NCBI GenBank assembly: GCA_014905635.1
Contig: JABVCE010000003.1
Coordinates: forward strand, 124,001 to 188,000
Source of the DNA: Scenedesmus sp. PABB004
Taxonomy: Eukaryota
Reading direction: 5' to 3'
DNA: 64,000 nucleotides
How positions within the stretch are numbered: position 1 is the first letter of the stretch; every line of letters begins with the position of its first letter. Under the pieces are notes generated by a model, which did not search any database, was not told where the DNA came from, and saw nothing but the letters and a program-made list of their open reading frames with translations. Positions 1-64,000 of this stretch are shown piece after piece. The position numbers and the translations under genes are program-made.

Positions 1-943
1 CAGCGGCCTGGGGCGGGAGCTGAACACGGGGCTGTTCCCCATCAAAAACGTCATCCAGACCGACGCCGCGATCAACCCGGGCAACTCCGGCGGCGTGCTG
101 CTCGACAGCAAGGGGCGCCTCATCGGCATCAACACCGCCATCGCAGACCCAACGGGTGCGTGTGTGCATGTGTGTGCGCGCGCGCGCGGGCGGGGGCGTG
201 CTGGCTGACCCTGGGCGCGCCCGCGGCGGCGGCGGCTCCAGGCGGGCCGAGCTGCCACGCCGCCGCCGCGCCGCCCGCGCGCGCGCGCGCAGGCAAGGGC
301 GCGAGCAGCGGCGTGGGGTTTGCGATCCCCATCGACGCGGTGCGCGGCCTGGTGGGCCAGATCCTGCGGTACGGCCGCGTCATGCGGCCCAGCCTCGGCG
401 TCGTCATCGCGCCGCCCGCGGCGCTGCAGCGCGTCGGCGAGCGCGGCGTGCTGGTGCTCGACGTGAGCCGCGGCGGCGCGGCGGCGGCGCACGGGGGCGG
501 GCGGGGGCGGGAGCGCGCCGCCGCGCCGCCGCGCCGGCGCCCACGCCCGCCCGCACCGCACGGCGGCGCCCGCGCGCGCGCCGCGCAGGTGCAGCCCGGC
601 TCGCCGGCGGCGCGCGCGGGGCTGCGCCCGACCAGCCGCGCGCCCGGCGGCGACCTGGTGCTGGGCGACATCATCACCGCCATCGACGGCAAGCCGGTGC
701 GGCGCCGCCGGCGCGGCGGCGGCGGCGCGCGCGCGCGCGCGGGGCGCTGCGGGCCGGCCGCCGGGCGCGCGGCCGCGGCTCACGCGCCGCGCCGCGCAGG
801 TCGGCGGCGTGGCGGAGCTGCTGGAGCAGCTGGACGCGAAGCGCGTCGGGGACAAGGTGGTGGTCGAGGTCACGCGGGGCCGGGCGCACCTCAGCTTCAC
901 GGTCACGCTGGCGGACCGCGTGCTCGGCAGCGGCGCCGAGTGA
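1..943 (+). CDS. Deg/HtrA trypsin-like serine protease with PDZ domain (DEG1-like), 3' part; introns at about 157-292, 463-588, 697-799
   Basis: Spliced translation gives [14 protein letters not shown] (catalytic Ser motif), GVGFAIPID and PDZ-like [12 protein letters not shown]...[12 protein letters not shown]. Stop TGA at 941-943. The 5' end is outside the window. Confidence 0.9.
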
Positions 944-1300
944 CGCGGCGCCGGCGCAGGGCGTGCGAGGGGCGGGGCGCGCCGCCGCGCGCAGCGCCCC
1001 TGCTGCCTGCCTGTCATCATGCCACCTTGCCATCACGCCATCATGCGAGCGAGAGCGAGTGCGTCCGCCGCCGCGGCGGGGGGGGGGGGGGGGGGGGGGG
1101 GCGTGTTCAGTAGCGGCGGCTGCCCGGCCGGCTGGAGTTGCCGGCTGCGCGGGGCAGCCGGTGTGTGCGTGTGAGAATGCGCGGCGGCGCCGCGCGTTTG
1201 GCGGCCGCGCAGCGGCAGTTTTGGGCATCATCGCGGGGCGGCGTGCGCGGCGGGGCCGGCAGCAATAAGCAGCGCGGGCCCCAGCGCCTGCAGGCGCGCC

Positions 1301-1305
1301 TGTAA
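1301..1305 (+). promoter_or_regulatory. TGTAA green-algal polyadenylation signal, probably for the Deg gene
   Basis: First TGTAA seen downstream of the Deg stop. The same motif follows RPS7 (46192) and pirin (35692). Confidence 0.55.
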
Positions 1306-1336
1306 CCTCGCCAGGGCAAAAGGCAAAAGCACCAGG

Positions 1337-1337
<1 letters not shown>

Positions 1338-1367
<30 letters not shown>

Positions 1368-1488
1368 TCACCGCCAACCACCGGGGTGGTGTGCGTATAG
1401 TCTGATTGCACAGACAGATTCAATGAGCTCACACGGTAGAATCACGCGGTGAGCAGGATTTGAACCTGCGCGGGAACTCCCAATTGAT
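1338..1488 (-). tRNA. Circularly permuted tRNA-Ser(AGA), copy 1: 3' half 1488-1445, 70-nt intervening sequence, 5' half 1374-1338
   Basis: Both tRNA halves are the exact reverse complement of those at 6243-6393. TATATAA lies at 1537-1531 and a T4 terminator at 1328-1325 on the minus strand. Confidence 0.88.
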
Positions 1489-1827
1489 CGCATGCCGGTG
1501 CATGGGTGCGTCCGAAATCATCGACTTAAATTATATACGCTTGATGTCTAATGTTTTTGGAGCCGTTTTTCTCCCCGACCGCGGCGATTTCGGCCCGGGA
1601 AAAACGCCCAGTCACATCAGGGTCCATCGATCTTTCACCTCAGCCCGGGCGAAAAACGAACTCAAACAAAAAAGCGCACACGTCAGACCCACCCCTCCAC
1701 CCGCGCGTGCGCGCGGCCGGCCGGCCCGCGCGCGCCAGGCGCGCCCGCCCACGTGCCTCCAGCACCACCCGGCTGCTGCCGCCGGTGGACAGCGCGCCGG
1801 GGCTGCAGCTGCGCACCCTCAGCGGCA

Positions 1828-4800
1828 TCACTCGGGCGCCGTCCCCGGCTCTCCGGCGCCGCGCCGCGCGCCGCCGAGACCCGCCGGCCGCTGCCGCTTG
1901 GCCGTGGACAGCACCGCCTCCAGCGACATGTGCGCAAACGCTGCCTGCTGCGCCGCGCTGCGCTGCGCCGCCATGGCGGCTGCAGAGACGATGGATGCCG
2001 CGGGAGGCGAGGCTGCTGGGGCGCAAGGGAGGGAGCAGGGGCACGCGGCGCCAGGCGGCAGGTCGGCGCGAGGCGCGTCAGCGGCGCCGCAAGCGCTGAC
2101 TCTGCGCTCGGCGCTGCCGGCGGCTGCAGCAACGTGTGCGCTCAGGACTGTGCGCTTGCCAAAGCACCCCCGCTCACCTGGCGGCGCCGCAGCGTCGCGC
2201 ACACCTGCGGCTGCCGCCTGCTCAGCGCCGCACGCCGGCCACGCCTGCTGCTGCTGATGCTGCTGATGCAGGTGCTGATACTGCTGCTGCTGCTGCTGCT
2301 GCTGCCGCTCTGCCCAGGGATCGGTGAACCTGCTCAGCGCGCCGTGCGCCGGCAGCAGTGCCACGAACCCGCCGGGCGCGAGCGGTGCAGCCAGCACGGC
2401 CGCCGTGACCGGCGGCGACAGCGCCCCCCGGGCCGCTGCCGCTGCCGCTGCGCTCGGCGGCGGCGCGTGCGCTGCTGCCAGCCACGGTGCTGCAGCCGGG
2501 CCAGGCGCGGCGGGCGCGCACGCCGAGCTCGCCGAGGCGGCAGCTGGCGGCGGCGCCACCGGCCGCAGCCAGTCGGCGCACGGCTGCGCCCACGGCGGCG
2601 CCTGACGGCTGGGGCGGGGGCCGTGCTGCGCCAACGGCGGCAACACCACCGTGTGTGCACCCGCCTGCTGCGGCGAGTCCAGCCAGGGCGCCGCTGGGTG
2701 CTGGGCTGTGTGTGGCGCCGCCACGTTGCTGCTGCCCCCTTCGAGTGTTGGGTCTTGCTGCCAAGGCTGCTGCAGGTCCAGACCGGACTGCGCCAGCTCC
2801 GCCCAGGCATGAGCCTCCTTGCAAGACCAGGCCCGCACCGGCGTGGGGTGCCGCCCAGGCTGCGCGGGCTGCTGTCCGCCCTGCTGGTCGGGCACCTGCC
2901 ACCGCGCCCGCACGCGCTCGCTCTTGCTGGCTGCAAGCCGCGCCTGCTTGGCCGGCCGGGCCGGCAGCTCCTGTGCCGGCGGCGGCAGCGGCTCTGGCTC
3001 CGCGGCCGGCGGCGGGCGCAGCTCCCACGGCTGCTCGCCGTCCACGCCGATGTGGCGGTTGGAGAGCCTGCCCTTGAGGCGTGCCAGCTTGTCCGCAATC
3101 GCGGCGCGCCCCAGCAGCACCGCGCCCGCGGCGTCGCCGCACACGCCATACGCTGACGGCTCGGCGGCCAGGCTCGCGCCGGCGCCGGCGCCGCAGCTGC
3201 TGGTGCGGCTGATGTCGAGGCTGCCAACGCTGAGGCTGCCGCTGCTGGGGCTGCTTGCCAGCAGGCCCAGGCCTGCTGACTCCTGGGCGTCAGCGATGGG
3301 CGCCGGCGCGGCCACGCGCCTGCGGCTGCCGGCGCGCCCCCCGCCGGCGCGCACAGCAGTGCCGGCCGCCAGCGGGGCTGCTGCTGCCGGCACGCCCGGC
3401 TGCACCGCGCCCAGGGCCGCCGCCCCCGTCAGCGGTGGCAGCTGCGTGCTGCTCGCGCGCCGGCCGCCGCCGCCGACAGGCGCGCCCAGGCTGCATCTGC
3501 GTTCGTGCTGGCTCGGCGCCGGCGGCTGCGGCGTGGGGCCGCTGCTGCTGTCCAGTGCTGGCGCTACTGAGCCGTGCGAGCTGCTGCGCCGGTGGCCCCG
3601 CGCCAGGCCAGCCACAGCGCCGCCGCCGACATCCGGCAGCGCTGCGGCGCCCGGTCGCTCGACTGTGCCCCAGCCGCTGCGGACGGCGGCGGCTGCCAGC
3701 TCCGCGAACGGGGCGCCAGCTGGCCGCCTCCTCAGCAGCTGCAGCTGCTTGACAAGCTGCAGCGGGTCACCGCTCGCTGCGCCGCTGACTGTGGTGGGCA
3801 CGGCGGCGCGCGCCTGGCCGGCCAGGCCCTGCGCCTCGCTCCCCGGCGTCGACTGCTGGCGGCGTGGCGGTGCGACGCTGGCGGCAGGCCGCGCCGACCG
3901 CCCACCCCCGCTGGCTGCCTCGCGGTGCGACTGGCTCAGGCGCCGGCCGCCGCTGTCGCCACCGCCCGCGGTGCTGCCGCACCTGCCGTCGCGGTGCGAG
4001 CTGGCGGTGGTCGGCTCCGACCTGCTCGTCTTGCGGTCTGAGCCCCGAGGCGTGGCGCGGCTGCCGGCGCCGCCTGCCGGCGCCCCGCCACCCACCGCCG
4101 CCGCCGCCGCCGCCAGCTGCGCCAGCGGCAGCAGCAGCACGCGCGCAGCCACCCTGCTGCTCGGTGGCGCCGGGCAGCAGGGCGCGCTGTCACCACCACA
4201 GCTGGCAGCCGCGCTGGGCTGCTGCTCCTGCTGGTCACCGGCCGCCGGCAGCGACGACGGCTGCTGCGGTGCAAGCTGCAACCGCCGCCGCTCCAGCGCC
4301 CGCGCCTCCATCGCCGCCGCCGGCGCCGCCGACGACGCTGGGCTCGCTGGCAGCGCGACAGGCTGGTCCGAAGCAGCCGGGGGATCCCTCGGCTGCGGCG
4401 CGGCAGTGAGCTGGTGTGCTGGCTGCTGCTTGCGGCCACGCAGCCGGCGTGAGACCGCAAAGTGCGCGGCGGCCAGCGCGCAGCCCAGCGGCTGCAGCAG
4501 CGCGCGCGCGGCGCCGTGCTGCCCGGCCGCCATCGAGGGCGGTGACGTGCCCTCGACGCGGCGGCGCGCTGCCTTGGCACTGCGCGCAACGCGCGCCGGG
4601 AGCGCATCGGGCGCGTGCTGCTCATGTGCGCTGACTGCGCGGCGCTGCGCAGCGTCTGGTGGTGGCACCAGAAGCGGCAGCGGCGGTGGCAGCAGCTGCT
4701 CCAGGCTCTGCTCTGGCTGCTGCTCCAGCTCCTGCTCCAGCTCCTGCTCCAGCTCCTGCGCCAGCTCCAGCTCCGGCTGCGCCTCGCAAACCTGCAGCTG

Positions 4801-5057
4801 CGGCGCCGGCTCGTCGCCCAGCTCGGACGGCCGCCGTGGCTGCCGGCCGGGACCGGCTGCTGACCACTCGGCAAACTCCTGCAGCAGCTGTCGGCGGCGG
4901 AGCCCGCGAGGCGCGGTTCGGCTCGGGCGGCGGGCCGCCAGGGCGCGCTGCCGGCGCGCTGCTGCTGCGCGCGCCGCGGCGCCATCCGCCCCGCCCCAGC
5001 GCTGCCCACCTGGGAGTAGTTGTCCCGTAACAGCTTGAGTCCAAGCGAGTTCCGCAT
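1828..5057 (-). CDS. Hypothetical low-complexity (Ala/Gln/Pro-rich) protein of about 1000 aa; its last intron and exon lie inside the left repeat arm
   Basis: Putative first exon MRNSLGLKLLRDNYSQ, then a GT..AG intron, then LLQEFAEWSAAG joining the long open frame with ELEQ repeats and poly-Q. No recognisable domain. The start is uncertain. Confidence 0.5.
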
Positions 5058-6193
5058 GCGGGCTGAGGGCTGCCGTGCGGTGCAGGGCGCCTCGCTGAAC
5101 GCCGCTGCACCGAAGGCGCTGCTGGCGGGCAGCCCCGCCTCTGGTGGCGCCCGCATCGCGTTCCTGACGCGTGCCAGAGCGCCTGAGACGACTGGTACGC
5201 CTCGGCGGACGGCGCACGGACCGGCGGCACGAGGTCAACGACACCGCCTCGGCGGCCTTTGCGATGCGCCGCCCAACGCGAAGTGCGCAGCAGCCCTCTG
5301 TCACGCTGCGGCAGCGGCAATACCATCTGCGGGTAGCCGCGGCCCGCCGCGAAAACCCTGCGCCGCCCGACGGCCGTTTTGACGTGCGGGCGCTCTAGCA
5401 GAGCGCTGCCGCCGCCGGCGGCTCGCACAGCGCCCCCACAGCGGCGGCTCGCGCAGCGCCCCCACTCCCCTCCTCCCCGCCCCAGCCGTCAGGCGAGGCC
5501 ATTAGCGTGCGCCGGCTGACGGCAGCCTCAGGTGTGCGCGACGCTGCCGCGCCGCCAGGTGAGCGGGGGTGCTTTGGCAAGGGTCCTGAGCGCACACGTT
5601 GCTGCAGCCGCCGGCAGCGCCGAGCGCAGAGTCAGCGCTTGCGGCGCCGCTGACGCGCCTCGCGCCGACCTGCCGCCTGGCGCCGCGTGCCCCTGCTCCC
5701 TCCCTTGCGCCCCAGCAGCCTCGCCTCCCGCGGCATCCATCGTCTCTGCAGCCGCCATGGCGGCGCAGCGCAGCGCGGCGCAGCAGGCAGCGTTTGCGCA
5801 CATGTCGCTGGAGGCGGTGCTGTCCACGGCCAAGCGGCAGCGGCCGGCGGGTCTCGGCGGCGCGCGGCGCGGCGCCGGAGAGCCGGGGACGGCGCCCGAG
5901 TGATGCCGCTGAGGGTGCGCAGCTGCAGCCCCGGCGCGCTGTCCACCGGCGGCAGCAGCCGGGTGGTGCTGGAGGCACGTGGGCGGGCGCGCCTGGCGCG
6001 CGCGGGCCGGCCGGCCGCGCGCACGCGCGGGTGGAGGGGTGGGTCTGACGTGTGCGCTTTTTTGTTTGAGTTCGTTTTTCGCCCGGGCTGAGGTGAAAGA
6101 TCGATGGACCCTGATGTGACTGGGCGTTTTTCCCGGGCCGAAATCGCCGCGGTCGGGGAGAAAAACGGCTCCAAAAACATTAGACATCAAGCG

Positions 6194-6200
6194 TATATAA
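6194..6200 (+). promoter_or_regulatory. TATA box upstream of the permuted tRNA leader
   Basis: TATATAA in an otherwise very GC-rich sequence, about 30 nt upstream of the pairing leader (6230-6242). Confidence 0.65.
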
Positions 6201-6242
6201 TTTAAGTCGATGATTTCGGACGCACCCATGCACCGGCATGCG

Positions 6243-6363
6243 ATCAATTGGGAGTTCCCGCGCAGGTTCAAATCCTGCTCACCGCGTGATTCTACCGTGT
6301 GAGCTCATTGAATCTGTCTGTGCAAACAGACTATACGCACACCACCCCGGTGGTTGGCGGTGA

Positions 6364-6393
<30 letters not shown>
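6243..6393 (+). tRNA. Circularly permuted tRNA-Ser(AGA), copy 2: 3' half (nt 38-73) at 6243-6286, intervening 6287-6356, 5' half (nt 1-37) at 6357-6393
   Basis: 5' half: GCGGTGA-TG-GCCGAGCGGTTAAGGC-G-ATTGA-CT-AGA-A. 3' half: A-TCAAT-TGGGAGTTCCCGC-GCAGG-TTCAAAT-CCTGC-TCACCGC-G. The acceptor stem (GCGGTGA/TCACCGC), anticodon stem (ATTGA/TCAAT) and T stem pair perfectly. Long Ser-type variable arm and G73 discriminator are present. Confidence 0.9.
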
Positions 6394-6394
<1 letters not shown>

Positions 6395-6402
6395 CCTGGT
6401 GC

Positions 6403-6413
6403 TTTTGCCTTTT
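6403..6413 (+). terminator. Pol III T-run terminator(s) after the permuted tRNA trailer
   Basis: TTTT at 6403-6406 and again at 6410-6413, directly after the trailer TCCTGGTGC. Confidence 0.6.
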
Positions 6414-6794
6414 GCCCTGGCACGCCTGCACGCCTGGGCCCACCCCGCGGCGGTGGAGAGGTTACAGGCGCGCCTGCAGGCGCTGGGGCCCCGCGCTGCT
6501 TATTGCTGCCGGCCCCGCCGCGCACGCCGCCCCGCGATGATGCCCAAAACTGCCGCTGCGCGGCCGCCAAACGCGCGGCGCCGCCGCGCATTCTCACACG
6601 CACACACCGGCTGCCCCGCGCAGCCGGCAACTCCAGCCGGCCGGGCAGCCGCCGCTACTGAACACGCCGCCCCCCCCCCCCCCCCCCCCCCCCGCGGCGG
6701 CGGACGCACTCGCTCTCGCTCGCGCCGCATGCGCGCCGCCGCCGCCGCCCCGCCCCGCCCCCGCCAGCCCCGTTGCTGCGCGGGCGCGCGGCGC

Positions 6795-13541
<6,747 letters not shown>

Positions 13542-13584
13542 GCGGCGGGCGCTGCTCCGCGCGTGCGTCTGAGTTGCAACTCTC

Positions 13585-13642
13585 TGAATCCCCCTCCCCG
13601 AGAGCTCAGCCCGCGTGAATCCCCCTCCCCGAGAGCTCAGCA
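13585..13642. repeat. Two-copy tandem repeat, period 31 bp
   Basis: TGAATCCCCCTCCCCGAGAGCTCAGC at 13585 and 13616. Confidence 0.85.
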
Positions 13643-14101
13643 GTTTGGCGGGTCCAGCGCGCAGAGAATTGAGGTCACGCGGCAGGCGCGCGGGCGCTCG
13701 GCCGGCCACGCGGCCGGCGTCACATGCGCGCCGCCGTAATCTGCCGGAGCGCCTTGACCCAGACATCTGGGTCATCTAACCCAGACCCACACACCATGCT
13801 CTCCCCTGCGTTTTAATACGGTTTCATTGGAGCCGTGCCGTCGCCCGCCGTCCCCAGGCGGCGCATCATGGGACACAGCGGCCGCGCGCAGCGCTGCACC
13901 TCCCGCCGGGAGCACGCAACCATGCACACGCACTTCAAGTGCAGCCCGCCCTCTCTCACTGCTGCACACGTGTGCGGGCGGCAGAATGACCGTCCACCCG
14001 CCGCTCCCGCCAGCGGCGCGCGCGCCCGTCTGCAATGTGCGTCGGCGCGCGCGTCCCGCTGCACTGTGCGGCGGCGCGCACGTCCCCTGCTGGCGCGCTG
14101 G

Positions 14102-16324
14102 TCATGCGAGCTGGTTGGGGTCGAGGACCAGCAGCACCTCCTCCTCCTCCGGCGCCGGCGCGACGCCGTGGTCGGGGCTGTGCTCCTCGAGCGCCTCGTG
14201 CGTGGCCCGCGCCTCCTTGCGCCAGTCCACGCACAGCATGAGCGCCAGGCTCACGCCCGCCGCGAGGAAGCAGCCCGTGGCCATGCCAAACCACAGCCCC
14301 GGCAGGCCGAGCCGGGGGCCCCTGAAGGTCAGCCACCAGCCCAGCGGCACGCCCACCACCCAGAAGCAGCAGGTGTTGAGCAGCATCAGCTGCGCCTGCC
14401 GCCCCAGGCCGCGCAGCACGCCCTGGCTCGTGCCCAGCACGCCGTCGCCGACCTGCGGCGCACGCGCGGCAGCGGCGGCGGCGGCGGCGCGTCAGCGCCG
14501 TGTGCCCGCTGCCCTCGGCCGCCCGCTGCCCGCTGCCCGCGCCGCCGCGCGCCGGCGCGCCGCGCCGCGCACCTGGTACGCCGCGCCGAGCGGCGCGATG
14601 CGCGCGACGAGCTGCAGCACCTCGGCGTCGCCCGAGGTGAAGAGGTCGCCGAGCTCGTAGCGGAAGGCGTAGATCGCCGCGCCGCAGAGGGCCATGAAGC
14701 TCACGCCGAGGCTCACGATCACGCGGCTGCTCGTGCGCGCCGCGCCGGGCAGGCCCGCGCCGAGCAGGTTGCCGACGCGGATCGTGCCCGCCGTCGCGAG
14801 CGCAAAGGGCATCGCGATGTAGCAGAGGCTCGTGATCGCAAACACGCCCGCGTGCGCCGCGACGTCGGCGGGGCCGAGGAAGCCGCTGAACGCGGTGGTG
14901 ACCTCGAAGCTCGCGCACTCGAGGCCCATCATGATGCCGCCTGCGCGGCGGCAGCGCGGGTGCACGGGCGCGGGTGGGAGGGCCAGGGGCGGGCGCGGGG
15001 CGGCCTGCGGCGCCAGGCGGCGGGCGCGGCGCTGGCGGGCCGGGCGCGCCGCGTCGCGCGCCGCGCGCCGCACCCGGCACGCCGAGCGCGAGGAAGGTCC
15101 AGGTGACGTCGGCGCGCGCCGCCTGGCGCGCGCGCTGCGCGAGCGTGCGCCACGCGTCGCCGCTCCACCACGCGCAGCACAGCCGCCCCGGGGCGCGCTC
15201 CGCGACCGCGACGACGACGAGCATCATCACCAGCAGCGCGACGCGCGTGCCCGTGGCGGCAAACGCGACGCCCCGCAGGCCGAGCAGCTCGGTGCCGGCG
15301 ATTGAGGCGGCGACGTTGACCGCGATCGACAGCCCGCTCGCGATCGCGGGCGGGCCGACGATGCCCTGCGTCTGCAGGTACTTTTGCAGCAGCTGCGCCA
15401 TGCTCATGGGCCACAGCCCCGGCAGCAGCCAGCGGCAGAACTTGCTGACCAGCGCCGCGACCTCGGGCCCCTGGCCAAAGAACAGCTCCGCGACCTCGCC
15501 GCCGTACCACATCGCGAGCTGCGGCCGCGGCGGTGGGCGGGCGCGTGGGCGGGCGGGCGCGGAGGCGGGCGGCGCGGCGCGGCGGCGTGCCCCCGCTGCC
15601 GCAGCGCCCCGCCGCCGCGCGGCCGCGCGGCGCGTCGACCGGGCTCACCCCCATGGGCACGTTGAGGGCGGTGAGCACAAACGCGGCCGAGAGCGCCCAG
15701 CAGACGAGGCCGCCGCGGTCGCCCGCGCCCACGGCCTGGCTGCCGAGCGTGTCGAGCGCGGTGCTCACGCCGAGCAGGGTGTACCACATCAGGTTCCACC
15801 ACTGCGCGCAGCAAAGCATGACGCGGCGACGGCTCGCACGCGGCGGCGACGGCTCGCGCGCGGCGGCGGCGACGGCGGCGCGGCGGCGCCCGCCAGCCGG
15901 CGCCGCGCACCGTGTTGCTGAGCGCCGCGGCGGCCATCTCGTCGGTGCCGATGTGGCCGCTGAACATCTGCGATGTCACGATGATGACCTGCTGCGCCGC
16001 CGTGGTCACGACCGTGGGCATCGCCAGCAGCAGCACCGCCTGGAGCTCGCGCCCCAGCGAGCTGCAGCCCCGCGCCAGCGGGGTGGTGAAGCTCTCGCTC
16101 CGCCGCTTGCCCGACGCCAGCAGCGGCACCGAGAGCGGCGAGCCGCCGTCGTCGCTGGACGCCACCACCACGGTGGCGTCCGGGGAGCCAGACACCACCA
16201 GGCCGGCGTCCGGCAGGGCGGCGCGCGGCGAGCCGGGCTCCGGCCGCCACGCTGCTGGCGCGGCGCCGCTGCCGCCGTGGGCGCCGGCGGCATCCTCCGG
16301 CGACCGCGGGTGCGCAGGGGCCAT
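14102..16324 (-). CDS. MATE (DTX) family efflux transporter, multi-exon
   Basis: [79 protein letters not shown]. Confidence 0.93.
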
Positions 16325-16881
16325 GTGCAGCGTCGTCCTTGCGGCGCAGGCTGGCAACTGCGGCGTTTCTCACGGCGCACCGTCCCACGTGCAGAATGGC
16401 CGACCCTAGCCTGGCCCGCACGCGACCGCAGCGACCCTGCCGCTCCCGCCCCAGCTGCCCCGCGCGCTCGTTGAAGCTTCGCGCCGGCTGCGAGCAGCGC
16501 TGGCCGCGCGCGCTGGCGGTGGGCGCGGGCTGGTGCGGGAGGCCGCCCCGGTCGGCTGTGTGGCGCCCGTTGCTCCGCTGCTGCCGCGCTGTGCGGAGCG
16601 GGAGGTGGCAGTTCGTGTGAGCGGCGCGGCGAGCCCGTCGCCGCGATTGCGTGACCCACGGCGGGTTGGTGAGCCCTGGCGCGCCCCGGCGGCCCAACCA
16701 ACGTGTGAACGCGGCGGCTGGCCCAGCGTGTGCGCCAACGGCCCGCCTGCCGCGCTCGGCTGCAAGCGCTGCGCTGAGGCGCACGCCGCCGCCGCCCGCG
16801 CGCGGCCGCGGTGAACGCGGTCGGGAGGCCAGCGCGGTTTCACCAGCCAGCCAGCCACACAGGACCTCCCGTGCTGACCTG

Positions 16882-17708
16882 TCACATGTACCACTTGAGC
16901 CGGGGGTCCTCGCGCATGGCGTTGAACGCTGCGACGACCTGGTCCGCTGACTCCACCCAGACCGGCCCGATGCGCACCGAGACGTACTTCCCCCCCGACG
17001 AGGGGCGCTCGCTCACGCACTCGCAGTGCACCGTGCCGACCACGCCCTCCACCGCGGCGAGCATCGCCGCGCGAAAGTCGGCGCCGCCGGTGCCGATCGC
17101 CGTGAAGGTGCGCTGCCCCGGGTATTTGTTGACCTGGCGGCGGCGGGCGCGGCGCGGCGCGGTGCGGTGAGACAGGCGGCTCGCGCGGTGAGAGGGAACG
17201 CCCCGCGCCGCGCGCCCCCACCCCGCCCGCCCTGCCGCCCTGCCGCCGCCCTGGCATCGCCGCCGCTGTGGCGCGCCTTCTTGTCGATCTTGCGCCACTC
17301 GTCCTCCGACACAAACGCCTTGAATCCCATGTCGCCCAGCGCGCCCTGCAGGCCGCCCGCCGCGTCGCGCCCGGTGCTGCTGGCGGGCTCGCCGCCCGCC
17401 GCGGCTGCTGCGCGGCGCGCGGCGGCGGGCGCGGCGCTCAGCGAGCGGCAGCGCCGGCGGGCCGCGGGCGCGCGAGGCGCGCTGCGCGCGCGAGACAGCA
17501 GCGAGGTGCCCCCCTCACCGCCGTCATCGGGCGCCGCGCGCAGCCGCCGCCGCGCGGGCTGCGGCCGCCGCCTGCTGCTGCCGCCGCTGCTGCTGCTGCT
17601 GCCGCTGCTGCGCGCCGGCGGCCGCGCGACCGCCGCCAGCCGGCTCGGCGCCGGCGCGGGTGCCTGCATGCGCGCGGGCAGGCACCGCCCTGCAGCTGCG
17701 GCGGCCAT
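16882..17708 (-). CDS. DUF493 (YbeD-like) plastid-targeted protein
   Basis: Transit-like N-terminus, then WRKIDKK|VNKYPGQRTFTAIGTGGADF...SSGGKYVSVRIGPVWVESADQV...DPRLKWYM. Confidence 0.8.
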
Positions 17709-18067
17709 GGCTGTGCCGGCGAGCGCTGCTCGCTGCGCTTGTGGGCAGCGGCGACCGGCGCCGCCGAGAGTCACCAGGCGGGCAGGGCGTGGGCCACAGT
17801 GCGCGGGAGACTGTGTCGTCAACGAGCTGCGGGGGAGAGCAAGCTCTGCTGAAGCGCGACCGCCAGGCTGCCGGCGGACGGCGGCGTCTTGCGCAGCGGC
17901 GCGGCGCGCACGCGCCAGAGCCCGCCGCGCCTCTGGACGACGCACGGCGCTTTGATCCTGCCGCCGTGCCCCCGCACTCGGCGCCCGCGCCCCCGCCTCG
18001 CCGGCGGCCGGCCGGCAGCAGCGGCAGCGCGCGGCGCCGGCGCCGCGCGCCGCCGCGTGCTTGCTTG

Positions 18068-18452
18068 ATGCCGGGCGCGCAGCAGGGCTCCAGCTCGGAC
18101 CGGTACATGCGCGCCTTCGCAGCCAGCCTGGCCGCCTGCTCCGCGCAGGCGCGCGGGGGGCGGCACCGGCAGCGCTGCTGCCGCACGCCGCTCCGCCGGC
18201 CGGCGGCGGCCCGGCCAACACCGCAGCCGCGCCGCGCCGCCGCAGGCGCAAGCGTATGGTGGCTGCCTCTCGGCGCGCCTGCCCGACGTGGAGAAGGGCT
18301 GCTGCCAGCAGGAGTTCCAGGCGCTGCGGCAGTGCTTCTTCAGAGAGGTGCGTGGCCGCGGCCGGGCGAGGGCTCCGCGCCCCGCCGATGGCCGCACCGA
18401 CGGGCTCGCCCGCGCGCCCGCGCCGCAGTTTAAAGCCCGCCGCCGCGGCTGA
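18068..18452 (+). CDS. NDUFAF8: Small twin-CX9C (CHCH) protein, NDUFAF8-like complex I assembly factor; introns 18149-18245 (GC-AG) and 18348-18428
   Basis: Spliced product MPGAQQGSSSDRYMRAFAASLAACSAQAQAYGGCLSARLPDVEKGCCQQEFQALRQCFFREFKARRRG* has two CX9C motifs. It is not present as a single ORF in the track. Confidence 0.72.
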
Positions 18453-18531
18453 GGCGGCGCCGGCGGCGCAGTCAGGCGGGCGCGCCTGCGCGGCGGAGGC
18501 AGCAGCAGCAGCAGCAGCAATACTTGGTCCA

Positions 18532-19725
18532 ATGACCAAGTTCAAGCGCCCGCTGGTGCCGGGCGCCTACCTCACCGCCGCAGACATGCTGGCGCTGCTG
18601 GCGGAGCAGCGCCTCGCCGCGGCTGCGCTGCCCGACGGCACGGTCGCGCTGGCCGCGCACCCCGCGGTGGCGTGGCTGCTGGACAGCTGCTGCGTCGGCC
18701 GCGGGGCGCAGAGCCGCGACGACGGCGGCGGCGGCGGCGGTGGGGAGGACGACGAGGGCGGCGAGGGCGGCGAGGGCGGCAGCGCCGCAGCGCCGCCGCA
18801 GCAGCCGCCGCAGCTTGAGCTGGTGACGGCGGCGGCGGGCGTGAACGCCGCGTGCCCCGAGCTGCAGGCGCAGTTTGAGGAGCACCTGCGGCAGGAGCTG
18901 CAGCGCCAGCAGCGCCGGGGCCGGCGGGGCAAACCCGCGCCCCAGCCGGGCGGCAGCGCCGCCGGCGCGCAGGGCGCAGGCGCGGGCGCCGACGGCGCTG
19001 GGGGAGGCGCAGTCCTGCTCGGGGAGCCGCCGCCGACCGACGGCGCGGCGGCAGCCGCCGGGCCAGGGGCCCAGGCGCCGGGCTTGGTCCCCCGCGAGCA
19101 GCCGCAGCAGGCACCCGGGAGCAGCGGCGCGGAGGTGCAGCTGGTGCGGCTGTCGCTGCCAGAGGCCTTCTTCCTGGCTCACGTGCTGGGCAGCTGCAGC
19201 GTGACCCCGGCGCCCGCTGCGCCCGGCGGCGGCGGCGCGCTCGGCGCGGGCGCGCTGTGGGGCTGGTGCTGCGCCGCGGCGCCGGGCGGCGCGGCCGCGT
19301 TTGCGACGCGCTTCGCGGCGTACCGCCACTTCCGGGCCAAGGGCTGGCTGCCGCTGCCGGGCCTGCCCTACGGCGGCGACTACGTGCTGTACGCGCTGCA
19401 CCCCGCGCTCGCGCACTCGGAGTTTGTCGTCACCGTCATGCTCGAGACCGCGCCCGCCGCGCTGCCCGCCGCGCCGGCGGCCGCCGGCGGCGCGGGCACG
19501 CCGGACGGCGCGCCGGCGCCGTCGCTCGCGTGGCTGGACGCGCACATCATGCAGCGCCTCGCGCGGCAGGTGCTCAAGCAGCTGCTGCTGCTCTACGTCG
19601 TCGCGCCGCCGGGGCTGAGCTTTGACCGCCCCGACTGCGTTGACCGCCTGGCGGTGCGGGAGGTGCTTGTGTCGCGCTGGGTGCCGTCCGAGCACCGCGA
19701 GGAGGCGCGGCGGCCGGGCGGGTGA
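18532..19725 (+). CDS. SEN2: tRNA-splicing endonuclease catalytic subunit (SEN2-like), intronless
   Basis: LSLPEAFFLAHVLG, FATRFAAYRHFRAKGWLPLPGLPYGGDYVLYALHPALAHSEFVV, RLARQVLKQLLLLYV and VREVLVSRWVP. The candidate Tyr/His/Lys catalytic triad is present. Confidence 0.87.
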   Translation: MTKFKRPLVPGAYLTAADMLALLAEQRLAAAALPDGTVALAAHPAVAWLLDSCCVGRGAQSRDDGGGGGGGEDDEGGEGGEGGSAAAPPQQPPQLELVTAAAGVNAACPELQAQFEEHLRQELQRQQRRGRRGKPAPQPGGSAAGAQGAGAGADGAGGGAVLLGEPPPTDGAAAAAGPGAQAPGLVPREQPQQAPGSSGAEVQLVRLSLPEAFFLAHVLGSCSVTPAPAAPGGGGALGAGALWGWCCAAAPGGAAAFATRFAAYRHFRAKGWLPLPGLPYGGDYVLYALHPALAHSEFVVTVMLETAPAALPAAPAAAGGAGTPDGAPAPSLAWLDAHIMQRLARQVLKQLLLLYVVAPPGLSFDRPDCVDRLAVREVLVSRWVPSEHREEARRPGG

Positions 19726-19926
19726 GGCGCGCGGTCTCGGCGTGGACGGCACCGCGGCAGCGGCGGCAGCGGCGGCAGCGGCGGCACGACAGAACCGCGC
19801 GCCGTGGGCGGTGCTGTTTTCGTGTCGTGAGCGTCTCGGGTGCGACGTTGGTGAGCAGGCCCGCCCACGGCCGGAGCGACATGCGAGAGGCGCCCCGCTC
19901 CGCCGCCAGCCCGCGCCGCCGCAGGC

Positions 19927-20936
19927 ATGGGCGTCCTGGACCTCTTCCGGCCGGCGCAGCGCAGCAAGCAGCAGTCCGCGCCGCCGGGCGGTCGCCGGCG
20001 AATCGTCGTTCCGCTTGACGACTCGCAGCCCAGCCTGCGAGCGCTGGAGTGGGCGGTGACGGAGCTGTTCCGACAAGGCGACGAGCTGCACCTGCTCTCC
20101 GTCACGCCGCGAGTCCCGGGGCCCTACCCGGCAGAGGTGCGCGTCGTGAACTCGCCCCTGGGCGACCCGCGCCCGCGCGGCCGGCGGCGGCGGCGCTGGC
20201 GCGTGGGGGCAGCCGCGGCGGGGGGCAGTGCCGCCGCAGCCGTCGCTGCCGCCGCTGCTCGGTCGATGACGGGCGAGCCGCCTGCCCCGCGCGCCAGGTG
20301 CTCGACGCCGACGTGCCGGCGGCCTCGTCAGACACCGTCAAGGCGTGGCGCAGCGAAGCGCACGCGCACGAGAGCGAGACAGAAGCGCTGCTCAGCTTCA
20401 TGCGGCACCACGCGGTCAACCTCGGGGTGCGACCCCCGCCGCGCGCCGCGCGCGGATCGCTGCGCCGCGCCCGCGGCTGGCTGCGCAGGCCGTCGCCGAG
20501 CTCACGCGGGCGCGCGCGCGCGCGCGCTGCCGGGGCGGGCGGCCAGGTGGAGGACGCGGCGGTCAAGGTCGCCGCGCTGGCGGCCACGGGCGGCGCGAGC
20601 GGCGTGGGCGCGTCGATCGCAGACTACGTGTCGGGCGCAGACGCGCACACGGTCGTGCTGGGCAGCCGCGGCCTCCACGGCTGGCAGCGGTGCGCCGCGC
20701 GCGCCGAGGCTGGGGCCGGCGCCGCCGGCGCAGCGCCCGGCAGCGGCCCAGCGCGCGCGCCGCCGCCGCCGCCGCCGCCCGCACACGCCGCCGCCGCCAC
20801 CGCCCGCGCGCATCGCTGCCGCTGGCCGCCGCGCGGCAGGCACTTTGCCAACCTGCTGGGCCTAGGCAGCGTGAGCTACTACACCGTGCTGCACAGCCAG
20901 GTGCCGGTCGTGGTCGTCAAGGGCGGGGAGCCGTGA
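19927..20936 (+). CDS. Universal stress protein A (USP) domain protein, multi-exon
   Basis: RRIVVPLDDSQPSLRALEWAV, VVLGSRG, LGLGSVSYYTVLHSQVPVVVVK. Confidence 0.9.
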
Positions 20937-20980
20937 TGCGCCGGCGGGGCGCGGAGCGGCATGCGCGTGCGCGCGCGCGC

Positions 20981-21011
<31 letters not shown>

Positions 21012-21695
21012 GGCGCAGGCAGGATTTGCCGACTGAACTGAGGCAGCGGGGCTGGTCGTGGGCGCCGCGCGTTGCGGTGCGCAACGTGAGAGCGAGCTGC
21101 GAGCGCGCCCGTGGCACTGGCCGCTGGCGCGGGGCTCCAACGCGGCGGCCGGCGGTCAGGCAGTGCAGGCGCGGTTGACGCGGCGACTGCCTGCGTGGCG
21201 CGCCGAGAGCGGCATGCCGGGGCGGGGGCCTCGCGCTGACTGCAACTGACTTAACTGACGGGGCGGTGCAGCACAAGACGCCTCGCGGCGCCCGCGCCTC
21301 CGCGCATCACGGCCACGCGCGCCGTGCATGCTGCCGACCGCGCCTACCGCACACCGCCACTAAGCCGCCAGCGCGCGCAGCCAGCGCGCCTGGCGTAGCG
21401 GGCGCGCGGGGAGCTGTGACGGGGGCGGCAGGGCCGCTGCGCGTGTGCGGCGAGCACGCACGGTCACGCGGGACGCCGACACAGCACCGGCGCCGGCGGC
21501 GACGGCAGCCAGGTTGTGAGGTGGCTACAGGTGGAGTGTGAGCATGCATCGGGTCTTAGCAGGAGTCAGCCCATCAGCCAGCTGGCTGATGGGCTGCAGC
21601 CCTCGCTGGCGCGCTCGCGCAGCGGCGGCGCCGAGCCCCCCCCCCCCCCGCCCAGGCCCGCCCCCGGTCACGGCACGCCGTCAGCTGCTCGTCTC

Positions 21696-23391
21696 TCACT
21701 TGGGCTTGCGGCCGGTGTTGATCCACGTCATCATGCGCTTCCCCCGCGCGCCCAGCCTGCAGCGCGGCTTGGGCAGGCGGTGGCCCGGGCGGAACGCCTT
21801 GTCAGCAAAGAGCTTCCGGTACTCTGCGCAGCTGTGCACGCCGTCGTCTGCGCGGCGGCGGCGGGGCGGCGTGTGCGGGCGCGCGTGAGTGAGTTCAGGC
21901 GTCACATCCCGCCGCGAGCCTGCTGCCGCTGCGCCACGTCGCGAGCTGCTGCTGTTGTTGTTGCTGCGGCCGGAGCCATGGCCACGGGCGGCGCCCGCCC
22001 GCGGCCCGCGCACGCGCCGTTGTGGTCGATGTGATCCAGGATTGCGCCCGCAAAAGTAAAGCCGACAAAGCCTCCCCCGCCGTCGGTGCGGTCGCCCTCG
22101 AAGCCGCCGTCACAGAAGGTTTGACTCAGCAGCCGCGCAAACTCGCCGACGGCCAGGCCGAGCACATCGTCCTTGTCAGCACACGCTGACTCGCCCGCTG
22201 GCGCCGGGCTGGTGCCGGCGGGCGCGGACCTGCTGCGTGACAGGCCGTACGTGCGGACGCAGGGCGCGCAGCCGCCGCTCGTGTTGCTGTGGGGCGAGCG
22301 CAGGGCGTTGGCGCGGGGCGGGGGGCGAGTCAGAGGGGGCCAACAAGGGTGGCGGGAGCTGCAGCACACACACAGCGCCAAACCCAGGCGGCAGGCGCAC
22401 TCACGCGTCGTTGCAGGGCTCAGGACACCCCTCGTCCATCCTGCCCGTGTTGCTGCGCAGGGGGCAGGCGAAGGCGGGCAGGTGGGCGGCGAGGGCAGCC
22501 GGCCTGCAAGCTGCGCTCCCGCGCGCGGCCGCGCCCCTGTGCGGCAACGGGCGCAGCGCAACGCGCGCCCACCTCAGGCAGTGGGCGTCCTTTCCGCCGT
22601 TGTCGCACGAGGGCTGGCCCTGCGCACGCGGGCGGCGGCGGCGGGTCACGGGCGGGGCGGCCGCGTCCCGCGCGACCGGTCGCGCTCGCGGCCGGCCACG
22701 CATGCTTTTCCCAGGCTGCAGGCACGCACGCACCCCGGGGCCGTAGACCGTCTTTTTCAGGATCGTGTCGTACATCGTCCAGTTTTGGCCGCAGCTCCCG
22801 CAGGGCTGGCAGTCGTGGCCCCTGCGGCGGCACGGCGCGCGCGGCGCGCGCGGCGCGGGCGCCCTCAGCGCTGCGCGCGGCGAGCTGGGGGCGGCCGCAC
22901 GCCCGACTGCCGGCTCACGCTGCGTTGCAGTCTGCGCGGCCGGTCGGTCGTTCATGCGAGCAGGCGTGGCGCGGGCGGCGCGGGCGGCGCCTGAGCAGGC
23001 GCGGCGGGCGGCCTGCCCGCACCGCGGCGTGCGCGCGCCGCGCGCTGCGCACATGCCACGTAGAGGTTGCCGTGGAGGCCCTTCAGCCACCCGCTGTTGT
23101 TGGTGTCGCCCTCAAAGTCGTAGACGTTGCCTGCACCGCGGCCAGCAGCAGTGGCGTCGGCGGCGCCAGGCTCCGCGCTGCGCGGCCGCGCCGGCGCCGC
23201 GCACCGTTGCACTTGTCGTAGTCCTCGGACCAGAACACGGAAGGCGTATCATCTCTGCCGGTGATGCTGTCAAAGGCGTAACCAACCGCGACGTTGCCGG
23301 GGCAGACGGAGGAGACGGTGATCCAGGCGCGCGCGCGGGGCGCCGCCGGGAGCAGCACCGCGGCGGCGGCAATCAGCAGCAGGCGGCGCAT
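21696..23391 (-). CDS. Putative secreted Cys-rich protein of unknown function, multi-exon
   Basis: Signal-like [23 protein letters not shown]. Exons with coding-like composition (WITVSSVCPGNVAVGYAFD, GHDCQPCGSCGQNWTMYD, DDGVHSCAEYRKLF) are separated by GT-AG introns. Confidence 0.6.
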
Positions 23392-23912
23392 GGCCGCTGG
23401 TTCTGCGGGCGGGGGTCCGGGCGCCGAGGAGTACTCAGGGGCCGGGACCGGGCGCTGAACAGTCCCGGGGGCCGCGCCGCGCCGCGCGTCACGCTCCGCG
23501 ACAGCAGGCCTTCCGGGGCGGTGCGCGGCGGCACTGCCAGGCAGCGCGCCTGGCCGGGTGGCTGTTAGTCTGGCTTTGGCAGCCCCTGGTAGGGTCGGCG
23601 CGGCGTCCCGAGCGGCCTTCGCGGCGTCGCCTGCTGCCGAGATGCCGGGGCGTGTCGAGCGCGGCGAGCGAGCGCGCACGTGCAGAGGCGGGTCGCGTGT
23701 GTGTGGCGCGTGTGGTGTAGTGGAGAATGGGCCGGCCGAACGCGGCGGCCGGAGGCGCTGCCCGAAACGGGGACAGTCGTCACTCCCGGCCGCGCGGCGC
23801 TTATCGTGTGACGCGGCGGCGGCACGTGGCGGCGGTACGCCGTGCGCGGGGGGTGCCTTGTGAGGCACCCGGCGTGTTTTGGCGGCACCGCCCCGCCGTG
23901 GCTGCCCGCACG

Positions 23913-24280
23913 CGCCGCCGCCGCCGCCGCCGCCGGCCGCGCGGCCGCGGGTCGCCCGGGGGCGAGTTCACGGCGCGCACCTCTGCCGGGTAGGGCCCCG
24001 GGACTCGCGGCGTGACGGAGAGCAGGTGCAGCTCGTCGCCTTGTCGGAACAGCTCCGTCACCGCCCACTCCAGCGCTCGCAGGCTGGGTTGCGAGTCGTC
24101 AAGCGGAACAACGATTCGCCGGCGACCGCCAGGCACCGCGGACTGCTGCTCGCTGCGCTGCGCCGGCCGGAAGAGGTCCAGGACGCCCATGCCTGCGGCG
24201 GCGCGGGCTGGCGGCCGAGCGGGGCGCCTCTCGCATGTCGCTCCGGCCGTGGCGGGCCTGCTCACCAACGTCGCGCCCGA
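23913..24280 (-). pseudogene. Inverted partial duplicate of the USP gene 5' region (5' UTR, exon 1, start of intron 1; source about 19836-20193)
   Basis: Encodes MGVLDLFRPAQRSEQQSAVPGGRRRIVVPLDD...PYPAE with a few substitutions versus 19927. Similarity ends inside the intron. Confidence 0.88.
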
Positions 24281-24480
24281 GGCGCTCCTTTTCTTCTAGT
24301 GTTGTGTGGGTTACGTGCCTTGTTGTGGATAGTTACACGCCTGGGGAGGCGGCGTCCGGACAGCCCCGGGGCAGCATCCTGGGGGCACCCGGCGACTCAA
24401 ATAGTGGAAGATTTGGAGCTGCGGTCAGGGCTGATTTGAGGTGTGCTGTTGATAGGTAGATGAATTGTCCGAAAGGTGCT

Positions 24481-24583
24481 GCACTGATGTCCGAGCGGTT
24501 TAAGGAGTTGGACTTGAATGGATTTAACACATCCAAGCGATCCAATGGGAGTTCCCGCGCAGGTTCGAATCCTGCTCAGTGCG
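24481..24583 (+). tRNA. tRNA-Ser(TGA) with a 21-nt canonical 37/38 intron (24519-24539)
   Basis: Acceptor stem GCACTGA/TCAGTGC, anticodon stem TTGGA/TCCAA, anticodon TGA at 24515-24517, variable arm GGGAGTTCCC, GGTTCGAATCC, G73, and downstream TTTT. Confidence 0.93.
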
Positions 24584-24606
24584 CACTGGCTGCGTCCAGA
24601 CGTTGC

Positions 24607-24678
24607 TTTTGCACTGCCCAGCAGCGCGCGATCGGTCAAGGCGTTTTGCACTGCCCAGCAGCGCGCGATCGGTCAAGG
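24607..24678. repeat. Two-copy tandem repeat, period 37 bp, including the tRNA T4 terminator
   Basis: TTTTGCACTGCCCAGCAGCGCGCGATCGGTCAAGG at 24607 and 24644. Confidence 0.88.
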
Positions 24679-24950
24679 TGTGTGTGCGGAGACAACACTG
24701 AGTGTGTGCAGGCGACGCTTTTGGGCGTGAGCGTGGCCACGGGCGGCAGCTGCGCGCGAGTGACTGACTATACCAAAGTGATGGGGTCCGTGTCTGCGCC
24801 GTAGGCGCTTGTTCACCCCTGGTAACGCCCTTCTTCCTTTGCACCCCGTTCCCGGCCTCGACCTAGACCGCGCGGAGGCTGGGGGCGGGTGGCGGCGCCG
24901 CCCCGGCAGCGCTGCGCGCGACGGGCTCTGTTGCAACGCCGCGCCGCGCC

Positions 24951-25045
24951 GCTCAGCCCGAGGCCTCGTCCGCGCCGCCGTTCGAGTCGCTGCCGTCGGC
25001 TCAGCCCGAGGCCTCGTCCGCGCCGCCGTCCGAGTCGCTGCCGTA
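24951..25045. repeat. Tandem duplication (period 49 bp) of the CWC2 C-terminal codons and stop
   Basis: GCTCAGCCCGAGGCCTCGTCCGCGCCGCCGT(T/C)CGAGTCGCTGCCGT occurs twice. Confidence 0.85.
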
Positions 25046-26831
25046 GCCCGCGAGCAGGCCCAGCCCGCCGCCGCCCGCCGCGCCCGCCGCGGGCGCCGCC
25101 GCACCTGCCGCGGGCGCCGCCGCGCCTGCCGCGGCCGCCGCCCCGCCGCCGCCCGGCGCGTGCGCGCGCTGCCGCCAGCCCTTGTACCAGGCGCCCGGCC
25201 CCTGCTGCTCCTCCTGCTGCTGCTGCTGCAGCGCCGTCTGCTGCGCGTGGTACGCCTCCCACGCCGCGGCGTGGGCGGCCGCGTCGGCCGCCGGCTGCCG
25301 CTGCTGCTGCTGCTGCTGTTGCTCGGCCGCCCCCTGCGCCGCCGCCTGCCGCGGCTCGCCGCCGCCGGCCTGCAGCTCGGCGCCGGGGATGCCGCGCCAC
25401 TCGTCAAACTGCTGCCGGCTGTTGCCGCCGCCGTCCGCGGGCGGCGGCGCGAGCAGCTGCTGCGGCATGCTGTCGGCCACCTCTGTCAGCTTGCGGGCGC
25501 GCGCCTGCTGCGCCATGGCCAGCCTGCGGGCGGCGACGGCGGCGGCGGCGCGCGGCGGCGGCGGCGTCAGCAAGGTCAGCCCGCGCCGCACGCCCTTGGT
25601 GGCGGTGCCGCCGCCGCGGGCCGCCGCGGGCCGCACCGCGCGCGCTTCTCCTCCGGCGGCAGCGCCTCCCACGCCTCCAGCGCCGCCGCCTCGGCCGCGT
25701 CCAGCGCGCTGCGCTTGCGCCCGATCACCGCCACGGGGTTGGGGTCCTCGTGCGCCCAGCACACGTCCAGCACCTGCGCCGCGCGGCGCAGCCTGGGCTT
25801 GCGCTCCGCGCGCGCGCGCGCGCGCCGCGCGGCGGCGGCGGCGGCGCCCGCGCGGCCCGGGGCCCCGGGCCGCCCGCCGCGCGGCGCGCGGCTCGCCTCG
25901 CCCTGCGTGGAGCCCTCGAGGTGCTGCCCGTCCATCGCCTCCTTGGCGAACTCTGCGCTCGCGCGCCAGTGGAAGCGCACGAACGCGATCGTCTTGCTCG
26001 GCACCACGTACACGCTGCGCACGGGGCCAAACGCGCCAAAGTTGGTCAGCAGCAGGTCGCGCAGGTGCTGCACCGCGTACGCGCCCGCGCCGCCGTAGTG
26101 CACGTAGAGCGTGGTCATGTCGCGCTGCAGCGTGGCCGCGGGCGCGTCGCCGCGGCGGCCGGTGCCGTCAAAGCGCTCCGGCAGCTTGTCGCGGCCAAAG
26201 ATGTCCGACCCCGTCGCGCGCGCGTACGCGGCGTCGTCGGCGGCGGTCGGCAGGCGGTGCAGGTAGGTGCACGCGGAGCCCTGGTAGCACATGCCCCTGT
26301 CGCGGGCGCGGGCGTGCGCGCGCGGGCGTGCGCGCGCGTGGGCGCGGCGTGCGCGGGCGCGCGGACGGGGCGCGCCGCGGCGCAGGCAGGCCCCCCTCCG
26401 GCGGCCGCGCCGCGCCGCTCCCTGCGGCGTGCGTGCGCGCGCGGCCGTAAGCGCCCGGCCGGCCACACGCCTGGCGAAGTAAAGGCAGAACGTGTTGATC
26501 TGGCCCAGGGTGCCGCGCGTCTTGCCCGCGTGCAGCGGCGGCACGCAGCGGAAGGCGCTCGCGTCGCGCTTCCTGCGCTCCCGGGGCTCGCCGCGGTCCG
26601 GGCGCGGCCCGCTGCGCCGCCCCGACCAGATGTTGACGGGGCCGTGCTGGTCCTTGCGCTCCGTCACGACCGGGCCGGGCACCTGCGGGGCAGGCCCAGC
26701 GGCCGGTCGCCGCGCGGGCCCGCCGCCGCTCGCCGCCGTCGGCGGCGCCGCCGTCGCACCTGCTTGCGCGCCGCCCGATCCAGGTACTGCGGCGGATCCA
26801 CCGCCGGCTGCTCCTCCGGCATGCCCGCCAT
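25001..26831 (-). CDS. CWC2: Pre-mRNA splicing factor Cwc2 (Torus/CCCH zinc finger + RRM), multi-exon
   Basis: YLDRAARKQV, VNIWSGRRSG, FCLYFARGMCYQGSACTYLHRLPT, DIFGRDK, TLYVHYGG, IAFVRFHWRASAEFAKEAMDGQHL, LDVCWAHEDPNP. Confidence 0.88.
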
Positions 26832-27180
26832 GGTGGGTGCCGAGAGCGCCGCGCGCCGCGGCAGGCGGCGCGAGGGGGTGCGGCACCGGGCGCGGCAGCG
26901 GGCGCGGCGGTCGAGCCGCCTGCAAACGCCGGAGCGGTGGAAAGTGAGACGGGTGGGCCACGCCGGGGCTGGTGTCGCGGCGAGCGGTGCGGCAGGCAGG
27001 CGGCGGGGCGGCCGCTCGAGCGCCGGCGCCGGCGCGCGGGGTCGCGCCGTCGCAGCGGCGCCGCTCACTTCCCGTCGCTCCGCGACTACACTGCACTCCT
27101 CTCCGTAGCGAGGGCGGGAGCACGCGCGCCGCCTCGGCTGCCACACGCGCGCGAGCAGCGGCGGGCGGCGCCTTGGCCGC

Positions 27181-28459
27181 ATGGCCGCCACGGGTGCGCG
27201 CAGCCGCTGCCGCGGGTCGTGGGCTGAAGCGCTGTCGCGAGCGCATCGCGTGGAGCGCCTGCCGTCCGGGCCGCGCCCCCTCGACGCCGCGCCGCCGCCG
27301 CCGCCACCGCCGCTGCCGCCCAGGCCGCAACGCCGCGGCCCTGGCGGCCGCCAGCGCGCACGACCAGAAGCAGCGCAGCTACCAGGAGCAGCTGGAGCAG
27401 TGGCAGGCCTCGTTTCAGGGCTGCACGCCGGTGCCGGGCGCAGAGCAGGTGAGCGCGGCGGCGGCCAGCCGCGCCCGCTGCACTGCGTCGGCACGCCCGC
27501 GCCCGCCCGCCCACGCGCGCCGCGCGCCGCGGTTGCAGCTGCTGATGGGCGGCGGCTACGGCGTGCTGCCCTTCGTCGGTGGGCCCACCACCGGCCGCAG
27601 CGGTGGGGCTGCTCAGCCATCTGGCGGCGGGCGCGCAACGAGCGGCGGCGCCGCGGCCTCGCAGGTGTGGGCGCAGCGGCCGCGACCTGCGCGGGCCGCG
27701 CGTGCACGCGGCGCCCTCATGCATGCTCGCAGCTGCTGCTTGCGCAAGGGGCAGCGCGCGGGCGGCGGCCGCCGGCGCGCTCAGCTGCGCGCCCCCTCGC
27801 AGGACGGCGACGCCAGCGGGGAGGAGCTGCTGGAGCTGCAGGCGCCCCCGGGGCAGCAGCAGCGCGTGCGGCGCAAGTCCTCGTACGGCGGCCTGGTGCG
27901 CGCGCCGCCGCCAGTGCAGGCGGGCCGCGAGGGGCGGGGCGCGGGGCGCGGGGCCGGGCGGCGCCCCGCCGCCAGCGTTGCGGCCGCGAGCCGTCGCCGC
28001 CGCCCGCCGCCCCGCCGCCCCACGCCGCAGAGCAAGGAGGACGCGCAGGACCTGAAGCGCAAGCAGGCCAACCGCGAGTCCGCGCGCCGCAGCCGGATGC
28101 GCAAGGCGGAGGAGGCGAGCTCGGCGCAGCAGCGCATCGCCGAGGCCGAGGCGGAGTGCGCGGCGCTCAAGCAGCAGGCGCAGCTGCTGCAGGCGGCCGT
28201 GGTGCAGCTGACGCGGCAGAAGGGCGCACTGGCCGCGCAGGTGCGCGCGCTGGGCGGCGCGGTGCGGCCAGAGGACGAGGCGGTGCCGCAGGCCGTCGCG
28301 GGCGCGGCGGCGCTGGCGCAGCACATCGCGGCGCTCGGCGCGGGGCGCAGCAGCGCCGCCGGCGACGCCGCGCCCTCGGCCTCCACGCCGTCGAGCGGCA
28401 GCCGGCAGCCGACGCAGGCGGGGCCGGCGGCGCCGGCGTCGGGGCCGGCGTCGGGCTGA
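27181..28459 (+). CDS. bZIP transcription factor, multi-exon (start uncertain)
   Basis: Basic region KRKQANRESARRSRMRK followed by a heptad zipper. Confidence 0.85.
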
Positions 28460-28857
28460 CCTCCTGTGTCGGCTGGGCGCTGGTCGCTGGCCGCGCCACC
28501 CGCGACCGTTGATCGAGGCCTTAGCGCCTTTGTGTAGGCCCCTGCCTGTCTGCCCGTTTTGCCTGCTTGGCCGCTGCCGAAATGCAGCGCGTTGACGAGT
28601 GTAATCCCTCGTCGTGACGGTGTGCGAGGGAACGCGCTGAACCCCCCCGGGTGCACGGCCGCGCGGGGTGTCTCCCATGGGGCCAGCCCGGCTGAGGCAC
28701 CCACATCCGTCCGCCCAACGATCAGACGCGCAGCGGCAGCAGCGACAGCGCACAGCCGGCGCACCGCGCTCGCGCAGCAGCAGCGGCGCCGCCGCGCTGC
28801 GCACCGCGCGCCTGCTGGGCGGGCCTGCGCCGGCGTTGGCACGTCGGAGGCGGCAGC

Positions 28858-31200
28858 ATGCAGCGCACGCCCAAACCGGAACCGCTGGAGGGCCACCCCC
28901 GCTACGAGAAGGTGGGCGCGGCCGGGTGCATGATCGATCCGCGCCCCTCCCCGCGCGCTGCCGCGTCCGACGGCGCTGCGCGGCCGACTCCGGTGGGCCC
29001 TGGTGCGCCGCAGATTCGGGACCTCAACAGCGGCACGTTTGGCTTCGTGCAGCTCGCACGGGACAAGCAGACTGGCGAGCTCATCGCGTGCAAGTTCATC
29101 GAGCGCGGCGAGAAGGTGCGCGCGCGCCCCGCCATCGTGCCGGGAGCGGTCCGGGCCACCTCTACGCGCGGGCGGAGGACCCACGCGCGCTTGGCGGGCG
29201 GTCGCGGTGGTGAGCGCTGGCAATGCCGGCAAGGCTCGCACCGATGAGGGCTGCCCGGCCGCCCCGCAGGTCACCAAGTACGTGGAGCGGGAGATCCTGA
29301 ACCACAGATGCCTGGTGCACCCCCACATCGTGCAGTTCAAGGAGGTGCGCGGCGGGCGCCGCTCGGCGGTCGGCGCAGCAGCGGCGGCGCGGCGCGGCGC
29401 GCCGCGCGGCCGCAGCAGCGACCGGCCTCGCGCCACGGCGGCCGCGGCGGCTTTGGCAGTGACGCGGCGCCCTGGCGAGCGCCATGCGGCGGCGGCGGCC
29501 GTCGCGCAGCGTGCGAGCAGGGGAGCGAGCGCGGCACGCCCGCCGCGGCGCCGCGCAGGTGTTCCTCACCTCGCAACACCTCGGCATCGCCATGGAGTTT
29601 GCGAGCGGCGGCGACATGTTTGAGTACGTGGTGAAGAAGAACGGCCTGCGCGAGGAGGAGGCGCGCTGGTTCTTCCAGCAGCTCATCGTCGGCCTCGACT
29701 ACTGCCACCGCATGGTGCGCCGCGCCACCGCCCGCGGCGCCGGCGGCGCCAGCCAGACGCGCCCGCGGCCGCAGTGGCGCCGGCGGCGGCGGCGGACCGC
29801 GGCAGCAGCTGCGCCGGCGGCGGCAGCGCCAGCAGGCTGGGCAAGCGGCGGGCGCGGTGCAGCGGGCGCAGCGACGCGCAGCGACGCGCCCTGCCCGCGC
29901 GTCGCGTCGCCGCGCAGGGCGTGGTCAACCGGGACATCAAGCTGGAGAACACGTTGCTGGACAGCAGCCCGCGGCCGCTGGTCAAAATCTGCGACTTTGG
30001 CTACTCAAAGGCACGCACCGCCGCGCCGCTGCGGGCCGCGCGGCGCGCCGCCGCGGGCCGCGCGGCGAGCCGCCGCGGCGAGCGGCGGCGGGCGAACGAG
30101 CCGCCGCCGCGGCGAGCGGCGGCGTGGGTGGGCGGGCGGGCACGCCGAGGCGCACGCCGCCCCGCGCCGCGCCGCGCGCCGCAGCACGAGAAGTTCCAGA
30201 GCGCGCCCGGCAGCCGCGTGGGCACGCCGGCGTACCTCGCGCCCGAGGTCATCCTCACCACGCGCGGCAAGACCTACGACGGCAAGGTGCGTGCCCGCGC
30301 CACGTCGCGTGTGTGCACGTGCGCCGCGCGTGCCGCGTGCCGCCCGCCCCGCCCCGCCCACCCGCCCCTCCCGCCGCGCCGCGCCGCGGCGCGCAGGTGG
30401 CTGACATCTGGAGCTGCGGCGTGATGCTGTACGTGATGCTGGTGGGGGCGTACCCCTTTGAGCGGCCCGAGGACAAGAGCGACTCCCAGAAGCTGCAGAA
30501 GATGATCCAGGCGCGCCCCCCTGCACGCGCCCCCCTGCACGCGCCCGCGCGCACTGCGTGGGCGCCGCCGCCAGCCGGCGCCGCCCGCGCGGTCTGGCGC
30601 TCCCGCCGCCTGGCCAGCCGGCCCTCTCTGACTCCTCCCTCCCCGCGCTCCGCCGCGCCCCCGGGCCGACGCCCCATGCATCGCCCACCTTCCCACAGCG
30701 CATCCTCAAGGTCGACTACCACATACCCAGCCACATCAAGCTCTCGCCCGAGGGCCACGACCTGCTGCGCCGCGTGCTCGTCGCCGACCCGGCGCAGCGC
30801 ATCAACGTGGCCGCCATCTACGACCACCCCTGGTACGCCAAGCACCTGCCCCCGGGCGTCAAGGAGATGAACGACCGGCCGCAGCCGCTGCCGGAGGGCC
30901 TGCAGAGCGTGGAGGAGATCAGCCGCATCATGCAGGCGCGGCGGGGGCGGCGGCGGCGGCGGGGGGGACGGGGAGCGGGACGGGGGGACGAGGGAGGGAG
31001 CGCGGGCCAGCTGGGCGGGCGCGGCCGGCCAACGGCTGGCTGACCCCGCGCCCGCCCGCGCCGCGCCGCGCCGGTCCGCGGGCGCGCAGGAGTCGCGGCA
31101 CCCCGGCACGGGCGGCGGCGCAGGGCTGCAGGAGACTGACGACTACATCGACGACGCGATGGAGAGCTACGAGGCGAGCCTCGACTACCCAGACGCGTGA
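28858..31200 (+). CDS. SnRK2: SNF1-related protein kinase 2 (SnRK2), multi-exon
   Basis: DLNSGTFGFVQLARDK, EREILNHRCLVHPHIVQFKEV, NRDIKLENTLLD, KICDFGYSK, VGTPAYLAPEV, ADIWSCGV, and an acidic tail. Confidence 0.93.
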
Positions 31201-32502
31201 GCCACGCGCGAGCCACGGCGACACGCGATGACGCACCCACGACCCCAGGCAGCCTGGGGCGCGCCCCGACGCCACGCGCGGGCGCGCGGCGGCGCAGCAG
31301 AGCCCCAGCGGGCGGCAGCGCGCGCGCGCGGCGCGGCCGGGCCGGGCGGGGGCGCCCGCGCGGTCGCGCGGCGGCGGGCGCCAGCGCGCCGCGGGGGCTG
31401 GCGCGCTGCGGGGCTGGCGCCCCGCAGCGGCGCGGTGGGGGAGGGGGGGTAGACAGGCGCTGCAGCGGTGCACCTGGCGGGGGGAGGTGCGCGCGCGGGC
31501 TGGCGGGGGGCTTGCAACCCCTGTGCGTGGAGGGGCGGGGCGGGAATCAGGGGGGACGGTGTGCCCTGGCACGGAATGGGAGGCGGCGGGGCTGGCGGGG
31601 CGCAGCTGGCCCGCCCGCTGCCGCTGGGCTGCGCGAGCGCATGCGTTGCGCGCCCGCGTGGCGACGCCCGACGACTGTGTCCTGGGCGGGCGGGGCCTCG
31701 CGCGCCGTTTGATGAGGCTGCGGTGAGCACAGCCGGGTTGTGCGTGCGGGGGGAGTTGAGGCTGCAGCGCGCGCGCAGCAGCGCGCCGGGCTGCCCGCGC
31801 GCGGCGGCGCCGCCGCCGCGCCCTGCTGCTCCCCCGTGCTGCCGTCGGTGCGCGGGCCGCTGGCGCTGCTGGCGCTGCTGCTGCCGAGGCAACGCGCGGG
31901 GCCGTTGCCGTCGCAGTTGCCAGCTCCGCGCCCGCGCACACGCGCGATCACGCGCAGGCCGCTCGGCCGCCGCGCGTGCGCGGGGCAAAGAAGAACAGCA
32001 CGCTCAGCACTCCGCGGGCGCGCGCGGCGCGGGGATTGGCGCCGCTCGCGATCACCCCTTGATTGACTCCTCAATTGGCCGCGCACGAATCAATGATAGA
32101 CCTGGGAAATGGGGGAGAATACAAAGCCCACAGCAGAGCAGCGCGCGCAGGCATATCCCCGCGCGTCCGCCGCAGGTTTGTGAACGCTCCGATGCTCGCA
32201 GTGGTTGCCTGTTGGTACAAACGCCGCCCAGCTACAGCGGCGGCGGGCCCGTGCCCGCCTGCCAGGGATACTGCCGTCGCGTCATTGCGCCGGCGGCGCG
32301 CCGCGCCCAAGAGCGGCGCGCGGGGCCTGCCGTCAGCGACGCAGCACACAAGCGCAGCATGGGAGTCCAGGAGTCCACGAGCGCGCGCACCGCCGCGCCC
32401 ACCGCGCTGGCGGCGGCGCGGCGGGGCGGCGCTCGAGGTAACGTACAGAGGCCTCCCCCCCAGGCTGGCGGGAGGGGAGAGGGTACAGCACGCGCCGCGC
32501 GC

Positions 32503-34092
32503 TCAGAACGAGCCCTGCCCGCGCAGGCTCGCGCCCTGGCGGCCCGGCGCCAGCGCCGCGCGCAGGCGCAGCACGGCGGCGGCAAAGGGGTTGGCGGCAG
32601 CCGCCGCCGCCGCGGCCGCGCGCGCGGCGACCTCGCCGCCGCCGTCGGCGTCGGCGTCCTCGTCCGCGTCGGCGGGGAAGCCGAGCGCGGCGGCGTCCTT
32701 CCAGCCGTCGACGACGGCAAAGGCGCAGTCGGTCTCGATGCCGAGGTTGACCGACCCGCCGGTGCCCCCAAACGCGGCGCTCGTGACAATCCTGAAGAAC
32801 CCGCCCTCACCCCAGGGCTCGCCCCAGCTGCGCGCGCGCGCGGGCGCAGGCGCGGGCGCGGCGGCGGCGTTGGCCCCTCGTCGGGCGACGCAGCGGCGCG
32901 CGCCGGGGCGGGGCCGGCGCGCGCGCGCGCGCGCGCGCGCGGCGCACCTGTTGCGCACGATCCAGTGCTCCTGCCCGTCCGCCACGCCCCAGCCGACGAC
33001 CGAGACGACGTGGTTGATCTCCGCGCGGCCGCCCGTGTCCTGCGCAAACACGCCGCCCGCGTACTTGTCGAGCGCGGAGGTCGCGTAGATGCCGCACGAG
33101 ATGGGGCCGCGCGCCGCGATCTCCGCCTTCATCGCCGCGCGGCCCGACAGCGCGCCGTGCTGGGTCACGGTGAGGCGCTTGTACGCGTAGATCGGCGCGC
33201 ACGCGCCGTCGGGGTCGCACGTGAAGCACTGGTGCTTGCGGTTGCACTGCTGGTTGTGCGCGACGTAGGTGTTGCAGGTGTCGACCGGGATGCCGTGCCG
33301 CGCCGCGTACGCGTACACGCGCTTGTCGTCGCCGCCGTTGCAGCTGCCCGCGTCGCCGCAGTCGATGACGTTCTGGACGCTCAGCAGCGCCGACGGCCAC
33401 GCGCCCTGCGCGGGGGCAGGGGGGCGGCGCGGTGGGCGGTGGCAGCGCTGCGCGCCGGCGTGGCGCGGGCGCCGCCGCCGGCCGCCGCGGGCGCCGCCGG
33501 CCGCCGGCCGCCGCCCACCTTGCGCACGATGTTGATGCGATCCGCGAGCGCCGAGGTCGAGGCAAACGCCCAGCAGCCGCCGCAGTAGTTGGGGATGTGC
33601 TGGTTGCGCACGACCGAGGCGTAGCTCGTGCCGTCGACGTTGCGCCTGCGGCGGCGGGCGGCGGCGTGCGGCGGTGCGGCGTCGGGCGGCGCCCGCATGC
33701 GCGCCAGCCACCGCGCATGTGGCGCCCAGCCCGGCGCGCCCACGCCGGCCACGGGCGGGCTGCCCGCGGCGGCGGCGGCGCGGCGGCGGCTGCACTGTCA
33801 GCGTGCGCACCAGTCCAGCGCCGCCGGCAGCTCGTCCTCGGTCGTCAGCTCATGCGGCAGCGGGCCCGTGCTGCGAGAGCGCGCGGCCGATTGCAGGGTG
33901 GGCGGCCGAGCGCGGCGCGGGAGCGGCCGGCGCGCGCGGGCGGGCCCGGCGCTGCCGCACGAACATGTGCGGTGTGTACTCCGCGCTCCGCACGACGTTG
34001 CTGGCCCAGCGGCTGGGCGGGCTCGCGGGGAGGACCGTGATTTCGGCCCCGGCGGCGGCCAGGCACGCCAGCAGCAGCACCGCGGGGCGCAT
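32503..34092 (-). CDS. Cathepsin Z/X-like papain-family cysteine protease, multi-exon
   Basis: Signal peptide, [67 protein letters not shown]. Confidence 0.93.
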
Positions 34093-34416
34093 TGTGGTGG
34101 CGAGGAGCCCGCGACGGCAGCAGGCAGCAGATCGGGGCGCCGGGTGACCTGGACGGGCTGCGGGGTGGGCCGGGGAGCGGGCGGGGGCGACACCAAGCTC
34201 CAGCGGCGAGCGGCGGCGCCGCCGAGGGTCTAGCGTCTCGGTGGCGATTAGCGTCGCGCGCTCGACCCGCGCCCTCAAAAGCCCGCCCGCTCGCGCCCGC
34301 CGGCCACAGAGACGCCTCCAAGCTCTCAATTTTCTCGCCTGCCTGCACCCGCCGCCCGCGCCCGCCGCGCCCGCACCGCCGCACCGCCGCTCGCTTTTCT
34401 CGCGCTCCCGCCCGCC

Positions 34417-35593
34417 ATGGCGCCGCTGCCGCTCGCGTCGCTGCGCCACATCCCCGCAGGTGCGACCGCGCGCGAACGCAGGCGGCGCCGCCGGCAGCGC
34501 CGCCGAGCGGCCGGGCGGCCAGGCTGCTGCCAGCGGCAGCTGGCAGCCCGCTGCTCACACGCCGCGCCGTGCCGCCCGCCGCCCGCAGCCTCGCTGCACG
34601 TGAGCAAGCCCACGTGGTGGCTGGAGTCGCGCTTCCACTTCAGCTTTGCCGACTGGTGGGACCCCGCGCGCCAGAACTTTGGCGCGCTGCGCGTGGTCAA
34701 CGATGACATCGTCGCCCCGCGCGCGGGCTTCGGGTGAGTGCGCCCGCCCGCCCGCCCGCCCGCCGGCAGCATCGCGCCGCGCTCCCCGCGAGCGCCGCCT
34801 CCTGACGCGCCGCCGCCGCCGCCGCCGCGTCGTCGCCGCCGCGAAGGGCGCACCCGCACCGGCATGCTGAAATTTTTAGCTACGTCCTGGACGGCAGCCT
34901 GAGCCACGCCGACAGCATGGGCAGCAAGGAGTCCCTGCCGCGCGGGTGCATCCAGTACATGAGCGCCGGCACCGGCGTCACGCACTCGGTGAGCAGCGAG
35001 GCTCAGCAGCGCCGCCGCGCCGCGCCGCCGGCCGGCCGGCCGGCCGCGCGCCCGCCGCCGCAGCGCGCGCCGCGCCGCGCCGCACCGCGCTGACCCGCCC
35101 GCCGCCCGCCCGCCCGCGCGCGCGCTTTTTGCAGGAGATGAACGACCACGCCGACCCCTGCCGCTTCATCCAGGTGTGGATCACGCCCGACCGCGGCGCG
35201 CCGGGGTACGGCGCGCCCAAGTACGGCTCGACCCGGCACGCGCCCGGCGCGCGGCGCAACCGGCTGCTCCACCTCCTCGGCGGCACCACGCCCGCGCCGG
35301 CGTGGCCGCGTGTGAACGGCGAGGGCCGCCAGGCGCTGCACGCGGACGCCAACGTGTTTGTGTGCGAGAGCGACGCCGGCGACGCGCACGACCTCGAGCT
35401 CGGGCCGGGCCGGCAGGCCTACCTGCTCTGCATGGAGGGCTCGCTCGCCGCCAACGAGCGGCAGCTCGGCGCGCGCGACGCGGCCGAGGTGCGCGGCGCC
35501 GGCGCGGGGGGCGGCCCGACGGCGCTGTCGCTCGTCGCGGGCGAGGGCGGGGCGCACTTCATGATCATCGAGATGGCCCTGGCCGCCGAGTGA
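34417..35593 (+). CDS. Pirin family (YhhW-like) protein, multi-exon
   Basis: WLESRFHFSFADWWDP, FGALRVVNDD, SHADSMG, IQYMSAGTGVTHSEMN, FIQVWITPD. Confidence 0.92.
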
Positions 35594-36278
35594 GTGACAG
35601 CATGCGGCGCGGCCTCGGCCGGCCAGCGGGCCGGCAGCATTGGAGGGGACAGGGGGTTGTGCATCTGACGCAGGAGTGTGCCATGACAGCATGTAAGCAA
35701 GTCGTCGGGGGGAGGGGGAGGGGGGCCTGCCATGACCGGGGGCTGCGACACCGCCCGCGGGGCCAGCACTGCTGCTGACGGCGGGCTGCGCTGCGTGACG
35801 GACGCCTGCGTGACGGTGTGCTGTAACCGAGACGTTGCTCAGAGTTACGCGGGCCGCCGCCCCACCCACAACGCCGACACCAACGGGCACGCACGATCAG
35901 CAGCACACAGGCACGCGCACATGTCGACAGATCGGCCCTGCAGCGGGGCGCAGGTTTTTGAGCGGCAGCCAGCTAGCTAGGATAGACACACTCGGCCGCG
36001 CTCGCACAGGAGAGGGGAGTACAACGGGCTGCGCAAGGGTGGTACAGCAGGCAGCGCAGAGTCTGGTGTACACAAGGGCGTGTGTGCGGTGCCGCCGGCC
36101 GGCTGGTCTGGGTCCAGGCGGACCGAGCCGCGCTCGCACGGGGCCGCTCGAGCAAAACACACAGCGCAGTCCGCGCGGGTGGGGGGAATGCCGCCCCTCC
36201 CGGCGCTCTCTGGCTAGGGCGCGCGCCGCGCGGGGCGGGGCGAGGCGCTTTGCAGCCTCGCGCCCTCGGCCCCCGCCG

Positions 36279-38942
36279 TCAGCGCTGCGGCGCGCCGCCG
36301 CCGCCGCCGGGCGGTGCGCGCGGCGGCAGGCGCTGCAGCGTGGTGAGGAAGGCCTCGCCAAGGTGGGGCACGGTGACCTCGCCGCGCGTGACGGCCTCAA
36401 TGTCGAGCAGCGTGTGGACCGTCTTGACCTTGGCGTGCGCCTTGCTGCTCACAAAGGGCCGCAGCAGCGTGAGCGCGGCGCGCGCGAGCATGCTGGGCTG
36501 CAGCAGGAGCACGTGCTTCACGTTCTTGCGGAACGCACGCGGCAGCGACTGGTACGCGCGCACGCACCACACGCCCGGCAGCAGCCGGAAGCCGGGGCTC
36601 GGCGCGAGCGAGACCAGCACGAGCACGTACGGGCCCTGCGGCGGCACAGCAGCGCGGCGGCGCGGGGGTGAGGGCGGCGGCGGCGGCAGGGGAGCGGCGC
36701 TGCGGCGGCGCGCGCGCACCCGCGAGACGACCGGCCCGAGGCGCGCCAGGAGGTACGCGAGCGCGGCGTCCCGGGGCGCGGCGTGCGCGCCCGCGGGGAT
36801 GGCGTCGGTGTTGACCACAACGACCGGCCGCCCGTGCGCGTCGCGGCCGCCCAGGAACAGCAGGCCGCCGAGCGCGGCGTCGTCCGCCTCGCTCGCGCTG
36901 CGAGGCAGGTCGGCCGTGTGCTCCACGAGCACCGCGTCCGCCTCAAAGCTCCCGCCCCCGCCCGCAGCGGGCGCGGCGGGCGGCGCGGGCGCGGCGGGCC
37001 AGCCCACGGCGGCGGCGGCGGCGGCCCGCGCGCCCGCCAGGCGCGCGCCCACGCCCGCCGCCGCCGCGGCGAGCGGCTGCGGCACCGTGCTGCTCAGCCA
37101 CTGCCCCAGCGCGCCGGGCGCGCCCCAGGCGCCGCCGCCGGCAGGCGCGCTGGGCAGGCGGTGCCGCGCCTGCGCGTCCTGCTGCGGCTGCGTCGGCGCG
37201 GCGCTCCACTGCTGCTGCCCCGCCGAGCGCCGGATGGCCAGGCCCGAGCCCAGGCCGCCGGCGGCGGCGCCGCCACCGGGCTCGCCGTCGCCCGGCGCAT
37301 GCGCATGCGCCCGGGGGCCGCCGCCGGGCGCCTGCTGCGGCTGCCCCGCGTGCGGCGCGGCGCCCGGGCGGCGGCCATGGAAGAAGTAGGAGTCGTTCAG
37401 CGCCACCACGGCGCGCTCGACCGCCTGCGCCGCCGCCGGCGGCAGCGCCTGGTGCGCGGTGAGCCAGCCGGGGCGCGGCGCCGCGGCCGCGGGGTGCAGC
37501 GACGCGCTGAGCGAGAGGTCGACCAGCTCGCTCTGCCGCAGCATCACGCTGCTCGCCGCGCCTGGGTGGTGGTGGCTGTACCCCGGCGGCGCCTGCCCAG
37601 GCGCCGCCGCCCAGCCGCCGCCGCCGCCGGCGGCGGCGGCGGCGGCGGCGGCGTAGTAGCGCCCTGCGGCCGCGTCGCCGTCAAACTCGTCGTCGGCCTC
37701 GCCCGCCTCGCCGCCCGCCGCCTCGGCCGCTTCGGCAACCGCCTCTGTTGCCGCCTCTGCCGCTGCCTCTGCCGCCGCCTCGGCCGCCTCTGCCGGCTGC
37801 ACCACGGTGAAGCTCGGCGTGGGTGGGCTCGAGCCCAGGCTCGGCGGGCCCACGTCCTGCCAGGCCTCCTCCGCCGCTCCCGCGCAGGCGCCGCGCGGCG
37901 GCCGCCCCTCCTCGTGTTGCTGCTGCTCCTGCTGCTGCCACGCCGGCTCAGCCGCTGGCGCGCCGCCCTCCGGCGGCGACTGCTCGCGGGACGCGGGGGA
38001 CTGCTGCGGGCTGCCAGCGGCCGCGCCGGGCTCGTGCTGCTGCGGGGGCTGGGCGCCGAGCGCGGACGCCTCCAGCCTGGAGCGCGCCGCCGCAAAGCTG
38101 TCGGTCGACTGCGCCGCGTGCGCCGAGGCCCGGCTGGCGGTCGTCATGCACGAGTGCCAGCTCGTGGCGGGCGAGGCGAAGCCATCGGCGTCGGCGTCGC
38201 CGCCGCCGGGCGCGGCGCGCCGCTCCTGCTCCGCCGCTGGCGCCTCCACCTCCTGCGCCGCCGCCGCCGCCACTGCCTGCGCCGCCTCTGCCGCCGGCGC
38301 GTCGGGGGGCGGCGCCGCTGCCTCCTGCTCGTCGGGCACCTCGTCGATGTCAGGCACGCTGCCGCCCGACCCGGCGGGGCTCGCCGGCCCCGCCTGGCCG
38401 CCCGCGGCCTCGAGGCCGCCGCCGCTGGGCCCCGGCTCGCCCGGGCAGGCCGCTGCGCTTGCGTGGTCGCTGCCGTGCGGCGCCGTCGACGGCTCGCTGT
38501 GCTCGCCCGCCGCGGCCGGGGCGCACGGCGGCGGGCCGCGCGCCGCCGCGCCCTCGGGCGCCTGCTGCGCCGGCGACGCCGGGCGCAGGGGCAGCTCGGG
38601 CCCCTCTGCCCACGCGGCCGGCGGCGGGATCAGCCCCGGGGCCAGCTCTGCCGCGGGCAGCATGTCCTCGGGCGCGAGGCCAAAGCCCGACCCCCGCCCG
38701 CTGCTGGGCCCGCCGCTGGCGCCGCTGTCGCCGAGCGCGGCGCCCGCCGCAGCGTCGGCGGCGCTGCACGCGGCGTCGAGCGCGCCGTCGTCGGTGAACG
38801 GCAGCGGCGGCGGCGGCGCGGGGGGCGCGGGGGGCACGGGCGGCGCGGCGGCGCCCCACAGCCCCGGCGGGTGGTCGTCCAGGCCAAGGAAGACATCGTC
38901 GAGGAACGGGTCCAGCGGCTCCAGCCCCAGCTCGTCCGCCAT
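36279..38942 (-). CDS. Protein with a C-terminal BCH/CRAL-TRIO-like (BNIP-2) domain and a long disordered N-terminus
   Basis: LFLGGRDAHGRPVVVV...WCVRAYQSLPRAFRKNVKHVLLLQPS...LLRPFVSSKAHAKV. Confidence 0.8.
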   Translation of the reverse strand: MADELGLEPLDPFLDDVFLGLDDHPPGLWGAAAPPVPPAPPAPPPPLPFTDDGALDAACSAADAAAGAALGDSGASGGPSSGRGSGFGLAPEDMLPAAELAPGLIPPPAAWAEGPELPLRPASPAQQAPEGAAARGPPPCAPAAAGEHSEPSTAPHGSDHASAAACPGEPGPSGGGLEAAGGQAGPASPAGSGGSVPDIDEVPDEQEAAAPPPDAPAAEAAQAVAAAAAQEVEAPAAEQERRAAPGGGDADADGFASPATSWHSCMTTASRASAHAAQSTDSFAAARSRLEASALGAQPPQQHEPGAAAGSPQQSPASREQSPPEGGAPAAEPAWQQQEQQQHEEGRPPRGACAGAAEEAWQDVGPPSLGSSPPTPSFTVVQPAEAAEAAAEAAAEAATEAVAEAAEAAGGEAGEADDEFDGDAAAGRYYAAAAAAAAGGGGGWAAAPGQAPPGYSHHHPGAASSVMLRQSELVDLSLSASLHPAAAAPRPGWLTAHQALPPAAAQAVERAVVALNDSYFFHGRRPGAAPHAGQPQQAPGGGPRAHAHAPGDGEPGGGAAAGGLGSGLAIRRSAGQQQWSAAPTQPQQDAQARHRLPSAPAGGGAWGAPGALGQWLSSTVPQPLAAAAAGVGARLAGARAAAAAAVGWPAAPAPPAAPAAGGGGSFEADAVLVEHTADLPRSASEADDAALGGLLFLGGRDAHGRPVVVVNTDAIPAGAHAAPRDAALAYLLARLGPVVSRVRARRRSAAPLPPPPPSPPRRRAAVPPQGPYVLVLVSLAPSPGFRLLPGVWCVRAYQSLPRAFRKNVKHVLLLQPSMLARAALTLLRPFVSSKAHAKVKTVHTLLDIEAVTRGEVTVPHLGEAFLTTLQRLPPRAPPGGGGGAPQR

Positions 38943-38981
38943 CACGGCGGCTCGGGCGGCTCAACTCATGCGGCCCGCGCC

Positions 38982-39067
38982 GTCGGCCGCGCCGCTCGGC
39001 TCCGTGTGGCGGCGGCGCCCGCTGCGGGCGTCGGCCGCGCCGCTCGGCTCCGTGTGGCGGCGGCGCC
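38982..39067. repeat. Two-copy tandem repeat, period 48 bp, upstream of the BCH gene
   Basis: GTCGGCCGCGCCGCTCGGCTCCGTGTGGCGGCGGCGCC at 38982 and 39030. Confidence 0.85.
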
Positions 39068-39644
39068 TGCTGCGTCGCGCGAGCAGCGGGGCGGGTCGAG
39101 GCGGGGCGCACAGCGCGTGAGGCGGCAGGCCGCCGGAATTGGCCACCGTGAGGGGCCTGGCGGGGCCGGGAGCGGCCTGGCTGGGCTGTGAGGTGGGGCG
39201 CCCCGCATGAATTGGCCCGCCACGCTCGAGCGGCAGCCCCGCGCGCCCTGGCGCGCCCAGCAACGCCACAGACAGACACTCGGCGTGCTCAGGGTCCGGC
39301 ACTGCGCCCCAGCCGCGGCGCCGCGGCGCACCTCGGGGCAGGCTCTGCCGCGGCGGACGCCCGCGGGCGTGTGGGCGTGGCTGGCGGGCTTGGAGAGCGA
39401 CGCGGGACTGCGAGCCATGGCGGGGCAGCGGCAAGGCTGCAGATGGCGACGCTCAAACCGCGACGCTCGGCGCCGCCGCGGCGCACTCTCCGCAATCGCC
39501 TGGAGCTTGGCGCAGCTCAGATCCCGCCAGACGCTCGCCGCAGGCCCAACGCCGCCGCGATACCGCAACCGCTCGCGCACCGCTCGCGCCCGCCGACCCG
39601 CGACCGCCGACCCGCGACCGCCGCGCCGGGCGGCAGCGGAGGCC

Positions 39645-42252
39645 ATGCAGCTCCAGCGCTGCCTGGCGGCCAGGCTGCCGCGCCTGGCCCGGGCGGCGCT
39701 GGCCGGCGCGCCCGGCGCCCCCGGCGGCGCGGCCGCAGCAGCAGCGGCGCACGCGCGCGCGGGCGGAGGCGGCGGCGGAGGCGGCGGCGCCGGCGGCGGC
39801 GCGCAGGCGGCGGGCCGCTGGTGGACGGCGGCGGCGGGCGCGGCCGGGCTCGCCGCCGCCGCCGCGTGGGCGCCGCCCGCCGCCGCGGCCGACGCGGGCG
39901 CGCCTGCCGCGGGCGCCGCGGCCGACGCGCCCGCGGGTGCGGCGCCGCCGCCCGACGGCAAGCTGCTGCCGCTGTCGACGCGGCGGCGCATCTTTTTCAA
40001 GTACGAGAAGCGCATCCGGGACCGGTCGAGCCTGGAGAAGATCTACGAGTACTTTGCGACGCACGAGCGCCACGGCGTCAAGGTGCCTCGAGAGGGGCAG
40101 GGCGGCCGGGGGCGGGGCGAGCGGCGGGGCGGCGGGGGGCCAACCACGCGCGCGCAGGCGGGCGGGGCGCGCGCGCAGGCGGGCGGGGCGCGCCCGCGCC
40201 GACCGCGCCCGCGCCGCCCGGCCGCGGCGCAGGTCATGTCGGCCGCCGACGTCGTGCGCGCGCTCGTGCACACCTACCCGCCCGCCGGCAGCAGCGTCGA
40301 GCGCGCGGGCTTCCTCGACGGTGCGTGCGCGCGTGCGCGGCGCGCGGCGCCGCGCAGCGCACGGCGCGCGGCCGCACACGGCCGGCGCCCGCGCCGGCGG
40401 CGCCGCGCAGGCGAGCGGTCGCAGCAGGTGGACGCGCCGGGGCGGCGGGACGCGCACCGGGCGCGGAGCCAGCTGCTGCACTTCTTCGACCACAACCAAG
40501 ACGGTGCGCTGCGCTCCTGCGCCGCACGGCACACACGCAAACACGCGCCCACGCGCCCACGCACACGCGCACACACGGCGCGCGCCACGCGCGCCACGCG
40601 CGCCACGCCCCCCCCCCCCCCCCCACCCGCCCAGGCACGATCGACTTCAACGAGTTTGTGCTGATCGTGATCTGCCTCGCCGTCCCCGAGCGCGACGTGG
40701 GCGCCGTGTTTGACTTCATCGACCTCGACAACAACGGCGTCCTCGACGAGGCAGAGTTTGCGCAGGAAAGGCAGCGGCGGGGAGCAGCGGCGGCGGGGAG
40801 CGGCGGCAGGGGGAGCGGCCGGAGGGAGGGAGGGGCGGCGCCGCGCTGTGCGGGGGCCCGGGCCGACGCCGCGGTGCCGGCGGCGCGGCGCGGCGCAGCG
40901 CAGGTGCTGCAGCAGCTGGAGCGGCGCGCCGGCATCCAGGGCACGTTCCACGCGCGCGCCGGCAAGCGGGCGATCGTGGACGAGGACAGCACGTGCGGCC
41001 CGCGCGCGGCGCCCCGGGCCGCGGCGCCCCGCGCGGCGGCGGCCGCGGGGCGCGCGACGCCGCCGCCCCGCCCCGCCCCCGCACTCGTGCGCGCGCGCGC
41101 CAGGGAGCCGGCGGTGCACCGCCTGTTCCTGGACGAGGGCGCCCGGGGCGTCAAGCTGAGCCGCTTCCGGGACTTCCTCGGCCGCCTGCAGGACGGCATG
41201 GTGCGCCTGGAGTTTGACCACTACGACACAGACGGTGCGGCGCGCGGCGCGCGGGCGCTGGGCGCGCGGCGCGCGGCGCGCGGCGCGCGGCGCGGCCCGG
41301 CGGCGGCGCACGGGCGGCGCAGCCCCCCGACGCGCGGCGCGCCCGGCGCGCGCGGCGGGCGCGCAGGCAGCGGGTCGGTGTGCGGCACCGACTTTGCGCA
41401 CAGCCTGGTCACGGCGGCGGACGTGCGGGTGGTCGACGCGTACCTGGACAAGGCGCGCGCCGCCGCCGCGCTTGGCCTGCCAGCCACGCCGGGCCTGGCC
41501 TGCCAGCCGCAGCCAGCGCCGTGGGATCCGCCGCGCACCGCGGCCGCCGCCGCCCGCGCGCCGCGCCGTGCCGCGCAGGTCGAGGCGCTGCCGCCGGCGC
41601 TCGCGCGCGCGCGCGTGAGCCTGAAGGACTTCCAGGCCGTCGCCCACCTGCGCCGCCACGTGCGCGACATCTCGTTCGCCCTCGACTTCTGCTCCCAGGC
41701 GCGACGCGCTGCCGGCTCCGCGCGCGGCCCGCTTGCGCCGCCGCGCCGCCGCGCGGCCCGCTTGCGCCGCCGCGCCGCCGCGCGGCCGCGCCGCGCGCGC
41801 GCCGAGGCCGAGCCGTTCCTCCCTGCGGCCGCCGCGCAGATCGAGCGCCCGCTGCCGCGCGCCGAGTTTGCCAAGCTGCTGTCCAAGGCCCTGGGCGGGC
41901 TGCGCCTCGCGCCGAGCGTGGTGGAGATCATCTACGCGCTCTTTGGCGACGAGGCCGGCAGCCTCGACGGCCCCGCGCTCGTCAGCGCGCTCAAGCGCCG
42001 CAACTACGTGCCCGGCTACAAGGCGCGCACAGCGCGCCCCCAGCGTGCGCTGCGCGCGCCCGCCCGCCCGCGGGGCGCTGCCAGCCGCGCCGCCCTCCAC
42101 CACCGCCGCCGCGTCCGCGCGCCGCCGCCGGCGCCGTCGCGCAGAAGGGGCAGGGCGTGTCGGTGGAGGAGGACTCGGAGCACACGCCGGTGCTCAACTG
42201 GATGCGCTGCGTGCGCAGCTGCACGTTCGGCGGCGAGACGGCGAGCCGCTGA
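39645..42252 (+). CDS. MICU: Mitochondrial calcium uptake protein (MICU-like, EF-hand), multi-exon
   Basis: RRRIFFKYEKRIRDRSSLEKIYEYFAT, MSAADVVRALV, and EF-hands DHNQDGTIDFNEF and DLDNNGVLDEAEF. Confidence 0.88.
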
Positions 42253-42696
42253 GCACTGGCGGGCGCTGAGCGCTGACGCCTGACAGTGCGCGCGGGCACC
42301 GCCTGGGCCCGCGTCGCCGTCCGAGCGGTTACAGCGCCGCTGCGCTCCGGAGCACGCCGCCGCCCACAAGTGCGCCCGTCAGTCAAATAGGCCGCCTGCG
42401 CAGCGGCTCACCGGCGTGGCCTCGGGCCGCGCGCCCACGCCTGGGCGTGCGCGGCGGCCCGCCCCGCCCAAAACCTCGCTCGTGTGCGCGCGCACCGATG
42501 CGCCGCCCCCGTGACTGTGCGCACGCCCACGCCGCACTGCACCACACCGCGCCCGTGCTCCCCTCCCGCCCAAGCAAAGCACTGCTCGCTGGCGGCCCAC
42601 GCACACCCCCACCGCGGCGCGCGCCCGCCGCCGCCCGCCCGCCCCCGACCAGCCCGCAGCCCGGCGCGCCCCGCCGCCGCCTCGATCGCGGGCGGC

Positions 42697-43417
42697 TCAC
42701 TTGCGCTTGAGCACCTTGCTGCCGCCGTCCTTGGCCGCGTCCTTCTTCTTGTCCTTGGGCGCCTTGCTGCCATAGTTGTCCTCGTAGTACTGCCACCCAT
42801 AAACGCCCCCCGCGGCGGCGGCGCCGAGCGACAGCAGCACCAGCGGCACCTTCCACCACTTGCCGCCGCTGCGGCGGTGGGGGCGGTGGCGGCGGGGCGG
42901 CTGCGGCGTCAGCACACGTGCGGCGCGGCGCCGCGCCCGGCGCGCACACGCGGCGCGCGGCGCGCCCCCGCTCACCCCTTGCCCTTTTTGCTGCCCCCGC
43001 CCTTCCCGCCAGCTGCTGGGAGGCCGTTGGGCACGGCGGCTGCGCGGGCGGGCGCGCGCGGGCACACGGGCGGGCGGGCGTGGGCCGGGGCGCCGCCGCG
43101 CGGGAGCCGCGGCCGCGCCGCCGCCGCCGCCGGCCGCCGCGCTGCTGGGGCCCGCGCGCGCGCGCACCGCGGCTGCGCGCGAGCTCGGCCGGGTCCTTGG
43201 CAAAGTCGAGGCCCAGCCGGATGAAGCCGCCCTCGCCGCCCGCGGAGGGCTTGAACAGCTCGAAGTACTTGTCGATCGGCACCGCGTCGAGGATGTCGCT
43301 CACAAAGATGCCTGGGCATTGGCGCGGTGGGCGCGGTGGGCGCGGTGGGCGCGGTGGGCGGGGGGCGGCGGGCGCGCGGCGCGGAGCCTGTCCCCCTGCC
43401 GGCCGGCCGCCGTCGCA

Positions 43418-43460
<43 letters not shown>

Positions 43461-44053
43461 GCCGGCGTTGCCTGCTGCCGCCGCGGGCGCCGGCGGCGCC
43501 TGCCGCCGCCGCCCGCGCGTCGCGCCGGCGCGCACCGCACGCCGCGATGACGCTCGTGCCGCGCTTGGTGCCGCCGCCGCTCTGCACCAGCTTGTCGCGG
43601 CAGAGCATCACGCGCAGCTCGTTGGCGCCCTCCATCACCTCGCTGCGGCGGGGCGCGCGCGGCGCGGGGCGCCGCGTGGGCGGCGGGCGCATGGATGCGC
43701 GCAGCGCGGCGCGGCGCGGCGGCGTGCGGCGCTCACAGCGTCATGGTCTCGTTCCACAGGATAGCCGTGCCCGACACGCGCGCCTTCTTGGTGGCGACCT
43801 TGACGTTGCGCGCGCCGCCGCGCAGCTCGACTGCGCGGCAGCGGCGCCGGCGCTCAGCGGCAGCAGCGGGCGCCGCCGCGGCGCCGCGCCGCGGCGGCCG
43901 GCGCCGGCTCTCCCGGGCGTCCGGGTGCGGGCACGGGCGCTCACCCTTGACGTAGCCCTCAAAGTCGCTCGTGTCCCACACGTAGTTCTCGTCCTTGTTC
44001 TTCCCGCTCGCCTCGATGGCCGTGATGACCAGGTAGCCCACCGGGGACGCCAT
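42697..44053 (-). CDS. C2-domain-like protein with a C-terminal membrane anchor, multi-exon
   Basis: GYLVITAIEA, ILWNETMTLEV, NELRVMLC, KYFELFKP..GGFIRLGLDF, and the hydrophobic segment WWKVPLVLLSLGAAAAGGVYGW. Confidence 0.65.
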
Positions 44054-44747
44054 CCCAGGCGCGGGTGTGGCCCTGGCGGGGGGCTGGCCGGCGTGCGCGC
44101 GCTGGCGCGGCGCGAGGATGCGCGCTCAACGCCCAGGCGGGGCGGGTGCCCTAGCAGGCCCGCGCGGCGTGCGGGAGGCGTGCGGTGCGGTGCTGCAACT
44201 GGACGCGGCGTCCTCGCGCCCTGGATCGGCGCCAAGCCCCGCAGCAGGCGCAGGGCCCGCGGTTCGGGGCTCTGGCGCTCGGTGTGGCCGAGCTCGCCCT
44301 CGCGAACGGCCCTTTTGTCAGCTGCCGGACCAGCAGCAGCGGTGCCGTGCGTGTGCTGCGAGCAGGTGCGGGCCGGCCGGGCGGGCGCAGGGCGCCGCCT
44401 CGGGGGCCGCGGCATGGCGTCGCGCGCTCGGGCGCTGCGGGGGACCAGGGGATCGGGACCGCCCCGAATCGCGGCCCGGCGGCCCGGCGGGGCGGCCAGG
44501 GGCCCCCCGGCGCGTGCTGCTGATGGGCCGCCCAAGATGGGCGGCTGCCGGGCCCGTGCCGCGCGGGGCGGCCGCGCGGAGCGGCGCGGGGTCGCCGCGG
44601 AAGCGCCGTGGCCCGCCGGCCGGGCACCCGGGCGGGGCCGGCGCGCCGGCGGCGCGCGGCGGCGCGCGGCAGCAGCGGCGGCCGCGGCGGGGGCGGCCGG
44701 CCGACGCGCCCACGCGCGCCCGCGCCGGCGCCCGCCCCGCAGCCACG

Positions 44748-46116
44748 ATGTTCACGGCACGCAAGAAGATCGTGAAGGAGAAGGGCGCGGAGCCCGATGA
44801 CTTCGAGGAGGCGGTGGCCCAGGTGCGGCGCGCGGCGCGCGGCCGCGGCCGGCGCGCCGATCGCGGCGCGGCGCGGCGCGATCCGAGCGCGGCGCCGCGC
44901 CCTGCGCAGGCCCTGTTCGACCTGGAGGCCACCAACAACGAGCTGAAGGCGGACCTGCGCGACCTGTACATCACGGCGGCCAAGGAGGTGGACGTGTCCT
45001 CCCGCAAGGCCATCATCGTGCACGTGAGCGCGCGGCCCGCCCGCCGGCCGCGCATGCGGGCGCGCGCACCGGGCGGCCAGCGGCGCCAGCGGCGCCAGCG
45101 GCGCCAGCAAAGGGGAGGGAGGGGTCGGAGGCGGCAGCGGCGCGGCGGCTGCGACAGCGGCGGCGACCGCAGCGGCAGCAGCGACAGCGGCGGCTGTGGC
45201 AACGACAGCGGCGCCAGCAGCCTGGCCGGAGGAGCACGGACGCTGGCGGCTGGCGCGGAGCGGCAGCCTCTGGGAGCAGCAGCAGCCGGCAGCCGTGTGC
45301 GGCCGTGACGCTGGCAGCCAGCGCGCCGGCGCGGGCAGGTCGGCGCCTCGCGCGCGCGCCGCGGCAGCGTCGCCGCCGTCGCTGCCGCTGTGGAGCAGCA
45401 GCAGTGCAGGCCAGCGGGCCAGGGGCGCTGGCGGCACAGCAGCCAGGGGGGGGGGGGGTAGGCGCTGCGCTCGGGCGAGCGCGCGCGGGCGTTGCGAGCA
45501 GCGCCGTGCGGCAGCGCCGCGCGCAACGCCACATGCGCAGGCGCCCGCGCCTGCCCCTCCTCACGCCCCCCCCCCCTCCCGCTCCCCCTCCCGCGCAGGT
45601 GCCGTTCCGCCTGCTCAAGAACTTCCACAAGATCCAGCAGCGCCTGGTGCGCGAGCTGGAGAAGAAGTTCAGCGGCAAGGACGTCGTCGTCGTCGCCAAC
45701 CGCCGCATCATGCCGCCGCCGACCAGCGGCAAGTCCAACGCGCGCCCGCGCAGCCGCACGCTCACGGCGGTGAGTGCGCCGCGCGCGGCGGGCGCGGCGG
45801 CCGCCCGGGGCGGCGGCGGCAGCAGCGGCGCGCCGCGCCGCGCCGCGCCGTGCCGCGCCGGCGCCGCGGGCGCTCACGCGCCGCGCCGCGCCGCACGCAG
45901 GTGCACGACGCCATCCTGGACGACTTGGTATACCCCACGGAGATTGTGGGCAAGCGCACGCGCTACAGGCTCGACGGCTCCAAGGTCCTCAAGGTCTTCC
46001 TCGACCCCAAGGACCGCAACACCACCGAGTACAAGCTGGAGACCTTCGCCGGCGTGTACAAGAAGCTGACCGGCAAGGACGTGGTGTTCGAGTTCCCCGT
46101 GCAGGAGGCGGCCTGA
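44748..46116 (+). CDS. RPS7: 40S ribosomal protein S7 (eS7), 4 coding exons
   Basis: [87 protein letters not shown]. Confidence 0.98.
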
Positions 46117-46523
46117 GCGCCTGCCGAGGGGCCCGTCAGCGTAGCAGCGGCAGCAGCGCGCGCAGCGGCGGCCGCGGCAGCGCCCCGCCGCTGTAACCGC
46201 CCTCTTCTGGACTCGCGAGCAGCTGGTCAGGTGGAGAACGGGCGCCCGATCCCGCGCGTTGGGTGTGCTCCCGGCGAGCCACCGCCGGCAGCGGCGGCCA
46301 GGGCGTCTGTGACGGTGGCGCCGCGGGCGGCGGGGTCCGCCACCTGCCCATCGCGAGCCCACTCCCGCAGCGCGCCACCGCCACACACGTCTCCCAAGCT
46401 CGCTCGTCCGCGCCCTGCCTCGCTGCTGCCGCGCGCTGCCATCTCCGGCCCCCCGCGCCCAACGCAGCCCCGCCTGCCGCTGCTCTGCGCCGCGTCGGCA
46501 CCGTCCCATCGGCGGGGTGCGCC

Positions 46524-47660
46524 ATGGGCGAGCCCGTGACCCGCAAGCGCAAGGACTGGGAGCCGAAGCAGGTCGAAGTGAAGCCGGCCCTCGACCTGCG
46601 CAACGCGGCCCTGGGGCCGCGCGGCTACAAGCTCAAGCCCGTCAAGACGGGGACCCGCACGCTCGAGAAGCACCTGCGCGCCGCGCGGGAGCCGGAGCAG
46701 CCGCCGGCGGCGATGGAGCACGACGGCGACGAGCCGCACGCGCAGCCGGCCGTCAAGCGCCAGCGAGCAGAGGGCGTGCCCTACCGCAACGTGAGCGGCA
46801 CCGGCGGGGCGGCGGGCAGCTGGGGCCGGCGGCCGGCGGCGCTCTGGCGCGCGCCGCGCGCGGCGGCGGCCGGCCGGCGGCTGGCAGCAGCGGCGGCGCG
46901 CGGCGAGCGCCATGGCGGCAGCCGCGGCAGCGGCGGCGCCGGCAGTCGCGTCGGGGGGCAGCTGGGCACAGCCGGGAGGGGGCGCAGCGGGCGGCGGCGG
47001 CGGCGCGCGGCCGCGGCCGGCCCTGGCTGCTGGCCGGCGAGAGCTCGCGAGCCAGCTGGCCGCCCGCGCCCACCCCGCGCGCCCCGGCGTCGCGCGCGCG
47101 CACGCGCGCAGGTGTCGGGCAAGGTGTGGAAGGCGGAGCCGGAGAAGCGTGCGAGCGCGGACAAGAACGCGGTGCTGAACAAGCACAGCAGCTGGGACAA
47201 GAAGATGCGCGAGAAGGCGCTGCGCAAGGTCTTCCTGGAGCAGAAGGCCGCGTCGCTCGCCGCGCACAAGGACAAGCGCAAGGCGCGGCCGCGCCGCCGG
47301 CCGGGCGCGCGCACGCGGCGGCAGCCGCGGCCCGCCCGGCGCGGTCGGCCGCTGCGCGGCGCGGCGCGCGCCCGCCCACGTCCGGCCGCCGCCGCGCCCG
47401 CGCGCGCAGGCCGACGCGCAGCACCGCGCCGCGGTCAAGGAGCGCAAGAAGGCCAACCAGGAGAAGAGCGCGCAGGTTCAAAAGGTGCGCGCTCCGCGCC
47501 CGCGCCGCTGCCGCCGGGCGCGGCTTCGCCGGCGCACCACCGCCACGCCGACTGCGCGCGACCGCGCACGACCGCGCAGATCAGCAACAGCGCGACGGTG
47601 AAGAAGATGCTGAAGAGCAAGAAGCAGCGCAAGCTGCTGCGCACCGCCGACACCACCTGA
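46524..47660 (+). CDS. Cgr1/CCDC86-like nucleolar rRNA-processing protein, multi-exon
   Basis: NVSGKVWKAE...SSWDKKMREK...ISNSATVKKMLKSKKQRKLL, a basic coiled-coil pattern. Confidence 0.7.
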   Translation: MGEPVTRKRKDWEPKQVEVKPALDLRNAALGPRGYKLKPVKTGTRTLEKHLRAAREPEQPPAAMEHDGDEPHAQPAVKRQRAEGVPYRNVSGTGGAAGSWGRRPAALWRAPRAAAAGRRLAAAAARGERHGGSRGSGGAGSRVGGQLGTAGRGRSGRRRRRAAAAGPGCWPARAREPAGRPRPPRAPRRRARARAQVSGKVWKAEPEKRASADKNAVLNKHSSWDKKMREKALRKVFLEQKAASLAAHKDKRKARPRRRPGARTRRQPRPARRGRPLRGAARARPRPAAAAPARAGRRAAPRRGQGAQEGQPGEERAGSKGARSAPAPLPPGAASPAHHRHADCARPRTTAQISNSATVKKMLKSKKQRKLLRTADTT

Positions 47661-47971
47661 GCGCGCGCGCCGCGGCGCGTGCGGCCGGCGGGCGGCGGCC
47701 GGCGGCGCGTGCCGGCGGCGGCCGGCCAGCGGCGCGGGGGGCCTCTGGCGTTTGCGAGGCGCGCCGGACGTCTGTTTGCGCGCAGGCGCGCGCGGCTGTC
47801 ACTTCCACATGTGACACGCACACGATCGCGGCCATTCCGCGCGCCTCGGCCGCCCACCTCGCGCCCCGCTGCGTCACACAGCCACCCCAGCCCCGCCCCG
47901 CCCGTGCGCGTCTCCCTCGCACCGCCGCGGCTCCCCATCACCGGACCCTCCGCGCCCGCCAATTGAGCGCC

Positions 47972-49619
47972 ATGCAGGCCCTGGCAGCCGGCCCGTGCGG
48001 CGCGGGCGTGAAGCCCTTCACGGCCTCGTCGCGCCCGTCGCGCCCCGCCCGCGCGGCGGCGGTGTGCCGCGCGCAGCAGCAGGCGCGCGGCCCGGCGGGC
48101 CCGGGCGTCGCCGCCGCGGCGCTGGCGGCCTCCGCGCTGCTGGTGCCCGCGGCCCAGGCCGCCACGGAGCTGGTGGCGCCAGGCGTTGACCTGTCGGTGG
48201 CAGTCGGCAGCGGCGCGGCGGTCGCCGGCCTTGGCGCGCTGCTCGTCGCGACCGATCCGCAGAAGCGCCGCGAGCAGCAGCTCGCCTCGCACGACGGCGA
48301 CGAGCTGGAGGCGGTGCGCGCCGCGCGGGCGCACGGCGCGCGCGGGCCGCGGTCGCCGCCGCCGCCGGGTCGCGGTGGCCTCGCGGCGCCTCACGCGCGC
48401 GCCCACGGCACCCCCCAGGTCAAGACGTACTTCAACACCGACGGCTTCAACCGCTGGCAGAAGATTTACGGCGAGACGGACGACGTGAACAAGGTGCAGC
48501 TCGACATCCGCGAGGGCCACGCGCAGACGGTGGAGAAAGTGCTGCGCTGGGTGGACGAGGAGGGCGGCGTGGCCGGCACAACCTTTGCCGATGCCGGCTG
48601 CGGCACGGGTGCGCAGGCCGCGCGGGGCCGGGCCGGGGGCGGCGCGGGCGCCGCCAGCACCGCCAGCGCCGGGGCGCGGCCCCCGGGCGGCTCACGCGCC
48701 GCGCCTGCGCGCGCCGCGCTCCCGCAGGCAGCCTGGCCATCCCGCTCGCGCTGCGCGGCGCGGCGGTGTCGGCGAGCGACATCAGCGCCGCCATGGTGGG
48801 CGAGGCGCAGAAGCGCTACGAGGCCGCCGTCGCCGGCGGCGCGCCCGCGCCCGCGACGCCGCCCAAGTTTGAGGCCATGGACCTCGAGTGAGCGCGCGCC
48901 GCACGGCAGGGCAGGCCGGGCTGCTCCCTGTCTCTCTCTCTCTCCTTCTCTCCCTCTCCCCCGCGCGCGCCCCCCGCCGCACGCCGCTGACACCGCGCGC
49001 TGCCGCCACGCGCGCGCGGCGCCGCGCCAGGTCTGTGCCGGGGCGGTACCACACCGTGACCTGCCTGGACGTCATGATCCACTACCCCCAGGTGATCCAC
49101 TCCCCCCTGCTGCGGCCCGCCCCGCACCGCCCGTTCAGCCGCCGCGCGCCCGAGCGTCGCGCCCCGCGCCGCGCGCTCAGCAGCGCCCGCCCGGCCGCGC
49201 CGCGCAGGACAAGGCTGACGCGATGGTGCGGCACCTCGCGGGCCTCGCGGAGTCGCGGCTGATCATCAGCTTTGCGCCCAAGACGCCCTACTACAGCGTG
49301 CTCAAGCGCATCGGCGAGCTCTTCCCGGGGCCCTCCAAGGTGCGGCGCGCGTGCGGGGAGAGGGAGGGAGAGCGAGGGAGGCGGAGAGCCCGCAGCGCGG
49401 CGCGGGCCGCGCGCGGCACGGGGGCGGCGCGGTGGCGGCCCGGTGGCTGACCACCGCCGCGCGCGCCTCGCCGCCGCCGCGCAGGCGACGCGCGCGTACC
49501 TGCACGCCGAGGCGGACGTGGAAGCGTCGCTCGCGGCGGCTGGGTTCAAGGTGGTCAAGCGGGAGATGACGGCGACCAAGTTTTACTTCAGCCGCCTGCT
49601 TGAGGCCGTGCGCGTGTGA
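47972..49619 (+). CDS. CHLM: Magnesium-protoporphyrin IX methyltransferase, chloroplast
   Basis: VKTYFNTDGFNRWQKIYGETDDVNKVQLDIREGHAQTV, DAGCGTGSL, CLDVMIHYPQ, SFAPKT, FPGPSKATRAYLHAE, FYFSRLLEA. Confidence 0.96.
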
Positions 49620-49913
49620 GTGAGGCCCGTGCGGGCGCAGGATGACGCGCGGGCGCGGGGGCAGGGGCTGTTAGTGAGTGGTGCAGGCGGGGGTGGGTTC
49701 GTCGAGAGCGTCTCGCTCGCACGGTGAACCGCGTCGCGGCCGCTCGTCTCCCCTGTGGCGGCGCAGTGGCGGCACCGGTTTGTGGTGCGAGCTCACGCCG
49801 CACCCGGTGGTGCCAGCTCCCGCACGCCGCGAGCCGCACGCGCGGCCAGCGCCACTCCGCCGCCGAACGCAGCCCGCTGCTTGTGAGGCCTCGCAGCGCG
49901 CAGCGCTGTTCGC

Positions 49914-52013
49914 ATGGCGCCGCGGCCGCTGCTGCTGCTCCTGGCGGCGCTGGCGGGCCTGGCCGGGCGCGCAGCAGCAGCACCAGCAGCCGCAGCAGCG
50001 GCGCCGGCGCCGGCGCTGGCGACCGTGGCGCCGCCGGCCCCTGAGCCCGGGCCCGGGCCGCGCCTTTTCGAGCGCATGTCAGGTGGGCCTGGCGAGCGCG
50101 TCAGGGGGTCGCCAGCCGCAGCAGGCGTCCCGCGCAGCCGCACGGCGCCGCTGCTGACGCCGCCCCGCGCGCCCGCTCGCGCCCGCTCGCCGGCAGACCT
50201 GGTCGTGCCGCTGGGTTATCCGCTGGAGGAGCATTTTGTGGAGACGGTGGACGGCTATGTTCTGCGCCTGTTCAGGATCCGGCACGGCCGGCGCGGCGGC
50301 GGCGACGCCGCTGGCGCGTGCGGCGGCAGCGGCCGTGGCGGCGGCGGCGACGGCGGCGGCAGTGGTGGCGGCAGCAGCGGCAGCAGCAGCACGGAGCCCG
50401 GCCGCGGGCCGCGCGCCTGGCAGCGCCGGCTGCTGCTGCGGCTCGGCGGCCGGCGGCGAGCTCCGGCCGGGCGGGCGGGCGGGGGCTGCGGCAGCGGCGG
50501 GCCCCGGCCCGTGGTGCACTTTCAGCACGGCCTGCTTGGCTCCAGCACCGACTGGCTGCTCAACGGCGCGGGCCTCAGCCTGCCGCTGCTGGCGGCCGAC
50601 GCGGGTGGGCAGGCGCAGCGCGAGCGCCGCGCGGCGGCGGCCGGCCTCCGGCCTCGGCGCCGCGCGCCGCCCACGCCGCGCCGCGCCGCGCCGCGGGTCA
50701 GGCTTTGACGTGTGGCTCGGCAACGTGCGCGGCAACCTGTTCAGCCGCAACCACACGAGCCTGTCGCTCGCGGACGAGGCGTTCTGGGCGTTCAGCTGGG
50801 ACGAGATGGCCGGCCGCGACCTGCCGGCGATGCTCACGCACGCGCTGCTCGCCAGCGGCGCGGCGGAGCTGAGCTACGTTGGGCACAGCCAGGGCACCAC
50901 CATCGCGCTCGCCTTCCTCGCCAGCCACGCGCGCAGCGAGCTCGTGGAGCGAATCAAGGCGCGGCGGCGCGGCGGCGGGGGGCCGCGGCGCGCGCGCGGC
51001 CAGGCCGGCGGGCCGTCAGCCCGCCGCGCGCGCGCCTGCCGCCAGGTCGCGGTGCTGCTCGCGCCGGTCGCCTACGTCACCAACGTGGACAGCGTGCCGC
51101 TCATGGCGCTGGCCACGCTCAACACCGACCAGGTGCGCGCGGGCCCGCGGGCCCGCGGGCCGCGGGCGGGGACGCGCCGCGCGGGCCGCGCCAACCGCCG
51201 GCGTGGCGCGCGGGTCCAGGTCTTCACGCTGCTGGGGCTGCACGAGTTCCTGCCGAGCAGCAAGACGCTCGCGTGGCTGGAGGGCCGGCTCTGCCGCGCG
51301 ACGCCCGCGCTGTGCGTCAACCTGCTGGCCGCCATCTGCGGGTACAACCCCTCCAACCTCGACGCGTCCCGCCTGCCCACGTACCTCAACTACACGCCCA
51401 GCGGCACGAGCGTGCAAAACATGGCGCACTGGGCGCAGGCGCGCGCGGCGCGCGTGGCGCGCGGCGGCGGCGCGGGCGCGCCGCGCCGGCCGGGCGCCCG
51501 CCGGCAGCGGCGCCGCCGACGCTGCGCCCGCCGCCCGCGGCAGGCGGTGCGCGCGCCCATCCCGGGCGCGATGCGCTGGTTCGACTACGGCACGAGCTGC
51601 CGCACGCTGCTGGGCGCGCCGCGGCCGTGCAACCAGCTCGCGTACGGCGCGCTGGAGCCGCCAGAGTACGACCTGTCCGCCATCGCCACGCCGCTCGCGC
51701 TCTTCACCGGTGCGCGCGCGGCGCGCCGCTGCGGGCCCGGCCCCCGGCCCCGCACCTCGCGCGCCGCGGCCGGAGCCCGCAGCCCGCGCGCCGCGCGCCG
51801 CCGCGCGGCGCCGCGCCCGCAGGCGGCCAGGACCGGCTCGCCGACCCCGCCGACGCCGCGCTGCTGCTGCGCGCGCTGCCGGCGGGCGCGGTGGCGCTGC
51901 ACCACCACGAGCCGGACTACGAGCACCTGGACTTCATCTGGGGCATCAACGCGGCCGCCCGCATCTACGCGCGCGCGCTGCACGTGCTCCGCGGCGGCGC
52001 GCGCGCCGCGTGA
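49914..52013 (+). CDS. Secreted acid/triacylglycerol lipase (alpha/beta hydrolase), multi-exon
   Basis: GYPLEEHFVETVDGYVLRLFRI, QHGLLGSS, FDVWLGNVRGN, nucleophile motif YVGHSQG, DYEHLDFIWG. Confidence 0.93.
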
Positions 52014-53125
52014 GCGCGGCCGGGTGAGCGCGGCGGCCGCGGAAACGTGGCGCCCACGACCGCTCCAGTCCCAGGGGACATCCGTGCCAGCGGCCAGCAG
52101 GGCTCCTCCGCGGCAGCACACGCACGTTCGGCCGCGCTGAACGCGGGCGCGTGCCCCGGCGGCGAGGTACGCGCGCCTCACACCTGCCGGCACGGCGCGC
52201 CCTGGCAGCAGGCGCGTTGATCTCGGCGATGTACACGGGGCTTCCGGGCGCGTCGTCGTGACGCGGGGCGCAAGTCCCAGCCGGCTTAGGCCTAACACTC
52301 GAGACACACCCGGTCCCCCGGCGCCCCCACACGCCACCGCTCGCCACCGCTGTCCGCATTCGTGTACATACTCGCTTCTGCCGCTCTCACGTCCAGTTGG
52401 CACAGCCCACGCACCCCCAGCGCGACGAACGCCCCGAGCTGCGCGCCGCGACCGCAGTGTGCGAGCGCCACCGCCCTTCCAGGTGAGGGCAGAAAGCCGC
52501 GGCGCGTGCCGCCGGCGCGGGGCGGGGCGCCCCGGCGGCGGCAGCGTACTGCGGAGTGGGATGGCGGTGGTCGCGGCAGCGCCGCTCGGCCGCGCCGGCC
52601 CGCTACCGCGCGCTGTCGAGCCGCGGTGGCGTGTGTGCGACCCGGGGCCAGGCGCACAGCGGGAACCGGGCCGCCAGCGCGCGGCCAGGCGCCCGCGCGG
52701 GTCGGCACAGGGCGCGCAGGCCCGCCAGGGCTCGCGGCCGCCCGGCGCGCCGGCTGGGGGCAGTGGCTCCCATGCACAATGCGTCACTCACCCGCCCCCA
52801 CCCCGCCACGCGCCCGGCGCGACGCTCGCCTTGTCGCTCGGCGCGAACGCCAGGCGCGCGCCCGGCAGCCGCGCAGCAGGCCCGGCGGACGCTGGCTTGA
52901 AGCCCTTGGCATGTGCCGGAGCGGTTGAGCGTGAGCCAGCAGGTGCGGCGCCGCGCAGCGGGGCAGCGGCGCCGCGCGGCGGCGGCGGCGGCGCCACGCG
53001 CGGGCGGCGCCTGCTCTCGCAGCCCGCCGACTCTGCCGCGCCCCGCGCCGCGCAGGCGTGCTGCACCTGTGCCCGCCGCGACCCAGCCGTAGCGCGCAGC
53101 GGCGGCGGCAGGAGCAGCGGGCGCC

Positions 53126-55634
53126 ATGGCGGACGTGGCGGCCGAGCTCGCGCCGGGCACGCCCGGCGGCGCGCCGTCGGGCCTGAAGAGCACCTTTAGC
53201 AAGATCTTTGGCAGTCCCTGGGGCAGCGACAGCAGCGGCAGCGCGGACAGTGGCGGCGGCCTCATCGCGGCGTTCCGGGCGATGATGCCCAAGAGCGGCA
53301 GCCTCTCCGGCTCGGGTGCGCGGCGCGGCAGCGCCCGCGCGGCGGCCCGCGCGCGGCGTCGCTGCGGGCCCCTCCCCGGCCCCTGCCGCCCGCTCACGCC
53401 GCGCGCCGCCGCCGCCGCCGCCTCGGCCGCGCAGAGGCGAGCTCGTCGCGCAACGGCTGCGACTCGCCGCTCGCGGGCTCGGCCTACGCGCCGCCGCCGC
53501 CGCCGAGCCCGGGGCGCAAGTCGATGCTGCTCGCGGTGTGCCCGCAGCTGCCGCCGTCCATGCAGCGCCCCGAGTGGTGCCTCGACGACTACGTCATCAC
53601 AGACAAGCTCTACAAGGGATACGCCTCCATGGGTGCGCCGCGCCTGGCGCGCCACTGCCGCCGCCGTGCCCGCCACGCTGCGCCGGCTCTCGCGCTGCGC
53701 GCCGCGCCCGCCGCGCGCCGCGCCGGCCCTCACGCCGCCCGCCTCGTCCCGCCCCGCCCCGCCCCGCCCCGCCGCCGCGCCCCGCCGTCTGCGGCGCAGT
53801 GTACAAGGCGCTGTGCAAGCGCTCGCGCGAGGTGGTTGTGCTCAAGTGCTACCTCATGAGCAGCATCTGCGAGCTCTACCAGCACCAGATCTACCGCGAG
53901 GTCCGCCTGCACTCGGGGTGCGCGCACGAGAACATCATCTCCCTCTACGCCGCCTTCCAGGAGGGCGACCGCGTGGTCATGGTCCAGGAGTATGCCGACG
54001 GCGGCGACCTCTTCAACCTCCTCCAAAAGTACGGCGGCTGCCTCAGCGAGCGCGTCGCGGTGCAGATGGTGCTCGACCCCTTCCTCCGCGTGCTGCAGGT
54101 GCGGCGCGCGCGCGCTGCCCGGCGCCCCGCCGCCCCAGGCGCCGCGCGCCCGCGCCCCGTGCTGCGCCGCCGCCGCCTGCGAGCGCCGCGCTCACACCGC
54201 GCGCGCCTCAACCCCGGCGCGCGCCGCCGCCGCAGTACCTGCACACGCGCGCGATCATCCACCGCGACATCAAGCCCGAGAACATTCTCTTTGCCGACCG
54301 GGGCTCGTGCCTGAAGCTCGCCGACTTTGGGCTCGCCATCGACCTGCGCGAGGAGCGCGCCGTCACGCGCGCGGGCACGCTCGACTACATGGCCCCCGAG
54401 GTGCTCAAGTGCCCCTACAAGTCCAAGCCCGAGGAGAACAAGGAGAAGGTGCACCTGCACTACAGCAACACCGTCGACAGCTGGGCCGTCGGCGTGCTCG
54501 TGTATGAGCTGCTCGTCGGGTGCGGCGGCGGCGCGCGCCGCGGCGCGCGCTGCGCCGCGCCCTCCGCCCGCGCGTTGCCCCGCTCACGCGCCGCCCCCGC
54601 CGCGCCGCGCCGCAGCTGCCCGCCCTTTTACGACAAGAGCAAGTCCAACACCGAGGCGCGCATTGTGAGCGGCGTGCCGCACTTCCCGCCCACCATGAGC
54701 GAGGCGGCCAAAAACTTCATCTGCGCGGGTGCGCCGCCCGCCCCCGCCGCGCGGGCCGCCGCCGCGGCCGCGCTGGCCCGCCGCCGCCGTCTCGTCGCTC
54801 ACCGCCGCCGCCGCCGCCGCGTGCGCAGCGCTGCGCAAGAACCCGGAGGAGCGGCCGAGCGTGCTGGAGATGGTGCACCACCCCTGGGTCGAGCTCTACC
54901 GCATGCGCCGCTCGATGCGGCAGCTCAACCTCGTCGCCGCGGCGCCCTGCGCCAGCAGCAGCAGCTTCACGACCGGCCAGGTCGCGGCCGCGGCCGCGGC
55001 GGCGGGCGCGGCGGCGGCGGGCATCGCGCCGGGCGGCGGCGCCGGCGCCGCGCCGCCGCTGCACGGCGCGACCGCGGCGGGCGGCAGCCCCGCGGCCGCG
55101 ACGCACGACGGGCACGGCCCCGGCGCGGCGGTGCACGCCGCGGCGGCGGCGCTGAGCGCGGCCAAGCGCAGCGTGCTGAAGCACGCGGTCACGCACAAGG
55201 TCGTGGGCGGCGGCAGCCCCCTGCAGCGCGCGGAGGCCAAGCTCGCTGACAAGGACGGCCTCCTGCTGCACCTCTCCGCCGCGAGCTCGCCCTGCCTCCT
55301 GCAGACGCCGGGCGCGCCCGCCGGCGCCGGCAGCCTGCTCAAGGCGGCGATGTGCGGCAGCGCGGCGGCGGCCGCGGCGGCGGCCGCGCCGCCCGCGGCG
55401 CCCGCGGGCGCGCCGCCCGCGGCCGCGCCGGCAGCGCTCGCGCCGCACGGCGCGGCGGCGCCGCCGAGCCTGATCAAGGGCGGCAGCGTCAAGATCGACG
55501 GCAGCGCGCTGACCTTCCTCTTTGCCGGCGGCCGCGGCCCCGCGGTCGGCCTCGCCGCGCCGGGGCACGCCAAGCCCGTCACGGCCGCCGCGGCGGCGGC
55601 GGAGACTGACCTGCTCATCTCGGCCTTCCACTGA
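53126..55634 (+). CDS. Aurora-like Ser/Thr protein kinase (green-algal type), multi-exon
   Basis: WCLDDYVITDKLYKGYAS, HQIYREVRLH, IIHRDIKPENIL, KLADFG, RAGTLDYMAPEV, DSWAVGV. Confidence 0.88.
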
Positions 55635-56746
55635 GCCCGTGCGTGCAGGGCCGCCGTCCGAGGCGAGGCTCCACGGGCCGGCCGGGCGTGGGGCGGCGCG
55701 GCCCCGCGCCCCGCGCCCACCCTGTACAGACTGCGCTGCCCGCGCCTGGCCGCCCGCCGCGCCAGTGCGCGGCGGGCGGCGGGGGCCGGCGGGCACAGGA
55801 ACTGCGCGGCGCTGCGCCTCCCCTCCGCCCCGGCATGGCAGCAGCAGCGGCCCCGCGCTCTCGGTGCGGCGGCGGTCGCCACTGGGCAGATAGAGGGAGG
55901 GCAAACCACTTGCGCCACACACCTTGCGTGGCAGACCCGCGCAGGGCGGGCACGCCGCTCGCACGCGGCGCCCGGTGGCGGCAGCGAGCGGGGAGGGGTC
56001 TGCCGGGCGGGGTGGTCGGGTCGGGTCGGGTCGGGTCGGTCTGCGCGGCGTTGCCCTGGTCTTGTGTGCCCCTGCCTGCCTGCGTGCGTGTGGGGCCCGC
56101 TGGCGCATTCTATCTGCACCGCGTGCGGCAGCGGCGCGTGCCTCATAAACGCGCCGGCCTTGCGGCGCGCGCTGCTGCTGCGAGGGCCTGGGGCCGGCGA
56201 CCCCTCGGAGCGCGCTGCCCGGCTGCGGTGCGAGCGTTTTTCCCCCTCCCCGCCGCCCCTCGCGAGGCGCGGCCTGCGTCCGCCGCGGGCCGCCGTCTGT
56301 GGCCGGCGGCGTGGATGCGGCTGGGCGGGGTGGGGGCTGTGGGGGCTGCTGCGAGCTGCTAACATGCTCTCTCTCTGTGCTGCCCAGCGCGGGCTGTAAC
56401 CAAACCCGTTCGCCCGAGACTGTGGTCGCCAGTCACGCGCCGAGGGCAGCGCCTCCGCGCCGCCGCCGCGCCGCCGCCGCGCCGGCGCAGCCAGGCCGCC
56501 GGGCAGCGGCCCGCAGGGCCCCCCGAGAGTGGCTGCTGCTCCCTGGGCAGCTTCGGAGCTGTCGGCGGCGCTGGCCCCAGCCGCCGGGGGGTTGAGCCAA
56601 CCCTGCGCGCCGCCCCGGCGCCTCACAAGCTGCGGGCCTCCCGCGTGCTCGCTCAGAGCTGTCAGCACCCTGTCGCTGAGCTGCTCACGACGCTGTGACA
56701 CACACCCACGCCGACACACCGACTGCAGCTCTTGCCGTCGGCCAAG

Positions 56747-58603
56747 ATGCTGTCCACCGCGCGCGTGGCGCGGGTGGCGCTCTGTGCCGCGTCCTGCGGC
56801 GCCAGCTTCATGCTCCAGTCGCGCTCACGGGTGCGCCGGGGCGCTGGGGGCCGCGCTGCGGCGCGGCGGCCTTTCCCAGCTCCGGCGCCCGTCCCGTCCC
56901 GCAGGCGAGGGCGCGCGAGCTCGCCGCGCTCCAGGCTGTTGAGGACGAGGAGCGTGCAGCGCGCGAGGTGGCCGTGCGCGGCCTGGTCGCGGGCGCGGTC
57001 GCCAAGGCGGTGGCGCAGGTCTGTGGCGGCCGCCGCTCGAGCCGGCCCACGGCGCGGCCACGCCCGCGCGGGAGCCCTGCAGGCGCGCGGCACGGCTCAC
57101 GCACGGCGCCCTGGCGCGCGCGGCGCAGGCGGAGCACGAGGCGGCGCAGGCCGCGGCCGCCGAGGAGCTGGAGCGGCGCCTGGTGTGCGGCCAGGTGGCC
57201 AAGGCCGCGGTGGCGGCGGTGGTGGCGGCGCAGGTGCGGGGCGGCGCAGCACAGCGCGCGCGTGGCGCACCCGCCGCCGCGCTCACCCGGCCGCTGCGCC
57301 GCGCGCTGCGCGCCCAGGCCCACGACGCCAGGCTGGCGGCGCTCGGCGCGCGCCTCGCCGCCAAGGATGAGCGCCTGGGCAACCTGACCGAGCAGCGCGA
57401 CGGCTGGCGGGTGCGCCCCGGCGAGCGCGAGCTGGCTGGCAGGGCCAGTGCCTAATTAGGCACTTATAGCGCGGCTGCCGCGAGGCCTGTGAATTGACGC
57501 CGCCCGCCCGCCGCCGACGTGCAGGCGCGGAGCGCCGACCTGGCGGCGCAGGCCTACGACCTGCGCGTGATGTATGACCGCCGCGCCGTGGCGGATGCGG
57601 CCGCCGCCGAGGAGCGCGCGGCGCGCGAGGTGGCCGTGCGCGGCCTGGTCGCGGGCGCGGTCGCCAAGGCGGTGGCGCAGGCGGAGCACGAGGCGGCGCA
57701 GGCCGCGGCCGCCGAGGAGCTGGAGCGGCGCCTGGTGTGCGGCCAGGTGGCCAAGGCCGCGGTGGCGGCGGTGGTGGCGGTGGTGGCGGCGCAGGTGCGG
57801 GGCGGCGCAGCACGGCGCGCGCGTGGCGCACTCGCCGCCGCGCTCACCCGGCCGCTGCGCCGCGCGCTGCCCGCCCAGGCCCTCGACGCCAGGCTGGCCG
57901 CGCTCGGCGCGCGCCTCGCCGCCAAGGAGGAGCAGCTGGCAAACATGATGGGGCAGCGCGACGGCTGGCAGGCGCGGCCGCGCGCGGGGTGGCGAGCAGG
58001 GCTGGCAGGCCAGCGGCAGCTTGGTCCTCGCGCCTCTGCCGCCGTCGCCAGGCGCGCGCGCTCACGCCTGCCGCCCGACGGCCCGACGCCGCGCAGGTGT
58101 GGAGCGAGGACCTGGCGGCGCAGATCTACAAGCTGCGCGCGCGGATCAGGCGCAGCGCTGCGGCCGAGGCGGCCGCCGCCGAGCGCGAGGAGCGCGTCCA
58201 CGCCAGCATGGCGCGCGCGGCGTGCCCCACCTGCGCCACGAGCCAGCTCGCTGAGGCCGATGCGCTGGCCGCGAGCAAGCTGGCCCCGGTCGCGACCGGC
58301 CGCACCGGCGCGGCGGCTCCCGCGGCCCTCTCTGGCCCGGCCGTGCGCGCCGCGGGCCAGGGCCGGGGCGCGTGGGCGGCGGCGTCCGAGCAGCCGGGGA
58401 GCCCGGGCACGCCGGCCCAGCAGGGTGCGAGCGACGGCGACGGCAGCGCCGCCGCCAGCAGCGTGCAGCCGCGCGCGGGGCTGGCCAGCAGCAGCGGCCT
58501 GCGGCAGGCTGCTGCTCACGGCGGCGGCAGCCGCGCGGTGGGCGGGAGCTACCCGCAGGCGGCAGCCACCAACGCCACCGCGGTCGGCGCGTGGGGCGTG
58601 TGA
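56747..58603 (+). CDS. Hypothetical Ala-rich coiled-coil protein built from an internal tandem duplication
   Basis: Repeated EERAAREVAVRGLVAGAVAKAVAQAEHEAAQ...RRLVCGQVAKAAV unit, with GT/GC-AG introns. Start and exon limits are uncertain. Confidence 0.5.
56947..57968 (+). repeat. Intragenic direct duplication: copy 1 about 56947-57407, copy 2 about 57609-57968
   Basis: Near-identical exons and one shared intron. Copy 1 has an extra 110-bp intron (57019-57128). Confidence 0.92.
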
Positions 58604-59071
58604 GGCGGCGCAAGTCAACGTCGGCGGGCCGCGCGTGCGTGGCGGCAGGACTGGGCGCTCGGGGCGCGCGCGCGCGCTGTGGCAGAGCTGTTAAGGCCTG
58701 GGCTGTGACTCGTGTGCTCGCTTCGCGCCTGGAGAATAGGCCTAGTGTTACACGCCCGCTCGCGCTCGCGCTCGCACGCAGCAACCCAGGCGCGCGCCCG
58801 CGCCGCACGCAGCGCCAACTGCCCCCTACAGGCGCGCGCGCTGCGCCGCGCCCCCGATGCGCAGTGCTGGGTCAGGGTCTGGTCAGCTCGGAGGTCACTC
58901 GGAGCCAGTCACTGCGCGCGCGCCAAGCCCCCTGCTTCCCGCGCCGCTGCCGTGCGCGCGCGCGCAACCCTCGCTGCGCAACGGCGTGCCGCCGCCGGGC
59001 GCCCGCGGCGGCGCGGCCCGGCGCCCGGCGTGGCGCACACGGCGCCCCCCGGCGCGGCGCACACGGCGCGC

Positions 59072-59932
59072 TCAGAAGTCTGCGTCGAGCTGGAAGCTGT
59101 GCAGGTCGCCCTGCAGGCCCGCCATGACGCCGCTCTTCTGGTAGTCGCCGACGCGCTTCTCAAAGAAGTTGGTCTTGCCCCTGCGGCGCGGCGCGGAGGC
59201 GCCGCGTGAGCGCCCGGCGCCGGCGGCGCACGCCGCGGCAGCGCCGCGCAGCTCCCCGCCTGCCCCCCGCCTGCGCGTGCCCGCCGCGCGCGCGCGGCGC
59301 GGGTGGCTCACTGCAGGGATATGATCTCCATCCAGTCAAAGGGGTTTGCGGTGCGGTAGTGCTTGTCGTTGCCGAGCGCGACGAGCAGGCGGTCGGCGAC
59401 AAACTCGATGTAGTGGCACATGAGCTTGCCGTTCATGCCGATCAGGTCGACCGGCAGCGCGTCGCACACAAACTCCTGCTCAATCTCGACCGCCTCACTG
59501 ATGATCGCCAGGATGCGCTCCTTGGGCAGCTTGTTGTTCAGCATGCTGCGCCGCGGCGGGGTGCGGCGCGCGCGCGCGAGGGGGAGGCGGGTGGGCAGGT
59601 GGTGAGGCGCGGGCGCGGCGGCGGCGAGGGGCGGCGGCGGCGGGGTGGTGGCCGCTGTGCTGTGCTACTGCGCGCTGCGGTGCGCGGCGCACCCGTAGAG
59701 GAGGCAGCCAAAGTCGGTGTGCAGGCCCTCGTCGCGGGAGATGAGCTCGTTGCTGAAGGTCAGCCCCGGCATGAGGCCGCGCTTCTTGAGCCAGAAGATG
59801 GCGCAGAAGCTGCCGCTGAAAAAGATGCCCTCCACCGCCGCGTACGCGACGAGGCGCTCCGCAAAGCTCTCGGAGCTGTGCGCGCGGAGGCCGTCGGCGC
59901 GGCGGGCGTCGGCGCGGCGCCGCCGCTGCCCG

Positions 59933-59963
<31 letters not shown>

Positions 59964-61016
59964 CCCGCCCCCCCGCGCAGTCGGCGCGCCGCGCCTGTTG
60001 ATCCACTTCATCGCCCAGTCGGCCTTCCTCTTGACGCAGTCGACGGTCTGGATGGCGTGGAAGAGCTTGTCCTTCTCCACCGGGTCCTTCACGTACGACT
60101 CGAGCAGCAGGCTGTACATCTCTGCGGGCAAGCCGCACGGGCCGCGCGGGCCGGGCGGGGGTCAGTCGGCGGGCAAGCCGCCGCGAGCGCAGGGCGGGGC
60201 GCCCCACGTCCCCGGCGCGCCGCCGCCGCGCGGCACGCACCGGAGTGGATGTTCTCGATGGCGATCTGGAAGCCGTAGAACGCGCGCGCCTGCGGGGGGC
60301 AGCAGCAGCGGCGGCGGCGCAGCGGCGAGTCGGCGCGCCGCGCGCAGCCGTGCGCGGCGGCGGCCGCGCCGCCGCGCCCTGCGGGCCGCCCTGCCGCGTC
60401 CGCGGCGGCGCCTGCTCCGCGCGCCCCTGCCGGCCTGCCCGCGGCGGCGCAGGCGCGCGACGCGGCGCGCGCCGCGGCGCCGCGGCGCGGGAGCCCCTGG
60501 GCGCGCACCTCGGGCAGCTGCACCTCCTTCATGAACCGCGCGCCCAGGTTCTCCAGCACGATGCCGTCGGAGGCGGCGAAGAAGGCGAGGACGTGGAGGA
60601 TGAAGTGCTTCTCGTCGGCGGTGAGGCGCTCCCAGTGGCGCATGTCGTCGCCGAGGTCCACCTCCTCCGCTGCGCGCATGGCGGCGGGCGCGCGCGGTCG
60701 GGAGGGTCAGGGGCACCGCCGCGCTCCGGGCGGGCGCGCCGGCCCCCACGCGCCCGCAGCGCGCGCCCCGGGCGCTGCTGCTGTCGCGCATGATGGCGGC
60801 CGCGCGCGCGCCGCACACGCGCCGCGCCGTCCCGCCCGCCCGCCCCCGGCGCGCCAGGGCCATGGGTCGCGCACCCGTCCAGAAGCTGGCCTCCGCCTTC
60901 TTGTACATCTCCCAGATGACGGGGTAGTGGATGGGGAACATGCAGAACCGGTCCGGGTTCTCGTCCAGCAGCGGCTCCGCCAGCCGGTTGCCCTTCACGG
61001 GCGACGCCTCGGCCAT
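59072..61016 (-). CDS. RNR2: Ribonucleoside-diphosphate reductase small subunit, multi-exon
   Basis: [90 protein letters not shown]. Confidence 0.97.
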
Positions 61017-61525
61017 GGCTGAGCACGTACGCGCGGCGGCGCGGCGCGGGGCGCGCGGGGCGCGCTGTGCGGAGGCGAGGCGGGCGCGGCGGTCGCGGGC
61101 GGTAAGGGGCGGTCGAGCGGGCGTCTGCGAGGCGGCGGGTGCGCGATCGGGCTGTGCGGGGCGCGTTAAACCTGCCCGGCGCGCCAGCGCGCTTGCCACT
61201 CGTTCAAACGCAATTAACACCCAAACCGCGTGGCGGCAAGGTGGCTGGCGGCGCTGCTGGTGCTGCCACACGCTCGCCGAGCTTCACGCCCGCGCGGGCC
61301 CGGCAGCGGCGGCGGCTGCGCGGCGCGCGGCGGTTGCGCGCTGTGTGGCCGCGCCGCGCGTCAGTTGCGTCGGTTGCCTGCGTGCGGCCAGGGGACGGTT
61401 GTTGAGCACACAGCAACGGCGGCCGCCGGACGACCGGGCGCGGCGCGGCGCCGGCGACGCCGCGGCTCGGCGCAGCCAGCTTGCCCCGGCGCGAACAGCT
61501 GCCGCCGGCGCGCGGCACCGCGCCC

Positions 61526-64000
61526 CTACTCGGAGCCGCCCGACTCGTAGTCGGTGTCCTCGTCCTCGCGGAACGCGGCGTCGTCGCCGGCGAGGGCGTC
61601 GAAGCCAAACAGCTGCTTGTGCAGCGCGGCGTAGTCGACCTGCGGCCCGCGCCGCCGGCGCTGCTGCCGGCGCGCGGGGCCGCCGCCGCGCCCGCTGCTG
61701 CTGCCGGGCGTGCCGTCGCTGCTGCCGCCGCTGCCGCTCTCGTCGTCGTCCGAGGAGGAGGAGCCCGAGCCGCTGCCGCTGCTGCTGGTGGCGGCGCCTG
61801 CGGCGGGCGGAGAGCGGGCGGGCGGGCGGGCGCAGGTCAGCTGGCCCGCCCCGGCGGCCGGCCTCGGCAGGCGCTGGCAGGCGTGTGCCGCCCCGGCGGC
61901 CTCGGCATGGCAGCGCACCTGCGCGCCTGCGCCCGCCGCTCGCAGGCCGACCGCGCCCGCCGCTGCCGGGCCGCCGGCCGTCGCCCTTGCCGCCGGAGGA
62001 GCGGTTGTGCGGCGACGCGCCGGCGGCGATTGCCGCGGCCGCCACCGCCTTGACCGCGCTGGGCCGCCTGCTGCGGCGCACCGCGAGGCCCTCCTCGCTC
62101 CCGGCGCCGCCGTCCGAGCCGCTGCCGTCCGAGCCGCTGCCGCTGCTGCCGCTGCCGCTGCTGCCGCTGCTGCCGCTGCCGTCGCTGCTGCCGCTGTCGT
62201 CCGACGCCAACGCCGCGCCTGCCTTGCGCGACCCGCCGCGGCCGCGCCCGCCGCCCCGCTCCTGCTTGGCCTGCCGCCGCCGCTTGCTCGGCCGGTGCTT
62301 GCCCTCCGCCGCGTCGCGCCCTGCGCGCGCGGCGGCGGCGCCGCGTCAGTCCCCGCCCAGGCGCGCTGCCGGCCGCGGCCAGCGATGGCGGCGGGGCCCG
62401 CGCGCCGCCGCGCGCGTGCCGCGCACCCGAGCCGCCGTCGTCGTCCTCGCTGTAGCTGCCGTCGTCCTCGTCGTCCGACGGCAGCTCCGCCAGCAGCAGC
62501 GGCACGCCGCCGCCGCCGCTGCGGCGCCGCGCGCTGCCGCCGCCGGCCGCGTGCGCCGCGGCGGCGGCCGCCGCCGCCGCGGCAAACGCGCCGCCGCCGC
62601 CGCCGCCGTGCGGGCTCTCGAGCGAGCCCGCGGAGCGCAGGCGCGCGAGGCGCAGCGCCTCCTGCTCGTGTGGCGGCTCCGCGAAGAGCTGCGCCCAGGG
62701 CGTGTCGATGTCGTAGTCGGTGCCGTAGTGCTCGTTCACGAGAATGACGATGTCCATCTGCGGGCGCGTTGTGCTGGCGTGAGCGCGCACGTGCGTGTGC
62801 GTGTGTGCGTGCGCGCGTGCCGCGGGGCGCCGCGCCGCGCCGCGCCGCGCCTTTGCGTCGCACGCGGGGCAGAGCCAGCCCTCGTCCTCGGGGATGTCGG
62901 CGAGCACGAGGCGCGGGCACACGCAGGCCTCGTGGTACGCGCGGTTGCAGGGGCCGTCGCAGAGCACGAGGTCGTTGTCGTCGCTCGCGGTGCTCGCTCT
63001 GCACGCGGCGCAGAAGATGTCGGCCACGTCGATCTCGCCCTCGCTGTCCAGCGCCGACGCGGGGATGGCCTCGCCCGCGGCCACCTGCGCGCGCGCGGCG
63101 GCGCCGCGCCCGCGGCGTCGCGGTCGCGCGCGGCCGCGGGGGCAGCACACCGCGCGCCCGGCGCGCGGCCCGGGGCCTCGCGCTCTGCACCGGCGCGCCC
63201 GCCCCGCCCCGCCGCGCCGCGCCGCACCTCGTCGCAGAAGCGCGCCGCCTGGCGGATGACCTCCTTGCAGCGCGCGACCGTCATCTCCGCGCGCCGCATC
63301 TCGTCCGTCAGGCGCACCTTCTCGCGGCTGCGCCCGCGCGCGCGCCGCGGGCCGCGGGCGCGCGGGCGCGCGGGCGGGCGGCGCGTCGGCGCAGCGCGTG
63401 CGGGGCCGGCGGCCGCCGCGCGGCAGGAGGGGCGGGCGCCCCCTCGGGCTCTGGCGGCGCACGCGCGGCCGCGCGCCGCCGCCGCGCACGCGCCGCGCCG
63501 CCGCGCGCACCTCGCGCCCTTCCAGCCGTCGGCGGCGTACGTCGCCAGGAGGTGCTCCTCGGTGCCGATGCGCTGCAGCGTGTGCGTCACGCGCTTGACG
63601 GCGTGGACGTAGCTCGTGATCGGCCGGATGGGCCGCAGCCGCACGCTGCCCGTGGTCGTGGTGCCGCTGCTGCCGCCCTCGCCCGCCATCAGCGCGGCGA
63701 GCGGGCCCTTGCGCTTGCGCTGCGGTGACGGCTTGGGCTTGTTCTTGCTGCCCTTGGGACGCCCGGGGCGGCGCTTGGCCGGCGGCGCGGGCTCGGGCGA
63801 GCCGCCGTCGCTGCTCTCGGGCGGCGGCTTGGGCTTGTTCTTGCTGCCCTTGGGACGCCCGGGGCGGCGCTTGGCCGACGGCGCGGGCTCGGGCGAGCCG
63901 CCGTCGCTGCTCTCGGGCGGCGGCTTGGGCTTGTTCTTGCTGCCCTTGGGACGCCCGCGGCCGCGCTTGGCCGGCGGTGCGGGCTCGGGCGAGCCGCCGT
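61526..64000 (-). CDS. PHD-finger protein related to the HAT3.1/PRH family, with N-terminal AT-hook repeats; 5' end outside the window
   Basis: EEHLLATYAADGWKG, DIFCAACRASTASDDNDLVLCDGPCNRAYHEACVCP...GWLCPACDAK, ELPSDDEDDGSY, VDYAALHKQLFG. Confidence 0.85.
63730..64000 (-). repeat. Coding tandem repeat with a 96-bp (32-aa) period, about 3 copies visible, each with an AT-hook
   Basis: Units start at 63730, 63826 and 63922 and encode AKRRPGRPKGSKNKPKPPPESSDGGSPEPAPP. Confidence 0.92.

Follow-up and report, generated by a model that had tools for sequence, protein, structure and literature searches.

In circularly permuted tRNA genes, the tRNA's 3' half lies upstream of the 5' half. The 2014 review by Soma lists 34 such genes, with intervening sequences of 1-74 bp (PMC3978253). 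The published genes have a TATA-like element upstream and a T stretch downstream, with the A and B boxes in reversed order (PMC3978253). The maturation pathway has been shown experimentally in Cyanidioschyzon merolae, with a circular intermediate and an aminoacylated product (Soma et al. 2007, as reported in the review, PMC3978253). For Micromonas pusilla, Table 1 of the same review enters a type II permuted gene for tRNA-Ser(AGA) after Maruyama et al. 2010, with 64 bp between the halves (PMC3978253). Chlamydomonas reinhardtii, a chlorophycean, has no permuted tRNA genes according to the review (PMC3978253). In Auxenochlorella (Trebouxiophyceae, a core chlorophyte), a 2025 preprint reports that the tRNAscan-SE set was incomplete and that permuted genes filled it (PMC12633428).

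The locus described here lies in 64 kb of algal DNA (the window, that is, the whole stretch that was analysed). With a probability of roughly 80%, we read it as a genuine nuclear gene for tRNA-Ser(AGA) that is circularly permuted (type II, break at 37/38) and present twice, in a very GC-rich freshwater green alga of the class Chlorophyceae. Judged by its sequence, the gene is probably functional. The features are collected in Table 1.

Table 1. Coordinates of the two permuted units, the inverted repeat that carries them and the related genes in the window
Feature	Position	Strand	Remarks
Copy A, TATATAA, putative upstream Pol III (TFIIIB/TBP) promoter	6194-6200	+	ends 29 nt before the leader helix; lies in an AT-rich stretch
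Copy A, leader: helix strand GCACCGG (6230-6236), then CATGCG (6237-6242)	6230-6242	+	predicted cut 6242/6243
Copy A, 3' half of tRNA-Ser(AGA), nt 38-73, with B box/T arm	6243-6286	+	44 nt; read directly; ARAGORN on joined halves; Rfam sees the T arm only
Copy A, intervening sequence, from 3' end to 5' end of the acceptor stem	6287-6356	+	70 nt; no TTTT inside; would be removed by RNase P and tRNase Z
Copy A, 5' half of tRNA-Ser(AGA), nt 1-37, with A box/D arm	6357-6393	+	37 nt; anticodon AGA at 6390-6392; read directly; ARAGORN on joined halves
Copy A, trailer: TC, then helix strand CTGGTGC (6396-6402)	6394-6402	+	pairs with leader; predicted cut 6393/6394
Copy A, two T4 runs, putative Pol III terminator	6403-6406, 6410-6413	+	directly after the trailer helix
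Copy B, whole permuted unit	1318-1537	-	found by T-arm/acceptor scan
Copy B, TATATAA	1537-1531	-	
Copy B, leader helix	1501-1495	-	
Copy B, 3' half	1488-1445	-	
Copy B, intervening sequence	1444-1375	-	
Copy B, 5' half	1374-1338	-	
Copy B, trailer helix	1335-1329	-	
Copy B, T4 runs	1328-1325, 1321-1318	-	
Inverted-repeat arms	5515-6723 (copy A), 1045-2221 (copy B)	.	1209-nt alignment, 96% identity including a 36-nt indel
Sen2-type tRNA-splicing endonuclease catalytic domain	about 19150-19725, in ORF 17956-19725	+	Pfam tRNA_int_endo 5e-13; PDB human TSEN2 1.4e-17
Collinear tRNA-Ser(UGA), canonical 37/38 intron of 21 nt at 24519-24539	24481-24583	+	sole Rfam tRNA match in the window, 48.8 bits

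The window is 78% GC (75-81% in every 4-kb bin), which is extreme for a eukaryote. It holds 142 stop-free frames of at least 250 aa, so that lists of open reading frames are meaningless here. The genes recognised by Pfam are eukaryotic and plastid-related and are split over several frames; they include FtsH, ribosomal protein S7e and Mg-protoporphyrin methyltransferase, among others. An FtsH exon is 70-77% identical to proteins of Tetradesmus, Scenedesmus, Raphidocelis and Monoraphidium (Sphaeropleales), 68-70% to those of Chlamydomonadales (volvocine algae, Chlamydomonas) and 62-64% to those of Trebouxiophyceae. From the similarity of this single marker we read the host as a chlorophycean near the Sphaeropleales, in line with the core-chlorophyte host proposed in an earlier note on this DNA. 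We take the DNA to be nuclear.

The 3' half of copy A opens with A38 and the anticodon-stem 3' strand TCAAT. A 13-nt variable arm (TGGGAGTTCCCGC) and the T arm GCAGG-TTCAAAT-CCTGC come next, and TCACCGC of the acceptor stem leads up to the discriminator G73. CCA is absent from the gene sequence, with TGA following G6286. The 5' half opens with the acceptor strand GCGGTGA and U8, followed by the D arm (GCC/GGC) with A14 and G18G19, the anticodon-stem strand ATTGA and the loop sequence CTAGAA, which contains U33 and ends at A37. The order on the one strand is thus 3' half, 70 nt, 5' half, and the break falls exactly at 37/38. When the halves are joined (6357-6393 + 6243-6286), ARAGORN calls an 81-nt tRNA-Ser(aga) in which the acceptor, anticodon and T stems are perfect. 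The joined molecule carries the complete set of eukaryotic tRNA consensus elements (U8, A14, G18G19, U33, T54T55C56, G73 and the long variable arm). The earlier note had proposed a permuted Ser(AGA) gene with these same two halves, this break and pairing stems; direct reading and the ARAGORN call on the joined halves agree with it in every position.

The unit is bracketed by what would be predicted to be transcription signals. TATATAA occurs once per strand in the 64-kb window, each time at a permuted copy. Only three stretches of the window have a GC content of 0.45 or less over 60 nt; one lies upstream of each copy, and the third is the tRNA-Ser(UGA) locus. TTTT is absent between 6129 and 6402, and none lies inside the copy A unit. 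The TATATAA had been placed about 30 nt upstream of the leader, with T4 runs trailing the unit; the distance is 29 nt, and the runs start at 6403 and 6410. At the level of sequence, the signals of copy A match the published pattern of permuted genes. The collinear tRNA-Ser(UGA) has the normal order of halves followed by a T run of the CTTTTGC type, with no TATATAA upstream. A strong TATA on the permuted gene and not on the collinear one would fit a switch from internal to upstream promoter control.

Leader and trailer can form seven contiguous base pairs, one of them G-U, in the expected register (6230-6236 with 6396-6402), as the earlier note had it. A contiguous helix of at least 7 bp at a fixed register (three offsets tried) was found in 0.99% of 20,000 genomic control pairs. 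This fixed-register comparison is the informative one; duplex energy in any register is not distinctive in a genome as GC-rich as this one, and by that measure the leader/trailer duplex is not unusual for the genome (67% of genomic pairs are equally stable). At the junction, C32 can pair with G(-3) and G35 with C(-6), both partners sitting in the leader stretch CATGCG, with U33/U(-4) and A34/A(-5) mismatched (by inspection). The central helix of the bulge-helix-bulge (BHB) motif therefore has two of four pairs, with a 5'-side bulge of 4 nt instead of 3. In the junction energy model, the two outer helices alone give -13.4 kcal/mol; forcing the two central pairs raises this to -9.3, whereas another inner pairing gives -14.1. 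Of the relaxed BHB with two central mismatches put forward earlier, the pairs and mismatches are as described and 'relaxed' is an apt word, but the energy model does not support the central helix. Also counting against the reading, the unconstrained fold of the copy A precursor (-71.5) differs from the cloverleaf fold (-62.3). As the central helix is poor, the endonuclease would have to find its substrate by the mature domain together with C32:G(-3), the anticodon-intron pair. The review describes such recognition for enzymes of eukaryotes and for green-algal hBH junctions (PMC3978253).

We infer all RNA steps of the pathway from the C. merolae and Mamiellophyceae precedents. Pol III would start about 25-30 nt after TATATAA, near 6225-6230, and stop at the T4 runs (6403-6413), yielding a single RNA that spans the leader, the 3' half, the 70-nt intervening sequence, the 5' half and the trailer. 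The halves would fold as a cloverleaf whose acceptor stem is capped by the intervening sequence, and the 7-bp leader/trailer helix would extend the anticodon arm as a 37/38 intron does. The tRNA-splicing endonuclease would cut at 6393/6394 and 6242/6243, recognising the mature domain and C32:G(-3), and tRNA ligase would join A37 to A38 to give a circle. RNase P and tRNase Z would then excise the intervening sequence, CCA would be added and A34 converted to inosine. The mature tRNA would be expected to read UCC (and UCU).

Demand for such a tRNA can be gauged from the coding sequences of the window. In 894 Pfam-supported codons, GC3 is 97.4%, and the 52 serine codons are AGC (34), TCC (9) and TCG (9), with no other serine codon. 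Eukaryotes decode UCC with the inosine form of tRNA-Ser(AGA). Since UCC is in use, a working Ser(AGA) gene is needed. The window also encodes a Sen2-type catalytic domain, and the best solved structural relatives of this tRNA_int_endo domain are Sen2 subunits. The location of this gene 13 kb from the permuted tRNA genes is probably coincidental.

Standard tRNA searches do not see the permuted gene in place, as had been predicted. ARAGORN on the window gives 3 calls by default and 11 in intron mode, none at the permuted locus. With Rfam, the gathering score and E <= 1 alike yield a single tRNA match in the window, away from this locus; local cmscan at the locus finds the T arm only (14.4 bits). 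The three default ARAGORN calls (Ala-cgc at 22763-22860, '???' at 40875-40965 and Ser-gct at 45781-45858) have no Rfam tRNA support at E <= 1 and are probably GC-rich false positives. The collinear Ser(UGA) gene is itself missed by the default mode and mislabelled by the intron mode as tRNA-Val(aac) with a 10-nt intron. Without a permutation-aware search, standard annotation would show no Ser(AGA) for the alga, and by implication no means of decoding UCC. In practice, this is a caution to heed in annotating the GC-rich genomes of algae, many of which are new.

A pattern of T arm followed by D arm occurs twice in the window, and none of 100 shuffled sequences had any match. The strict scan for a T arm with acceptor strand followed by the complementary acceptor strand returned three rows, namely the two copies and an alternative acceptor partner at 6450 for the copy A T arm. 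A relaxed scan of the window for further permuted tRNA genes returned only the two known copies. The sequence at 6450 (GCGGTGG...GGTTACAGGCG) was considered as a degenerate extra 5' half and rejected; its local alignment score is 18, as compared to a shuffled median of 17 and a 95th percentile of 21.

Copy B, which the earlier note did not mention, differs from copy A by one base across the unit, located in the intervening sequence (A6326 in copy A, T in copy B). The two copies lie in an inverted repeat made up of blocks I1 (839 nt, about 100% identical), I2 (238 nt, 99%) and I3 (67 nt, 94%). As the repeat is almost identical, the duplication is young, and the second copy is not independent evidence of selection. 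The repeat (about 1.2 kb) encloses 3.3 kb without a Pfam match. Each arm contains a run of more than 20 G/C (about 1078-1101 and 6673-6700). At 6655-6723 the arm shares sequence with the open frame that has the FtsH matches, at the frame's low-coordinate (3') end.

The collinear tRNA-Ser(UGA) offers a direct comparison. The joined Ser(AGA) and the spliced Ser(UGA) are identical at 69 of 82 positions, including the whole variable arm. The differences in the stems are all compensatory double changes, at 3:70 and 4:69 of the acceptor stem, 27:43 and 29:41 of the anticodon stem and 10:25 of the D stem. The compensated acceptor and anticodon pairs span the two separated halves, which argues that the halves evolved as one tRNA. 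The intron of Ser(UGA) can form a textbook BHB by inspection, with a C32-G35 helix of four perfect pairs and 3-nt bulges that hold both cut sites. The end of the permuted leader (CATGCG) resembles the end of this intron (CAAGCG), and blastn aligns 6237-6281 with 24534-24578 at 91%, a match that begins 6 nt ahead of the 3' half. The permuted-gene trailer starts with T, as does the intron. A tandem-duplication model for the origin of permuted tRNA genes is discussed in the review (PMC3978253), and the likeness of leader and intron end together with the shared initial T is what this model would lead one to expect. From these similarities, the probable source of the permuted gene is a Ser gene with an intron that had been duplicated in tandem; the leader and trailer would then be what is left of the old intron at its two ends. 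A permuted and a collinear Ser gene in one window lend themselves to comparison when the origin of such genes is asked about.

A search of sequencing runs found small shares of the stretch (at most 0.17 of its words), in metagenomes only. Two DNA runs (X1 and X2) of one freshwater metagenome study each contain one contig over copy A that is collinear and about 97% identical, covering 5998-6469 (contig of 515 nt with 13 differing letters and 1 gap) and 5998-6540 (contig of 568 nt with 14 differing letters and 1 gap). The order of leader, 3' half, intervening sequence, 5' half and trailer is kept. The arrangement, which the earlier note had suggested looking for in related algae, is therefore present in one relative, seen in two runs of one study. 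The relative has 12 listed substitutions (6051, 6143, 6152, 6155, 6171, 6188, 6203, 6217, 6334, 6348, 6415 and 6424) and one C inserted after 6344; further differences without a placement number one in the X1 contig and two in the X2 contig. Three of the 13 placed differences are in the intervening sequence, and none is in 6230-6286, 6357-6402 or TATATAA. By our own arithmetic, the probability that 0 of 13 events fall in 103 of 472 nt is about 0.04, for one near-identical relative. We regard this conservation of halves and helix as a marginal, suggestive signal of selection. The Ser(UGA) gene of the relative, with the same intron, is on another contig of the same run.

In run X2, one contig of similar depth to the relative's (3.3, as compared to 4.5) has the collinear sequence ...CTAGAAG directly before a stretch identical at 32 of 34 positions to the 3' half (from 6244). 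This contig may carry an ordinary Ser(AGA) gene, either from the same alga or from a different organism. Two RNA runs (X4 and X5) have contigs on the FtsH exons only, with many differences, and are uninformative either way about expression of the tRNA locus. A metagenome scan for T arm-N{60,90}-D arm found no permuted Ser gene among 7 loci, a weak negative that covers intervening sequences of 44-74 nt and exact arms only. Five of the loci (L003-L007) are tandem arrays of collinear Ser genes. The other two (L001, at 1477-1585, and L002, on the minus strand) are near-identical AT-rich contigs with a T arm and the acceptor strand TACGGAG, the complementary CTCCGTA 7 nt after the discriminator and then a D arm. 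This back-to-front tRNA-like element has a weak Rfam match to YrlA (Y RNA-like; 23.8 bits, E 0.006) and adjoins tRNA-Leu(UAA)/Ile(UAU) arrays with a collinear tRNA-Leu; no decoding tRNA was resolved from it. Brute-force rotation of L001 through ARAGORN produced 824 permissive calls and is uninformative.

The strongest alternative is that the locus is a non-functional relic, left when two intron-containing Ser(AGA) genes in tandem lost their outer halves, and silent or transcribed without maturation, while ordinary Ser(AGA) genes elsewhere do the work. Such a relic would account for the poor central BHB helix and for the collinear Ser(AGA)-like contig of run X2, and it would sit easily with the very recent duplication that produced copies A and B. 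Against it, both halves are intact, with all conserved tRNA positions and perfect stems between the halves, and the changes that compensate relative to Ser(UGA) span both of them. The unit, which has no T4 inside, is framed exactly by the promoter-like TATA on one side and the terminators on the other, and none of the placed differences of the relative touches the halves or the helix. In the flanks, no trace of lost outer halves is detectable (best local score 18, against a shuffled median of 17). We consider a relic distinctly unlikely.

Were the halves transcribed separately and joined in trans as in Nanoarchaeum, no circle would form. The leader/trailer helix, whose fold was computed as two strands, could equally unite two transcripts. 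Against this, the halves are 70 nt apart on one strand with no TATA-like motif or T4 between them; the only TATATAA precedes the 3' half, and no T4 comes until the 5' half has ended. All published eukaryotic permuted cases mature via a circle according to the review (PMC3978253), and a split tRNA is very improbable here. That the reversed order is a mis-join or palindromic artefact of assembly is hardly credible: the near-perfect inverted repeat close to the window start is a pattern that long-read artefacts can yield, but short-read contigs of two independent metagenome runs repeat the order over 5998-6469 and 5998-6540 in a slightly diverged relative.

The preferred reading, a permuted tRNA-Ser(AGA) gene that is probably functional, can be set against the described systems. 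The 70-nt intervening sequence is within the published range of 1-74. The gene of Micromonas pusilla is alike in isoacceptor, in the 37/38 junction, in having no extra intron, in an unusually long intervening sequence (64 bp as compared to 70 nt) and in being a green-algal nuclear gene. Its host, however, is a mamiellophyte (prasinophyte) and not a chlorophycean, and the likeness is drawn from the table entry of the review. The genes of C. merolae share the leading 3' half, the upstream TATA-like element, the downstream T stretch, an intervening sequence without signals and a CCA that is not encoded (PMC3978253). They differ in belonging to a red alga, in having junctions at four positions, often with a strict hBHBh' and extra introns, and in the absence of Ser among 11 permuted genes (PMC3978253). 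The nucleomorph of Bigelowiella natans has permuted Ser(AGA) and Ser(CGA) genes, and its Ser(AGA) is of type II as here and lies in a genome of green-algal descent, but with a 5-bp intervening sequence and in a reduced genome (PMC3978253).

A bolder reading would make the permuted copies the sole source of tRNA-Ser(IGA) in the alga and the permutation old, shared by descent with the Ser(AGA) genes of M. pusilla and the Bigelowiella nucleomorph. We think this possible but unlikely. If the copies were the sole source, all UCC decoding at 97% GC3 would depend on circularisation. If the permutation were old and shared, its origin would lie near the base of the Chlorophyta, with later reversion or loss in Chlamydomonas. 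On the bolder reading, moreover, Pol III in Chlorophyceae would be able to transcribe from a TATA element without TFIIIC.

The earlier note knew of no permuted gene described in this intron-rich core-chlorophyte lineage. Among the papers listed in literature searches on permuted tRNA genes, we found no report for Chlorophyceae, and to this extent the novelty stands; for core chlorophytes as a whole it does not, as Auxenochlorella was reported in 2025 (PMC12633428). The locus extends a known, rare layout to the Chlorophyceae. Auxenochlorella is a core chlorophyte like the present host but belongs to a different class (PMC12633428), and the two together suggest that the layout is scattered through the core chlorophytes rather than confined to prasinophytes.
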